A stretch of 49,997 nucleotides of DNA from a virus (Duplodnaviria; Caudoviricetes), in the IMG/VR virus record IMGVR_UViG_3300010381_000010, positions 1-49,997 of that record. One strand, given 5' to 3'. Numbering within the stretch: the first letter of the stretch is position 1; each line of letters opens with the position of its first letter. Both the position numbers and the translations under genes were made by a program. Below, in pieces: positions 1-49,997 of the stretch. The notes under the pieces were generated by a model. That model searched no databases. It worked only from the letters and a program-made list of their open reading frames with translations, and was not told the DNA's origin.

Positions 1-624
1 ATGAGCGATCTTGAAGATTTTCAAATATACTTGCCGAAATATCTGAGCGAAGAATCAGAAGAAAAACTTTTTGAAAATTTAGCAAACTTTCCAAACAATA
101 TTGGAAAAAACTTTTACGCCCACCATGATCGGTTGTCAGGTTCAATACTTCAAGGAGATGGCGTCAAGGAGCTTCTTGTTATTAATCCAAAAGATTTAAG
201 CAGTAAAGAAGTTTCATGCATGGTTCTTTCAAATTCATGCGACATTGACCCAACCAACAAACGTCCTTTTCAATCTAATGTTGTCTATTCTCCGATTTTT
301 AGCCTTAAAAAGTTTTCAGACGGACTTGAGTCGACTGGAATAAAAAAAGGTCGGGCACTCACCGACTATATTTATTTAATAAAAAAACAAAGGATAACCC
401 AAATTTTTTATTTACCATCCTTCGCGACCGCTTTGGATGAATCAATCGTTTTTCTGGACAGGCTATTCAACTTACCCTTAAGTAAAATTTTTGTCCCAGC
501 TATTAAAGATATAAAAATATTCACACTGGACGATTATGGCTTTTACATTTTCTTATACAAAATATCTTTGCATTTTACTCGAATTAGAGAAAAAATCGAT
601 AGGCACGCAGGCCTCGTTTTGTAA
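1..624 (+). CDS. AT-rich accessory hypothetical protein
   Basis: 207-aa ORF, visibly AT-rich versus the phage core; QGD...VLSNSCDI motif; function not recognised. Confidence 0.75.
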   Translation: MSDLEDFQIYLPKYLSEESEEKLFENLANFPNNIGKNFYAHHDRLSGSILQGDGVKELLVINPKDLSSKEVSCMVLSNSCDIDPTNKRPFQSNVVYSPIFSLKKFSDGLESTGIKKGRALTDYIYLIKKQRITQIFYLPSFATALDESIVFLDRLFNLPLSKIFVPAIKDIKIFTLDDYGFYIFLYKISLHFTRIREKIDRHAGLVL

Positions 625-795
625 CGGGCAGCCAGGATCACTTCGTTATATTGACTTCACGAGTTGGGTCCGCCTCGCACGGGCCTTTTCTATTCTCTCG
701 CAGCCTTCTATTCACCGCCAGCCCCCTCCTACCTCTCTTTTGGGAAACTGACCTGCCCGGGCATTTTTTTGACTTCGGCAAAGTTCGGCGCCGTC

Positions 796-835
796 TGGGT
801 TGACTGTAGGTCACTTCTGACCTACAGTCAACCCA
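796..835. promoter_or_regulatory. hicAB promoter/operator: perfect 18-bp inverted repeat containing TTGACT-N17-TACAGT
   Basis: TGGGTTGACTGTAGGTCA-cttc-TGACCTACAGTCAACCCA; -35 at 800-805, -10 at 823-828, ATG at 835. Confidence 0.8.
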
Positions 836-1035
836 TGAAAGCCAAGCAGTTCAGAAAACTCCTTGCCCGCCATGGCGTAAAATTCATCAAGTCTCGGGGC
901 AAAGATGGCCATTGGATCGCTATCAATGGCGACAAGCAAACAACCGTGCCCGACCATGGTGGAATCGACTTTGGAAAGGATTTCCTGAAAGACATTTGCC
1001 AACAGCTTGGCCTTGATCCCAAGGAGGTGCTGTGA
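835..1035 (+). CDS. hicA: HicA family toxin (mRNA interferase)
   Basis: 66 aa, MKAKQFRKLLARHG...GKDGH...TTVPDHG...ICQQLGL pattern; stop overlaps hicB start (TGATG). Confidence 0.9.
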   Translation: MKAKQFRKLLARHGVKFIKSRGKDGHWIAINGDKQTTVPDHGGIDFGKDFLKDICQQLGLDPKEVL

Positions 1036-1484
1036 TGTTTTACCCGATTACCCTTACCCCTGACGAAAATGGGACCGTTATTGCGAAGGTTCCTGACGTC
1101 CCAGGTGTTATGACCATCGGGGCCGATGAGCGGGAAGCCAAAGAGATGGCCCTCGACGCTCTTTTGACCATGATCGCATACCTCATCATTGAGCGAAAAC
1201 CGGTCTCTCTGCCGTCAAAAGCCCCGGGGCTCGATCCCTATATTGAACTTCCGCCGCTGGTTGTAGCCAAGGTCGCCATTCATAATGCCATGATTGACCA
1301 GGAGGTCACCCAGGTCGCCCTGGCCGAGCGTTTGAAGACCGATCCAAAGGCGATTCGCCGCTTGCTGGATATAGACCATAAATCCAAGTGGGAGCAGCTT
1401 GAAGCCGCACTTCGAGAGCTTGGTTTTGTGATCCACGCCAGGGTGGAACGGGCGGAATGGTTGCCGACATTTCATGCGGCGTAG
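1035..1484 (+). CDS. hicB: HicB family antitoxin with C-terminal HTH
   Basis: YPITLTPDENG...VPDVPG..T.G...EA..MA.DAL N-terminus; HTH TQVALAERL...IRRLLD; AAGGAGG RBS. Confidence 0.9.
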   Translation: MFYPITLTPDENGTVIAKVPDVPGVMTIGADEREAKEMALDALLTMIAYLIIERKPVSLPSKAPGLDPYIELPPLVVAKVAIHNAMIDQEVTQVALAERLKTDPKAIRRLLDIDHKSKWEQLEAALRELGFVIHARVERAEWLPTFHAA

Positions 1485-1522
1485 GAGATTCTTGACACAC
1501 CAAAAATATGGTGCGGGCTTGG

Positions 1523-1555
1523 TTGACAAGTTGGCTTAGCCAGCTTAGCTATTGT
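1523..1555 (+). promoter_or_regulatory. Putative promoter/operator for the RHH-antirepressor unit
   Basis: TTGACA at 1523-1528; direct repeat GCTTAGC at 1534-1540 and 1543-1549; the -10 box is ambiguous. Confidence 0.5.
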
Positions 1556-1568
1556 CCAGGAGACGCGG

Positions 1569-1718
1569 ATGGATACGACAATCATTAACGTTCGGAAATT
1601 CCCGACAAACCTACATCGAGAGGTCAAAATCGCCGCAATAAAGGAGGGCATGACCTTCCGCGATTGGCTTATTCGGGCTTGCGAGGAAAAGTTGGAGCGT
1701 TCCAAAGAAACCAAGTAA
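1569..1718 (+). CDS. Small ribbon-helix-helix (Arc/Mnt/ParG-like) repressor, 49 aa, absent from the ORF track
   Basis: MDTTIINVRKFPTNLHREVKIAAIKEGMTFRDWLIRACEEKLERSKETK; AGGAG RBS; strand-helix-G-helix RHH pattern. Confidence 0.8.
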   Translation: MDTTIINVRKFPTNLHREVKIAAIKEGMTFRDWLIRACEEKLERSKETK

Positions 1719-1792
1719 CAAAAGCGGCCCCGGCCAGACGTTCCCGCGTCCAACCGGAGCCTAACCACAGCCAACCTTACAAGGAGGTTGTC

Positions 1793-2752
1793 ATGGCTCA
1801 GGCTATTTTATCCGAACCCGTTTCGTCGGGCAATCCCGTTCCCTTCGCCTTCGAGTCCCACCAAATTCGCACCATCATGGATGGCAACAGCAACCCGTGG
1901 TTCGTAGCTCGAGACATCGCGGGAACCCTGGGTATCGCTTGGTCCGGAAGAACCCTTGATATCGTCCCCGACGATTGGCAAAGGATGATGAAACTCATCA
2001 CCCATCGGCGTGGACTTCAAGCCATGAAGACGATCTCCGAGCCTGCCGTCTACAAGCTGGCTTTCCGGTCGAACAAGCCCGAGGCAGACCGCTTCACAAA
2101 TTGGGTCGCCTCCGAGGTCATCCCCGCCCTGCGCCGGCAGGGGAAATACGAAATCTGTCCGTCCCCGGAGCCAGCCCGCCCCACCACTGCCAAAGAGCGC
2201 AACGCGCTGACCACGCTCATCAACCGCTACGTCGGCCTGCTTCCTGGCAGCCCAAACCAGGAGGCCTACAAGGCGGCATGGCGCAAGGTCCACGATGTGA
2301 TGGGTATCAAGGGAATCGAGGAACTGACCGTCGAGCAGCTTCCCCGGGCCTTAGTGTTCGTACAAAGCCTGATCGATGCCTTGGCCTTGCCCCAGGGCGA
2401 TGCCCTCAAGGCCCTTCCGGTCGTCACCCCTCCCCTCTCCACGATCCGGGACTACGCTTCCATCTTCCAGAGTCTGCCCAAGGATATGAGGTACTGGCGC
2501 GACCTGACCAACCGCCTGGGCGACGCCAGCGACAGGTTTCGAGCCGAACTGAGAGCCATCGAAAAGAATGCCATGCGGCCGTTCAAGGAAGACCGGCGCG
2601 TCGGGATTGCGACCTTCCTCGATTTCGCCACCATCGAATCGTACACGCAGCTTTTCCGCATTGCCGAACAAGGGCAGCATACCGTCTACATGGGCGTGTA
2701 CGGCGCGCTGTGCGGGCTTCAAAGCCTGCATGATTTACTGCTGCGCGGGTAG
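1793..2752 (+). CDS. Bro-N domain phage antirepressor
   Basis: F.FESHQIRTI..NPWFVARDIA..LG...ISEPAVYKLAFRSNKPEA.RF.NWV.SEVIPALRRQG; antirepressor C-terminal-like AWRKVH..MGI..IEEL..EQL; AAGGAGG RBS. Confidence 0.9.
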   Translation: MAQAILSEPVSSGNPVPFAFESHQIRTIMDGNSNPWFVARDIAGTLGIAWSGRTLDIVPDDWQRMMKLITHRRGLQAMKTISEPAVYKLAFRSNKPEADRFTNWVASEVIPALRRQGKYEICPSPEPARPTTAKERNALTTLINRYVGLLPGSPNQEAYKAAWRKVHDVMGIKGIEELTVEQLPRALVFVQSLIDALALPQGDALKALPVVTPPLSTIRDYASIFQSLPKDMRYWRDLTNRLGDASDRFRAELRAIEKNAMRPFKEDRRVGIATFLDFATIESYTQLFRIAEQGQHTVYMGVYGALCGLQSLHDLLLRG

Positions 2753-2764
2753 GCGCGAAAGACG

Positions 2765-2792
2765 AAAAAGGGCCGCTCGAAAGAGCGGCCCT
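2765..2792 (-). terminator. Intrinsic terminator between convergent antirepressor and polyvalent protein genes
   Basis: AGGGCCGCTC-gaaa-GAGCGGCCCT stem with an A-run on the left (U-tract on the minus strand). Confidence 0.8.
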
Positions 2793-2796
2793 AAGT

Positions 2797-5700
2797 TCAG
2801 TAGACTGCCCGATCTTCCTTGACTTCTCTCCGCATACGCTTCGCTGGTGCCAACGGCCGTGCCCGAGCCTTGAGCGCTGAGGAAAGGTCGATGACCATGC
2901 CGCGCTTCTTGTCCTTGAGCGCCTGAGCATTCCACTCGCGGACCTGCCGGCGGATGGCCCGCACCTCGTCCATATCACGCCGGCGCATGGCGTTGGCGTA
3001 GCGGTCGGCAAATCCCTTCTGGGCGTCCAGCCGGAACTGGTTCTGTGCCTGGATGGTATCGGCGGCCGTGTACTGGTTCGTCAGTTCGACCGGCGAGAAC
3101 CCAAGCATTTTGGCGATGGTCTCGGCCGTGGTCAGCGTCATGGGCCCGCGCTCACCTAGGCGGGGTATTGGCTTCCCTGACTGCGTGTAGGCCCCTTCGT
3201 CGTGGAGGCGCATGGCATTGGCCACGTTACGCACCACACTTGGCGTGGCCGGCGAAAGCGCCACCGCACGCCCCATATTCCCGGATTTAATCGCGCCGAG
3301 CATCTGCCCTGTTTCCTGAGCAAACGATCCGGGGATACCCAGAATAGCCCAAATGGGATTTCCTCCCTTGCTGGCCATTTCAGAGCTCACTGGCAAATCC
3401 ATGCCCAGCGATCCGGACAGATGGACACCAGAGGCGGCCGGCATGCCGTAGATGAGCAAGTCGCCCATGAGACCGCCGCCAACGGCTTTGCGTAATTTCC
3501 GTTCAAGGTCATCACCGGTCTGCCCGGTGAAGGTTGCCATGAGACTGCGATAGCCTGGCGCAGCGGCCAGTCCTCCCAAGGCCACCAAGCCAGCCATCGA
3601 GCGCAGCAAGGCCTTGCGTCCTTCTGGACCAGATTTCACCATGTGAGCCCACAGGCTCATCATGTTGTGCGAGAAGGTCCGGAACTGGTAGGCGCTGGAA
3701 GCCCACTTCCCGGCATCGGAACCACGAAACACCTCGGGCATGTTGGACCGACCGTAGACGAAATGGGCGTCATTGGTGACCATGCGAGCAAACTCGATGG
3801 CGTTGTCATGGCCGAATTTCTGGCCAGACTGGACATGGAATTGCTGCAACGTCTTGGCGTTGGTCACGTCGCCGGCCCTGGCGGCCCGATATGCGGCCAG
3901 GGCCAGGGAGGCGCGGTTGAAGCGTTCGGTCAGTTCCATGGGCAAACCCAGAACATCCATGACCCGGCCCCACGCCTTCGTGGCGGGGCTGTCCGCGACC
4001 TGTAACCGCATCTGCTCCAGGAATTGCGCCCGGGTGTCGCCGGCAGCGTAGAGCGTGTGCAGCATGTCGGCCTCATCCGGGGTGATCCGGCGCAGATTGT
4101 CGGTCTTCCCCGACCAGGAGTACTTGGCGAGATCGGTCAGATCGGTCAGGGCGGAAACGAAATTCCGGCCTGCCCTCTTGGAGTGCATGGACAGGGTCGG
4201 GACACCAGAAATGACATTCTGAGTCAGGTTGATCGCAGCGGTCGAGATACGCCCACCAAGGTACTTCACATACCCGATGGACTTGAGAAGGCTTACCGTA
4301 CGGTCAACCTTGGTTTGGTTCCCGAGCATGTCCCGCATGTAGTTGAGGGCGTAGTCGTAGAGCTTCGGCTCTTTCTTGGCCTCAAACTCGTGCATGATCT
4401 GCGTGAAGTCTTTGGCCGCCTCCATCTTGGTCAGGAAGCCATAGAGCCCGTTCATGTGGTCGTAGAAGGTGCGCTTGATGTCTCCCGTCTCGAACCCTGG
4501 AACGTTCTGTCGCTGGATAAGGTGCTGGCCAAAGCCCCGGGCCTTGAACACGTCGGCCATGGACTTGTTGAGAGCCTTCTCCACGTCGGCGCGAAGCGGC
4601 TGGCCATCGGCTCCGGTTTCGGGAAGCTGGTCCACGCCGGCCTTGAGAACCTGTTGGATGGCTTCGACCGGGATCGGGTAGGAGTAGACAGCCTCAGGAA
4701 GGTTCTCGACAGCACCGTATTCCCACTTGGCGTCCGGGTACTGCTCACGCAAGGCGGCGATCCGCTTCTTGGCCTCGGCCGCCACGCGGGCTGATCCGAT
4801 TTTGCGTTTCACGTCTATGCTCCCGCCAAGAATATTGAAATGTTCCCGGTGGAGCGTCTTGGGCCGGCCAAGCTCGTCTTTCTCGCTGGGGCTGGTGGCC
4901 CGAATGTAGAAGTCCCCTTGCCGAGAATGCGGGAAGTAATTGTGGATTTTCCCGAACGATGCGCGCAGCTTCTCGACCTCGCCGGCGTCGGCATCCGACA
5001 TACCCGCGAAACGGTTGTAGAGGTCGATGTACCCGGCATCGAGCGCCCGGCGCACATCGGCAATCCCCTTGGCCACAGCCTCATTGGAGCCAAACGCATC
5101 GCGCAGGTGTTGTTCCAGGGCGGCATAATGCTCATCGTTGAGCACCAGTTTGGTACGGCCGTTGTCGAGCTTACCGTCTGCCCTGGCCCAGTCGCCCACG
5201 CCCTCAATCTTCTTCCCGTCGATTTGCCAAATGATGTCCTGGGCCTTGGCCAGGTCGTCGCCAGTGAGATCCATGAACGATTCGGCAGTGCCTATGGCAT
5301 CCGTGACCTTGGTCGTGCGATCATCCCGGCGCCGCATCTGCCGGTCGTAGAGCTTGGCGAAAGTCGGATAGTCCTTGGCGATCCAGTGGGGCAACGACAC
5401 GAAACGGCGCAACGTGGAAATGTCGTTCTTGGTGTTCGCTTCGATCGGGACGCCCTTGAGTATTTCGTCTTTCTCTTCAATGGCTCTCTTGGCAGTGGGG
5501 ACGGCCTTGCGCAGCATGGCGTCCGGCTGGGCCTCCTGGCGCATAGCCGGGGCAGCCATGGCCATATGGCCACCGCCGCCCAGCATTTTTGCTTCGTCAG
5601 CGGAGTGGCGCGCCTCGAATGCCTGCCGCAGGAAGTCCCGAGTCTCGGCATCGGTCCAGCCGATTTTCACGCCTATCTTGTCGGAGACGGCCCGCAACCA

Positions 5701-8700
5701 TCGGGCCATGGCCGCCACGTACTTGTCGTACCAGCGGGCTTGCGACGGACTGGCTAAATCCCCGAGGGAAGTGTGCATCAACCACTCTTCGGTGACGTCG
5801 CGCCGGCCCTGGGCCGATCGCAGATCGATATCTTTGTACCCCTGCCCCTCCTTGTCGTTGGACAGCCATTCCCGGATGCCGCGGTTGTTGGCCGCATAGA
5901 TGGCATCAAGGGTGTTGCCGACATGCTGCGCCCCGCCGCGCACTTCGTCCCCCATGGACCGGGTGCGCTGGCGAAGGGCTTCTAGGCCGTCATGGCCGGC
6001 TTCGTGGATGACCGACTTGATGGCATCCTCGATGGTTTCATGGTTGCCGGCGAAAACCGTGGGGCGATCGGTGAAAACGCCTTTCGCGCCCAAATTCCCG
6101 GTGCGTTCCATATACCGGCGCAGGGCCTGGTTTTGGAGATCCTCCGGGCTGTCGTGAATGATGACATTCTCAAAAGGAGTTCCGGACAACTTGGCGCGGA
6201 GGTCGGACGCTGAGACGGAAGCGGGCTGACCCTCGTCACCCTTGCGGTACATGGCAACGCCCTTGTCCGTTTCCTTGGTCTTGACCGTCTTGAAGAACTT
6301 GTCGAAGGCCGCATTGATGGCCTCGCGTTCGGCACCCTCCGGGTACGGACGCACACTGAAGAGTTTGTATTCCGGGCGTTCGTTATTCGCGCCATAGACC
6401 AGGAAATCACTACGCCCGCTGCCGCCCTTGATGCGGTCTTCCACGTAGGAGGAAAAAGCGCGTGCGGCCAATTCATGGGGCTCGCCCCAATAGTCGGAAG
6501 CACGCCCCCGGTCCATGAGATAGGCCTCCCGACGATAGTCCGTCGGAACCTGTTTGGTTTTTTCCGTCTGCGTCCTGGCATCGTCCAGCATCTTCGCTCG
6601 AATCGCGAAGTCACGCACGGATGCGGCCAGATTATTGAAGGGCCCCGTCTTCTCGGCATTAAATCCGCTGCGGCCGCGCACTTCTTTATAGATCGCGGCC
6701 AGGCCGTCGAGTACGTCGTTGCTGTTCCGATAGGACCCAAACCGGCTTCGACGTTTTCCATCGGCGTCGTTGTTGCGCATCTCCAGAGTCAGGTTGTCGC
6801 CGCTGAGCAATTGCGCCGCCAAGGCGTCGAACCGGTCAAGCTGTTCCGGCGTCGCCGGCGCGCGCTTCCGCCCCCATTGCGTCTCCCTGGCAAGATTGGC
6901 ACGGATATCATTCAACCCCTTTTCGAGGTATCCTCGCGCCCGGCCGACGAAACGTTCGGCCTTTTCGGTGTCTTCCTTGTACTGCTCGGCCTTGTAGGCG
7001 ATGTCATGCAAGAGGTTTTCGTAGGCCTTGCGCAGTTCCTCGCGCACCTGGGACTTGTAGCTTGTCCCATGGCTCAAGAAGTCGCGTCCCGCGCTTTTTC
7101 CCGTCTTAAAAACGGTGTCGCCCCGCGCGTTCCGAACCTTCTCGGATGAGGCCTTCGTGTCCTGCCGGGCAAGATAATGGTCCAGGGCGTGAAACCACTC
7201 GTGGGCCAAGGATCCAGCGCCCGTCAACTTCGTCAGGTTGATGACGCCGTAATCTCGCTCGTAGTGCGCTTTCGCGCTGGATAGTCCGCGCCCGCGCGCC
7301 CCGAAGGCAAGAGCCAAGTCGCCGTTGAGCGAAAGTGCTTTCGGCGGGACGTCTAGAACCGCAGCGAGGTCGCCCAGGCCGTCATAGGCATGGTTCAAGA
7401 CCTCCTGCCGCTCGCCCTGGTCGTTCCACTCCCCAAACTCCACGCCGCGGAACCCATAGGCGTCCAGGAAATCCTGCCCCTTTGCCGGGCCTTCCCGCCG
7501 TGGCTCGCCTTCCCGATAGACCTTCTCAGGCCTGGCGAGAATCTCTTCGCCGAACCCGGTCTTGGTATTGAGTATCTCCTCAGCATGCTCGACCATGTAC
7601 CGCTTGGCGGCTTCCTCGGTCTCGAAGCCGTCCTTGATGACCACGGTCTTGCGGTCCGTGACTCTGCGGTAAATCTCCCAGGCGTCTCCGCGCTTGCCTA
7701 TGCGATGCTTGACGGCAACGGCCGCCAGCGGAATCGCTGCCTCGGCATCCTCTTTGGTGTCGAACTTGTATTTCCCGGTTGGAATCCGGCCCTTCTGGTC
7801 AGCGATGGACCAGTAGGTACGATCTTCGCCGGTTTTAAGATTGGCTTCCTTGACCTGTACTGCCTGAAGAGGTTTGCGCCACGCTGGCGTCGTCTCGTCC
7901 CGCCCGGGGATGCGAACCCGAGGGCCGGTTTGCGTTGCGGTGTCCTTGCGCGAACCACCTATCTTTTCACCCAATGTGAGCCCGAACTTTTCCGGCTCGA
8001 GGTCTACGTCACTTTTCGACCTTGGCATCGGAGCGGCTTCCGTCGCAGTTATCTCGGTCGCTTGAGGTTCGGTCGTCGATATCTCCGCTCCCCGCGCTTC
8101 GCCGGGCTTCACATCGCCAGGGAGAGTGGTCTCGTTTTCCTTGGTCTGCGCAAACTGATCGATAGCTGCCTTTAGACCCTTTTGAGTCTTTCCGACGCTG
8201 GGGTCGATGCCCGTGAGTTCGAAGAACGCAGCCCTTGAGTTTACGTTATCCGTGTGACGCAGAAGCCCCCAAAGGGACTTCGCATCTTTGGTGTCAACGG
8301 CACTTTTTACACGGGCGTAAGTCTCCGTTTTCTGGAAGGGGACGCCTACAGCGGATTCCGCCGCAGCGACATTGTAAGCGGTCGCCACGCCTGCGCGATC
8401 CTGCGCACCGCGCAAAGGATCACCCAGCACCTCGCCCTGGGCCTGCACCGTCTCGTAATCAAGAGACGGCCGCGCCTGCCAAATGGCTTCCGCCAACGCC
8501 GCCTTGCCCTGGCCACGCCGGACTTCGACGCCGTCTTTCCATGCCATGTTCTGGATTTCTCCAAGGGGCTTGGCCATCACCTCCTTGAGGAAGGCGCGCT
8601 TGTCCTGCGGCGGCTCCAGGGAAAATCCGGCACCGCCAGTTTGCGGCGGGTTCATCCGGTCGCGTTGCGCCTGCTCCTTGTTGGTCACGTTCGACATCAG

Positions 8701-10812
8701 CGAGTCGAGAAGATTGCCATCGGGGGGGACGAGGCCAGCACGCTTGGCCTCGTCTTCCAGGTAATCCCATGCCTGGCCAGAAGTGGTGCGTCCCGCCTTT
8801 CTGTCGGCATCGGTGACTTCACGACGTGAGTTAAATAGGTCACGCGGGGCCTTGCTGCGCAGGGCATTGAGCACTTCAGGGCCGAACGTGTCGGAGATGG
8901 ACTTAGCGTCCAGGCGTCCTCGCAGAAAATTCCAAAGCTGGGAAAGAGGCTTGGCCCCATACTCTTGCGCGGCTTGGCGTTGCGCCTGTTCCTGATAGCG
9001 ACGAACTATCTCTTCTTCAGACAGGTCCTGGCCATTATCGAAAGCGCGGGCGTCCTTGGCCGGCATCTGACCTTCAGGGGATCCTTCTCCATGATCCGTG
9101 GGAATGGCGGCATTCTCCAGGCTGCGGCCTTCGGCCTGTGTGTAATCGGCTGGATCACCGACGCGCTCGAAGCCCATCCCGGGAGGCAACGCAGCAGGGT
9201 TACGGATTCCATCCGCCCGAGCCTGCTCTTCCGGCGTCAGGACGGGCGCCGTCTCGCCAGTCAAGCCACGAAGTTCAACTTCGTAGCGGGTGCGCAAATC
9301 CTCTATCCTGGTGCGTTCCGCAGGGGTTTTCTTTTCCGCCAGTTGTGCCGTGAGCGCGTCGATACGCTTGCCCAGGGCGTTGATGCGCGACTGGTTTGCG
9401 TTGGAAGCAGGCACGCCCGGATCAATTTGGGCCTGCTCTCTCTTGGCCGCTTCGGCGTCAAGCTGCTCAAGATGCGACAGATCCTGACCGGGAATGGGTT
9501 CCTGCATCCAGTCCATCCCGCTCGCTGCTCCAGAGGCCATGTCTTGTCCCTGCCTGGGCTCAAGCATTGGGGCGGCCTGCTGCATCTGGACGCCCTCCTC
9601 CGGGGTGGCAAACGGACCACGGAACCCCTTTGGCATCGCCTGTTCCCGGGAAGCCTGATCGCCTCGGGCGCCACGCATTGCGGCCAGAAGTGCCGCTGAA
9701 TCCCCGGGGATGCCCTGGGCCGACTCGGCCGGTGGCTGCTCCATGCCAGGAATAGCCACATCGGGACGCTCGGCCGGCGGAATAATCGTGGTGGTCGGCT
9801 GCGGCTTCTCCATGTCGGCCGATTGCCTGGCAAGCTGCTCGGACAATGTGGCGGTGCCGGTCGGCCCCTGACGCGCGGGCTGGGCCTGCGCGGAAAGTTC
9901 TTCCGGACGGCCCTTGAAAAGCGCATGCGCGCCACCGAAGACAGCGCCGCCGACCATGGCGTCCGGGACATGCTCAAAGAGGGATGCGCTCGGATCGACC
10001 TGCCGTTTGCGGTTGGCATTCTCGGCCATGGTCTGACCGCCCATGAACAGACCACCTTCAGCCGCGCCACTGGCCACTTGACCCAGTTTCTTGGGCATAA
10101 CCTTTTGCGCGCCTGCGCCTAGGGCCTCGCCAAGTGGCCCCATGGCGGCGCCCACGGCGATGTTTGCGCCGGCGGCGGACCCGGCTACACGGTCTGCCAC
10201 CAAGTCCCTGGCCTGCTTGAAACGCATGTCGTCCGTGAGATTCGGATCGGTCTGGGCATAGGCGTCCTGAAAAACCGGCGTGGCCGCAAGCTGGTCATCG
10301 GCCATATCCTGAATCTCACGGTCGGCGCGTTCGGCCGCGGGCAAGGCGAATCCAGCGCCACCGCCAGCCCCGGCCGCGACCGTTGCCGCAGTGCCACCGA
10401 CTCCGGCCAGTTTCGCCAGACCGCCCATCATGCCGCCGCCGGCGGTGGCCAGGGCCATGTCCGGGGCGGCTGACAGCGCATCGGCCAACACCTTGCCGGC
10501 CGCGACGGAAGGATGCTGGATCGCATCTGTCCAAGGCATGGACTCTTGGGTCTGGAACGCCTGGGATTGCTCCGGTGCCGTCACTTCGCGATCGCGGTAG
10601 AAGTCCCGGATCGAGCCGCCAAAGGAGTCCAGGCCAAGTTTCTGGAGCCCATAGCCCATGGCTGCGCCGGTCCTGTCCAGGGCCTTGCGCAACTGCACGC
10701 CATAGTCGGTGGCCGTTTGGCCACCAGCATCGGCCGGCGCATTGAGCGCGGCGAAAGCGCTTGGATCGTAAGCCTGTGCTCTGGCCAGGATGCCGTCAAC
10801 GATGTCTGCCAT
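2797..10812 (-). CDS. Large polyvalent protein / internal virion (DNA ejection) protein with LPD5-, LPD1-, zincin- and PLxRFG-like regions
   Basis: 2671 aa; GEKIGGSRKD, GVEFGEW...LALAFGARG...SLAHEWFHALD, YW..PHE..ARAF...PYPEG.ER..IN.AFD, second HEAGH, YFPHSRQG; last gene of the virion operon. Confidence 0.8.
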   Translation of the reverse strand: MADIVDGILARAQAYDPSAFAALNAPADAGGQTATDYGVQLRKALDRTGAAMGYGLQKLGLDSFGGSIRDFYRDREVTAPEQSQAFQTQESMPWTDAIQHPSVAAGKVLADALSAAPDMALATAGGGMMGGLAKLAGVGGTAATVAAGAGGGAGFALPAAERADREIQDMADDQLAATPVFQDAYAQTDPNLTDDMRFKQARDLVADRVAGSAAGANIAVGAAMGPLGEALGAGAQKVMPKKLGQVASGAAEGGLFMGGQTMAENANRKRQVDPSASLFEHVPDAMVGGAVFGGAHALFKGRPEELSAQAQPARQGPTGTATLSEQLARQSADMEKPQPTTTIIPPAERPDVAIPGMEQPPAESAQGIPGDSAALLAAMRGARGDQASREQAMPKGFRGPFATPEEGVQMQQAAPMLEPRQGQDMASGAASGMDWMQEPIPGQDLSHLEQLDAEAAKREQAQIDPGVPASNANQSRINALGKRIDALTAQLAEKKTPAERTRIEDLRTRYEVELRGLTGETAPVLTPEEQARADGIRNPAALPPGMGFERVGDPADYTQAEGRSLENAAIPTDHGEGSPEGQMPAKDARAFDNGQDLSEEEIVRRYQEQAQRQAAQEYGAKPLSQLWNFLRGRLDAKSISDTFGPEVLNALRSKAPRDLFNSRREVTDADRKAGRTTSGQAWDYLEDEAKRAGLVPPDGNLLDSLMSNVTNKEQAQRDRMNPPQTGGAGFSLEPPQDKRAFLKEVMAKPLGEIQNMAWKDGVEVRRGQGKAALAEAIWQARPSLDYETVQAQGEVLGDPLRGAQDRAGVATAYNVAAAESAVGVPFQKTETYARVKSAVDTKDAKSLWGLLRHTDNVNSRAAFFELTGIDPSVGKTQKGLKAAIDQFAQTKENETTLPGDVKPGEARGAEISTTEPQATEITATEAAPMPRSKSDVDLEPEKFGLTLGEKIGGSRKDTATQTGPRVRIPGRDETTPAWRKPLQAVQVKEANLKTGEDRTYWSIADQKGRIPTGKYKFDTKEDAEAAIPLAAVAVKHRIGKRGDAWEIYRRVTDRKTVVIKDGFETEEAAKRYMVEHAEEILNTKTGFGEEILARPEKVYREGEPRREGPAKGQDFLDAYGFRGVEFGEWNDQGERQEVLNHAYDGLGDLAAVLDVPPKALSLNGDLALAFGARGRGLSSAKAHYERDYGVINLTKLTGAGSLAHEWFHALDHYLARQDTKASSEKVRNARGDTVFKTGKSAGRDFLSHGTSYKSQVREELRKAYENLLHDIAYKAEQYKEDTEKAERFVGRARGYLEKGLNDIRANLARETQWGRKRAPATPEQLDRFDALAAQLLSGDNLTLEMRNNDADGKRRSRFGSYRNSNDVLDGLAAIYKEVRGRSGFNAEKTGPFNNLAASVRDFAIRAKMLDDARTQTEKTKQVPTDYRREAYLMDRGRASDYWGEPHELAARAFSSYVEDRIKGGSGRSDFLVYGANNERPEYKLFSVRPYPEGAEREAINAAFDKFFKTVKTKETDKGVAMYRKGDEGQPASVSASDLRAKLSGTPFENVIIHDSPEDLQNQALRRYMERTGNLGAKGVFTDRPTVFAGNHETIEDAIKSVIHEAGHDGLEALRQRTRSMGDEVRGGAQHVGNTLDAIYAANNRGIREWLSNDKEGQGYKDIDLRSAQGRRDVTEEWLMHTSLGDLASPSQARWYDKYVAAMARWLRAVSDKIGVKIGWTDAETRDFLRQAFEARHSADEAKMLGGGGHMAMAAPAMRQEAQPDAMLRKAVPTAKRAIEEKDEILKGVPIEANTKNDISTLRRFVSLPHWIAKDYPTFAKLYDRQMRRRDDRTTKVTDAIGTAESFMDLTGDDLAKAQDIIWQIDGKKIEGVGDWARADGKLDNGRTKLVLNDEHYAALEQHLRDAFGSNEAVAKGIADVRRALDAGYIDLYNRFAGMSDADAGEVEKLRASFGKIHNYFPHSRQGDFYIRATSPSEKDELGRPKTLHREHFNILGGSIDVKRKIGSARVAAEAKKRIAALREQYPDAKWEYGAVENLPEAVYSYPIPVEAIQQVLKAGVDQLPETGADGQPLRADVEKALNKSMADVFKARGFGQHLIQRQNVPGFETGDIKRTFYDHMNGLYGFLTKMEAAKDFTQIMHEFEAKKEPKLYDYALNYMRDMLGNQTKVDRTVSLLKSIGYVKYLGGRISTAAINLTQNVISGVPTLSMHSKRAGRNFVSALTDLTDLAKYSWSGKTDNLRRITPDEADMLHTLYAAGDTRAQFLEQMRLQVADSPATKAWGRVMDVLGLPMELTERFNRASLALAAYRAARAGDVTNAKTLQQFHVQSGQKFGHDNAIEFARMVTNDAHFVYGRSNMPEVFRGSDAGKWASSAYQFRTFSHNMMSLWAHMVKSGPEGRKALLRSMAGLVALGGLAAAPGYRSLMATFTGQTGDDLERKLRKAVGGGLMGDLLIYGMPAASGVHLSGSLGMDLPVSSEMASKGGNPIWAILGIPGSFAQETGQMLGAIKSGNMGRAVALSPATPSVVRNVANAMRLHDEGAYTQSGKPIPRLGERGPMTLTTAETIAKMLGFSPVELTNQYTAADTIQAQNQFRLDAQKGFADRYANAMRRRDMDEVRAIRRQVREWNAQALKDKKRGMVIDLSSALKARARPLAPAKRMRREVKEDRAVY

Positions 10813-10821
10813 GAGGATTCC

Positions 10822-13314
10822 TTACATGCCTGCGCCCATGAGGCTGTCGGAAAGATTCTTGAGCTGCGGATACATCTGGTCCAGGTAGGCCCGTTCTTCC
10901 GGTGTCGCTGACTGGTATTTGTTGAGCACCTCAGCCGTGGTGTCCTTCGGCTTGAACGCATCGAACAGGCTGGCCATGCCGAGGCTTGTCGTGGGCGCCG
11001 GGCCCGTGCTTGCCCCCGTGCTGCCGGCGGCGTCGTCGAACCTCTGGGCGAGGTCATTGGACATGGCGTCCTGGGATGTGTCGGGGACGTCCCCGCCAAA
11101 AGTCGCTTTCAACGCCCCCATGATCCCCTGGGCCTTGTCGTTCCACCAGTCCTGGTTGGCCTTGTTCTCGAGGTCGATTTGTATCTCTCTGGGAGTCGGG
11201 AGGCGGGCAGGAGCGTTGCTCCCAAGCCCGGGATCGCTGGGGACAACGGAGGCATCACCCTGATTGACGAACTGGCCGGCCATGTCAGGCTCTCCTGGAT
11301 CTATGGGCAAAGGAAGCGGTGTCTGCTGGCTTGTTGGGCGAGGCGTAGGGACAGTGGTCTGTCCCGTCTGCCCCGATACCTCCGGCGAGGATGGGGCGGG
11401 CGGCTCCTGAGGTTGAGGACCTGGAGAACCGGCAGAGGCATCATTTTTCGGCTGCGACTCAGGATGAGCCTGCGCCCATCTCCGGTCGAGTTCCGAGAAC
11501 AGCACCTGCGGCGTGATGCCCTTGGCAATGGCGGCATCGACCTGCGGCGTTAAGAATTGGTTTTGGATGTCCCGAATCTGGTCCGGGTCTTTGGCGTTTT
11601 TGAGAGCTTCCTGCGCGGCCGGGTTGCTGGCCAAGTATCGCAACTTGGCCTGCTGCTTGAGCTCATCGTAAATGCTCGAGAAAGTCCCCATCTTGGTTGC
11701 GATGTCGGAATAATCCTTGTTCGAAGCATTCCATGAGGGCGTAAAGTTGCCCTGCTCATCGAACGAACCTTCTCCGTAATGGGCGACGATGGCAGATTTC
11801 AGCGTGTTGAATTTGCTCGGGTCAACAATACTGGCCTTGTCCCGAGTTTCCCCGGTGGCAGGGTCAACCTGCGTATTGGGGACCTCGGAAAATTGCTTGG
11901 CATTGTCATCAATCTGCTTGCCCCATTCCTTTGCCTGGTCTTGGCCAAAACGTGCCTGGTTCAAGCCGTTGGTGATCTGGTGCTGTTTGATCTGCTCGGC
12001 AGCCAGACTGTTGGCTCGATCGTTTGCCTGAACGGCTCTGTCCTGCGTTGCGTTGGCCCTGGACTCATTACGGTCGGATCGGGAATCCTTGATCGCCTGC
12101 CGCTCCATTTCCTCGCGCTTGGTCTGAGCCTGCTGGGCCCGAGTGAGCAGATCTCTTTCGGCTTGATCGAGTTGCTGCAGGTACTGCGCTTTCTGGGCCA
12201 TGCCAGCTTTACTTGTGGGTTGAAACGACTGGACCTGTTGCTTGCGCGCCTGGATCAACTGCCAGCGCTGGTTGATGGCATCGTTTAAGGCGCCACGGGA
12301 CTGCGGCGCTTGCGAGCCAGTTTGCTGCGGAAGCACTGCCCGCATGCCGTAATTGGTCTGCGGGGTCTGCGCCACACGCTGGGCAATGGCCGGGTTCATG
12401 CCGGCGGCTTGGTCGGCAGCCTGGGGCGTTGCCTGGGCTCCCTGCATGGCATACCCGGGCCCCGCGTCGGACATGGAATTGCCGGCAGCGGCCAGGATGT
12501 TGGACATCCCCAGGCCACCGTTGGGAACGTCCTGTCCATCAGGGGCAGACACGGCATCACCATGTTGGGGCTGCGCGACGGCTTCCTGAACACCCGCAGC
12601 CTTGGCATACCGGTCTGCGGGGAAAAGTCCGCGGCGTCCGGTTTCGACCTCGGTGATGAGCGGCATCAGCTTGGCCCGAAAGCTCGGGTCGGTCAGGTCC
12701 ACAGGATCATTCGGGCCGATACCTAGACGCTTGGACGCGCCAGCCGCGTAGGCAACAGGATCATTGCCATCGGTTTCCGGCGCGTACTTTTTAAAAAACT
12801 GGGCCAGGGTTTTTATACCGTGCTTCGTTCCGTCGATGTAAAGTTGCTTCGACAGGGCGGCCAGGCCGCTATCCATATCGGGGAACGATTGGAAGGCGTT
12901 TTTCCCAGGTACGCGGAGGTTGCCAGGGTTGTTATTGCGCTGCCAGGCCTGAACCTTTCCGCCGGCCTGCGACGTCGGGAAAGACCCTTCCGGCAGAGAC
13001 GGCGCACTGCTCGGCGACAGGTCGCGGCTTTGGAGCGGCGCGCCCTCAGGGCCTGCGGCGCCAACTGGCGTATTTTCGTCCGCCACCGGCGTCTGGCCGT
13101 TGCCTCCCATGATATCCTGCAGCCCCGCAGCATCAGTCAGGCCATTTCGAAGCTCGTCTGTCCGGGCTCGATAAAGCTCCATCTCGGCTTCCTGGAGCTT
13201 CTTTCTCTGAGCCAGCGCCTCTTCCTGTTGCTGGAGTCTCAGCATCATACCCAGGCCAGCGGCGATTCCCCCGGCCACGTTGTCCCAATGGTTTCCGCGT
13301 CTGCGACGTATCAT
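10822..13314 (-). CDS. Internal virion/ejection protein with RNNNPGN lysozyme-like domain
   Basis: 830 aa; RNNNPGNLR...F.....G..AL..QL...YAP..DGNDP.AYA; Q/P-rich and coiled-coil segments; ejectosome position. Confidence 0.7.
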   Translation of the reverse strand: MIRRRRGNHWDNVAGGIAAGLGMMLRLQQQEEALAQRKKLQEAEMELYRARTDELRNGLTDAAGLQDIMGGNGQTPVADENTPVGAAGPEGAPLQSRDLSPSSAPSLPEGSFPTSQAGGKVQAWQRNNNPGNLRVPGKNAFQSFPDMDSGLAALSKQLYIDGTKHGIKTLAQFFKKYAPETDGNDPVAYAAGASKRLGIGPNDPVDLTDPSFRAKLMPLITEVETGRRGLFPADRYAKAAGVQEAVAQPQHGDAVSAPDGQDVPNGGLGMSNILAAAGNSMSDAGPGYAMQGAQATPQAADQAAGMNPAIAQRVAQTPQTNYGMRAVLPQQTGSQAPQSRGALNDAINQRWQLIQARKQQVQSFQPTSKAGMAQKAQYLQQLDQAERDLLTRAQQAQTKREEMERQAIKDSRSDRNESRANATQDRAVQANDRANSLAAEQIKQHQITNGLNQARFGQDQAKEWGKQIDDNAKQFSEVPNTQVDPATGETRDKASIVDPSKFNTLKSAIVAHYGEGSFDEQGNFTPSWNASNKDYSDIATKMGTFSSIYDELKQQAKLRYLASNPAAQEALKNAKDPDQIRDIQNQFLTPQVDAAIAKGITPQVLFSELDRRWAQAHPESQPKNDASAGSPGPQPQEPPAPSSPEVSGQTGQTTVPTPRPTSQQTPLPLPIDPGEPDMAGQFVNQGDASVVPSDPGLGSNAPARLPTPREIQIDLENKANQDWWNDKAQGIMGALKATFGGDVPDTSQDAMSNDLAQRFDDAAGSTGASTGPAPTTSLGMASLFDAFKPKDTTAEVLNKYQSATPEERAYLDQMYPQLKNLSDSLMGAGM

Positions 13315-13343
13315 GCGTGCTCTCCGCTTGTGTCACGGATTAT

Positions 13344-14615
13344 TTAGTTAGACCTGCTCAGCCCTTTGGAAAGCATCCCCAACCCGCTGCCGAAAAGAGT
13401 CCCAAAACCAGACCCGCTGTCGGAGCTGCCTCCACTGCCATCCGAAGCGGTAGACACCTGGTTGGCCATCTTGGTCGCGTCGTATACCTTGCTCATGCTA
13501 TTGGCCCCCAACGTGCCCATGGTGGTCCCGAGAGAGGCCATCGTGGACGTCTCCGGCTTGAGGGCATTCAAGGCGCTGTAAAGGCGCGAAGACAGCGAGC
13601 TGGAAAGCAGGTTGTTGTAGGACCCGGCTGCATTGTTGGCCAAGGTGCCAAGACTGCTGACCACAGACGTCCCAAGGCTGCTCGGGCCTTTCTGTAGCAG
13701 GTTGCCGTAGCTGACCCCGAAATTCCCGAGGTTATTCGCGGAGGTATTGTATGTCCCGGTGGCGCTGTTGACTGCGGAATTTGCGTTACCCAATGCGGAT
13801 AGGCCGGTATTCTGGGCGGCGATGGATTGTTGGGTACCGGTCACCCGGCCCTGCGTCCTGGCTCCGGCCACGGCCAGGGCCTTATCCACGGCCCTTTGCG
13901 CATCAAGCGCCCGGGACGCCCCAGAGGATGGGTCAATGCCAAGCGCCTGGGTCTGCCTGGCCGCCGTCTTTGCGGCCGTATCGTATTGCGAGTTGACGTC
14001 CTCGGCCGCCATCGTGGCGGTCTGCTCAGGATCGAACGCTGTCTTCGTGTAGTCGTAAAAGTCCTGGGCATCGCCCAGGTAACTGTTCGCGCTGTCCAAA
14101 TTCGACTGGGCGTTGGAAACCGCATTTCCCATGGTGCTGCGCCCGGTCGTGTTGAGCCAGTCTATGTTGGACGCCTCGGACGGCCTGTAGACACTGCTTG
14201 CCATCTGCAGGGCGTCGTTGATGTCGTTTAATCCGGCTTGGTATGTGCCTTGGCTCCCATTGACCATATTGGCCAGCGCCGACCAAATACCAGAACCGGC
14301 CTGAGTGGCGGCACTCTCGGCATTCCCGGAATTGGTAATCTCGTTGAGCAGGAGCTGCGTAAAGGGGTTCTGCGCCGTCTCGTAATTGCTACGGTCAGCC
14401 GTGTAATTACCCTGCATCTGGTTATACAGGTCTTCCCACGTCTGGTTTTGTCCCTTACCGCGCAAATAGTCGACGAGGCTTATCCCGAGGGCGTTGTAGC
14501 TGTTCTGGTTCCCGGTATCACGATCAATACTGCTCCCGGAATCTCCACCCCCGAAGAGGCTGCCAAGCCCGCCGGCGATAGACGCTCCGGCACCAACCAT
14601 GGTCAACGGATCCAT
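13344..14615 (-). CDS. Putative DNA pilot/ejection protein
   Basis: 423 aa, G/S/N/A-rich; MDPLTMVGAGASIAGGLGSLFG N-terminus typical of podoviral ejection proteins. Confidence 0.65.
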   Translation of the reverse strand: MDPLTMVGAGASIAGGLGSLFGGGDSGSSIDRDTGNQNSYNALGISLVDYLRGKGQNQTWEDLYNQMQGNYTADRSNYETAQNPFTQLLLNEITNSGNAESAATQAGSGIWSALANMVNGSQGTYQAGLNDINDALQMASSVYRPSEASNIDWLNTTGRSTMGNAVSNAQSNLDSANSYLGDAQDFYDYTKTAFDPEQTATMAAEDVNSQYDTAAKTAARQTQALGIDPSSGASRALDAQRAVDKALAVAGARTQGRVTGTQQSIAAQNTGLSALGNANSAVNSATGTYNTSANNLGNFGVSYGNLLQKGPSSLGTSVVSSLGTLANNAAGSYNNLLSSSLSSRLYSALNALKPETSTMASLGTTMGTLGANSMSKVYDATKMANQVSTASDGSGGSSDSGSGFGTLFGSGLGMLSKGLSRSN

Positions 14616-14616
14616 A

Positions 14617-16458
14617 TCAGTACCCAGCCTTATAGATTTCCGTGACGCTCGACGCCACGCTCACGTTCTTCACGTTCACGTTCCCTTCCAACTCTATTTC
14701 AAGCTCACGGGTTCTGTAGCCAGAAGGCAACCTGAACGGTTCACTCCCCGTAAGAGCTTTCTGAAACTTCAAATCACCGTCAGCATAAATTTTTATATTC
14801 AGGAATGGCTCATCGATGTAGACAGCACCAAGGGGAGAAAGAGTGCTTCCGCCAAATTCCAGAACGCCGCACTCGAATCCTCCAAAATACCCATTTGCTT
14901 TGTCCGTATCGATCAAGACCTGATTCGCATCTATCAAGTCTTGCCTGGCCGCCTGCATATTCTCCACTTCTTCAGCGGACATGGGCGGTTCGTAGTTTGC
15001 AACAACCTGCGCCGCCGCCGGGTTTAGCGGTTGCTGGCCGAACGCTTTCGAGCGCCAGACGTAAGTTGCGCGTGTTCCACCGCCTTCCCATTTTTTGATG
15101 ACGTTTTTACCATCTACTTTATCAGCGAAGAAAAGGTTATCTGTAGCTGGGTCAACGTACAGTGCATGAGCGTAGAAATCGAACTCAACAAAGGATGATG
15201 CAGGCGAGCTGACGTCGAAGCTGAACCCCCGACCGTATTTTACGCCATCAACAACCTTCGTCAGGTAGAAGCCGTAATATTTCCCGTCAGCGACTTCGGA
15301 ATGCAGCGTTTCTGGATTAAATCCGTACCATTCGCTGCGCGTGATGCTGTCCTTGGTCACGAGAGAAGTGCCGGCAGAGCCGATAAGATATATCCCGTCA
15401 GGCGTTGGGGCCAAAACGCCATACTCGCATGACACGACGCCGCGCTTGGAAATACAGGGCATGCGGTTCGGAAGCTGCTCCTGCCGGAGTTGATCCGGGG
15501 AAGTCCCCGACAGGATGTAGGGATAGCCCCTGGTGAAGACGACGATCGTCTGATCGTAAATTCCGAGGGCCGTTATGTCGGCCTTCAGTGTGTACTGATT
15601 CGCAACTGGCCATGCGTGCGGGTAGTACGGCACCGAGCAGTAAAGGATGTTTCCGGCATACCCCACCAGGAAACCAGACGGATGGGCAACCAGTCCATCC
15701 AGGTTGTCGGGGGGTGGCAAGTATCCAAGGGACGGACACTCTTCGGCCAGGGCGCTGTCCTCGACGGTATCGTCGTAGGACGTTGAAGCACCATCTATTT
15801 CATCCACAAACAGGTACTGCGAATAGGTGTTCCCTGTGTGCGAACGGTAGATGCGGATTTTTTCCAGATTCGGATAGTCATCGGTCGGGCATGGCGTGAT
15901 ATTGGTGAGCTGAGTCTTCTCGCCGGACTTGGCGGTAACAGTTGTCGTTGGGGAAGATGGCCCGCCTTCCTCGCCCCAGGCAGACACGTAGGTGTAGATG
16001 TAGACCACGTCACGGTCATTGCCTGACCCACCGCTATCTGTTGCTGCTGCCGTAAACGGGTTGGCCACGGCATCATTGACAGGAGCCGGAACCCCCAGCT
16101 TGTAGGAGGCGACTGGGTATGCCAGCCCTCCTCCTTGGGCCACCAAGTCGGAGTTGAAGACCTTGGCACCATTGGCCGGATCGGAAAAGTAGGTTCGTTC
16201 TTTCGTGTCGCCTGCAACGGGCCCACGCACAACAGAAACAGCCTCGGGCCAGTGACACCAGTATTTGTCCTGGTAGAGGTAAATTCGCTGCAGATCTTCC
16301 GCCTTTGCGAGATCACTGATCTGCAGGTGATTGTAGAATGGACGGATTTCTCCAGACCACAGCTTGGCGTTGAGCGCCGCAGACGCAAGATTATCAGCCA
16401 GGAGCCTGGAAGATGTGCGCGGAATCTCCCCGCCAAAGCCGCGAATGTGGATGAGCAC
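14617..16458 (-). CDS. Tail tube/nozzle (tubular protein B-like)
   Basis: 613 aa, beta-rich; F.GEIPR start, PHAWP, WRSK.F, FRLPSG motifs; position after the adaptors. Confidence 0.7.
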   Translation of the reverse strand: MLIHIRGFGGEIPRTSSRLLADNLASAALNAKLWSGEIRPFYNHLQISDLAKAEDLQRIYLYQDKYWCHWPEAVSVVRGPVAGDTKERTYFSDPANGAKVFNSDLVAQGGGLAYPVASYKLGVPAPVNDAVANPFTAAATDSGGSGNDRDVVYIYTYVSAWGEEGGPSSPTTTVTAKSGEKTQLTNITPCPTDDYPNLEKIRIYRSHTGNTYSQYLFVDEIDGASTSYDDTVEDSALAEECPSLGYLPPPDNLDGLVAHPSGFLVGYAGNILYCSVPYYPHAWPVANQYTLKADITALGIYDQTIVVFTRGYPYILSGTSPDQLRQEQLPNRMPCISKRGVVSCEYGVLAPTPDGIYLIGSAGTSLVTKDSITRSEWYGFNPETLHSEVADGKYYGFYLTKVVDGVKYGRGFSFDVSSPASSFVEFDFYAHALYVDPATDNLFFADKVDGKNVIKKWEGGGTRATYVWRSKAFGQQPLNPAAAQVVANYEPPMSAEEVENMQAARQDLIDANQVLIDTDKANGYFGGFECGVLEFGGSTLSPLGAVYIDEPFLNIKIYADGDLKFQKALTGSEPFRLPSGYRTRELEIELEGNVNVKNVSVASSVTEIYKAGY

Positions 16459-16462
16459 CGCC

Positions 16463-17206
16463 CTACTCCGGTACGCTCGGCCAAGCCACGGCGTTTATGA
16501 TCGAGTCGATTTCGCCAGTGGTCGTCGCGGCTGCCAGGGACTTTTTGGCCTGCAGCCGGGTTCTTTCAATGCCAGCGCCGTAGGACCACCATTTGTCGGC
16601 GGCGGCCTTGATGACCTCAGCCACTCCCTTGATCGTGTCCGCCGTGATGCCAACCTCGGCCCCGAGGTAGGGATAGTCGGCATCGTTGGGTTCCGTGGCA
16701 TCAAGATACGCCCGGGCCTGGGACTCCTTCTTTTCGTAGGCGGCCTGCATCCCAACGCCGGCTGTCAGCAGCACCTGCCGCTTGGATTCGGCCAGGGCGT
16801 CGACGGCATCTTTCGCCGCGGCAATCATGGCGGCAACGTCAGGCACCCACGCGGAGCCGGACCACGAGTAGAGTTTCCCCGGAGGGGCAACCTCGGTGTA
16901 GCCATCAGGAATCGGCCCCAGAGACGTGACGATCGTTTGGGTTTTGTCAGCCGTCGAGTAGATGGCCGCCCCCCGGTGGTCTTCTTTGACCTCCCAGATG
17001 ACCTCGCGCCGCTGGTCCGTTTCCGTCAGTACCTTGGCCAACACTGCAACGCTCCCTGTGTCCAAGGCGGGGGGAGGGTTGGTGGCGGCGCGAGCAGGGA
17101 GTATGATTCGCTCCTGGCCTTGCTCGTCTACCGGACGGGCCGGGCATGGCCTTGCAACAGACGCGTTCAGAAATATACCGGCAGTGTCGTAGAAATAGAG
17201 CAGCAT
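16463..17206 (-). CDS. Tail fibre assembly/chaperone-like protein
   Basis: Directly after the tail fibre; LP..AT..PP, W...EDHRG..Y, LGPIP.GYT...P, W.G.AW Tfa-like motifs. Confidence 0.65.
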   Translation of the reverse strand: MLLYFYDTAGIFLNASVARPCPARPVDEQGQERIILPARAATNPPPALDTGSVAVLAKVLTETDQRREVIWEVKEDHRGAAIYSTADKTQTIVTSLGPIPDGYTEVAPPGKLYSWSGSAWVPDVAAMIAAAKDAVDALAESKRQVLLTAGVGMQAAYEKKESQARAYLDATEPNDADYPYLGAEVGITADTIKGVAEVIKAAADKWWSYGAGIERTRLQAKKSLAAATTTGEIDSIINAVAWPSVPE

Positions 17207-17208
17207 AG

Positions 17209-18033
17209 TTACTTCCACTTTATGAGGGGAGCCACATAGACATTGATGGGGCGTGATTCGTTGCCACCTGTATAGCCGATGTAATACGGCCCATCACCGT
17301 GCTCATTATCACCCCAGGCCCATTCACCGCCTGATGATACCCATTGATATCCAAAACCAGAGAGTTGATGTCTATGCGATCGCAACTGATCCCCCTGGTA
17401 CGAACCGGGGAGATTGTACGTTGACCCTGCCGCAGGCGTTCGTGAACTTTGATCAGGATCGCGCCCAGTCGACGACGCCCAGTAGCGTGGGAAATAACCG
17501 AGATGGTCCGGGATCTTAAAAGTCGTTGCCCCATCACCGGCCCCGTATCTTGTCCCGATCGCGGCAAAAAGATCGGCATAGGTTGTCCGGGAAAGGATGG
17601 CACCATCACGCAACAGGAAGTTGTCAGGCACGACATCCGTGGCCCAATCAACCAAGGCCCCGGGCGGAAGTAGAGCAAGCTTCTCAACGGTTGTTTTGAG
17701 CGTGGTGATCCTTGTGCTGAGTTCTTCTGTTGCCGCAGTCAACCACGCTTCAAGAACGGTCGATGTCACCCGCAAGGCAAAGACATCACCGGCATTAAAT
17801 GCCGCCGCCGTGGTTCCATCCTGGCCACGCTCAACTGTGAACGTATTTCCAGTACGTCCAGTTACCTTGATTATTTCACGCTGATATGAAGCAGACTCCA
17901 GGACAGCATAGGTATAGTCGTCCGAGCCGAACGAAGGGAATGTCGAGGCGTCGGCAACGGAAATTTGCGTGTCTGATGCAGTGATGCCAAGGGCCAGCGT
18001 TGATCTGGCAAAATTTGCGAGCTTCACAGCCAT
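17209..18033 (-). CDS. Tail fibre protein with tail collar domain
   Basis: P.GA...W....PD.FL..DG..LSRTTYA.LFAAIGT.YGAGDGATTF.IPD; C-terminal TGGNESRP.N. Confidence 0.85.
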   Translation of the reverse strand: MAVKLANFARSTLALGITASDTQISVADASTFPSFGSDDYTYAVLESASYQREIIKVTGRTGNTFTVERGQDGTTAAAFNAGDVFALRVTSTVLEAWLTAATEELSTRITTLKTTVEKLALLPPGALVDWATDVVPDNFLLRDGAILSRTTYADLFAAIGTRYGAGDGATTFKIPDHLGYFPRYWASSTGRDPDQSSRTPAAGSTYNLPGSYQGDQLRSHRHQLSGFGYQWVSSGGEWAWGDNEHGDGPYYIGYTGGNESRPINVYVAPLIKWK

Positions 18034-18037
18034 ATGA

Positions 18038-18688
18038 TCATCCGAATCTCACGGGCCTGGCCGTGAGCGTCTTGTTGGTGCCGCCGGTGGCGAGCCTGGC
18101 CACAGCCTTCGTGACGGCCTGGTTAAAAAGACCCCCATGGTACACGGCCAACTCGGAATTGGACCATGTCTTCCCGGGGACGGCGCAAAGTTGCGACAGG
18201 GCCCCGGACGCCAGGGCCGATCGCCAATCCTCGAAAAACCAAGCCGGAAATGTGCCCGCGTCGGATGTCGGCTTCAGGGATCCCCGAACCGTCAGCACAT
18301 CATCTTCGTCGTTGGCTGGCGTGGGGTATAGCCGGAGCATTTGAGCGTCATCGTCCTGGACGAGCTGATAGGAGAGCGGCATGCCTTGCGGAGCAACCGT
18401 CCATCCGGACACACCGAAATCAAGATCGGTGTCCGTATAAGGTGAGAGCTTCAAGCCGTTGTATGATGCCGAAAGGATGGTGATTATGCGTGAATCAAGA
18501 GGAGGGACAAGGTCGTAGTCTCTCAGTCCAGAGACAAGTGAAATAGGATCCAGCGTTGTGGCCCAGTACCCTGTCCTTTCGCAAAACGAATCGACCGAAT
18601 GCTTGAGCGCTTCGCGGATAGAGAGAGGCGGACAACCAGGGACATCAACGGCCACCAGAGAAACGAAATCGTCCCATGCGTTAGCCAT
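18038..18688 (-). CDS. Head-tail adaptor / tail tubular protein A-like
   Basis: MANAWDDF...VPGCP...FCERT..W...LRLYPTP...PGKTWS; overlaps the upstream adaptor stop. Confidence 0.7.
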   Translation of the reverse strand: MANAWDDFVSLVAVDVPGCPPLSIREALKHSVDSFCERTGYWATTLDPISLVSGLRDYDLVPPLDSRIITILSASYNGLKLSPYTDTDLDFGVSGWTVAPQGMPLSYQLVQDDDAQMLRLYPTPANDEDDVLTVRGSLKPTSDAGTFPAWFFEDWRSALASGALSQLCAVPGKTWSNSELAVYHGGLFNQAVTKAVARLATGGTNKTLTARPVRFG

Positions 18689-19385
18689 TGGTCGGCATCC
18701 CCTTGTTGGCGAGATACAGCTCCGCCAGATTCGGAACAATGAGGTTCGCAACGGACTTCTCTTGCCCAAGTTCGACGCTGAAACACTGATAATGATGGAG
18801 CGCCTTGGAACTCGAACTGGAGTCATCAAGTTCGAGGTTTAGCGCGAGATACATCATCCAGTGGAAGATTGGAGAAAAGTAGATGTCGTCGAGTGCAAGT
18901 GTGTCAGTCTCAGCCACGCAAGCTTCAGGTTTCATGGACACACCCAACTCGACAAAAACGCTATCCCCGGTAGCAAGCGGCGGGTACACGTAGAAGGTTT
19001 TTGGCACTCGATCGTCGTAGACATACGATTCGATCTCGGAGATGGATGTGGTATTTACTCCCCATGTCACGAGCTGCGCATCCAGGGTGCCACGATCCGT
19101 CAGCGCCACATGCCGTCCGGGTGAGAGTCCATCGGCTCCAAGGTTCCTGGTGATCGTGAGCAGCCGCAGGGCCGAAGCGGGGATCGCTTGCCTCGCCCCG
19201 GCCACGAGCTGCATAGCGGTAAACTCCGAGGACGCCTCGGGGACATTTTTTACAACCTGGAGCTGCGCCCGGTTGACGAAGTCCAGAAGCCTCGGTTTGG
19301 GCCACCGCACGTACCCTTCGCCGGTCTCCGGATCGAGGTCGTGGAGCGCCCACGCGACCGCTTCAATGACGTCCTTGGCGATCAT
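18681..19385 (-). CDS. Phage adaptor (head-tail connector) protein
   Basis: VRW....LL..VN.AQ, L.AG.RQ.IP, FYVYPP motifs; position after the capsid. Confidence 0.7.
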   Translation of the reverse strand: MIAKDVIEAVAWALHDLDPETGEGYVRWPKPRLLDFVNRAQLQVVKNVPEASSEFTAMQLVAGARQAIPASALRLLTITRNLGADGLSPGRHVALTDRGTLDAQLVTWGVNTTSISEIESYVYDDRVPKTFYVYPPLATGDSVFVELGVSMKPEACVAETDTLALDDIYFSPIFHWMMYLALNLELDDSSSSSKALHHYQCFSVELGQEKSVANLIVPNLAELYLANKGMPTNG

Positions 19386-19390
19386 GGCGA

Positions 19391-19726
19391 TTACATCCGC
19401 TGATAGGGAAAACGCGGGACGGTCCGGCTGTTTCCCTTGCTGTCGTAGAGGGTCTGCATGGCCAAGTCGGCCACGTGCAGATACTCTTCGGGTATTTCGA
19501 CGACTTCTTCGCGTTTGACGCGAAGGACCTTGCCTTCCAGACCGAGCAACACGTCATCGCGCCCGTCCTCATTGGCCCCGTTGAAAAACTTGACACGGAC
19601 GCGCTTGGAGGCGGATGCCGCGGCGTCCTGCGCCTGGGCCTGGTCTTCGGCCTGCTGGCTGGCGGCCTCGGCCATCTCCATGGTTTCTTCCTGGGAATCC
19701 GCTTCGGGGGTCTTGTCTTTGGCCAT
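19391..19726 (-). CDS. Phage hypothetical (head-associated) protein
   Basis: 111 aa, AAGGAG RBS; DV..G..G.....KR...VEIPE. Confidence 0.7.
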   Translation of the reverse strand: MAKDKTPEADSQEETMEMAEAASQQAEDQAQAQDAAASASKRVRVKFFNGANEDGRDDVLLGLEGKVLRVKREEVVEIPEEYLHVADLAMQTLYDSKGNSRTVPRFPYQRM

Positions 19727-19743
19727 GGGGTATCTCCTTGGTT

Positions 19744-19768
19744 AAGGGGCGGGCTATGCCCGCCCCTT
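19744..19768 (-). terminator. Stem-loop after the capsid genes
   Basis: AAGGGGCGGGC-tat-GCCCGCCCCTT perfect 11-bp stem; weak U-tract. Confidence 0.65.
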
Positions 19769-19776
19769 GTTGGCGT

Positions 19777-19983
19777 TTAGCCCGGGAACGTGGCCCGGGT
19801 GCCTCCGGACTTGCCGGGGGCATCGGTCGCAGGCTTGGACGTGAAGGTGTCGTCCGTCGCGCTCTGCTGGTGCGTGTGGTTGTCGAAGGCGTCTTTCAGG
19901 GCGAAGAACGCCCGGAACATGGCGTCGCGCGTGGCGGCGTCCGGGATGTTGTTGAGGGCTTCGGCGATGTTGGTCATGCTCAT
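19777..19983 (-). CDS. Small capsid-adjacent protein
   Basis: 68 aa, GGAGG RBS, FDNHTH motif. Confidence 0.65.
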   Translation of the reverse strand: MSMTNIAEALNNIPDAATRDAMFRAFFALKDAFDNHTHQQSATDDTFTSKPATDAPGKSGGTRATFPG

Positions 19984-20004
19984 GTCATCCTCCAGACGCG
20001 CCGC

Positions 20005-20988
20005 TTACAGCGCGCTCACGGCGACTTCGGCCCGGGCCATCCACAGGTCGTTGAGGATCACGGCCGTCTGCATGGTCTTCCAGCTGACGTGGCTGCGCTG
20101 CGCCATCGGATCGGAATCGGACGGCTTGGCGTTCACGACCATGGGAATAACGGCGTACTTCCCCTTGAGGGCGATCAGGCCGTAGGCATCGGCGCCCACG
20201 TAGATGATCGGGTAGACGTCGGCCTTCGTGCCGGTGGTGGACAGCATCGTGCCCTTGTCGCCGCCGGCGTCCTCCCAGGGCTCGAAGATGGTCGAGGTCA
20301 CGTACCGGACGTCCTCGACCTTGCCGATCTCGCTCGGGAACGGGGTGATCTGGCCGTAGTGCTCCACGCTGACGAATCCGGGCATGCTGCGAATATCCGC
20401 TTCGAGGTTGGGATGGCACATGCCGACGTAGCAGGCCTGGACCGGACTGGTGTTGTAATTGGCCGACGCGGCGACGACCTTTGTCACCTTCTTGGCGTTC
20501 TGGTTCTTGAGCGCCCGGGTGATCTTGCGCTGCATGGTCAGGGACACGGCGGTATTGACGTCGGTTCGGGCGCTCCCGTTGGCGAAGAAGACGTTCGTGC
20601 CCGCCTTGATGATGCCGAACCGGACGGCCTCGACCATGTTCGCCGCCTGCTCGGACAGCACATCCGAAGCCTCGGACAGGACCGGGTCTTCATGGGTGTC
20701 GGTGATGACGTCGGAGACGGTGATACGGTCACCGACTTGCGCCAGGGTGGCGGTAATGTCGCTGACAGTCAGGCTGGTGGCGTCAGGGGTCACGCCTTCG
20801 GAAAGGACCTTGGGCGTGAAGGCCAGACTGTTGTAGCGCCGGAACTTCATGGTCTTGGAACTGTTGGTGGGCAACGGCTTGGCCTGCCCGAACTGTTCGA
20901 TGACCAGGAACGGGATCGCACGCTCCAGGAGCTGCTTGGACGCATACGCGGCGGTACGCGGGGAAATGTCACCGTAGACGGTAGTCAT
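20005..20988 (-). CDS. Major capsid protein, N4-gp56 family
   Basis: YGDISPRTAAY...FGQ.KPLP.NSSKT.KFRRY...EGVTP...SD.I.DTHEDPVL...EIGKVE.VRY...SDP..QR..V.WK. Confidence 0.9.
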   Translation of the reverse strand: MTTVYGDISPRTAAYASKQLLERAIPFLVIEQFGQAKPLPTNSSKTMKFRRYNSLAFTPKVLSEGVTPDATSLTVSDITATLAQVGDRITVSDVITDTHEDPVLSEASDVLSEQAANMVEAVRFGIIKAGTNVFFANGSARTDVNTAVSLTMQRKITRALKNQNAKKVTKVVAASANYNTSPVQACYVGMCHPNLEADIRSMPGFVSVEHYGQITPFPSEIGKVEDVRYVTSTIFEPWEDAGGDKGTMLSTTGTKADVYPIIYVGADAYGLIALKGKYAVIPMVVNAKPSDSDPMAQRSHVSWKTMQTAVILNDLWMARAEVAVSAL

Positions 20989-20998
20989 GGCTTAATCC

Positions 20999-21991
20999 TT
21001 ATCGCCTCGTGCCAGTGGCCTCGGCCCACGCGCTATCGAAGTCGTTGGGATCGGGCGCGGCCGGCGGGATGCCGGTGCTCCGACCGCGAACAGGGGCGGC
21101 GGCCGTGACCCGGCGCGGGTCTTGTTTTTGCGGTTTGGGCTCTTTGGGGGTGACAGGCGGCGCATTGCGCTTGGCCTGCCAGTCCTTGAAGTAGGAAAGG
21201 AGGGCGATGACCTGCTGTGGTGTGCCGGACTTGATGATGTTCACCGCAACCTGACCATCGGCATAAGGCAGACCCATCACGAACCCGGCGAACTCGGGGT
21301 TGAAGACATCCGAGGGGTCTTTCGGGTTCGGGTTGCTGACGAGTTGCATCCAGCCCGGGTGGGCCGCCTCGATGGCCGAGTAATGCTCTTTTTCGGCGCG
21401 CCGCCCGAGCTCGTCCTTCACCTCGGCGGTCATGCCTTCCGCCACGTCCGAGTTGACCTCGTAGAGCGTCAGGACTTCGTCCTCACCATGGTTGACCAGC
21501 ATCTTCTGCCAGGCAGAGCCCTTGGCCCCGTCGATGGTGACCTTGGAGATCTCGGGGTGTTTCTGGCGAAACGCCTCGATCTCCTCCTTCTCCACTTCAT
21601 CGGGGTCAAACGACACAGCCGGCTTCTGCGGTCGGCCAGATTCCAGCTTTTTCAGCCGGCGCTGGTACTCTTCCTTTTGCGCGTCGATGCGGCCCTCGAG
21701 GCTTTTGCGGGCCTGCTCGGATCGCTCGAAAAGCGTCTTGTAATCAGGCTCCGGCTCAAGCTTTTGAGGGGCCGCCGGCGTATCCTGGCGGTCAGACTGG
21801 TTGTCCGGAACCGGAGATGGCTCCGGGTTTTCCTCGACATCGGAGGGCGGCGTAGCCGTGTCCTCCGGCGTTGGCTCGGGGGCGTTCTCAGGCGCATCGG
21901 GGGCCGGCGAAGCGGTGTCCTCGGGAACGTCCAGAGTGCCGGCGACGGCCTCCGCAAAGGCTTCCTCGAAACTTTGGTCTTTCGGATCCAT
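20999..21991 (-). CDS. Capsid scaffolding protein
   Basis: Acidic P-rich N-terminus, coiled coil, I..AHP.W, C-terminal DFDSAWAEA; GGAGG RBS; directly upstream of the capsid gene. Confidence 0.75.
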   Translation of the reverse strand: MDPKDQSFEEAFAEAVAGTLDVPEDTASPAPDAPENAPEPTPEDTATPPSDVEENPEPSPVPDNQSDRQDTPAAPQKLEPEPDYKTLFERSEQARKSLEGRIDAQKEEYQRRLKKLESGRPQKPAVSFDPDEVEKEEIEAFRQKHPEISKVTIDGAKGSAWQKMLVNHGEDEVLTLYEVNSDVAEGMTAEVKDELGRRAEKEHYSAIEAAHPGWMQLVSNPNPKDPSDVFNPEFAGFVMGLPYADGQVAVNIIKSGTPQQVIALLSYFKDWQAKRNAPPVTPKEPKPQKQDPRRVTAAAPVRGRSTGIPPAAPDPNDFDSAWAEATGTRR

Positions 21992-22091
21992 GGTCCCTCC
22001 GGGCCGACATAGGTCGGTGTCCTTTTCAAGGGCCGCTATGCTCGGTGTCCTTTGGTTTTTGGTTGCCCAAAGCGTTATTGCCTTGGAAAAT

Positions 22092-22137
22092 AAAAAAGGG
22101 ACCACACCTCCAAGCTGTCGCTGGAGAAATGGTCCCT
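22092..22137 (-). terminator. Long bulged terminator/attenuator upstream of scaffold-capsid
   Basis: Minus strand AGGGACCA..CTCCAGC-gaca-GCTTGGAG..TGGTCCCT followed by a U-run. Confidence 0.7.
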
Positions 22138-22178
22138 CGAATCACCGCTATGCGGTTTCTTGGGTAACCTAATAAAAA

Positions 22179-22322
22179 CTAACGAAACGTCTCAGTCGTT
22201 GTAACTTGGAGCGAGCCGCATTGGCCCTGACTAAAATCAAGCGTTATAGACAAGCGTCCAGTAAACTTTGACGCCGCCAATGCTGTCAAAGTAGCTATAA
22301 TTTTGTCAAGAAATTTTTTCAA
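22179..22322 (-). CDS. Small protein, possibly YezD/DUF2292-like, 47 aa, absent from the ORF track
   Basis: TTG start with AAAAGG upstream; MKKFLDKIIATLTALAASKFTGRLSITLDFSQGQCGSLQVTTTETFR. Confidence 0.6.
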   Translation of the reverse strand: MKKFLDKIIATLTALAASKFTGRLSITLDFSQGQCGSLQVTTTETFR

Positions 22323-22447
22323 CTACAGTACCTTTTAATTTAATAAATAGACTATACTAAACAATACTATCCGGAAGCAAAATCAACGACGATATCTTCA
22401 ACTTTGGCCACAGTTGCCGCCGGCGTCGATGGAGAGGATGCGCCGAA

Positions 22448-22948
22448 TCATGATGTCACCCCCAGGATGGCATCGGCCCGGGCCTGGTCGAATCCGTCGA
22501 TTTTGCCGACGAGATAATTCACGCCTTTGACTACGGGGGGATACGTGAGATCAATGCCGGTACTGGCTGCGCCCTGGACGCGAACCCAGAACAGATCCAC
22601 GTCGCTGTCCGTTTTGGCTAATTCACGGGCCGCTTTTAATTCGGTTTCGGTGAACCGTGCGTAAAACGCGGTGACGCTCATGGTGGTCACCACTGGCGGA
22701 TTGTCGATCCCACCGCGCCACGCCGTGACGGCTTCCAGAGTCAGCGGATTAAACAAGCAATGCCGCTCGCCGGTGGCGTCCTCGTAGACCACGGCCGGAT
22801 ATCCTCGGAACGCAGGCATGAGCGCCACGGCCGCCGCGTGGTCGGTGACCACGTCGCCCGGGATAGGATCGGCCGCTTGCCAGATGGTCAGCAAGTCACG
22901 ACTAGACTGGACTAGATCCGAATGAAGCAGAAAAAGCCCCTGTGCCAT
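22448..22948 (-). CDS. Hypothetical tail-fibre-associated protein
   Basis: MAQGLF start coupled to upstream stop (TAATG); C-terminal F.ARFT..E...IDL..P..GV.YL...RADAIL. Confidence 0.65.
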   Translation of the reverse strand: MAQGLFLLHSDLVQSSRDLLTIWQAADPIPGDVVTDHAAAVALMPAFRGYPAVVYEDATGERHCLFNPLTLEAVTAWRGGIDNPPVVTTMSVTAFYARFTETELKAARELAKTDSDVDLFWVRVQGAASTGIDLTYPPVVKGVNYLVGKIDGFDQARADAILGVTS

Positions 22949-23949
22949 TATGCCCACCCCATTTGAGATAATGTTTTTGTAACAGCCGATCCAGCGCCGC
23001 CATTTCCACCAGCCGGCGAGCCTCCGCCCAACGCACCAGGGGCGGATATCGATCCAGCATTTGACAATGTGCCACCATAAAATAGCCCCGCGAACCCACC
23101 GCCAGCCTGGCCGTATCCGCCAGAAGCAAGGTATTGTACAGCTGCCGATCTGATATACCCACCGCTTGCTATACTCACGTTGCCGCGACATATGACGATC
23201 AGTGGAGCCCCTCCGTACCGGGCCGAGTACTGGTCAGCGTCCTGGTAGTAACCTCCTCCCTCTGCCGCATCCGATCCGGTCCCGCCACCCCACATCTGTC
23301 CTGGAGCGGCAAAACCATTGGATGACAAATACATGCCGCCGCATCCGCCACCGGCTGAGGCATTAGTCCCGGCACCGCCAGGGTTACCATTAGATTGACC
23401 GCTGAGAGCGCTATATCGCGAACCACGTGATCCGCGCCCCGTGGCTGTCATGATGGCCGTGCCGCGTGCGGGCCAATCGGCATAATCTGTCTGGATATCT
23501 CCCATGGATGGCGGTGATAGGGCGAAAAGCGTAGGATCAAAAATTGCAAAGCCCGTATCGCGTATCCACGCCAAAAATTTCTGGGCTGGTGTTACCTTCC
23601 CAGAAATAACAGCAAACGATGGAATTGTGATATTCTGCGGTATCCACGTGGCAGAGCCGACAGCCCCCAGGCCATCCATGTGGATACCGCACGATGCCCC
23701 GATTGCAAGGGACTCGCACAGCACAATCAAACCTCTGCATCGATTAGATGCGGATAGCACTGAGTTAACCGTTAACGATCCGCAGCGAACCACTTGAATA
23801 GGGCCATCAAGTGTCGTGGGAAGGCTGGTCGCGCTGCTGATTGTCACGTCTCCCTGGCTGCGATAGAGCGCAAAGAGGTTGGCCAGATTGGCACCTGGGG
23901 CAGCCAATGGCAGTTTATAACGCCAACCGCTTGGATACCGAACGCCCAT
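22948..23949 (-). CDS. Glycine-rich tail fibre/spike-like protein
   Basis: 333 aa with GxGG repeats in the C-terminal half; translational coupling. Confidence 0.6.
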   Translation of the reverse strand: MGVRYPSGWRYKLPLAAPGANLANLFALYRSQGDVTISSATSLPTTLDGPIQVVRCGSLTVNSVLSASNRCRGLIVLCESLAIGASCGIHMDGLGAVGSATWIPQNITIPSFAVISGKVTPAQKFLAWIRDTGFAIFDPTLFALSPPSMGDIQTDYADWPARGTAIMTATGRGSRGSRYSALSGQSNGNPGGAGTNASAGGGCGGMYLSSNGFAAPGQMWGGGTGSDAAEGGGYYQDADQYSARYGGAPLIVICRGNVSIASGGYIRSAAVQYLASGGYGQAGGGFAGLFYGGTLSNAGSISAPGALGGGSPAGGNGGAGSAVTKTLSQMGWA

Positions 23950-24272
23950 TATTTTTCGACCCCGCTGGCGACGAAAGACACAGCAGCCACGTCTGATTGC
24001 ACACGGATTTTATCCGGCGTGGCAGATGCCGCCATAAAGATTTTTGTGTCAATGTGGACGGATTCAGCTGGGGCCAGGCGCCCAAGCCACAGAGTTCCGA
24101 GCGTGGCGTCATTCGAGTCGGAAAGCGTCACGGATACGGCGGCCATACTTTCAGAGTCCGTGTTACAGATGATAAAACCAGCAATGCCAACGGAGAGACT
24201 ACCGCTCGGAACAACCAGATCAGTGACCGTATCCGCTGCGACCGATGCGAGAGGCCAGTTTCGTAGGATCAT
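23949..24272 (-). CDS. Small beta-sandwich virion protein
   Basis: 107 aa; ICNTD....V.V, L.P.ES, DKIRV.SD...VSF.ASG.E. Confidence 0.65.
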   Translation of the reverse strand: MILRNWPLASVAADTVTDLVVPSGSLSVGIAGFIICNTDSESMAAVSVTLSDSNDATLGTLWLGRLAPAESVHIDTKIFMAASATPDKIRVQSDVAAVSFVASGVEK

Positions 24273-24286
24273 ACGTCCCCCTTCAT

Positions 24287-25303
24287 TCAGCCCAAAACAA
24301 GGGCGGCTAGAACGGCCTCATCTTCTGCCGTGTTAAGCGGTGCGTTGTCCGGGTCCTGGCCGAGCCAAACCTCGGACAGATCGGCCTCCACGGCGACCCC
24401 GGTCACCGTGACCACCACATAGCCGGCATCCGCGTCGTAGAGAGCCCCGGCGACGTAGCCGGTGCCGCCCGAGGTCTGGGTGAGTTTGATCGCCCGACGG
24501 AGCTTGTAGGGGCCTGCCGCTGCCTCGGGGCCAGTGACTGAGAGTTGGTTGTCGTTTATCCGAGAAACGGGGAGCACTTCTTTGAAGACAAGCGTTTCAA
24601 TATCTGACCGAATGGACTGAATATCGGCCTGATTCGTAACTACAGTTTTCTGTGTATATTGAACTGTTTCGGAAAGAGCCTCTATGGCCACATGGTTGGA
24701 CTCGGGGAGACTACCGATGTTTTCCATGGTCTCCAAGGCAGCTTGCGCGCCTTGCGCGGCTTCCTGAGCGTCAGCCAATGCTGCTTCGGCGCCGGCTTCG
24801 GCCGTCTGCGCTCCCGATTCGGACAAGGCCGCAGCAGAGGCAGACTGGCTTGCCGCAGTTGCAGAGGCCTGAGCATTCCCTTCGGAGGCGGAGGAGGTCT
24901 GCGCCGAGGCCGCAGCCTCGCTCGCATATTCTTCCGCCGCTGTCCTGGCGGCATTGGCGTCACGAATGGCTACCTGCGCAACCGAGAGCGCCGGGGCCGG
25001 TTCCAGGTCAACAATGGACATGAGCTGGCAATCGCTGTTGGGGACGTAGGCCAGATAGCGGGTGGTGGACTCTTTTGTCCTGACGGTGACGATATATTGC
25101 GAGGCGTTTGTGCCAAGGGCGTTTGGCCATAGGGCCAAGACAAGCGTACCAGTGAAATCGGTTTTCCCCGAAACTGTCCGACGCACGATCATGCCGTTGT
25201 ATCGATCCTCACGATCCAACTTGGCCGTAACGACTGCACCCTCAACGGGGAGCCCGTCTTGGCCATTGATGACGACCGTTACGTCTACGGTAGGGATTGC
25301 CAC
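24287..25303 (-). CDS. Tail fibre-like protein (N-terminal anchor, Ala-rich coiled stalk)
   Basis: GA.VTA.L...LWPN.LG...SQY N-terminus followed by A/S/E-rich repeats. Confidence 0.65.
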   Translation of the reverse strand: MAIPTVDVTVVINGQDGLPVEGAVVTAKLDREDRYNGMIVRRTVSGKTDFTGTLVLALWPNALGTNASQYIVTVRTKESTTRYLAYVPNSDCQLMSIVDLEPAPALSVAQVAIRDANAARTAAEEYASEAAASAQTSSASEGNAQASATAASQSASAAALSESGAQTAEAGAEAALADAQEAAQGAQAALETMENIGSLPESNHVAIEALSETVQYTQKTVVTNQADIQSIRSDIETLVFKEVLPVSRINDNQLSVTGPEAAAGPYKLRRAIKLTQTSGGTGYVAGALYDADAGYVVVTVTGVAVEADLSEVWLGQDPDNAPLNTAEDEAVLAALVLG

Positions 25304-25501
25304 CTAGTCCTCCAGTGCACGCACTAATCGGCGCAATTCGCTAACTGCTCCTTGCACCTTCTGAAACCGATCAACGGAACATCCGACCAGCTCTTCTTTC
25401 CTTCGCTCAATAGCCGCATGCAACAAATCGACAACGGCCGAATAGGCACCGGACCCTTTATGCCTCCGCAACGACTGAAGTAACTCGTCATAGCTGTCCA
25501 T
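25304..25501 (-). CDS. Small phage protein
   Basis: 65 aa, KEELV...F..VQG...EL motif typical of portal-adjacent proteins. Confidence 0.6.
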   Translation of the reverse strand: MDSYDELLQSLRRHKGSGAYSAVVDLLHAAIERRKEELVGCSVDRFQKVQGAVSELRRLVRALED

Positions 25502-25503
25502 GG

Positions 25504-25860
25504 TTACTCCAGCGCTTCGGCGTCCAAGTCCAGGCCGGAAATGGCAGGGCTTATGCTGGACATTAAACTCGTGGTGTCCCCATTGGCATTGTCCGTGTTG
25601 TCCCAGGCGTCGGAATACTCGTTCCCATCGGGGTCCCAGAGCGTGTTGCCGCTGGCGTCCACCAGTTTTTTGCTATTCGTGCCACCAAGCAGCGTGTCCT
25701 GCCACTTGGCACCAGCCTTCATGGCGTCGTACAGGCCCTGTTTGTCGGTGTAGGTGTCCTTGGTCAGGTCGAGAGCGCCGTTATCATTGAGCCACTTTTC
25801 CAGTTCGGTCTGCTGGGTTGGATCAACAAGGGTGGTGGTCTTCATCGAGGTGGCGGCCAT
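25504..25860 (-). CDS. Hypothetical phage protein
   Basis: 118 aa, AAGGAG RBS, tight packing. Confidence 0.6.
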   Translation of the reverse strand: MAATSMKTTTLVDPTQQTELEKWLNDNGALDLTKDTYTDKQGLYDAMKAGAKWQDTLLGGTNSKKLVDASGNTLWDPDGNEYSDAWDNTDNANGDTTSLMSSISPAISGLDLDAEALE

Positions 25861-25862
25861 GG

Positions 25863-26180
25863 CTACTCCTTCCCTTTACTGTTGGCCTCGTCCCAGGCGG
25901 CATCGAAACTGCTGCCGAACGGATCCATGTCGGTGATCTGCAGGGAAAGGCGATCTCCATCGTCCTCATCCTGTCCCAGGTTCGTTACCGTGGCTTTGGC
26001 CTTGATGAGCACTTCGTCGCCAACGGAAAAATCCTGGACGGATATCTTGAGCTTTTTGAGAGTGTCGTCGTTCAACTCCAAACGCAGACCGTACGGGTAT
26101 TCCCTATTCTCGCTGGACAAAACGAGCCCGGCCACAGAGCTTTTCGCATCTTTCTTCTTGTCAACTTTAAGGCTTTTCAT
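25863..26180 (-). CDS. Possible capsid staple/decoration protein
   Basis: YPYGLRLELNDDTLKKL...VGDEV.I.A.A.V...LSLQITDM. Confidence 0.6.
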   Translation of the reverse strand: MKSLKVDKKKDAKSSVAGLVLSSENREYPYGLRLELNDDTLKKLKISVQDFSVGDEVLIKAKATVTNLGQDEDDGDRLSLQITDMDPFGSSFDAAWDEANSKGKE

Positions 26181-28378
26181 GCCATCCTCCGCATCGGTTG
26201 CGGCATCTGTTGTCCGCCGGGAATGACCGGGGGCTGCATGCGCACCATTGGATTATTGGATTGCGGCCCGGGCCCACCCTGCCCTTGGGGCAATCCGGCA
26301 GGACCGGCCTGCGGGGGCTGCCCCGGAGGGAGAGCGCCTTGCCCCTGCATGGCCTGAGGATTGACCAGAAGGCCGGCCATCTGGGCGAGCTGGGCCAGAA
26401 GCTGGGCCGGATTTATGTTGCTGGCCTTGGCCTGCTGTAGAAACTGCTGCAGGGCCATCTGGGCCTGAGCCTGGGCCTGCTGGGCTTGCTGCTCCTGCTG
26501 GTGCTGCTGAATCTCGTCATCCCCGAGAATGACGTCCTCTGGCACGTCGGCGTTGGCGGCAAACTCCTTGAGGAACTTTGGCCAGTCGACCATCTGAGCC
26601 AGCTCAGGGTCCTGCCCAACCTGCTGCCGGAAAGTGGCCAGTATCTGTGCCCGCGACTCCTTGACCTGAGCCCCGGCCGTGCCCTTGACGACAACCTGCA
26701 TGTCGCCCTTGATGTTCGGGTCGGGGTTGAACTGCATATTCCAGTTGTACAGGGCGGTGATCAGCGGGATGGTCACCTGGTCGTCGAATTTCTTGATTTG
26801 CTCGGTAGTCCCGGTGTTGCTCCGATTGGCCAGGATGGATGCTTCAGTGGCCGTTTGCTTACCCTGAGGGTCGGCGCTGTCCTGGCGTGGGACATTAGAA
26901 ACCTCGTCAAAATAGCTGGTCGAAATCTTCAGGACCGCCTCTACGTCCTGTGTCTGTGATGGCACCTGGATCACACGCACAGCCGGCGAATCGTCCATGT
27001 CAGGGTCGCCGTCGCGCAACCACACCTTCCAGGGGCGCAAGTCGGTGGGATCCTCGCCGGACCGGATCAGGCGTCGGTTGACCTCGAACTGGGGTCCGGC
27101 CGCCATGGCCGTGTTGTCCACGATCAGACGAACGCTGGCGTTGGTGAGTTCTTGAAGCTGCCGTGTCCTGGTCGAAATGCCCTCTCCGAAAATCGAGGTC
27201 TCATCTTTGTCGTTGTAGTAGAAGAAGTACGGCAGGGTAGACCCTTCGAGCGGATTGAGGTCGGCCTTTATGATCCTGTCTCCCAGCAAAAAGACATTGG
27301 CCCAGAAGTCCTTGATGAGATCATCCTCGGGGATATCAAGCCCAACGCCTTGGAGCTCTTCGCCGGAGACCAGCCCCCAAAACTCGAGCAACTCAAACTT
27401 GCGTTCGCGCTTCGGCTGATTCTCCCGATCCTGCGACATGGAATTGAGTTCTGTCTCATAGGTCTTGTAGGTGTCCGCATCGCCTTCAGGATGCTCCTTG
27501 ACGTAGGCCTTGATGACCTCTTCATCGAAATCGTCGCGCTTGCTCAAATCAAGAAGATCGGTCTTGATCATGATCTTGCGCTGAAAGATGTACTGCGCAT
27601 CTTCCAAGCAAGTTGCGCTCATATCCGGATAGATATCCCAGACAGGAACGTATTCTATGTACGGAGTCAGCTTGACCTTCGGCGTCTGCACAACGACAGT
27701 CGATCCGTCAGAGAGCTGCTTCTGTTGCGTTTCAATCTCAGGGTCCAGATTCCAGGTCTGGTCATCCTGACTCAGCGTCCATCGCTTGACGACTTCCTGG
27801 TAGACCAACGGGCCCTTGACCACGCCGGTGCCGAAGAGATTCCCTGACTTGATGGCCGACCGGATGACGTCGGCATAGCGCCGGCCGCGGTTCTCGGAGA
27901 GCTGGTCTTCGATCTCCCGCGCCATGTTTTCGCTGCGCTGCTTGGCCATATCTTGCACAGCAGCGTTGACGACTTCCGGAGGTGGCTTTCCTCCCTGAGA
28001 AAAGAACTTCTGCGCCAACATCACCTTGTCGTTATAGGGGATGTCCGCCTCGGGCGTCGGCTCGATGGACCAGTTTGTGTCCTTGTTGCCAAGCAGGCCG
28101 GCCATCATCATACGCGTGAGCGTCTCGACCTTGATGCGCGTGAGCTGCAGGTAGACCTTGCTGCGGTTCTTATCGATTCGGCGCTCGATCTCAGGATCGT
28201 ACTGGCCCTTATACTGCCGCAAATCGGCCAGCCAACGCTGTTCGACTTCTTGCCTGGCCTTCTCGGCCACCTTGAATTTCTCGCGCAACGTGGCGCCAAG
28301 AGACTGCTTGGCAGAGACGTCAGGAGATGGGGTCTCCGGTGGAAAATTGGTATTGGCGCTGGCTTCAGGCAGCATCAT
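26177..28378 (-). CDS. Portal protein
   Basis: 733 aa; E.RWL.DLRQY.GQY, GTGV.KGP, WD.YPDM.A, E.LE.WG, SIFGEG, W.MQFN....IKGD; Q/P-rich C-terminal tail. Confidence 0.85.
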   Translation of the reverse strand: MMLPEASANTNFPPETPSPDVSAKQSLGATLREKFKVAEKARQEVEQRWLADLRQYKGQYDPEIERRIDKNRSKVYLQLTRIKVETLTRMMMAGLLGNKDTNWSIEPTPEADIPYNDKVMLAQKFFSQGGKPPPEVVNAAVQDMAKQRSENMAREIEDQLSENRGRRYADVIRSAIKSGNLFGTGVVKGPLVYQEVVKRWTLSQDDQTWNLDPEIETQQKQLSDGSTVVVQTPKVKLTPYIEYVPVWDIYPDMSATCLEDAQYIFQRKIMIKTDLLDLSKRDDFDEEVIKAYVKEHPEGDADTYKTYETELNSMSQDRENQPKRERKFELLEFWGLVSGEELQGVGLDIPEDDLIKDFWANVFLLGDRIIKADLNPLEGSTLPYFFYYNDKDETSIFGEGISTRTRQLQELTNASVRLIVDNTAMAAGPQFEVNRRLIRSGEDPTDLRPWKVWLRDGDPDMDDSPAVRVIQVPSQTQDVEAVLKISTSYFDEVSNVPRQDSADPQGKQTATEASILANRSNTGTTEQIKKFDDQVTIPLITALYNWNMQFNPDPNIKGDMQVVVKGTAGAQVKESRAQILATFRQQVGQDPELAQMVDWPKFLKEFAANADVPEDVILGDDEIQQHQQEQQAQQAQAQAQMALQQFLQQAKASNINPAQLLAQLAQMAGLLVNPQAMQGQGALPPGQPPQAGPAGLPQGQGGPGPQSNNPMVRMQPPVIPGGQQMPQPMRRMA

Positions 28379-28644
28379 TGACCCCGGCGGATAGCCTCTC
28401 GGATGTAAGTCACGCCCTCTTCGATGCGGGCCAGTTTGTTGGCTGAATCACTGATCTGTCTGGACTGATCGCGGTCGCTGGTCTCAATCACAGCGAGGCG
28501 ATGCTCGAAGTCGGCTTGGCGCTGCTGCAGTACGCCGTAGCTGTAGGCGGCGACCCACACGTTGACAACGATGGTCGAAAGAACGGTGAGCGCCATCCCA
28601 ACCCAGGGCGCGAGGCCCTTGTACCTGCGAAGCACTTCGCCCAT
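28375..28644 (-). CDS. Membrane protein (single TM plus coiled coil); holin/antiholin- or spanin-like
   Basis: TM WVGMALTVLSTIVVNVWVAAY followed by a heptad segment; end of the lysis cassette. Confidence 0.6.
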   Translation of the reverse strand: MGEVLRRYKGLAPWVGMALTVLSTIVVNVWVAAYSYGVLQQRQADFEHRLAVIETSDRDQSRQISDSANKLARIEEGVTYIREAIRRGQ

Positions 28645-29192
28645 CAGGCTCCAACCTCCACGGATTCACAGGCTGCCGTGTAGGGAGCCAACGTCACTTC
28701 ATGACCAAGCGCCTGTCGAAGCTCGCCGGGAGTCATGGCCTCAGACTGGGGTGGTAGCACGCCAGCGTTTGTGAGCAGATATTGCGCTGTCTCGCTGCAA
28801 AACCCGCGCTTCATATTGAGTGCGACACGCTTTCGGATATTGGCGAACAGGCTCGGGTAGTCGTAGCCGATCCGGGAGCCGATCATGCGCAAAGACATGG
28901 CCGTAATTGCTTGTTGCTGTCGTTCCGTGATGCTCGGCATTTGGATGTGGACCATCCCGTCGTAGTTGCTGATCTGTTTGGAGAGCCGCGTCAGGACGGG
29001 GCCATCTTCCAGCGCCTCAATGCAAAAAACCGTATTGGGGCAATCGTTGAGGCGCAGTACCATGGCGGTATGACTGCCGCCTGGCGCAAAAAATTTGATG
29101 GCCCGAGAAAGGGGGCTATCCCCATCATAGGTCACCACGTGCCCAGACACGAGTTGCGGACGGATGGTGTCGTATGTGTAGAGAGCCCCCAT
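28644..29192 (-). CDS. Permuted papain-like NlpC/P60 (YiiX-like) enzyme
   Basis: His before Cys: SHTAM...IEA...GYDY...FCSE...MTPGEL. Confidence 0.75.
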   Translation of the reverse strand: MGALYTYDTIRPQLVSGHVVTYDGDSPLSRAIKFFAPGGSHTAMVLRLNDCPNTVFCIEALEDGPVLTRLSKQISNYDGMVHIQMPSITERQQQAITAMSLRMIGSRIGYDYPSLFANIRKRVALNMKRGFCSETAQYLLTNAGVLPPQSEAMTPGELRQALGHEVTLAPYTAACESVEVGA

Positions 29193-29196
29193 CTTC

Positions 29197-29559
29197 TTAG
29201 CTCCCGCTCACCAACGCTTGCAGGGCGATGGGTCCCAGCACGGACACGGCCGTGGTGATGAGCGACCGCGCCACGTCCCACGAATCCTGACTGGCATTCG
29301 GCAGGCTGGCCTTGAACGCGGCGGCTGCCGCCTGGGCCTTGTCCAACACACTCTGGGCAGTGGCGATTTTGTCCGGGTCACCCGTCGCCTTGGCGTCCTC
29401 CAGGGCCTTCTGGAGCGTAGTCACCGAGCTTTCCAGGTAGTCGACGCCGGCCTGAGCCTGGGCCAGAGTGATGGTCGAGCCAGAGCCGGTCTGGCTGGCG
29501 CAGCCGAGGGCGCCCATACACAGGGCGAGAATGCAGACGATAGCGATGATTTTACGCAT
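29197..29559 (-). CDS. Lipoprotein, spanin candidate
   Basis: MRKIIAIVCILALCMGALGC lipobox, helical body, hydrophobic C-terminus. Confidence 0.65.
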   Translation of the reverse strand: MRKIIAIVCILALCMGALGCASQTGSGSTITLAQAQAGVDYLESSVTTLQKALEDAKATGDPDKIATAQSVLDKAQAAAAAFKASLPNASQDSWDVARSLITTAVSVLGPIALQALVSGS

Positions 29560-29785
29560 TGGACTTGCCTCCGATTCGCTTTTTGGCCCGCACGCGGCCG
29601 ACGATGGCGGCAATGCCACCCGCAACTGCGCTACCGGCCGACGCGAGCGGCACAATCAGATCCACCATGTGCGCCTGTTCGTCGGCGGTCAGCGTCACCC
29701 CCCAGACCGCCCCGGCGATGCCGGCCGCAGCGGCGACGATGCCGCCCCAGACACCGCGAGACATCCACCAACGCTTATCCTCCAT
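29552..29785 (-). CDS. Holin-like membrane protein
   Basis: MEDKRWWMSRGVWGGIVA..., two TM segments, basic C-terminus GRVRAKKRI. Confidence 0.75.
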   Translation of the reverse strand: MEDKRWWMSRGVWGGIVAAAAGIAGAVWGVTLTADEQAHMVDLIVPLASAGSAVAGGIAAIVGRVRAKKRIGGKSNA

Positions 29786-29945
29786 TGTGAGACTCCCTGC
29801 GCCGCAACTCCTCGCGGCTGGTTTTTCCCGGACACTCTGCATCGGCCAGGGACGCGGCCATGCACTGAATTGGCCCGGGGCCGACGATGCGCCAGGCGCA
29901 GTCCCGGCAGTCGCCGCGCTGTTGGGCGGCGTGGATGGTGGTCAC
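29775..29945 (-). CDS. Small 4-Cys protein (56 aa), absent from the ORF track
   Basis: GTG overlaps the endolysin TGA; ...CRDCAW...QC...ECPGK; fills the gap to the holin. Confidence 0.45.
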   Translation of the reverse strand: MTTIHAAQQRGDCRDCAWRIVGPGPIQCMAASLADAECPGKTSREELRRRESHNGG

Positions 29946-30385
29946 GCGAGCCCCCAGGCCTTGCGTGCGGACTGAGCGGCCTCGTGAATCAATTCAGGTA
30001 GGTAGTGGTCGAGGGGACAGCTGTTGCCACCGTTTTCCTGGCGACAAAACGCCGGCAAAAACGTTTCCAGATTGGCGGTCAGGGAAACGTCTTCCTCACG
30101 ACCGAAACCCGTCCAGTCTGAGAGGTTACGTTGATATTCGCCCGTCTGGTTTTCGTGAGGAGGCGCGTATCGGTGCACGGCCTCATTGATGGTACGGATT
30201 CCATGCTTGCGCTCGTAGGAGATGAGCGTCATTGCTAAGGCCCTGAGGCCGTCAAAATCCGTTCGGAAACCAGCGAACCGGCCCGGTCGGTCAAGCTCGC
30301 CTTGCCAAAGCTGCCCCTTGGGCAGCTTGGAGATGTTTCCGGGATTGTGCCACCGCATTGCAGCGGTCAGCGTCGGCTTGCTCAT
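29942..30385 (-). CDS. Putative endolysin (NPGN lysozyme-like family)
   Basis: RWHNPGNI...W.G...FA.F....G.RAL...L.SY....I.TI....RYAPP.EN.T..Y; first gene of the lysis cassette. Confidence 0.7.
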   Translation of the reverse strand: MSKPTLTAAMRWHNPGNISKLPKGQLWQGELDRPGRFAGFRTDFDGLRALAMTLISYERKHGIRTINEAVHRYAPPHENQTGEYQRNLSDWTGFGREEDVSLTANLETFLPAFCRQENGGNSCPLDHYLPELIHEAAQSARKAWGLA

Positions 30386-30425
30386 ACGGCCCCCTCACCC
30401 GGGCTCTACCGGGCTGCTGGGGACC

Positions 30426-30488
30426 ACGCTAAACCCACGTATTGGGCGAATGCAGAAATAGGCAGTTTTGGAGCCGAAATAAGCAGTT
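30426..30488 (-). promoter_or_regulatory. Putative activator-dependent late promoter with two 13-bp direct repeats
   Basis: GAAATAGGCAGTT 30455-30467 and GAAATAAGCAGTT 30476-30488 (21-bp period); candidate -10 TAGCGT at 30426-30431. Confidence 0.55.
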
Positions 30489-30493
30489 ATCGA

Positions 30494-30715
30494 CTATTGA
30501 CAGGATTTTACGTGCTTGCGTTCTTGCTCCTCCAGCCACTTGTCAACCGATGCCGGCCGAGCCTTCCATGGACCCTTGCCGCCCTTGCGCCATGCCGGTA
30601 GCCCCTCGTTCTCGACCAGAGAGGGGATATCGTTTCGGTTCTCACCGATGGCCTTGGCGATGGCTGCGGCACCCTTGAGGAGCAATGCCGGCATCTTCTC
30701 TTGCTCTTCCGGCAT
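30494..30715 (-). CDS. Small HTH (excisionase/MerR-like) DNA-binding protein, probable late regulator
   Basis: GA.AIA.AIG....I..LV..EGLPAW......W.A....V..WL. Confidence 0.7.
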   Translation of the reverse strand: MPEEQEKMPALLLKGAAAIAKAIGENRNDIPSLVENEGLPAWRKGGKGPWKARPASVDKWLEEQERKHVKSCQ

Positions 30716-30716
30716 C

Positions 30717-31349
30717 TCAGTACCCCACCGAGCTCGGTGCTCCCTTGTGCGCCCGTTCGATAAATTCCCCAGGCTGCGACAGGTCGGCAGCCGTCACAGC
30801 AGCCAAACAGGCCAGGGCCAGGGGCTGCAGATCATCTTCCTCCCACCCCGGGACCAGCAGAGGGCCAACGGCCGCCGGGATCAACGATCCTTGCCCGAAG
30901 TGCAACGTCTTCTCCCCCTTGACCCTGTCCAGAAGCAGCCTGACCCGGGCGAGCAATCCTTCGCTCCCTGGCGTCATGGGTGGCGTCCAGACGCGCAGCC
31001 GTGGCTTGCGGCGCAGGTCCAGATCATCGTTGTGGGCGTTGACCCTGATTTTGGCCAACATGCCCAGTTCGCCATGAAACACCAGTGCCCCAAAATCGTC
31101 TTGCGCGAAATCCATGGTATCCATGAGCGCCTCGGGCCGCTCAGTCGTATGCTCGAGTAGCACATGCAGGTGATGGCGAAGAAAGGCCGGATCGCGGTCG
31201 CGCTCCTCGGAAAGAAGCACCATCGCACCGGGCCTGGCTTCTGTCGGCCAAGCCACGCCAGCCAGGATGCGGCGGTAATCACAATCCAGATCAGTGTCAT
31301 GGAGATATTGAGCGCCGGTAGCCCAGTCCTTGAGAATTTTTATTCTCAT
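30717..31349 (-). CDS. Hypothetical protein coupled to terL
   Basis: 210 aa, ATGA overlap with the terL stop. Confidence 0.7.
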   Translation of the reverse strand: MRIKILKDWATGAQYLHDTDLDCDYRRILAGVAWPTEARPGAMVLLSEERDRDPAFLRHHLHVLLEHTTERPEALMDTMDFAQDDFGALVFHGELGMLAKIRVNAHNDDLDLRRKPRLRVWTPPMTPGSEGLLARVRLLLDRVKGEKTLHFGQGSLIPAAVGPLLVPGWEEDDLQPLALACLAAVTAADLSQPGEFIERAHKGAPSSVGY

Positions 31350-32797
31350 GACAGATCAACCCCCTGTCTCTGTTTCGTGTCGTACAAGACGCGATACCGC
31401 ACGGCGTCGGCCTCATGGTCCTCAGACTCGGTGTCGATGTCGTCGGTCTTGAATTTGTCCCTGGGCAGGACAGGCAGCGTCCGGACGAAGTGAACGCAGT
31501 GGTCGAACGCGAAAATCCCAGGCTCATCCATGGGGTGCTTGAGGCTGGCTTTGAGCAGCTTGCGTAACCGCTGCCAGCCGTTGACGCGGCTCCCTGGCCG
31601 CTTGTCTGATCGAGCCCAGGTCACGCCGGCAGCCTCCATGTCCCGGGCGATGGAGTTGCCGTTGGCCACGTCGAAAATCGAGTTGTCGGCCGGTCCTGGG
31701 AGAACAGGGCCGACTATCCGTCCAGCAGCAGTCAGTTCGGCTTGGCGATCCACGATGCCCTTGGCAATATCGGTCGCCAGCATCCGGCAACCCTCATTCG
31801 GCTTGCCAGACCAGCCGTACCACTCGTCGATCAGGATCAGCGTGCCCCGGGGCGGGCACCATATCGTCCCGTCCACCAGTGTTGCCTCTGTTCCATCAGC
31901 CTCAGCCCACCAGCAGACCGAAAATGGCTTGCTGTCGCCCCAGTCGAATGAACGATCGATGACCCAGCCAACGGGGATGTCGAAAGCGGGGATGATCTGC
32001 TTATCCCGACACCAGACGTCATCGAACATGCCACCAGCAACGATGTCCCAGTCGCCGGCCAGCATGGCCCGGACAAGCATCGTGTCGCCCAGGCCCATGA
32101 GTCTGGACTCATAGTCCGGATCGTTCTCAGACATGGTCGGATTGTCGGAGAGCAGGGCCGGGATGAATTGCCGGCGCAGGCCGCCCTCGTCTTTGGGCAT
32201 GTCCGTGATGGTCATGGGCGGGGCGATGTCGATGAAGGATCCTTTGACCCACGTATGCCCGATGCCTCCCGGGTTGCTGGCACTCGCCACGCGAGGCAAA
32301 AAAGGCTTGAACTTTTTGGGAACACTGAGACCGCCAAGGCGAACACGGCCCCGCAGATAGCGATAAATCGACTCAGTAAAATGGGTCAGCTCATCAATGA
32401 GCAGAACGTGAAACTCAGCCCCCTGATACTTGATTTTGTCCTGCTCGTATTGGCAGTGCCGGAGATGGATGGCGCTTCCGTTGGCGAAGTAAATGGACAT
32501 CTTGCCGTAGTTGATAGTGGCCGTACCCTCCTCAAGAAGAGGAGCCAGGAGCGAAGGGAATCCGGTCGGCCCCTCAATGTGGTTTAGCACCATGTCCACG
32601 GACAGGCGACGAAACAGGTAGACCTGGATGCCCGGGACCATGTCGCACCACCAGATGGCGGCCACACGCAGAAAATGGCTCTTTCCAGGGCCAGCTGCGC
32701 CACCGAAAAGAAGCTCAGTTGCCGGCGTCTCCAGCGCAAGCTTTTGCTTTGGATGCAGCGAGAGTTCCAGCAAGACGTCGCCATGCGCATGACTCAC
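31346..32797 (-). CDS. terL: Terminase large subunit
   Basis: Walker A GGAAGPGKS, Walker B LLIDELTHF, SNPGGIGH, DNP, nuclease SFDWG and EDHEADAVRY. Confidence 0.93.
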   Translation of the reverse strand: MSHAHGDVLLELSLHPKQKLALETPATELLFGGAAGPGKSHFLRVAAIWWCDMVPGIQVYLFRRLSVDMVLNHIEGPTGFPSLLAPLLEEGTATINYGKMSIYFANGSAIHLRHCQYEQDKIKYQGAEFHVLLIDELTHFTESIYRYLRGRVRLGGLSVPKKFKPFLPRVASASNPGGIGHTWVKGSFIDIAPPMTITDMPKDEGGLRRQFIPALLSDNPTMSENDPDYESRLMGLGDTMLVRAMLAGDWDIVAGGMFDDVWCRDKQIIPAFDIPVGWVIDRSFDWGDSKPFSVCWWAEADGTEATLVDGTIWCPPRGTLILIDEWYGWSGKPNEGCRMLATDIAKGIVDRQAELTAAGRIVGPVLPGPADNSIFDVANGNSIARDMEAAGVTWARSDKRPGSRVNGWQRLRKLLKASLKHPMDEPGIFAFDHCVHFVRTLPVLPRDKFKTDDIDTESEDHEADAVRYRVLYDTKQRQGVDLS

Positions 32798-33321
32798 TGC
32801 GAAATCTCCATGGCCGCGGCCAGGACACCACCTGGAGTCGGTTCCGACTTGACGATGACGGCCACTTTAACTTGACGCCCAGGCTTATCCGCCTCTCCCC
32901 CCGTCTGCACCGGCGTCATCGGGACCTCGAGCCCCCAGGCCTTGCGTTCTCCCTCCTGCATGATCTTGAGCGTCTCGGCCGTGATCTTGACCTGCTTTCG
33001 ATCGTCGAACGTCTTTGCCTTGCCGAGCTTCTTGCGCAGGTCCTCCCATTCCTGCCGGTGCTGCAGGACCACACCCACCCGGCGGTCAGCCTCCAGGCCA
33101 AGCGCTGCGGCCTTTTTTTGGGGGTTGCTACCTGCTACCACCCCTGCCACTTTTTCGGTGACCATGCGGTCCAAAACAGGCCTGACATCCTGCGACCAGC
33201 CTTCGGCAGTTATGTGCTTTTGGACAGCCCCTCGAGAGCACCCATGACGCTTGGAGAGTTCGTTTTGGCTCGCCCCGGCTTCGTACTCGGCCCTGATCTT
33301 TTCCCAGTCGAAACGACTCAC
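32794..33321 (-). CDS. terS: Terminase small subunit
   Basis: DWEKIRAEYEAG.S..ELS..HG.SRGAV.K....EGW HTH; ERKAWGL; GTGA overlap. Confidence 0.75.
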   Translation of the reverse strand: MSRFDWEKIRAEYEAGASQNELSKRHGCSRGAVQKHITAEGWSQDVRPVLDRMVTEKVAGVVAGSNPQKKAAALGLEADRRVGVVLQHRQEWEDLRKKLGKAKTFDDRKQVKITAETLKIMQEGERKAWGLEVPMTPVQTGGEADKPGRQVKVAVIVKSEPTPGGVLAAAMEISQ

Positions 33322-33824
33322 GCCTGAACCCCCAGATATTCGCAGATCACCCGCCACGCCGCGTCAGCGCCTACGCACACCTCCGCGCAATAACCCTCGG
33401 CTCTTGCGGCTTCGATCCACTCCTTTTGCTGGTCGCTTGCGTGGCCTCCCTGGGCCTTCATTTCGATATAGAGGCCATGGAACCCACCCCGCGAGACGGA
33501 AAGAAAAAGATCGCTTACGCCTGACTTGACCCCTTCCGCCTTGAGTTTGGCCGCCGTAGCCTTGTAGCGATGCCCACCGTTTGGAATGGCGAAAAGCATG
33601 TTTAATGCCGGCACGCTCGGGGCCAGCGCTTCGGCCCTGGCTATCACAAGGGCCTGCTCGTCATGCTCCGACCGCTTGGCCGGCTTCGGTCGCTTGGGAG
33701 TTGTTGCCTTTTTGGAAACAAGCGAGATAGGGCGCACGCCTATTTTGGCCTTCTCACGTTCGAGCCATGACTTGAGACCACCAGCGGCCCGAATTTCGGA
33801 AATGTCGACGCGCGCCCCGGGCAT
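33318..33824 (-). CDS. VRR-NUC domain nuclease
   Basis: SEHDEQ, FAIPNGG.R, GV.SGV.DL, LYIEMK...G..S..QKEW. Confidence 0.9.
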   Translation of the reverse strand: MPGARVDISEIRAAGGLKSWLEREKAKIGVRPISLVSKKATTPKRPKPAKRSEHDEQALVIARAEALAPSVPALNMLFAIPNGGHRYKATAAKLKAEGVKSGVSDLFLSVSRGGFHGLYIEMKAQGGHASDQQKEWIEAARAEGYCAEVCVGADAAWRVICEYLGVQA

Positions 33825-33825
33825 G

Positions 33826-34236
33826 CTACTGCTTCGCCTCGGTTTCCGGCTTCTGACGCCGCTCCCACAACTTCATCTCCCGCATCTTCTTGCGGCGCTC
33901 CCGCTGCAGGGACTTGCAAGCCAGGGGGGTGCCCTTCTTGTAGCCGTACTTGGCTCGATATTCCTCGGGCGTGAGGCCGTGGGAGGCCAAATGCTTCTTG
34001 GTCAGGATCTTGAACGACTTTCCGCATTCGAGGCAGACGATGGAGGACTCCTTGATGGCTTTGGCCTGGTCCATCAAGGGCGGCTGTTCTTCTATCGGGG
34101 CCGGGCCTTCGATACTCATGATGCCGGCCGTGACCTTGGCGATCATGCCGGTTATTTCATCCTCGTTCATGGTGCGCACGCTCGCCTGGGCCTTAACGAT
34201 CTCCAGGGCCTCTTTCATCGCTTCGTACCGATCCAT
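33826..34236 (-). CDS. mucR: MucR/Ros family transcriptional regulator
   Basis: AI.ESSIVCLECGKSFKILTKKHLASHGLTPEEYRAKYG. Confidence 0.9.
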   Translation of the reverse strand: MDRYEAMKEALEIVKAQASVRTMNEDEITGMIAKVTAGIMSIEGPAPIEEQPPLMDQAKAIKESSIVCLECGKSFKILTKKHLASHGLTPEEYRAKYGYKKGTPLACKSLQRERRKKMREMKLWERRQKPETEAKQ

Positions 34237-34253
34237 TTTGTCCTCCTGCCGGC

Positions 34254-34445
34254 CTAGGCCGGGTTGCTGGTTCGCTCGAGATTATCCAGCCGGACGCATT
34301 CCCATGCCCGGCCGGGCCATTGGCATTCGGAAACCTGGGAGAGCGGTTTTGGCTTATCGGCCTTCCCCTCCCAGTAGAGCTTGCCGCGGCACACGCCGCC
34401 AGTGGCGCAACGGATGCCGGGGTGGTCGTCGCAGGGGCGGGTCAT
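34254..34445 (-). CDS. Small Cys-rich hypothetical protein
   Basis: 63 aa, ATGA coupling. Confidence 0.45.
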   Translation of the reverse strand: MTRPCDDHPGIRCATGGVCRGKLYWEGKADKPKPLSQVSECQWPGRAWECVRLDNLERTSNPA

Positions 34446-34801
34446 GCCACCACCCGTTTACCGCGGCAAACCTCGTCAAGGATGCGGCGGACGCCGGCGC
34501 GGTTTATCGCAAACTGCGCTTCCAGATCCTCCTCCCCAGGTGGTAGCGGGCTACGCTCAGGCTCACTCGGAGCGACCTGATCGGCCACGATCAAATCACG
34601 GGTGGTCGGGACAAAATTCGAGCGCCGGCGATGCTCATCAACGGCCGCCAGAAAACGTCGGTTCGTCCATGGGGCGAGGTCCTTAGCTAAAATATCCGCA
34701 CACCCGTCAAGTTCGGTCGGCAGGAGCCGCAGATGCGGGGAGAGCCGCATGTTGCATTCTCCCAGTGCTGTGCGGATCATTGCCCAATCCAGTCTGTTCA
34801 T
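34442..34801 (-). CDS. Replication-associated protein (helicase loader/inhibitor-like)
   Basis: Follows the initiator; DL......F..AV..HRR.S.F.PT..DL. Confidence 0.55.
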   Translation of the reverse strand: MNRLDWAMIRTALGECNMRLSPHLRLLPTELDGCADILAKDLAPWTNRRFLAAVDEHRRRSNFVPTTRDLIVADQVAPSEPERSPLPPGEEDLEAQFAINRAGVRRILDEVCRGKRVVA

Positions 34802-35705
34802 GCTGCATCCTCCCTGCTCTCAATCGCTCCATCTCCTGGCGGCGCTCGAGGTCCTGACATTCCCGATAGGTCCGTGGCGTGGTTGGGTCGCGGGAAGGGC
34901 TGGCCCGGGCTGGAATCGCATTGAGCCAAACCCGATCCCGGAGATAGTTCGAGAGCTTCGGGATTTTCCCACGTTTCCACTGGTCGCAGTGTTTTCGCTG
35001 CTTCAGATCGTCCACGACCCTGGCTAGGGGGAATCCGTGGCGTATGGCCTGATAGGCCTTATAGGCCGGCACCACATCCACGTTTCCTCCGGCTTGCTGG
35101 TAAGCCGCCGCGAGGTCCTGAAACTCAAAGACGCAGTCGTTGAGGCTGGAAATCTCGGCTCCCGGCTGGGCGTCCGGGTCATCCTCGGGCGAAAGGGGGA
35201 GATTCGTCGCTCCATCCCCCCCCCTGGGGGGTAGGGGGGACACCCTGTTATTTAATTCTTCTCTTCTCTTATCTAATCTAGGTGTTTCCTGGCGTTGCGT
35301 GGCGTTACATGGCGTTACATTATCGCAACTCATCTTATTTTCTTGCTTTTTTCTTTCACGAAAAGCCTTAACCCTGGTGGCGCTGTTGTCTTCACGCTCA
35401 CGCTTGGGCTGCCGCTTATCCCAATTGGCGATCCTGTCCCCTTTGGTGAGATCCTTTGCCGCGAGTGCGCGGAGGATGGCAGCCGCGCCCCCTTCAGGGA
35501 GGTCAAAAGCCGCGTCGGCAGCCTCGCTATCGAATCCGGCGAATGATCCTCGCGGTTCGCATGAACTGGCCCTTTCAAGCATCATCGCCCACACAGCCAG
35601 CACGTCCGAGACGCGGATGCCCTCGACGTCCTTGGCGGCCTTTTTAGCCACCACCCGAAACTTCGGGTCTGTGCAGGATTCGTGATACCAGCGGAACCAA
35701 TCCAT
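34707..35705 (-). CDS. Phage replication initiator
   Basis: MDWFRWYH...DPKF, I.NW.KRQ.KRE..S..RV..FRE, internal repeats, PLPP linker. Confidence 0.8.
   Translation of the reverse strand: MDWFRWYHESCTDPKFRVVAKKAAKDVEGIRVSDVLAVWAMMLERASSCEPRGSFAGFDSEAADAAFDLPEGGAAAILRALAAKDLTKGDRIANWDKRQPKREREDNSATRVKAFRERKKQENKMSCDNVTPCNATQRQETPRLDKRREELNNRVSPLPPRGGDGATNLPLSPEDDPDAQPGAEISSLNDCVFEFQDLAAAYQQAGGNVDVVPAYKAYQAIRHGFPLARVVDDLKQRKHCDQWKRGKIPKLSNYLRDRVWLNAIPARASPSRDPTTPRTYRECQDLERRQEMERLRAGRMQHEQTGLGNDPHSTGRMQHAALPASAAPADRT
35290..35319. repeat. Iteron-like 10-bp tandem repeats in the initiator gene (candidate ori)
   Basis: TGGCGTTGCG TGGCGTTACA TGGCGTTACA flanked by AT-rich tracts. Confidence 0.55.
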
Positions 35706-35837
35706 TTCACGCTCCTACCTGAACCACACTGGCGTGTCCGCTGCACGGTGCAGGAGAAAAGAATCCCTTCAAGCCGGCTCGCCTCAAAGCGAGTGTCAGC
35801 ATATCCTTGCCGAAACCGCCACCAAGGAGGTCAAGCA

Positions 35838-36077
35838 TCACTGTCTCGCCTCCCCTCCCGGTGCCATCACAGCCGTCATGGCCATCACCTTGGCGTGCTC
35901 CTCGCGCTGGATTTGCTCGGTCGCCATCTTGAGCGCGTTCACGTCATCCTGAGAGACCCTGGAGGTATCGAAAATGACGCTGTGGCAGCCGCAACCAAGC
36001 CGAAGTTTTCCCGGCTTTGGGATTGACCACGTTATCGCCACGCCACACCCCGGGCAGATGAGAGTTTTTTGGGCCAT
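35838..36077 (-). CDS. Small Zn-ribbon protein
   Basis: CPGCG...CGC; GGAGG RBS. Confidence 0.55.
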   Translation of the reverse strand: MAQKTLICPGCGVAITWSIPKPGKLRLGCGCHSVIFDTSRVSQDDVNALKMATEQIQREEHAKVMAMTAVMAPGGEARQ

Positions 36078-36079
36078 AG

Positions 36080-36577
36080 CTACGCACCCCTCCGAAACAT
36101 GACGCGGCCAACAACGGCCTCTTCTGGGCGTATGCCCATGTCCCGCGCCCTAGCCTGCACGCAGACACGTTCGGCCGCGTCCGCGATTTCGGCCATGGCC
36201 GCGATGAGGACCTCGTATCGCTCGCCGGCGGCATCCAATCGTTTGAAGGCCGTCACGGCCAAGTCGAGGGAGACATGCCGCTGCAGCGGGGTAGCATCCG
36301 GCAGGGTAAGGTCTGTGAGCGGTCGCGCCCGATGAGAAAGACAGGCCGCCTGGAAGTGGAGCAGCCGCATATCCCGCGTGACATGCGAAAGCGGCACGAC
36401 CATAGCAGCATCGAAGCGGGCACCATTGTCGTCCGGGTTCACCTGCCGAGCGAGATTCGGATATTCCAAGCCCAGCTTTGATGCGATGGCCTTTGCCGGA
36501 AGGTCCTTGTTCCCGAAAACAACGTCGTGCAGCAGCACTTTGAAGTCGTGAATCCACTGGAGCATTTGAAAACCCAC
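36080..36577 (-). CDS. Phage regulatory CII-like protein
   Basis: AKAIA.KLG..Y.NL.R.VNP.D..ARF......PL...T.D; position downstream of cro. Confidence 0.7.
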   Translation of the reverse strand: MGFQMLQWIHDFKVLLHDVVFGNKDLPAKAIASKLGLEYPNLARQVNPDDNGARFDAAMVVPLSHVTRDMRLLHFQAACLSHRARPLTDLTLPDATPLQRHVSLDLAVTAFKRLDAAGERYEVLIAAMAEIADAAERVCVQARARDMGIRPEEAVVGRVMFRRGA

Positions 36578-36623
36578 TTGTAGTTATAATTTACGAGAGT
36601 GGTGTGATCGGTGATTGTTTGGC

Positions 36624-36869
36624 ATGGCCGATCAAAAACACCTCTCCGCGCATCCGCACCGTGACCCCGATTTCCCCGGCATCATTTTCCTGACCCTGCG
36701 CATCCGATCCGCCCTGGATATCCAGTTTAGAACCCGGAAACTCCCCGACAACCTCACGCCCCAGCAATGGCAGCGGGAGGCTGAACGATACGCCATCGAA
36801 CATTGGGATGGCCTGATCATGATGCAGATCGCGTTGCCCATCGGAGACTTTGGACGTGTGCACGGGTGA
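36624..36869 (+). CDS. Hypothetical protein
   Basis: 81 aa downstream of TATAAT at 36585-36590 and upstream of the WYL gene. Confidence 0.45.
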   Translation: MADQKHLSAHPHRDPDFPGIIFLTLRIRSALDIQFRTRKLPDNLTPQQWQREAERYAIEHWDGLIMMQIALPIGDFGRVHG

Positions 36870-36941
36870 CCCCTTTATTTCCGCCCCTCCTCCCGGTATT
36901 GGATAGGTGCAACCCAAACCCAAACCGAGAGGAGAAGCGAA

Positions 36942-37238
36942 ATGCTTATGCAGGAAATCGCAGGTGCTATCCGAAACAGCCAGACGATCAACCTGTGGTA
37001 CAACGGAGGGATGCGAACTGTTGAGCCGCATTGCTGTGGTTATGGCACTGATGGTCAGGAGCTTCTCCGCTGCTGGCACGTATCCGGTCACAGTCAAAGC
37101 GGAAAACAACCCTGGTGGAGACTTTTTCGCCTCGACGAAATGCGCAACGTCACCATTGGAGAAGCGTTTTCCGGGACCAGACCTGGCTACAATCCACATA
37201 GCGATAAACACATCCCGAGGATCGTTGCTAAACTTTAA
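36942..37238 (+). CDS. Stand-alone WYL domain protein
   Basis: AI......Y...R.VEPH..G.......LR.W........WRLFRLD.M...F...RPGYN; GAGGAG RBS. Confidence 0.8.
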   Translation: MLMQEIAGAIRNSQTINLWYNGGMRTVEPHCCGYGTDGQELLRCWHVSGHSQSGKQPWWRLFRLDEMRNVTIGEAFSGTRPGYNPHSDKHIPRIVAKL

Positions 37239-37461
37239 GCCCACAGTCGCAGGGGCCGGCCGGTAACGCTGGTGTATTGTTGATGGCACAGTCCGACATG
37301 TGGAAGTCGCGACACTGGCAGCTGGCGCAGTCCCCGCCGTAGGTTGCCTTGCTCGTCGTGGCGAGTTCCCGCAGGCCCTCGACGATCTTTTCGAGGGCCT
37401 GCCGTTGATCCGATGTGTCCGGTTCGATGATCCAGCCCATACCGTGTTCTTTGATGGTCAT
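37228..37461 (-). CDS. Small Cys/His-rich phage protein
   Basis: HMSDCA.NN.PA.PAGPCDCG motif; AAGGAAG RBS. Confidence 0.6.
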   Translation of the reverse strand: MTIKEHGMGWIIEPDTSDQRQALEKIVEGLRELATTSKATYGGDCASCQCRDFHMSDCAINNTPALPAGPCDCGLKV

Positions 37462-37478
37462 GATGGCTTCCTTCGCGG

Positions 37479-37736
37479 TTAGGCCGCGGCTTCATTCATT
37501 TGAGCCAGGAATTTGGCCCGGCACGTTTCACAAATGGGTAGGCCGCCAGCCCCGCGCAGGCTCGGCCAGTGATGGCAGACGGCTTCCTGGTGGCAATACG
37601 AGCACGTGTCCGGGTAGCTACTGCCGGGGAGCTCCAGGCAGGGCCGGCAGATGATGAGCGTGTGGACGATTCGCACCCCTGGCGGATCGCTGCCGCAGAG
37701 GACGCAGTGGCAGGGCCGCGGATGACGAGCCATCAC
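37479..37736 (-). CDS. Small multi-CxxC protein
   Basis: Several CxxC pairs; coupled to the cro stop. Confidence 0.5.
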   Translation of the reverse strand: MMARHPRPCHCVLCGSDPPGVRIVHTLIICRPCLELPGSSYPDTCSYCHQEAVCHHWPSLRGAGGLPICETCRAKFLAQMNEAAA

Positions 37737-37984
37737 GCAGCCTCCCCGGGGGGTTGAGGTTCAGAAGAAGACGCAGATGGAAGGGGATGGCCATCAAGAA
37801 CGAATCTCCCGATTTTAGCGCTGACATCAACGCCACACCGGAAGCGTCCTCGTTTCCCTTTCCACGGCCGTGTGATGGACTGAACAGCCACCCCGGCGGC
37901 CTCGGCTAAGTGGCTGGCGACAGGAGCCCCGGGGGTCGAAAAATACCGCACAAGGTCTTCTTGGGTGACAATCCGGGTGTTCAT
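37733..37984 (-). CDS. Cro-like HTH repressor (apparently leaderless)
   Basis: LAEAAGVAVQSITR HTH; divergent from cI; ATG 6 nt after the -10 box. Confidence 0.7.
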   Translation of the reverse strand: MNTRIVTQEDLVRYFSTPGAPVASHLAEAAGVAVQSITRPWKGKRGRFRCGVDVSAKIGRFVLDGHPLPSASSSEPQPPGEAA

Positions 37985-37990
37985 GGGGAA

Positions 37991-38056
37991 ATTATGTAGA
38001 CACACATCTAAATTGTCAACGCAATAGCTAGATATAGATCTATAGACAATTATCTA
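37991..38056. promoter_or_regulatory. OR/PR switch: three TAGA-N6-TCTA operators and minus-strand TTGACA-N17-CATAAT promoter
   Basis: Operators 37997-38010, 38029-38042, 38043-38056; -35 at 38014-38019, -10 at 37991-37996. Confidence 0.85.
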
Positions 38057-38077
38057 CCTTTCTGCTCAAGTGAAAAT

Positions 38078-38716
38078 ATGGGATTCACACGAGACCTACT
38101 CGCGGCCATCAAAAAGGCCCATAAAGAGCGCTTTGGGGGCGTAGACTCCCGCCTTGCCGAGGCTGCTGATTATGACAAGACCGGCTTGGGTCGAATGCTA
38201 AAAAAAGAAACCCTCCCCAAGTTTGAAGCATTGGGTCGGCTGGCAGATGCATGTGGATTGCGAATTATTGAGGACGATGAGCCGGATGAGACAAAATATG
38301 TTTTTATACCTAAGGCAAGAACCAAACTGGCAGCTGGTGGAGGTTCTCTTGAAACAAGTGGTGAGATTGAAGGGTCACTTGCATTCTTGAGACACTGGAT
38401 AACAAGTAAAGGAGCTAATCCTAACAATTTGAAGGTAATGAGTGTTTTTGACGACTCTATGTCTCCAACAATAGATGATGGAGACATTGTACTTATCGAT
38501 GAAAGCGATGATGCAAAAAAACTAATTGAATACAAGGTATACGCCATCAGATGGAGAGGAGAACTTTACATAAAAAGATACAAAAAAACACCAGATGAGC
38601 ATCTTTTTGCAGGTGACAACGAACGTAAAAGACACAAGGATGTCCATGTCCCTTTTGAAGGGCAAGATGACTTTGCAATTTTAGGTAAAATTTTATGGGC
38701 AGGAAAAGAGCTTTAA
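38078..38716 (+). CDS. cI: CI-like repressor with S24 peptidase domain
   Basis: N-terminal HTH; AAGGG cleavage-site region, DSMSPTI.DGD.VLID, YIKR, ILGKILW. Confidence 0.9.
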   Translation: MGFTRDLLAAIKKAHKERFGGVDSRLAEAADYDKTGLGRMLKKETLPKFEALGRLADACGLRIIEDDEPDETKYVFIPKARTKLAAGGGSLETSGEIEGSLAFLRHWITSKGANPNNLKVMSVFDDSMSPTIDDGDIVLIDESDDAKKLIEYKVYAIRWRGELYIKRYKKTPDEHLFAGDNERKRHKDVHVPFEGQDDFAILGKILWAGKEL

Positions 38717-38747
38717 AGAGGAAAAGTAAAACATATTAAACCGGAGC

Positions 38748-39026
38748 ATGGTCATGAAGAGTCTTCTTCTTGTGCTGGCCTTGGTTTTAATCCCCGCATC
38801 TTCCTTTGCCGTCACGGACCAGCAGGTCCGCGATATGATCATCAAAGAGTCGCTTCAGTCTTACCCTGGCAACTGCCCCTGCCCCTACAACACCATGCGC
38901 AATGGACGGCGTTGTGGGGGGCGAAGTGCATACAGCCGGCCGGGCGGTCGGTCGCCGCTCTGCTACCCAAAAGATGTCACTGACAAGATGGTCAAGACTT
39001 ATCGCGAACAGCATCACGTGAAATAA
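38748..39026 (+). CDS. Exported small Cys-rich protein
   Basis: Signal peptide; YPGNCPCPY...G.RCGGRSAYSRPGG..PLCY. Confidence 0.8.
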   Translation: MVMKSLLLVLALVLIPASSFAVTDQQVRDMIIKESLQSYPGNCPCPYNTMRNGRRCGGRSAYSRPGGRSPLCYPKDVTDKMVKTYREQHHVK

Positions 39027-39046
39027 AAGCGATGCCAGGAACTTAT

Positions 39047-39793
39047 ATGCGAATTTTTACACTGCTTTTAGCGATTCTTGCTCTTTCAATCCCCGCATGG
39101 GCCGTCGGTAATGGCAACACTCAAATTGACTCGTTCAACAAAACAAAGAAACTTCTCGAGCAAAAAATCTACTACGATCACCGTCAAACGATATATTGTG
39201 GTGCTGAGTATGACGAAAGAAAGAATGTTACTCTCCCATCAGGATTTCATACGGATAAGCATGTCAAGCGGTGTGGCAGGATAGAATGGGAACATGTTGT
39301 CCCAGCTGAAAATTTTGGGAGGACATTTACAGAATGGCGCGATGGCGATCCTCAGTGCGTGGACAATAAAGGGAAAGAATTTAAAGGGCGAAACTGCGCA
39401 TCTAAGGTGAGCATGGAATATAGATACATGCAAAGCGACATGTACAATCTTTACCCGGCAATAGGTTGTGTTAATGCAGAACGGAGCAATTTTAACTTCA
39501 CCATGTTGCCATCCGCCGCATCAAGTTTTGGCTCCTGTCCCATGAAGATTGAGGAAAATAAGGTTGAGCCCCCTGCAAATGCACGCGGAAGAATCGCCAG
39601 GACATATAAATATATGCAGTGGGCGTACCCACGCTATAAAATGAGTAAAGCTCAAAACAAGCTAATGGACGCCTGGGACAAAATGTACCCCATCACTCCC
39701 TGGGAGTGCACACGGGCAAAGCGAATAGAGTCAATACAGGGCAACCGCAACCCGTTTGTCGCGGAACCATGCGCAAAACAGGGGCTACAGTAG
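39047..39793 (+). CDS. endA: Endonuclease I (EndA/Dns/Vvn family), exported
   Basis: Signal peptide; T.YCG, RIEWEHVVPA..FG, DM.NL.PAIG.VN..RSN, EPP..ARG.IAR.Y.YM, AWDK.YP...WEC.R. Confidence 0.92.
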   Translation: MRIFTLLLAILALSIPAWAVGNGNTQIDSFNKTKKLLEQKIYYDHRQTIYCGAEYDERKNVTLPSGFHTDKHVKRCGRIEWEHVVPAENFGRTFTEWRDGDPQCVDNKGKEFKGRNCASKVSMEYRYMQSDMYNLYPAIGCVNAERSNFNFTMLPSAASSFGSCPMKIEENKVEPPANARGRIARTYKYMQWAYPRYKMSKAQNKLMDAWDKMYPITPWECTRAKRIESIQGNRNPFVAEPCAKQGLQ

Positions 39794-39840
39794 AGCAGGC
39801 TGGAGGTCTATTGAAAGCCCGTTGGCGTATACTCGGACGC

Positions 39841-40098
39841 ATGTGGCTTTTCGCGATTGCCGTAATCGCAGCGGTGGCCCTCTTTGATCCGCACCAAGAG
39901 CCTACCCGACCATGGATGCATGGACGTGTAGTTGAGGTGATCAACGACCACACATTCGGGTTCCAGCAGGAGGGTAAGGATTTCTGGTTTACTATGCGGG
40001 TAGAGGGGCGGCAAAGCCTTGGGATTGGGCAGATGGTTGAAGTCCAACCAATCGCATTTACTAAGGAAGGAATAATGAAGGCGCGGGTGCGTCAATAA
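39841..40098 (+). CDS. Small membrane-anchored protein, possibly a degenerate thermonuclease-like OB fold
   Basis: Hydrophobic N-terminus; GRVVEVINDHTF resembles G.V..V.DGDT; start uncertain. Confidence 0.45.
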   Translation: MWLFAIAVIAAVALFDPHQEPTRPWMHGRVVEVINDHTFGFQQEGKDFWFTMRVEGRQSLGIGQMVEVQPIAFTKEGIMKARVRQ

Positions 40099-40129
40099 TG
40101 GGCGCAAGGATTAAAGCGGCGCTGCAAAT

Positions 40130-40555
40130 TCACCTATTAACTAATATCAAACCAATAATACAAAGGAGAACTCCGACAAAATTAAGTCTTGTAAAACTCT
40201 CCTTATAAATCAAGAACCCTATCGGAAGAAGGCAAACTGCGACGGTTATATTAGACACAATTGAAGCAACATTTATATTCCAACCCAATCTGTAGGCGAG
40301 TAAAAAACCAACCTCTAGGCCAACAACTGCGAATCCCAAAGCGACACTTGGCCAAATTGATAGTTTTAGCTGCCCAATGAGCGGTGTATTTGATGGATAA
40401 AATGGAAATAAAACTAAAGAAAAAATTATTGCTGTGATATAAGTTATAACAAGTGAAATAAATGGGTTAAATTGCTGTGGTATTGACTTTTGGAATACGT
40501 GGTAAAGAACATTTGACAAGACAACTACGCCGATAGGCAGATAATAATTTCCCAT
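40130..40555 (-). CDS. EamA/DMT family transporter (single repeat)
   Basis: 141 aa, about five TM segments; YH..QKS, GLE.GFLLAYR.GW, G.L.YKE, G..LC..GL. Confidence 0.85.
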   Translation of the reverse strand: MGNYYLPIGVVVLSNVLYHVFQKSIPQQFNPFISLVITYITAIIFSLVLFPFYPSNTPLIGQLKLSIWPSVALGFAVVGLEVGFLLAYRLGWNINVASIVSNITVAVCLLPIGFLIYKESFTRLNFVGVLLCIIGLILVNR

Positions 40556-40593
40556 TTAATGTGTCCCTTCTTTAAAATATAAGGATACAACAA

Positions 40594-41484
40594 ATGCTAG
40601 ACAACAATTTGCTAGAGGCATTTGGTCTAGTCCTTGATTGTGGCGGCTTCGAAAAGGCTGCAAAATCATTATTCATTTCTCAATCTGCTGTCTCGCAACG
40701 TATTAAACAACTCGAAGACTATATGGGACAAGTCCTTATTGTAAGGACATCCCCCCCCAGGGCCACCTCTGCAGGTAGACAGCTTTTTAAACACTACAAG
40801 CAAGTTAAGTGCCTAGAGAATGAGGTACTATCTAATGTACTCTCCGGTGCAAAAAATAAATACACAGTGCTTACTGTCGGCGTTAATGCTGACAGTCTGG
40901 CAACGTGGTTTTACGACATTATCAGCGAATTTACAATTAAAAACAATGTGTTAATCAATATAATCGTTGACGATCAAGATGAAACTCGTAAGTTACTTAA
41001 AAATGGCGAGGTAGTTGGATGCATTAGCGCAAGCAATGAACTTATTCAGGGATGCTCGTATCATTACCTCGGAAGTATGCAATATAGTTTTGCTGCAAAT
41101 AAAAACTTTTGCCAAAAATGGTTTGGGAATGGTGTCAGTTACGACAGCGCCGCAGACGCTCCAACTGTAATGTTTAACACAAAAGATAACCTCCACTATA
41201 AATTATTCAAAAATATTTTTCAAAAGATTCCACCAGAATTTAACACTCATTACATGCCCTCACCAGAGCGATTACTCGACGCCGTCTTATCTGGATTGGG
41301 TTATGGCGCGGTTCCTAATATGCAAGCGGATAAATATTTTAAAAACGGTGAACTTGTTGACATCTTTCCAGGTGTATATATCGACGTCAACCTTTACTGG
41401 CATTGCTGGAATATTGACTTCAATTATTTGAAGCAATTCACTTCTGAAATCCAAATAAAATCACGTGAACTGCTAACCCATTAA
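40594..41484 (+). CDS. argP: LysR regulator, ArgP/IciA subfamily
   Basis: GFEKAA..L.ISQSAVSQRIKQLE, VNADSLATWF, DDQ, G.V.GCIS, LYWHCW. Confidence 0.88.
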   Translation: MLDNNLLEAFGLVLDCGGFEKAAKSLFISQSAVSQRIKQLEDYMGQVLIVRTSPPRATSAGRQLFKHYKQVKCLENEVLSNVLSGAKNKYTVLTVGVNADSLATWFYDIISEFTIKNNVLINIIVDDQDETRKLLKNGEVVGCISASNELIQGCSYHYLGSMQYSFAANKNFCQKWFGNGVSYDSAADAPTVMFNTKDNLHYKLFKNIFQKIPPEFNTHYMPSPERLLDAVLSGLGYGAVPNMQADKYFKNGELVDIFPGVYIDVNLYWHCWNIDFNYLKQFTSEIQIKSRELLTH

Positions 41485-41492
41485 TATACGAG

Positions 41493-41732
41493 TCATCCAA
41501 CCTCTTCCATGTCGGTATTTTTTTCTGTTATTTTTTCAAGAGCACGCCGCAACGTCTCGACAGCTTCGTCACGTATACCAATACAGCCCTCCACTCCATT
41601 TTCATATCGAAAACGCAACAATGCCATTTTTTGTTCCCGGGAAATTATTGGTTCCATAAACTTAGCGATAAACGGGATGAGATATTCAGTCTGGGACATG
41701 GGAACCTCCATCTGTTTTTTTGCAATTATCAC
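41493..41732 (-). CDS. Small hypothetical protein
   Basis: 79 aa (alternative start at 41699 with GGAGG RBS) downstream of the radical SAM gene. Confidence 0.5.
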   Translation of the reverse strand: MIIAKKQMEVPMSQTEYLIPFIAKFMEPIISREQKMALLRFRYENGVEGCIGIRDEAVETLRRALEKITEKNTDMEEVG

Positions 41733-41761
41733 TACATCACGTTATGATAATTCCCTTTCAC

Positions 41762-42904
41762 TTACATCCGATATTTTGACAGCAACTTTTCCGCGATTAT
41801 CTCTGATATCCTACTAGGCAGACTTGCGTCTCGAAACGAAGCCAACTCATTCTGTTTTTCTGTTTCATATATACTCCTACATTCACACTCTAAGTTTAAA
41901 ATATCTTCAATACTTTTGTGAACATTAAAATTATTTATTGCTTGATACAATTCACCATTACACCGATAGCAATTGCTGACGTAAAGCTTCGGTGTTGGGT
42001 AAAATTCAAACCCACCAATACGTAATTCAAAGTCAAGTTTTTTGATTAAATTTTGCGCTTCAATTACGATATCTCTCAGCATCCACCCGCTTGGTATCTG
42101 GTAAATTCCTTCTGAATAAAAATAATCTACCAACGTCCACTTTTGTATACTTGTCGGCTCCAGCGAAACAACATCAGTCAGCCCATTTATCTTTTCCAAA
42201 CTCGATATTACATCAGCAATTGATTCGTTTATTGTCAAAAAAAGTGGCTTTACTGTTATATACGTCAACAACTTAAATTTATTTTTTTTAACAACTTTTG
42301 CTGCACGAGCATAATCTTCAAATGAGAACCCTTTGTTTATACAAAGGTCACGAACCACTTCAGAACTTGACTCGAGACCGATCCCGATTTCAACCGATGT
42401 ATTCTTCAATAAATTTTGCACCACACTCATTGATTCTTCTGTAACAAATTCAGGCCTACTTTCTATGATGACATGCTTTATTTTACTATTGGAATCAATA
42501 ATCTTTAATATTTCCGAGAAATCATAGTCACGTATTTCTTCGCGGCTCAACAATGATCCAGCGTTATAAATACACACAATCGGGTATTCTTTAAAATCAT
42601 ATTTTTCATAGGCACTTTTGAACTGCTGAAGGTGATATCCTTCTGGCATGAGATCGCCTTTTGTTGTGCCGTGGAAATGGCCACACATGGAGCAGCCTCC
42701 ATAATCTAGTTTACACCACGAGCATCCTATACCTCTCAGATAAAATATTATCCTTTTCACCTGCTTACCATCTAAGTACCCTGTACTTATTGATGATCCT
42801 GCTATCTTAGTCAATTCATAGTTATTAGATGAATACGGAGAAATATTCTTAAGCTTTTGAATCATATGAGTTAATACGCGATGTTCATTAGTTATCGCTT
42901 CCAT
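41762..42904 (-). CDS. Radical SAM enzyme, RaSEA/TIGR01210-like
   Basis: LRGIGCSW....GGCSMCG, IYNAGSLL, IESRPEFVTEE, VEIGIGLES......INKG, KP.FL, TLV, SNCYRCN...CEC; GGAGAGG RBS. Confidence 0.8.
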   Translation of the reverse strand: MEAITNEHRVLTHMIQKLKNISPYSSNNYELTKIAGSSISTGYLDGKQVKRIIFYLRGIGCSWCKLDYGGCSMCGHFHGTTKGDLMPEGYHLQQFKSAYEKYDFKEYPIVCIYNAGSLLSREEIRDYDFSEILKIIDSNSKIKHVIIESRPEFVTEESMSVVQNLLKNTSVEIGIGLESSSEVVRDLCINKGFSFEDYARAAKVVKKNKFKLLTYITVKPLFLTINESIADVISSLEKINGLTDVVSLEPTSIQKWTLVDYFYSEGIYQIPSGWMLRDIVIEAQNLIKKLDFELRIGGFEFYPTPKLYVSNCYRCNGELYQAINNFNVHKSIEDILNLECECRSIYETEKQNELASFRDASLPSRISEIIAEKLLSKYRM

Positions 42905-43246
42905 AGCATTACCTCTCCCTAAAGTTGCATCACCCGTTGATGGGTATTGTTTATGTTCATGCCCTTGGGAAATCAAATCAGTAGTTTTTATACACCATTA
43001 GCAATTCTTATTTCATATTGAACAAATCAGTGTTTCTTGAACAAGTACTCATGCTAACCACCCGATATTATAATGGTATGACTAGACGCTCTGTTTGAAA
43101 GCGCCTCGTCCTCAGCAGCCAACGCTTCGGATGGATACACATCCACCCGAGCACTCTCCCTATCCCGTCCATCGCCTCGTCAACCTAGCTCATAGTCTCC
43201 CGACAGCGCACAATTATACGCAAGTTATCATGTATTTTCAGTATAT

Positions 43247-43295
43247 TAGATTTATATCTATTAATTATTGACAATTCTAGACTTACGTCTATTAT
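43247..43295 (+). promoter_or_regulatory. OL/PL: two TAGA-N6-TCTA operators and TTGACA-N16-TATTAT promoter
   Basis: TAGATTTATATCTA 43247-43260, TAGACTTACGTCTA 43278-43291; -35 at 43268-43273, -10 at 43290-43295. Confidence 0.85.
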
Positions 43296-43504
43296 TTGCA
43301 TCAACGACGCCCACCACGAACCGAACGCACCGCGCCAATCTGGCCGGAGCCAGTAGCGAACGGGTGGGCGGGCCGGAACCAAGCCAGACGCCAAGAGCCG
43401 GATAACCGGGATGACGAGCCCAGCCAGAGGCGGGACGCTCCCAAAGGGACGGAAGGACGCAAAAGGCGAGGGGAAGGCAGGTATTAAGGCTAATTGAAGA
43501 ACTG

Positions 43505-43542
43505 AACTTGTAAGGAATCCTTACAGGTTGGCTCTTTGAAAA
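43505..43542 (+). promoter_or_regulatory. Hairpin plus boxA-like antitermination element
   Basis: AACTTGTAAGG-aat-CCTTACAGGTT followed by GCTCTTTGAAAA. Confidence 0.5.
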
Positions 43543-43785
43543 CTTGGCCCCTTACGCAGCAAGAGCGAGCGCACAACCGCGTGGACCAGCGAGCGCAGGG
43601 GCAGTAATACGGGGCCGGCACGAGTCGGTCCCGGTCGGGATTCAACGCGGTGCCACACGAATTTGTTGTAATTGGGACATCGCGTTGAAACTCGACCTTA
43701 TCAATACTCACGTGTATCATCATTTAACCTGAGCCGGATTTTTCCGACGTTTACCTATGGGCGGTTCCAAAAAAGCGAGGACATC

Positions 43786-44223
43786 ATGGATTTTGAGATA
43801 GCTATGGAACGCATCCAAAGCATTACGGGGTGCCGAACGCAAACGGAACTTGGAAATATCCTAGGCATCAAACAGTCCAGCATATCCGACGCTAAACGAC
43901 GGCAGGTAATCCCCGACGGCTGGCTCGTTACGTTGTACAGGCGTTATGGCGTGAATCCGTCCTGGATACTAGGTGATGCTGAATCCCCCTATCTGGTTGA
44001 GGGAGTTAACCCCAAAACACCTGCTGCTGAGATTAACGCTACATCTGCTCCTCTTTCCAAACAAAAATCAAACCCCACGACACGGGAACTTCTGACAGCT
44101 CTACGCGCTCAACTCGGCGACAGCTACGAAATCCTCATCGTTCCTGCTGGGACCACAATAACCGTCCCGCCCCACACGAAAACTCCCATTCATACTGATG
44201 ATGATATAGACGTAGCTCAATAG
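43786..44223 (+). CDS. Phage CI-like HTH protein (no peptidase domain)
   Basis: RI...TG.RTQ.EL...LGIKQSSISDAKRR..IP..WL..L...G.NP.WI..G; GAGG RBS. Confidence 0.85.
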   Translation: MDFEIAMERIQSITGCRTQTELGNILGIKQSSISDAKRRQVIPDGWLVTLYRRYGVNPSWILGDAESPYLVEGVNPKTPAAEINATSAPLSKQKSNPTTRELLTALRAQLGDSYEILIVPAGTTITVPPHTKTPIHTDDDIDVAQ

Positions 44224-44286
44224 GTCTGACGAGCCGGCCATGGTCGTGGCTGGCTGAAGACTACCTGCGGATGGGCCGCAACATTT

Positions 44287-44318
44287 AGGGTCGCTCTATA
44301 GAGCGGCCCTTATATTTT
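44287..44318 (+). terminator. Stem-loop / probable terminator
   Basis: AGGGTCGCTC-tata-GAGCGGCCCT then TATATTTT. Confidence 0.55.
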
Positions 44319-44329
44319 CAGGAGGTGGC

Positions 44330-44479
44330 ATGCACGACATAAAACACGCGTTTGCGGGGCTGGCGATTATCGCGGCGGTCGGTGTGGCCGCCTTTTTTAT
44401 TTCTACGCCCCTGCGCTGGGGCACCAATAGTCAATATGTCGGCTTGCCATCCGAGGTCGGCATGTGGGGAGGAAGGTAG
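44330..44479 (+). CDS. Small single-TM protein (49 aa), absent from the ORF track
   Basis: AGGAGG RBS; MHDIKHAFAGLAIIAAVGVAAFFISTPLRWG... Confidence 0.6.
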   Translation: MHDIKHAFAGLAIIAAVGVAAFFISTPLRWGTNSQYVGLPSEVGMWGGR

Positions 44480-44482
44480 GTC

Positions 44483-44971
44483 ATGGAAGCGCAGAAAATA
44501 ACCCCGGATCAGGCCGTCGTTTTCTCCACGCATGTATCATGCGGCGTATTTCAGGACATGGCAACATTCCCCGATGAGCCCGAGGCGGAAGAATACTTCA
44601 AGAATTGGCGTGATGGGTTTCAGCGTGAACATGGGAAGCTCCCGGCGCGCGGCGTGGACTATCGCATAGAGTGGCGGCCACTGGAGTCGGAGCAGTTCAA
44701 AGCCGACTTCGCCCGGGTCGAGCACGGTGCCTACAACGTCCTTTCCGACATCCGGCAAGTGCTCAACGCCACCGACGGCTCCGAGAACCCGGAGCTGGTG
44801 CGCCGTGTTTGGTATCTGCATGAGGCTATGGGCCGTATCAACGCCATTTGCGCATCCATTGCGGACGGGGCGAAGCTCCCAAGCGGCCGATCCCTGGCCG
44901 TGGAGATCGAAGGGATTTCCCGACAGGCGCTGACGAAGGCAAGCGTGGGCGAACAGAGGTCTGCCGCATGA
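44483..44971 (+). CDS. Hypothetical early protein
   Basis: 162 aa, RBS, coupling to the next gene. Confidence 0.65.
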   Translation: MEAQKITPDQAVVFSTHVSCGVFQDMATFPDEPEAEEYFKNWRDGFQREHGKLPARGVDYRIEWRPLESEQFKADFARVEHGAYNVLSDIRQVLNATDGSENPELVRRVWYLHEAMGRINAICASIADGAKLPSGRSLAVEIEGISRQALTKASVGEQRSAA

Positions 44972-45159
44972 ACACCAACGCCATCCCTACCAGCATTGCC
45001 CCCGAGCATGTGGCCGTACTCGCCAGCCTCACGGACAAAGACCGGGCCGACATCGAGAAGTTTAAGCGTCTCGCGCCGAATGCAGGGCTCACCACGGTGC
45101 AGTTGGCCATTGTCGCCTTCTGCCTGCACATGGGGAGGCCCCGGGAGCAGGCGGTATGA
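44968..45159 (+). CDS. Small hypothetical early protein
   Basis: ATGA overlaps at both ends. Confidence 0.55.
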   Translation: MNTNAIPTSIAPEHVAVLASLTDKDRADIEKFKRLAPNAGLTTVQLAIVAFCLHMGRPREQAV

Positions 45160-45710
45160 CGCCCAGCGGCGGGACGCTGCCTTCGGTCACGCGCATCCTG
45201 TCCCCCTGGGCCGATTTTTCGCGCGTCCCTGACGACGTGTTGGCACATGCGGCTGAACGGGGAACCCTAGTGCATCGGGCCTGCGCTTGCCGGCTAACCG
45301 GTGTTTGGTCACCGCCTGTTTCGCCCGAGGTCGCCGGGTATGTGCTCTCCTTCGAGCAATGGGCCCCCATCGTGGCAGACGTCATCCTCTGTGAGGAGGA
45401 GCTTGTGGACGAAGCCACTGGCTACCAGGGACATCCTGACCTGATTTGCCGCCTGCGTGGGGACGACTCCCTTTCCGTCATCGATTTTAAAACCCCAATG
45501 TCTCGGGCAAAGGCGTGGCGCCCGCAGCTTGCCGCCTATCAGGCTCTGGCCAGAAAGCGCGGCCTCGACGTGCGCCGGCTCATGTCCGTGCGCCTCAAGA
45601 AATCCGCCGGCCAACCCATCGTCAACGAGTCCACGGCCACTGCAGCACATGACCTCGCCGTCTTCCGCAACGCCCTGGCCTGCTGGCAATACTTCAACGG
45701 AGGAAACTGA
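45156..45710 (+). CDS. PD-(D/E)xK exonuclease (Cas4-like phage nuclease)
   Basis: PSVT.IL, RGT.VH, G..DL, IDFKT, QLAAY. Confidence 0.85.
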   Translation: MTPSGGTLPSVTRILSPWADFSRVPDDVLAHAAERGTLVHRACACRLTGVWSPPVSPEVAGYVLSFEQWAPIVADVILCEEELVDEATGYQGHPDLICRLRGDDSLSVIDFKTPMSRAKAWRPQLAAYQALARKRGLDVRRLMSVRLKKSAGQPIVNESTATAAHDLAVFRNALACWQYFNGGN

Positions 45711-45712
45711 AA

Positions 45713-46450
45713 ATGGCAGCGATCGACTTCGGCGCGGCGCTCCGCGAACCGACCCCCGGCATGCCGCCGGTTGCTCCTGACGTCTTCGAGATGTCGGCAC
45801 CCGCGCCGACACCGGTTAACCCCTACGACATGGCCCCGGTCAAGGCGGCTCTTGCACCGTACATGGCCAAGATCGACGCAATGCAAGAGCAGGCAGCGGC
45901 CGTGGATATTACCTCGGACGAAGAAAACACCCGGGCCATCGAAATGGGCCTGCAGGCAAAGAAACTCGGGAAGGCCATCGAGGACGCCAGGAAGCGGTTC
46001 GTGGCCGATCCGGGCGAGTTCGTGCGGTCCGTCAACGCCCTGGCCAAGAGCTTTTCGGAAAAGCTGGTCGGCATCGAATACGGCCTCAAGCGGAAGATCG
46101 GCGCGTACCAGCAGCGCAAGGAACTGGAGCGGCGCAAGGCCGAGGAAGAGGCGCGCCGGCAGGCGGAGGAACTCCAGGCCAAGCTGGATGCCGAGGCCAA
46201 GGCCGCTCATGTCGAGCCGGTCAAGATCGAAGCCCCGGCCGTGCCCAAGGCTTCTGGCCCCGTGCGCACGGCGGAAGGGACGTCCTACCAGCACACGGAA
46301 TGGCGCTTTGAGATCCAGGATGATGCGGCCATCCCCCACGAATACCTAATGCCGTGCGAAGCCAGGATCAGGCAGGCGGTCAAGGATGGAGCCCGCAACA
46401 TCCCCGGCATTCGCATCTTCGAGCACACCGAAACCAGATTCAGGAGATAG
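45713..46450 (+). CDS. Coiled-coil protein of the recombination module
   Basis: Long heptads; C-terminal W.FEI.D...IP.EYL......I..AVK.G.R.IPGIRIF. Confidence 0.7.
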   Translation: MAAIDFGAALREPTPGMPPVAPDVFEMSAPAPTPVNPYDMAPVKAALAPYMAKIDAMQEQAAAVDITSDEENTRAIEMGLQAKKLGKAIEDARKRFVADPGEFVRSVNALAKSFSEKLVGIEYGLKRKIGAYQQRKELERRKAEEEARRQAEELQAKLDAEAKAAHVEPVKIEAPAVPKASGPVRTAEGTSYQHTEWRFEIQDDAAIPHEYLMPCEARIRQAVKDGARNIPGIRIFEHTETRFRR

Positions 46451-46453
46451 GCC

Positions 46454-47734
46454 ATGAATTTGCCAGACCAACAGACTGCGGCTGCAGTTAAGCCGACCGG
46501 GAAAGGAGCACTTCTCGCGAAGTTTGCCGAGAAATACGGCCAGAAATTCGGCGTGGACGAAGGGAAGCTCATGGGCATCCTTAAAGCCACCTGCTTCAAG
46601 CAAAAAGCTGACCGAGACGGCAACGCCCAGCAAATAAGCGACGAACAGATGGCCGCCCTTCTTATCGTGGCCGATCAGTACAACCTGAACCCCTTCACCA
46701 GGGAAATTTATGCCTTTCCCGACAAAAAGAACGGCATCGTTCCCATCGTCGGCGTGGATGGATGGGCCAGGATCATCAACGAACACCCGGCCATGGATGG
46801 AGTGGAGTTCAGGGATTCTCCGAAGCTCGTCCAGATGGACGACGATTCCAAGCCATGCCCAGAATGGATCGAGGCTGTCATCTATCGCAAGGATCGGTCT
46901 CGCCCCGCAGTGATCCGTGAATACCTGGACGAATGCTACAAGCCGCCTTTTGTGGGCTCTGGCAGGAACGGAACATACAAGACCAACGGACCCTGGCAGT
47001 CTCACACCAAGCGCTTTCTCCGCCACAAGGCCCTTATTCAGGGTGCCCGCATCGCCTTCGGTTTTGCCGGCGTCTACGATGAGGACGAGGCGGAACGTAT
47101 CGCCGAAGCTCGCGTGGTCGACATGACGGCCGGGATGCCGGCGGCCATCGATGTGACTCCGGTGGATACTTCGGCCTTCGACGCCATGGCCGCCGAGCGA
47201 GATGCACCCATAGCTGATCTCATGCGCTTCCTGGCTGAGACGGCTCGTATGAATGAATGCCGTGTTGAAGAGGTCAAGTCTCAGGCCATCGAGAACTTTA
47301 ACGGGTTCTGGTCTGCCTTCGAGAAGTGGCAGGCCAAGCAACCGGGAGCGAACGGCAACGGCAACGGAAAATCTCGCAACGTTCCCACCCGGGCCGAGAT
47401 GGACCAGCGGCGAGCGGACACCAGAGCCGAACTGGAAGGCATGGGCGTCTTCGATCCCGTGGTCAAAACCATGGGGGACAAGGGGCAGGGGCCGCCAACG
47501 GCATGGAACACCGCCCAGTGCAACAAGGCTCTGGAGATCGGGCGGAAAATGGTGGCCGCCGCCGGTGTTGTTCCCGATCCCGAGGCCGATACTGCCGCCG
47601 CCCAGGAACAGCCGACCGAAACCCAGGAAGAATCATTCGAGTGCCCCAACAACGGCGCTACGGTCAGGCTGTCCGTCGAGTGCGCCGCCTGCGACCAGAT
47701 GGGCCAGTGCCCGATGACGGACGGCCAGGAGTAG
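46454..47734 (+). CDS. bet: Bet/Red-beta single-strand annealing recombinase
   Basis: SDEQM.ALLIVA.QY.LNPFT.EIYAFPDK..GIVP.VGVDGWARIIN.HP..DG, IYRKDR, GPWQSH.KR.LRHKA.IQ.AR.AFGF.G.YD.DEAERI. Confidence 0.92.
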   Translation: MNLPDQQTAAAVKPTGKGALLAKFAEKYGQKFGVDEGKLMGILKATCFKQKADRDGNAQQISDEQMAALLIVADQYNLNPFTREIYAFPDKKNGIVPIVGVDGWARIINEHPAMDGVEFRDSPKLVQMDDDSKPCPEWIEAVIYRKDRSRPAVIREYLDECYKPPFVGSGRNGTYKTNGPWQSHTKRFLRHKALIQGARIAFGFAGVYDEDEAERIAEARVVDMTAGMPAAIDVTPVDTSAFDAMAAERDAPIADLMRFLAETARMNECRVEEVKSQAIENFNGFWSAFEKWQAKQPGANGNGNGKSRNVPTRAEMDQRRADTRAELEGMGVFDPVVKTMGDKGQGPPTAWNTAQCNKALEIGRKMVAAAGVVPDPEADTAAAQEQPTETQEESFECPNNGATVRLSVECAACDQMGQCPMTDGQE

Positions 47735-47736
47735 CC

Positions 47737-47970
47737 ATGAGCACCACCGACATCATGATCCTCCCCGGAGTCAAGATGGGCGTCAGCATCAATCTCGAAA
47801 CAACCACGCGAAGCGGCCGGCAGATGACGATTTACGTCCGCGACTTCGAGGCCCCGCTTTTGACGGATCAAGCGGGCATAGATGCCACTATCGGCCGGTT
47901 GGAACGCAATGTGCGCGAAGCCCTGGAATCACTGCTCTACGGGGTCAATGGAAGATCACCACGGCCATAA
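47737..47970 (+). CDS. Hypothetical early protein
   Basis: AGGAG RBS; MSTTDIMIL..., 77 aa. Confidence 0.6.
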   Translation: MSTTDIMILPGVKMGVSINLETTTRSGRQMTIYVRDFEAPLLTDQAGIDATIGRLERNVREALESLLYGVNGRSPRP

Positions 47971-48072
47971 CCCCACTCGACCGCACCCCCGAGCGGTCGG
48001 GGTTTGGAACCGGCCGGGAATCCCCTCAGCCTGGCCGGCATCCAAGCCAACAATCCAAGGAGGATATTTCCC

Positions 48073-48942
48073 ATGCCCGAGACCATGCCCACAACCGGGA
48101 CAACCAAGGCCCCGCCGTTGCACTCCGTGCCGCCGAAGACCAAGGCCCGTAAGCTGGCCGATGGGGGAGCCGTCGCAGCCAAGCCCTCGACGGACTTGGT
48201 TGCAGCCGCGGCTACCGATGCCATCACGGCCAGCCAGGCCGCCCCCGTGGACCTCTCCCTGGCCACCTTCGCCGCCGGCGTCCACGCTCCCGTCCCCTAT
48301 GAGCAGGACGTGGCCCTGGCCTTCTGGCGCGACAGCGTCATGGATCGGGCCGAACAAGCCCGGGCCCTGGACGTGCTCCTGGCCCGAAACGCCGAGCTTA
48401 CGGCCGAGGTCACGGCCTATGCCGACGAGATGGGCGAGCTGCTGGACGACCTCAAAAAGGCCAACCTGCCGCCGGATCTGCACTGCAAGGCCAGGGACCT
48501 GCTGGTCCTCATCGAAATCGACCGGGGCATGACCGTGTCGGCCATCGCCAACGCCCTGCAGACCGTGGCCTATGACATGCGGTCCCGGCTGCTCGACAAG
48601 TACAAGGGCGCCGTCAAGATCAAGCTCGGCTGCACCCCGGATCCCAACGACATGGACTCCATGATCGTGCTCGCCGAGGTTTCGCCCGAGATGCCGGCCC
48701 AGGCCACGGGCGGCCGGTTGACGCTGGCCTCGGATGGCACCGTGGTCACGCGGCGCGAGTCGGCCCAGGCCTTCCAACTCAAACTTCAGGAGCCCGAGCC
48801 TGATCCCCTGCAGGAGATGTTTGGCAAGGCCGACGGCGAAGCCTTTGGCGATCTCCTGCGTTCCAAGGGTGTCAAGGAACTCACCCTGGGGACCGGCGAC
48901 AACAAGGTCAAGGTCAAGCTGGCCGCCAAAAAGGCGGCGTAG
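48073..48942 (+). CDS. Hypothetical early protein
   Basis: AAGGAGG RBS; strong GC3 bias. Confidence 0.7.
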   Translation: MPETMPTTGTTKAPPLHSVPPKTKARKLADGGAVAAKPSTDLVAAAATDAITASQAAPVDLSLATFAAGVHAPVPYEQDVALAFWRDSVMDRAEQARALDVLLARNAELTAEVTAYADEMGELLDDLKKANLPPDLHCKARDLLVLIEIDRGMTVSAIANALQTVAYDMRSRLLDKYKGAVKIKLGCTPDPNDMDSMIVLAEVSPEMPAQATGGRLTLASDGTVVTRRESAQAFQLKLQEPEPDPLQEMFGKADGEAFGDLLRSKGVKELTLGTGDNKVKVKLAAKKAA

Positions 48943-48944
48943 CC

Positions 48945-49145
48945 ATGGGCATAATCAACGACATGATTTCGGTGGAGGACCTGGAGTTTCGGACAGAAAC
49001 CAACGAGGCCATCATCATCGAGTACTGCGGCAGGGAAACAACCCTGCCCAAAAGCCAAGTCGAATGGCCCGAAGACGCCTCCCGGGGGCAACTCATCACC
49101 GTCGAGATGCCCGAATGGCTGGCCGAAGACCGGGGGCTTATCTAG
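48945..49145 (+). CDS. Small phage protein
   Basis: ET..AI......LPKSQ.E......MPEWLA...GLI. Confidence 0.75.
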   Translation: MGIINDMISVEDLEFRTETNEAIIIEYCGRETTLPKSQVEWPEDASRGQLITVEMPEWLAEDRGLI

Positions 49146-49160
49146 CCCCAACCCAAACCC

Positions 49161-49184
49161 GCCCCGTCCTACGACGGGGCTTTT
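49161..49184 (+). terminator. Intrinsic terminator
   Basis: GCCCCGTC-ctac-GACGGGGC-TTTT. Confidence 0.8.
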
Positions 49185-49317
49185 GCCGGGGCTATGAGGC
49201 GCGGCGTGGGAGCGCCTTGGTAGAAGACCCTAGAGAACCTTCGGGGGCGAGATCGACCTCCCTGAAAATCTCGCACCGGGTGCCGGGTGGGGAATCCGGC
49301 CACCTCATAGTTCCGGT
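49185..49317 (+). ncRNA. Candidate structured ncRNA, multi-branch with tRNA-like top half
   Basis: 15-bp closing stem with G-U pairs, GNRA and UUCG tetraloop hairpins, 7-bp internal stem, 7-nt-loop hairpin stacked on the closing stem. Confidence 0.6.
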
Positions 49318-49333
49318 TGAATCCACATTTTAC

Positions 49334-49360
49334 AGACCGCCAACAGGCGGTCTTTTTGTT
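49334..49360 (+). terminator. Intrinsic terminator
   Basis: AGACCGCC-aaca-GGCGGTCT-TTTTGTT. Confidence 0.8.
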
Positions 49361-49370
49361 GGAGGTCGGA

Positions 49371-49598
49371 ATGGCCACGATCAAGCAGTGCGACCACTGC
49401 CAGTCCATCAAGGACGTTGAAACGCTGTTCCTCGAAACGGGTCGGCGTCAAGACGCCGCCGGGGCCATGGAAAGCACAGGGGAGACGATTGACCTGTGCC
49501 TCAAGTGCCAATCCGTTCTCCTTAGGGAGCTTTGCAAGAACAGGCCGACGTTTTCACAGGCGGCGGCGGAAATTGTCCGAGGATGGTTTGAAGCATGA
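49371..49598 (+). CDS. Small Zn-finger protein
   Basis: CDHC...DLCLKC; GGAGG RBS. Confidence 0.7.
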   Translation: MATIKQCDHCQSIKDVETLFLETGRRQDAAGAMESTGETIDLCLKCQSVLLRELCKNRPTFSQAAAEIVRGWFEA

Positions 49599-49756
49599 AA
49601 GACCCAGCCAAGAAGCCCAAGCGAAAGGACTTCGCCCGCATCAATAGTGTCAAAATGGGCGGCGGCCCCCACGGCGGCCGGACAAAGAAGCACGCGTGCA
49701 AGGCGTGCGGCACAGTGCACGGGTTCAGGGTGTGTCCATACTGCGGGAAGAGGTAG
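49595..49756 (+). CDS. Small basic Zn-ribbon protein (53 aa), absent from the ORF track
   Basis: ATGA overlap; MKDPAKKPKRKDF...HACKACGTVHGFRVCPYCGKR. Confidence 0.6.
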   Translation: MKDPAKKPKRKDFARINSVKMGGGPHGGRTKKHACKACGTVHGFRVCPYCGKR

Positions 49757-49760
49757 AGCC

Positions 49761-49997
49761 ATGGCATTCCGCAAACCCTGCCTCTACTGCGGCCGAACTT
49801 TCTCGGCTTACCACCGCCGGGACAAGGCCTGTCGCCGCCCCGAGTGCCAACGGGCGAGGATCAATGAAGCCCGGTACGAGCGCCAGGCGAAGGCGGCAGA
49901 GGTGGCCAGGATGGAAGAGGAGCGCCGGCAACGCCGGTTGCGGACGCGCCGGTTGTATGAGCGCGGCGCGCGTCGGGAAGCGAGGTTGTCAGCATGA
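49761..49997 (+). CDS. Small basic Cys-containing protein
   Basis: CLYCGRTF......C..PEC followed by an Arg-rich helix. Confidence 0.6.
   Translation: MAFRKPCLYCGRTFSAYHRRDKACRRPECQRARINEARYERQAKAAEVARMEEERRQRRLRTRRLYERGARREARLSA

Follow-up and report, generated by a model that had tools for sequence, protein, structure and literature searches.

An arginine-directed role suggested for a radical SAM paralogue of RaSEA encoded beside a predicted exporter and an ArgP-family regulator in a provirus

Introduction

What does a radical SAM enzyme resembling RaSEA (TIGR01210), the partner of ArcS, do in a provirus, beside a regulator of the ArgP family and a small membrane protein gene? This question is raised by a 49,997-nucleotide stretch (hereafter referred to as the window) of an IMG/VR provirus record with a completeness of 75%. 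An initial annotation saw here a lysogen-borne pathway acting on a basic-amino-acid adduct, with nucleic-acid modification among its possible roles and EamA in the usual place of a LysE-family exporter. We compared the locus with its relatives, and we propose instead, with about even chances of being right, that the enzyme oxidises or cyclises free arginine without oxygen and that an antimetabolite product is exported.

Results

Layout of the cassette

The four ORFs were confirmed by an ORF check of the window, and the low-GC block and the motifs initially described are likewise present; the GC content is 0.36-0.39 across positions 40001-43000, against about 0.6 for most of the window. The cassette is flanked by an S24 CI-type repressor gene (38078-38716) on one side and a second CI-like HTH gene on the other. 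The features are as follows.

40130..40555, minus strand: single-domain EamA/DMT membrane protein, predicted exporter, 141 aa (PF00892)
40556..40593, no strand: divergent eamA/argP gap, 38 bp, about 330-440 bp in relatives
40594..41484, plus strand: ArgP/LysG-family LysR regulator (TIGR03298)
41493..41699 (ATG) or 41732 (GTG), minus strand: small ORF, 68 aa from the ATG, 79 aa from the GTG
41762..42904, minus strand: radical SAM enzyme, RaSEA paralogue, 380 aa, with a CX9CX2C cluster motif and four C-terminal Cys
42977..42991, minus strand: second, weaker LysR-type box, predicted activation site, 20 bp downstream of the first box
42997..43011, minus strand: LysR-type box (T-N11-A, dyad), predicted ArgP recognition site in a conserved non-coding stretch
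43786..44223, plus strand: CI-like HTH gene (PF07022) that travels with the cassette

Homologues of the CI-like HTH gene lie upstream of the enzyme gene in four related loci (L003, L004, L027 and L028). Contigs from RNA libraries of the source sample show the structural genes and the cassette at equal, flat depth (runs X4 and X5, which had small shares, were left out), and this therefore provides no evidence for cassette expression in that sample.

The enzyme belongs to a bacterial branch next to archaeal RaSEA

In an HMM search against NCBIfam, the best match of the enzyme was TIGR01210 (210.8 bits, just below the equivalog cut-off of 212.15), followed by TIGR01212 with 29 bits; the match to PF04055 was weak. 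RaSEA thus stands as the nearest family. Archaeal members score 323-383 bits and bacterial paralogues 173-244, some of them above 212.15, so that the cut-off does not cleanly separate the two. The window enzyme, which scores about 120-170 bits lower than RaSEA, has the same wide CXnCX2C, ESRPE and GLE..NKG motifs and four C-terminal cysteines. Its C61-x9-C71-x2-C74, ESRPE, GLES..INKG and C312/C315/C340/C342 are invariant or nearly so across 42 aligned homologues, and all seven cysteines are common to it and the archaeal rows. Identity to Solidesulfovibrio homologues is 74-76%. We rejected a 404-aa form starting at a TTG: the start of the close homologues corresponds to the ATG at 42904, and the LysR-type boxes abut the TTG.

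The structure model (pLDDT 90.5) matches radical SAM barrels. Fold searches with it returned only generic barrels with tied scores (Elp3 best in Foldseek; QueL, Z 16.5, and BioB, Z 16.0, in VIA), and no solved relative was found in the PDB by sequence.

In the tree, the bacterial sequences form a clade separate from archaeal RaSEA, and a grouping with archaeal RaSEA was rejected (AU p=0.006, 24 rows); the archaeal rows were Thermoplasmatota and metagenome sequences and do not include biochemically tested RaSEA. The initial annotation was right about the nearest family, and the enzyme itself lies outside the archaeal branch. R51, H76, C111, N114, E249, S252 and E300, chosen by conservation, are kept in 13/13 rows of the clade linked to EamA, in 13-15 of 15 rows of that linked to B3/4 and in 7/7 rows of that linked to NRPS genes; most or all of 33 archaeal rows have other residues there. 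The window, pSOL1, L034, L009 and L014 share one and the same 14-residue signature, from which L015 and L025 depart at a single site. Net charge did not separate bacterial from archaeal rows. At E<=1e-30 the profile matches 675 clusters (50% identity), archaeal clusters included. No paper in the literature searched mentions 'TIGR01210', nor did we find there, in a coverage that largely excludes subscription journals, an account of bacterial RaSEA paralogues or of a radical SAM arginine cyclase.

An enzyme of this family might modify tRNA or phage DNA in the archaeosine/7-deazaguanine style, as the nearest family, the paralogues exceeding its cut-off and the Elp3 match would suggest. However, no TGT or QueC match was found in the provirus (controls were positive in 14 and 13 of 14 genomes), and archaeal TGT (TIGR00432) scored below its cut-off in 5/5 host genomes and above it in 4 controls. 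The separate clade, the replacement of the archaeal signature residues and the exporter as fixed partner also argue against this explanation, which we regard as highly improbable.

EamA is the enzyme's older partner, and the cassette is mobile cargo

The EamA protein exceeds the PF00892 cut-off (33.5 bits against 28.2), shares 42-72% identity with the 12 other enzyme-linked copies in the alignment and has no solved relative in the PDB. Its gene neighbours the enzyme gene in 12 of the 13 rows of the enzyme's clade, from Desulfovibrionaceae to Clostridia, including pSOL1 of C. acetobutylicum. The genes do co-occur elsewhere, as the initial annotation required: all four in 5 further loci, and enzyme plus EamA in 12 more. 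Two-gene cassettes of enzyme and EamA, with no other enzyme alongside, are common. The pair on pSOL1 (CA_P0173/CA_P0174 of strain ATCC 824) is expressed and co-varies over 9 conditions (r=0.99).

A specifically lysogen-borne nature did not hold up. Scans of IMG/VR and of 50,697 INPHARED phage records, from which the window's own record and close ones may be missing, yielded no viral relative, and relatives reside on integrase/tRNA islands and on a megaplasmid. The cassette is mobile cargo and is not phage-specific.

The product could serve anti-phage defence or competition between lysogens, and not general antibiosis or arginine overflow, a role compatible with the arginine chemistry proposed above. 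The cassette sits in the immunity region, L003 and L004 adjoin AEP-TOTE/RT, AbiJ/Abi_C, PRTase-CE and RT genes, and RaSEA paralogues are fused to TIR domains in two cases and to a Sir2 domain in one. Nonetheless, PADLOC returned no match for the four cassette genes, unrelated cargo gathers on islands, the best-scoring assignment of the Sir2 domain is a CobB-type deacylase and the regulation is of a nutrient type. We consider a defence role distinctly unlikely.

ArgP probably acts at boxes before the enzyme gene

The regulator passes the cut-offs of both TIGR03298 (334.5 against 273.55) and PRK03635 (343 against 197), and its best PDB matches are Rv1985c and LysG. In 3/3 host genomes searched, the cassette ArgP is the sole copy above the TIGR03298 cut-off. 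Of 18 EamA loci, only 6 also contain ArgP and the small ORF; ArgP is thus a late addition in one lineage.

The small ORF recurs in the 5 other ArgP-bearing loci (34-46% identity), with the Met at 41699 invariant and a C-terminus that is longer than in the window. A related contig is one base longer between the two candidate start codons. The third-position excess is modest, making the evidence for coding weak, and the ORF has neither a Pfam match nor a named Atlas family.

Conserved tandem LysR-type boxes precede the enzyme gene and not eamA; in the eamA/argP gap we saw weak, overlapping sigma-70-like matches on both strands. The first box falls where non-coding conservation peaks: 11 of 20 columns are invariant there, compared with 0-4 farther upstream. 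Its 15-base pattern, fixed after the site was seen, has one exact match in the window where 0.01 is expected, and it also occurs just upstream of argP in 4 relatives. The second box ends 72 bp before the enzyme ATG. The tandem pattern, built from these same sites, occurs in the window and in all but one (L001) of 5 relatives, at a distance of 72-78 bp from the downstream ATG; no other instance turned up in the 3.09 Mb searched. It is likely, judging from these alignments, that ArgP acts at the boxes before the enzyme gene. The divergent arrangement of regulator and small exporter gene recalls ArgP-ArgO and LysG-LysE, but the exporter is EamA rather than LysE, the boxes precede the enzyme gene and 12/18 EamA loci are without ArgP. 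EamA is therefore the older partner of the enzyme and not a substitute for LysE beside ArgP.

Sister clades carry B3/4 deacylase and NRPS genes

Same-signature enzymes in sister clades adjoin B3/4, NRPS and arginine/agmatine enzyme genes, a new observation here. Beyond the 13 rows linked to EamA, the bacterial clade of 38 rows has 25 others, and in 17 of these a stand-alone B3/4 gene adjoins the enzyme gene (including L038, an uncertain match in an overlapping opposite-strand frame); the remaining rows comprise 4 that end at contig edges and 4 without B3/4. None was found beside the enzyme in 80 archaeal loci, and in 4 of 5 host genomes searched B3/4 occurs only as PheT. For the two enzyme-linked B3/4 proteins examined, CtdA was the best PDB match (E 3e-22 and 2e-20). 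Through these matches we mapped the CtdA pocket positions N105, G116, E118, C166 and Q173 (numbering of PMC12449066): 19 of 21 aligned B3/4 proteins read L, G, Y, T and D, so that a substrate other than canavanine is likely, and those of L006 and L007 retain the CtdA-type N, G, E and C. tRNA deacylases mark clusters for non-canonical amino acids (PMC13149037).

In 4 NRPS loci, the A domain encoded next to the enzyme has D-P-Q-D at pocket positions 235/236/239/278, identical to CmnG over the 4 of 10 code positions open to comparison. CmnG loads capreomycidine (PMC11253843). The reading occurs in 4 of 10 A domains extracted, the neighbour in L014 reading otherwise, and with the full-length query CmnG ranks 27th. 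Since the four loci fall in one five-row subclade, they represent about one event; a wider scan of NRPS-type members (23 loci) gave no further independent D-P-Q-D locus.

Neighbours of the paralogues point to a guanidino substrate

Two more distant RaSEA paralogues each carry a fused cyclase domain of the VioD/GntC type (244 and 233 bits; best PDB match 8fft). An independent VioD search of 5 host genomes gave three top loci, and two of these sit immediately after another RaSEA paralogue within NRPS/PKS clusters. Hydroxy-arginine is the substrate of VioD and GntC (PMC10055224). None of the cyclase scores reaches the VioD or GntC cut-off. Two Solidesulfovibrio genomes encode VioD-like genes (228-241 bits) away from the enzyme gene, and one examined copy adjoins a gene for an Arg/Lys/Orn ABC binding protein. 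A search for VioC in 5 genomes gave no match, its controls being equally silent.

An ArgZ-like dihydrolase is fused to another RaSEA paralogue, and operons of same-signature members contain agmatinase-like genes (two), ArgG (one) or an ornithine racemase-like gene (one). A GNAT domain fused to one paralogue was considered as a canavanine acetyltransferase and rejected, as it resembles GphF/CurA domains.

The neighbour genes make a basic amino acid the likely substrate, as initially suggested. With CtdA, CmnG, VioD/GntC, ArgZ, agmatinase and ArgG among them, they indicate the guanidino group of a free amino acid such as arginine in place of a lysine adduct or nucleic acid. Several observations weigh against the proposed arginine oxidation or cyclisation: the cyclase-linked paralogues belong to other branches with other residue signatures, a similar PLP gene occurs without the enzyme (L219), ArgP is confined to 6 of 18 EamA loci, and no PLP cyclase was found beside the window's clade and no cyclase, deacylase or NRPS gene beside the window's enzyme.

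Another basic amino acid or a conjugate (lysine, ornithine, agmatine or the product of an acyl-CoA/AMP ligase) might be handled with the same make-and-export logic. ArgP/LysG regulators answer to Lys, Arg and His (PMC11495319), and same-signature members are flanked by PaaK-like ligase, PLP decarboxylase, threonine-synthase-like and KamA-like genes. Against the guanidino-related neighbours, we hold this improbable.

As the main rival, a RaSEA-type lyase could split a free guanidino amino acid (arginine, homoarginine or canavanine) at the bond adjoining the guanidino group into guanidine and a semialdehyde, in a detoxification or catabolic unit. The compound would then be the signal for ArgP, with EamA exporting either it or guanidine and B3/4 serving as an additional resistance gene. 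The known reaction of RaSEA is a C-N cleavage, which favours such a lyase, and homoarginine carries the same N6-amidino-lysine arm. RaSEA converts preQ0-Lys to archaeosine (PMC11298593); CtdA is encoded next to an operon for canavanine degradation, and an activity that turns canavanine into guanidine anaerobically is uncharacterised (PMC10018355); the guanidine-forming routes known so far depend on O2 (PMC12623156). The common two-gene cassettes and the CtdA-type pockets of L006 and L007 also fit. However, no guanidine riboswitch was found at the gathering score in 13 loci and the window, and no Gdx/SugE-type exporter among the clustered neighbours; an enzyme that destroys its substrate leaves the NRPS operons with a CmnG-like A domain and the cyclase fusions unexplained, and many hosts live in sediment. 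On balance, we find a lyase unlikely.

Discussion

These results suggest that the substrate would be free L-arginine rather than tRNA, and that the product may be a non-protein and probably toxic arginine analogue, either hydroxy-arginine or of the capreomycidine/enduracididine type. A 5'-deoxyadenosyl radical would abstract a hydrogen from arginine; a one-electron oxidation would follow, for which the four C-terminal cysteines may provide the site, and the oxidised intermediate would be captured by water or a guanidino nitrogen. The ArgP-type sensor would switch the enzyme on via the tandem boxes, and EamA would export the product, an export that in the window's clade may amount to self-protection. 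In sister clades, tRNA-Arg would be shielded from the product by the co-transcribed CtdA-like deacylase, and NRPS modules would take the product as a building block.

Known systems resemble this scheme in part. The partners of the bacterial clade are EamA, ArgP, B3/4 and NRPS, with no archaeal TGT in the hosts examined, in contrast to RaSEA. The predicted product type is that of VioC-VioD, GntB-GntC and MppP/Q/R, to which the fused or adjacent cyclases of distant paralogues and the CmnG-like A domain also relate, but the first step would be catalysed by a radical SAM enzyme instead of an O2-dependent one, and the window lacks both cyclase and NRPS. In the canavanine utilisation operon of P. 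canavaninivorans, a stand-alone B3/4 protein (CtdA) likewise stands beside an arginine-analogue enzyme; in the relatives of the window, radical SAM replaces the PLP gamma-lyase, the deacylase pocket is changed in 19/21 and the riboswitch was not found, while the window has no B3/4.

The enzyme-exporter pair of C. acetobutylicum, being expressed, makes both arginine modification and guanidino cleavage directly testable. If the lyase were correct, it would supply a missing anaerobic source of guanidine. The B3/4 proteins indicate a subfamily of tRNA deacylases whose pocket is altered. More tentatively, and with the balance somewhat against it, the RaSEA family may hold a large non-archaeosine branch that converts arginine anaerobically to hydroxy- or cyclic arginines, either supplying NRPSs, with a new tRNA-Arg deacylase subfamily devoted to self-protection, or forming, as in this provirus, a minimal cassette, triggered by arginine, that makes and exports an antimetabolite. 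Should the arginine reading hold, it would give bacterial RaSEA paralogues their first small-molecule role, add a new radical SAM reaction on arginine and provide an oxygen-free route to the building blocks of viomycin/teixobactin-type peptides.

Cassette genes and provirus setting

The four ORFs reported in the initial annotation were all confirmed in the window sequence, at the places it had given:

40130-40555 (-), EamA, a 141-aa membrane protein
40594-41484 (+), ArgP regulator
41493-41699/41732 (-), small ORF
41762-42904 (-), radical SAM enzyme

Profile searches upheld two of the assignments, the regulator exceeding the ArgP model cut-offs and the membrane protein the EamA cut-off. The proposed RaSEA (TIGR01210) identity of the enzyme held in part, as its 210.8 bits fall just under the profile cut-off of 212.15. 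Neither TGT nor QueC was found in the provirus record, which agrees, for these two, with the reported lack of archaeosine/queuosine partners. The cassette block (GC 36-39% vs ~60% for the window) is flanked by the two CI-type genes of the source record, an IMG/VR provirus of 75% completeness that also encodes portal, capsid, terminase, RecT and MucR. More lower-GC cargo lies at 38748-40098 (a secreted 92-aa Cys-rich protein, an endonuclease I homologue (PF04231) and a small membrane ORF). A lone WYL-like domain ORF at 36942-37238, oriented opposite to the early genes, is replaced in a related contig (run X3), and the 2671-aa protein encoded at 2797-10812 contains an LPD1 polyvalent-protein domain.

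Conservation and mobility

We gathered neighbourhoods from 106 genome/metagenome loci, 4 plasmid regions and 80 archaeal loci. EamA follows the enzyme at 18 loci, the window counted: in 12 it lies within 300 bp with no gene between, and in six (the window, L001, L003, L004, L027 and L028) it is separated from the enzyme gene by the small ORF and by argP on the other strand. The co-occurrence of enzyme, argP and eamA thus extends, with the small ORF, to five further loci. The neighbour profiles were derived from those very neighbours; Pfam at cut-off agreed for 4/5 EamA and 15/15 B3/4 (CtdA-like tRNA deacylase) proteins tested.

The enzyme is scarce, present in 3 of 25 Solidesulfovibrio genomes and in one of 401 genomes sampled across the order, namely the centre genome itself. 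Among relatives, an integrase adjoins L003, a tRNA-Thr gene adjoins L004 and a tRNA-Leu gene lies near L001; another relative, its enzyme 47.5% identical, resides on the C. acetobutylicum megaplasmid pSOL1. The cassette was not found in the viral collections searched. From this rarity and these locations, we conclude that it is mobile cargo acquired by the phage, not the specifically lysogen-borne pathway initially proposed. In a contig of a different study, the stretch 37498-43544 recurs with 210 differences, between flanks that have been replaced; this contig is likely a related prophage.

Phylogeny of the enzyme

The tree contained 80 sequences dereplicated from 187 (107 dropped). The window enzyme falls inside a 13-row clade (SH-aLRT 99) with EamA in 12 rows. 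The sister clade (SH-aLRT 99) and most other bacterial branches carry instead a stand-alone B3/4 gene (17/25 rows; 4 lost at contig ends, 4 without). The 33 archaeal rows, which include no biochemically tested RaSEA, form their own clade (SH-aLRT 96), and none of the 80 archaeal loci had EamA or B3/4 within 2 kb. Deeper nodes were weakly supported; forcing the EamA clade together with the archaeal rows was rejected (p-AU 0.006; 24 rows, LG+G4).

Putative ArgP boxes

A conserved island 5' of the enzyme gene, common to the six loci with argP (11/20 columns invariant at 43003-42984, against 0-4 farther upstream), consists of two boxes spaced 20 bp:

42997-43011, T-N11-A box
42977-42991, T-N11-A box

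LysR regulatory and activation sites are described with this layout (PMC11495319). Across 3.09 Mb, the tandem pattern is confined to the window and 4/5 relatives. The upstream box matches a box directly 5' of argP in four relatives and has a single occurrence in the window (0.01 expected); both patterns were defined after the sites were seen, so these counts are not blind tests. The cassette ArgP is the sole ArgP in 3/3 hosts. Because the boxes precede the enzyme gene and the 38-bp argP-eamA gap of the window has none, the enzyme gene, rather than eamA, is the more likely target of ArgP, a prediction at odds with the suggested sensor-exporter pair; eamA may be expressed from its own weak predicted promoter or by read-through. 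In C. acetobutylicum, CAP0173 and CAP0174, assigned by gene order ahead of repL, are reported at 0.08-0.40 and 0.15-1.63 mRNA per cell (PMC4845359), and in those data they co-vary across nine conditions (r=0.99).

Hints to the substrate

A conserved residue set, predicted to line the active site, distinguishes archaeal RaSEA from the bacterial clades and is common to the EamA-, B3/4- and NRPS-linked groups; the neighbours of these groups should therefore inform on one chemistry. The best match of the two B3/4 proteins tested is CtdA, which strips canavanine from tRNA-Arg (PMC10018355; PMC12449066); 19 of 21 B3/4 proteins have four pocket residues changed relative to CtdA. Deacylases are described as markers of clusters producing non-canonical amino acids (PMC13149037).

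NRPS clusters occur at seven loci. Ten A domains were extracted from five of them, and four have a D-P-Q-D pocket (positions numbered by convention), each encoded in a gene adjoining the enzyme or its B3/4. This pocket resembles the capreomycidine code, and the same four residues appeared in an alignment with CmnG, obtained by narrowing the query. CmnG loads capreomycidine (PMC11253843). The four loci form a single subclade.

Two other gene arrangements were observed. L012, L039, L047, L231 and L232 share a repeated operon of radical SAM, B3/4, small thioredoxin-like and prenyltransferase-toroid/CHAT genes. A gut Clostridia cluster (L009-L011) holds genes for a PLP decarboxylase, MetK, an ornithine racemase-like protein, a PaaK-like ligase, a B12 radical SAM, this enzyme, a methyltransferase, B3/4 and a class I tRNA synthetase.

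Among 150 representative distant paralogues, the 24 long or fused proteins scanned included two fusions to a VioD/GntC-type cyclase domain and one to an ArgZ-like dihydrolase domain, besides GNAT, TIR, Sir2, receiver and ABC fusions. In a separate VioD search of five NRPS/B3/4 host genomes, two of the three top loci follow another RaSEA paralogue within NRPS/PKS clusters. Agmatinase-like genes occur in two same-signature archaeal operons (scores below cut-off), and ArgG, ornithine racemase-like and agmatine deiminase-like genes at one locus each. These independent neighbours hint at a guanidino amino acid as substrate; the basic-amino-acid part of the initial proposal would thus stand, and a lysine adduct is not indicated.

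In NRPS/PKS clusters from two Aminicenantes genomes, a different RaSEA paralogue has a GntC/VioD-like PLP gene immediately after it (L217:5253-7360, L218:4296-6400; GntC 301 and 307 bits); a NodU-like carbamoyltransferase is also present in L218. Two VioD-like genes (241 bits) occur in Solidesulfovibrio alcoholivorans (L214:5494-7480), and the copy examined adjoins an Arg/Lys/Orn ABC binding-protein gene; a VioD-like gene is a possible partner in trans. Archaeal operons L236, L237, L240, L241, L242 and L021 (Woesearchaeota, Aenigmatarchaeota, Methanosarcinales) encode a PaaK-like ligase, a same-signature radical SAM and a threonine-synthase-like enzyme, often with agmatinase-like, PLP aminotransferase and decarboxylase genes. 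Two plasmid-borne clusters contain distant paralogues (L114-L116): an acyl-carrier/AsnB cluster in Bacillus and a heptose-type cluster in Streptomyces.

A defence role of the cassette is possible: defence genes adjoin L003 and L004 and TIR fusions occur among the paralogues, but PADLOC gave no match. Three paralogues are fused to TIR (two) or Sir2 (one) (P0146, P0178, P0204), with a possible defence link; those with TIR fall in a B3/4-linked branch.

Proposed reaction

Our best reading, to which we give an even chance, is that under arginine-rich conditions ArgP would activate the enzyme, whose 5'-deoxyadenosyl radical would take a side-chain hydrogen from free arginine; the intermediate would then be oxidised and trapped by water or the guanidino nitrogen, giving hydroxy- or cyclic arginine for export by EamA. 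The enzyme would thereby perform without O2 the step equivalent to that of VioC/GntB ahead of VioD/GntC (PMC10055224). Counting against it, neither a cyclase nor a deacylase nor an NRPS is encoded in the window, paralogues linked to cyclases belong to other branches with other signatures and scores below cut-offs, and the CmnG match amounts to about one event at four positions. The RaSEA co-product is piperideine-carboxylate. In the main rival reading, which we consider less likely, oxidation beside the guanidino nitrogen would instead free guanidine, by analogy with RaSEA, which frees archaeosine from a lysine adduct (PMC11298593).

In a literature search largely outside subscription papers, no paper mentioned TIGR01210, and none gave an account of bacterial RaSEA paralogues or CA_P0173 function. 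The cassette is real, conserved and mobile, and its core is an undescribed RaSEA paralogue, which is predicted to work in amino-acid modification and not in archaeosine synthesis.
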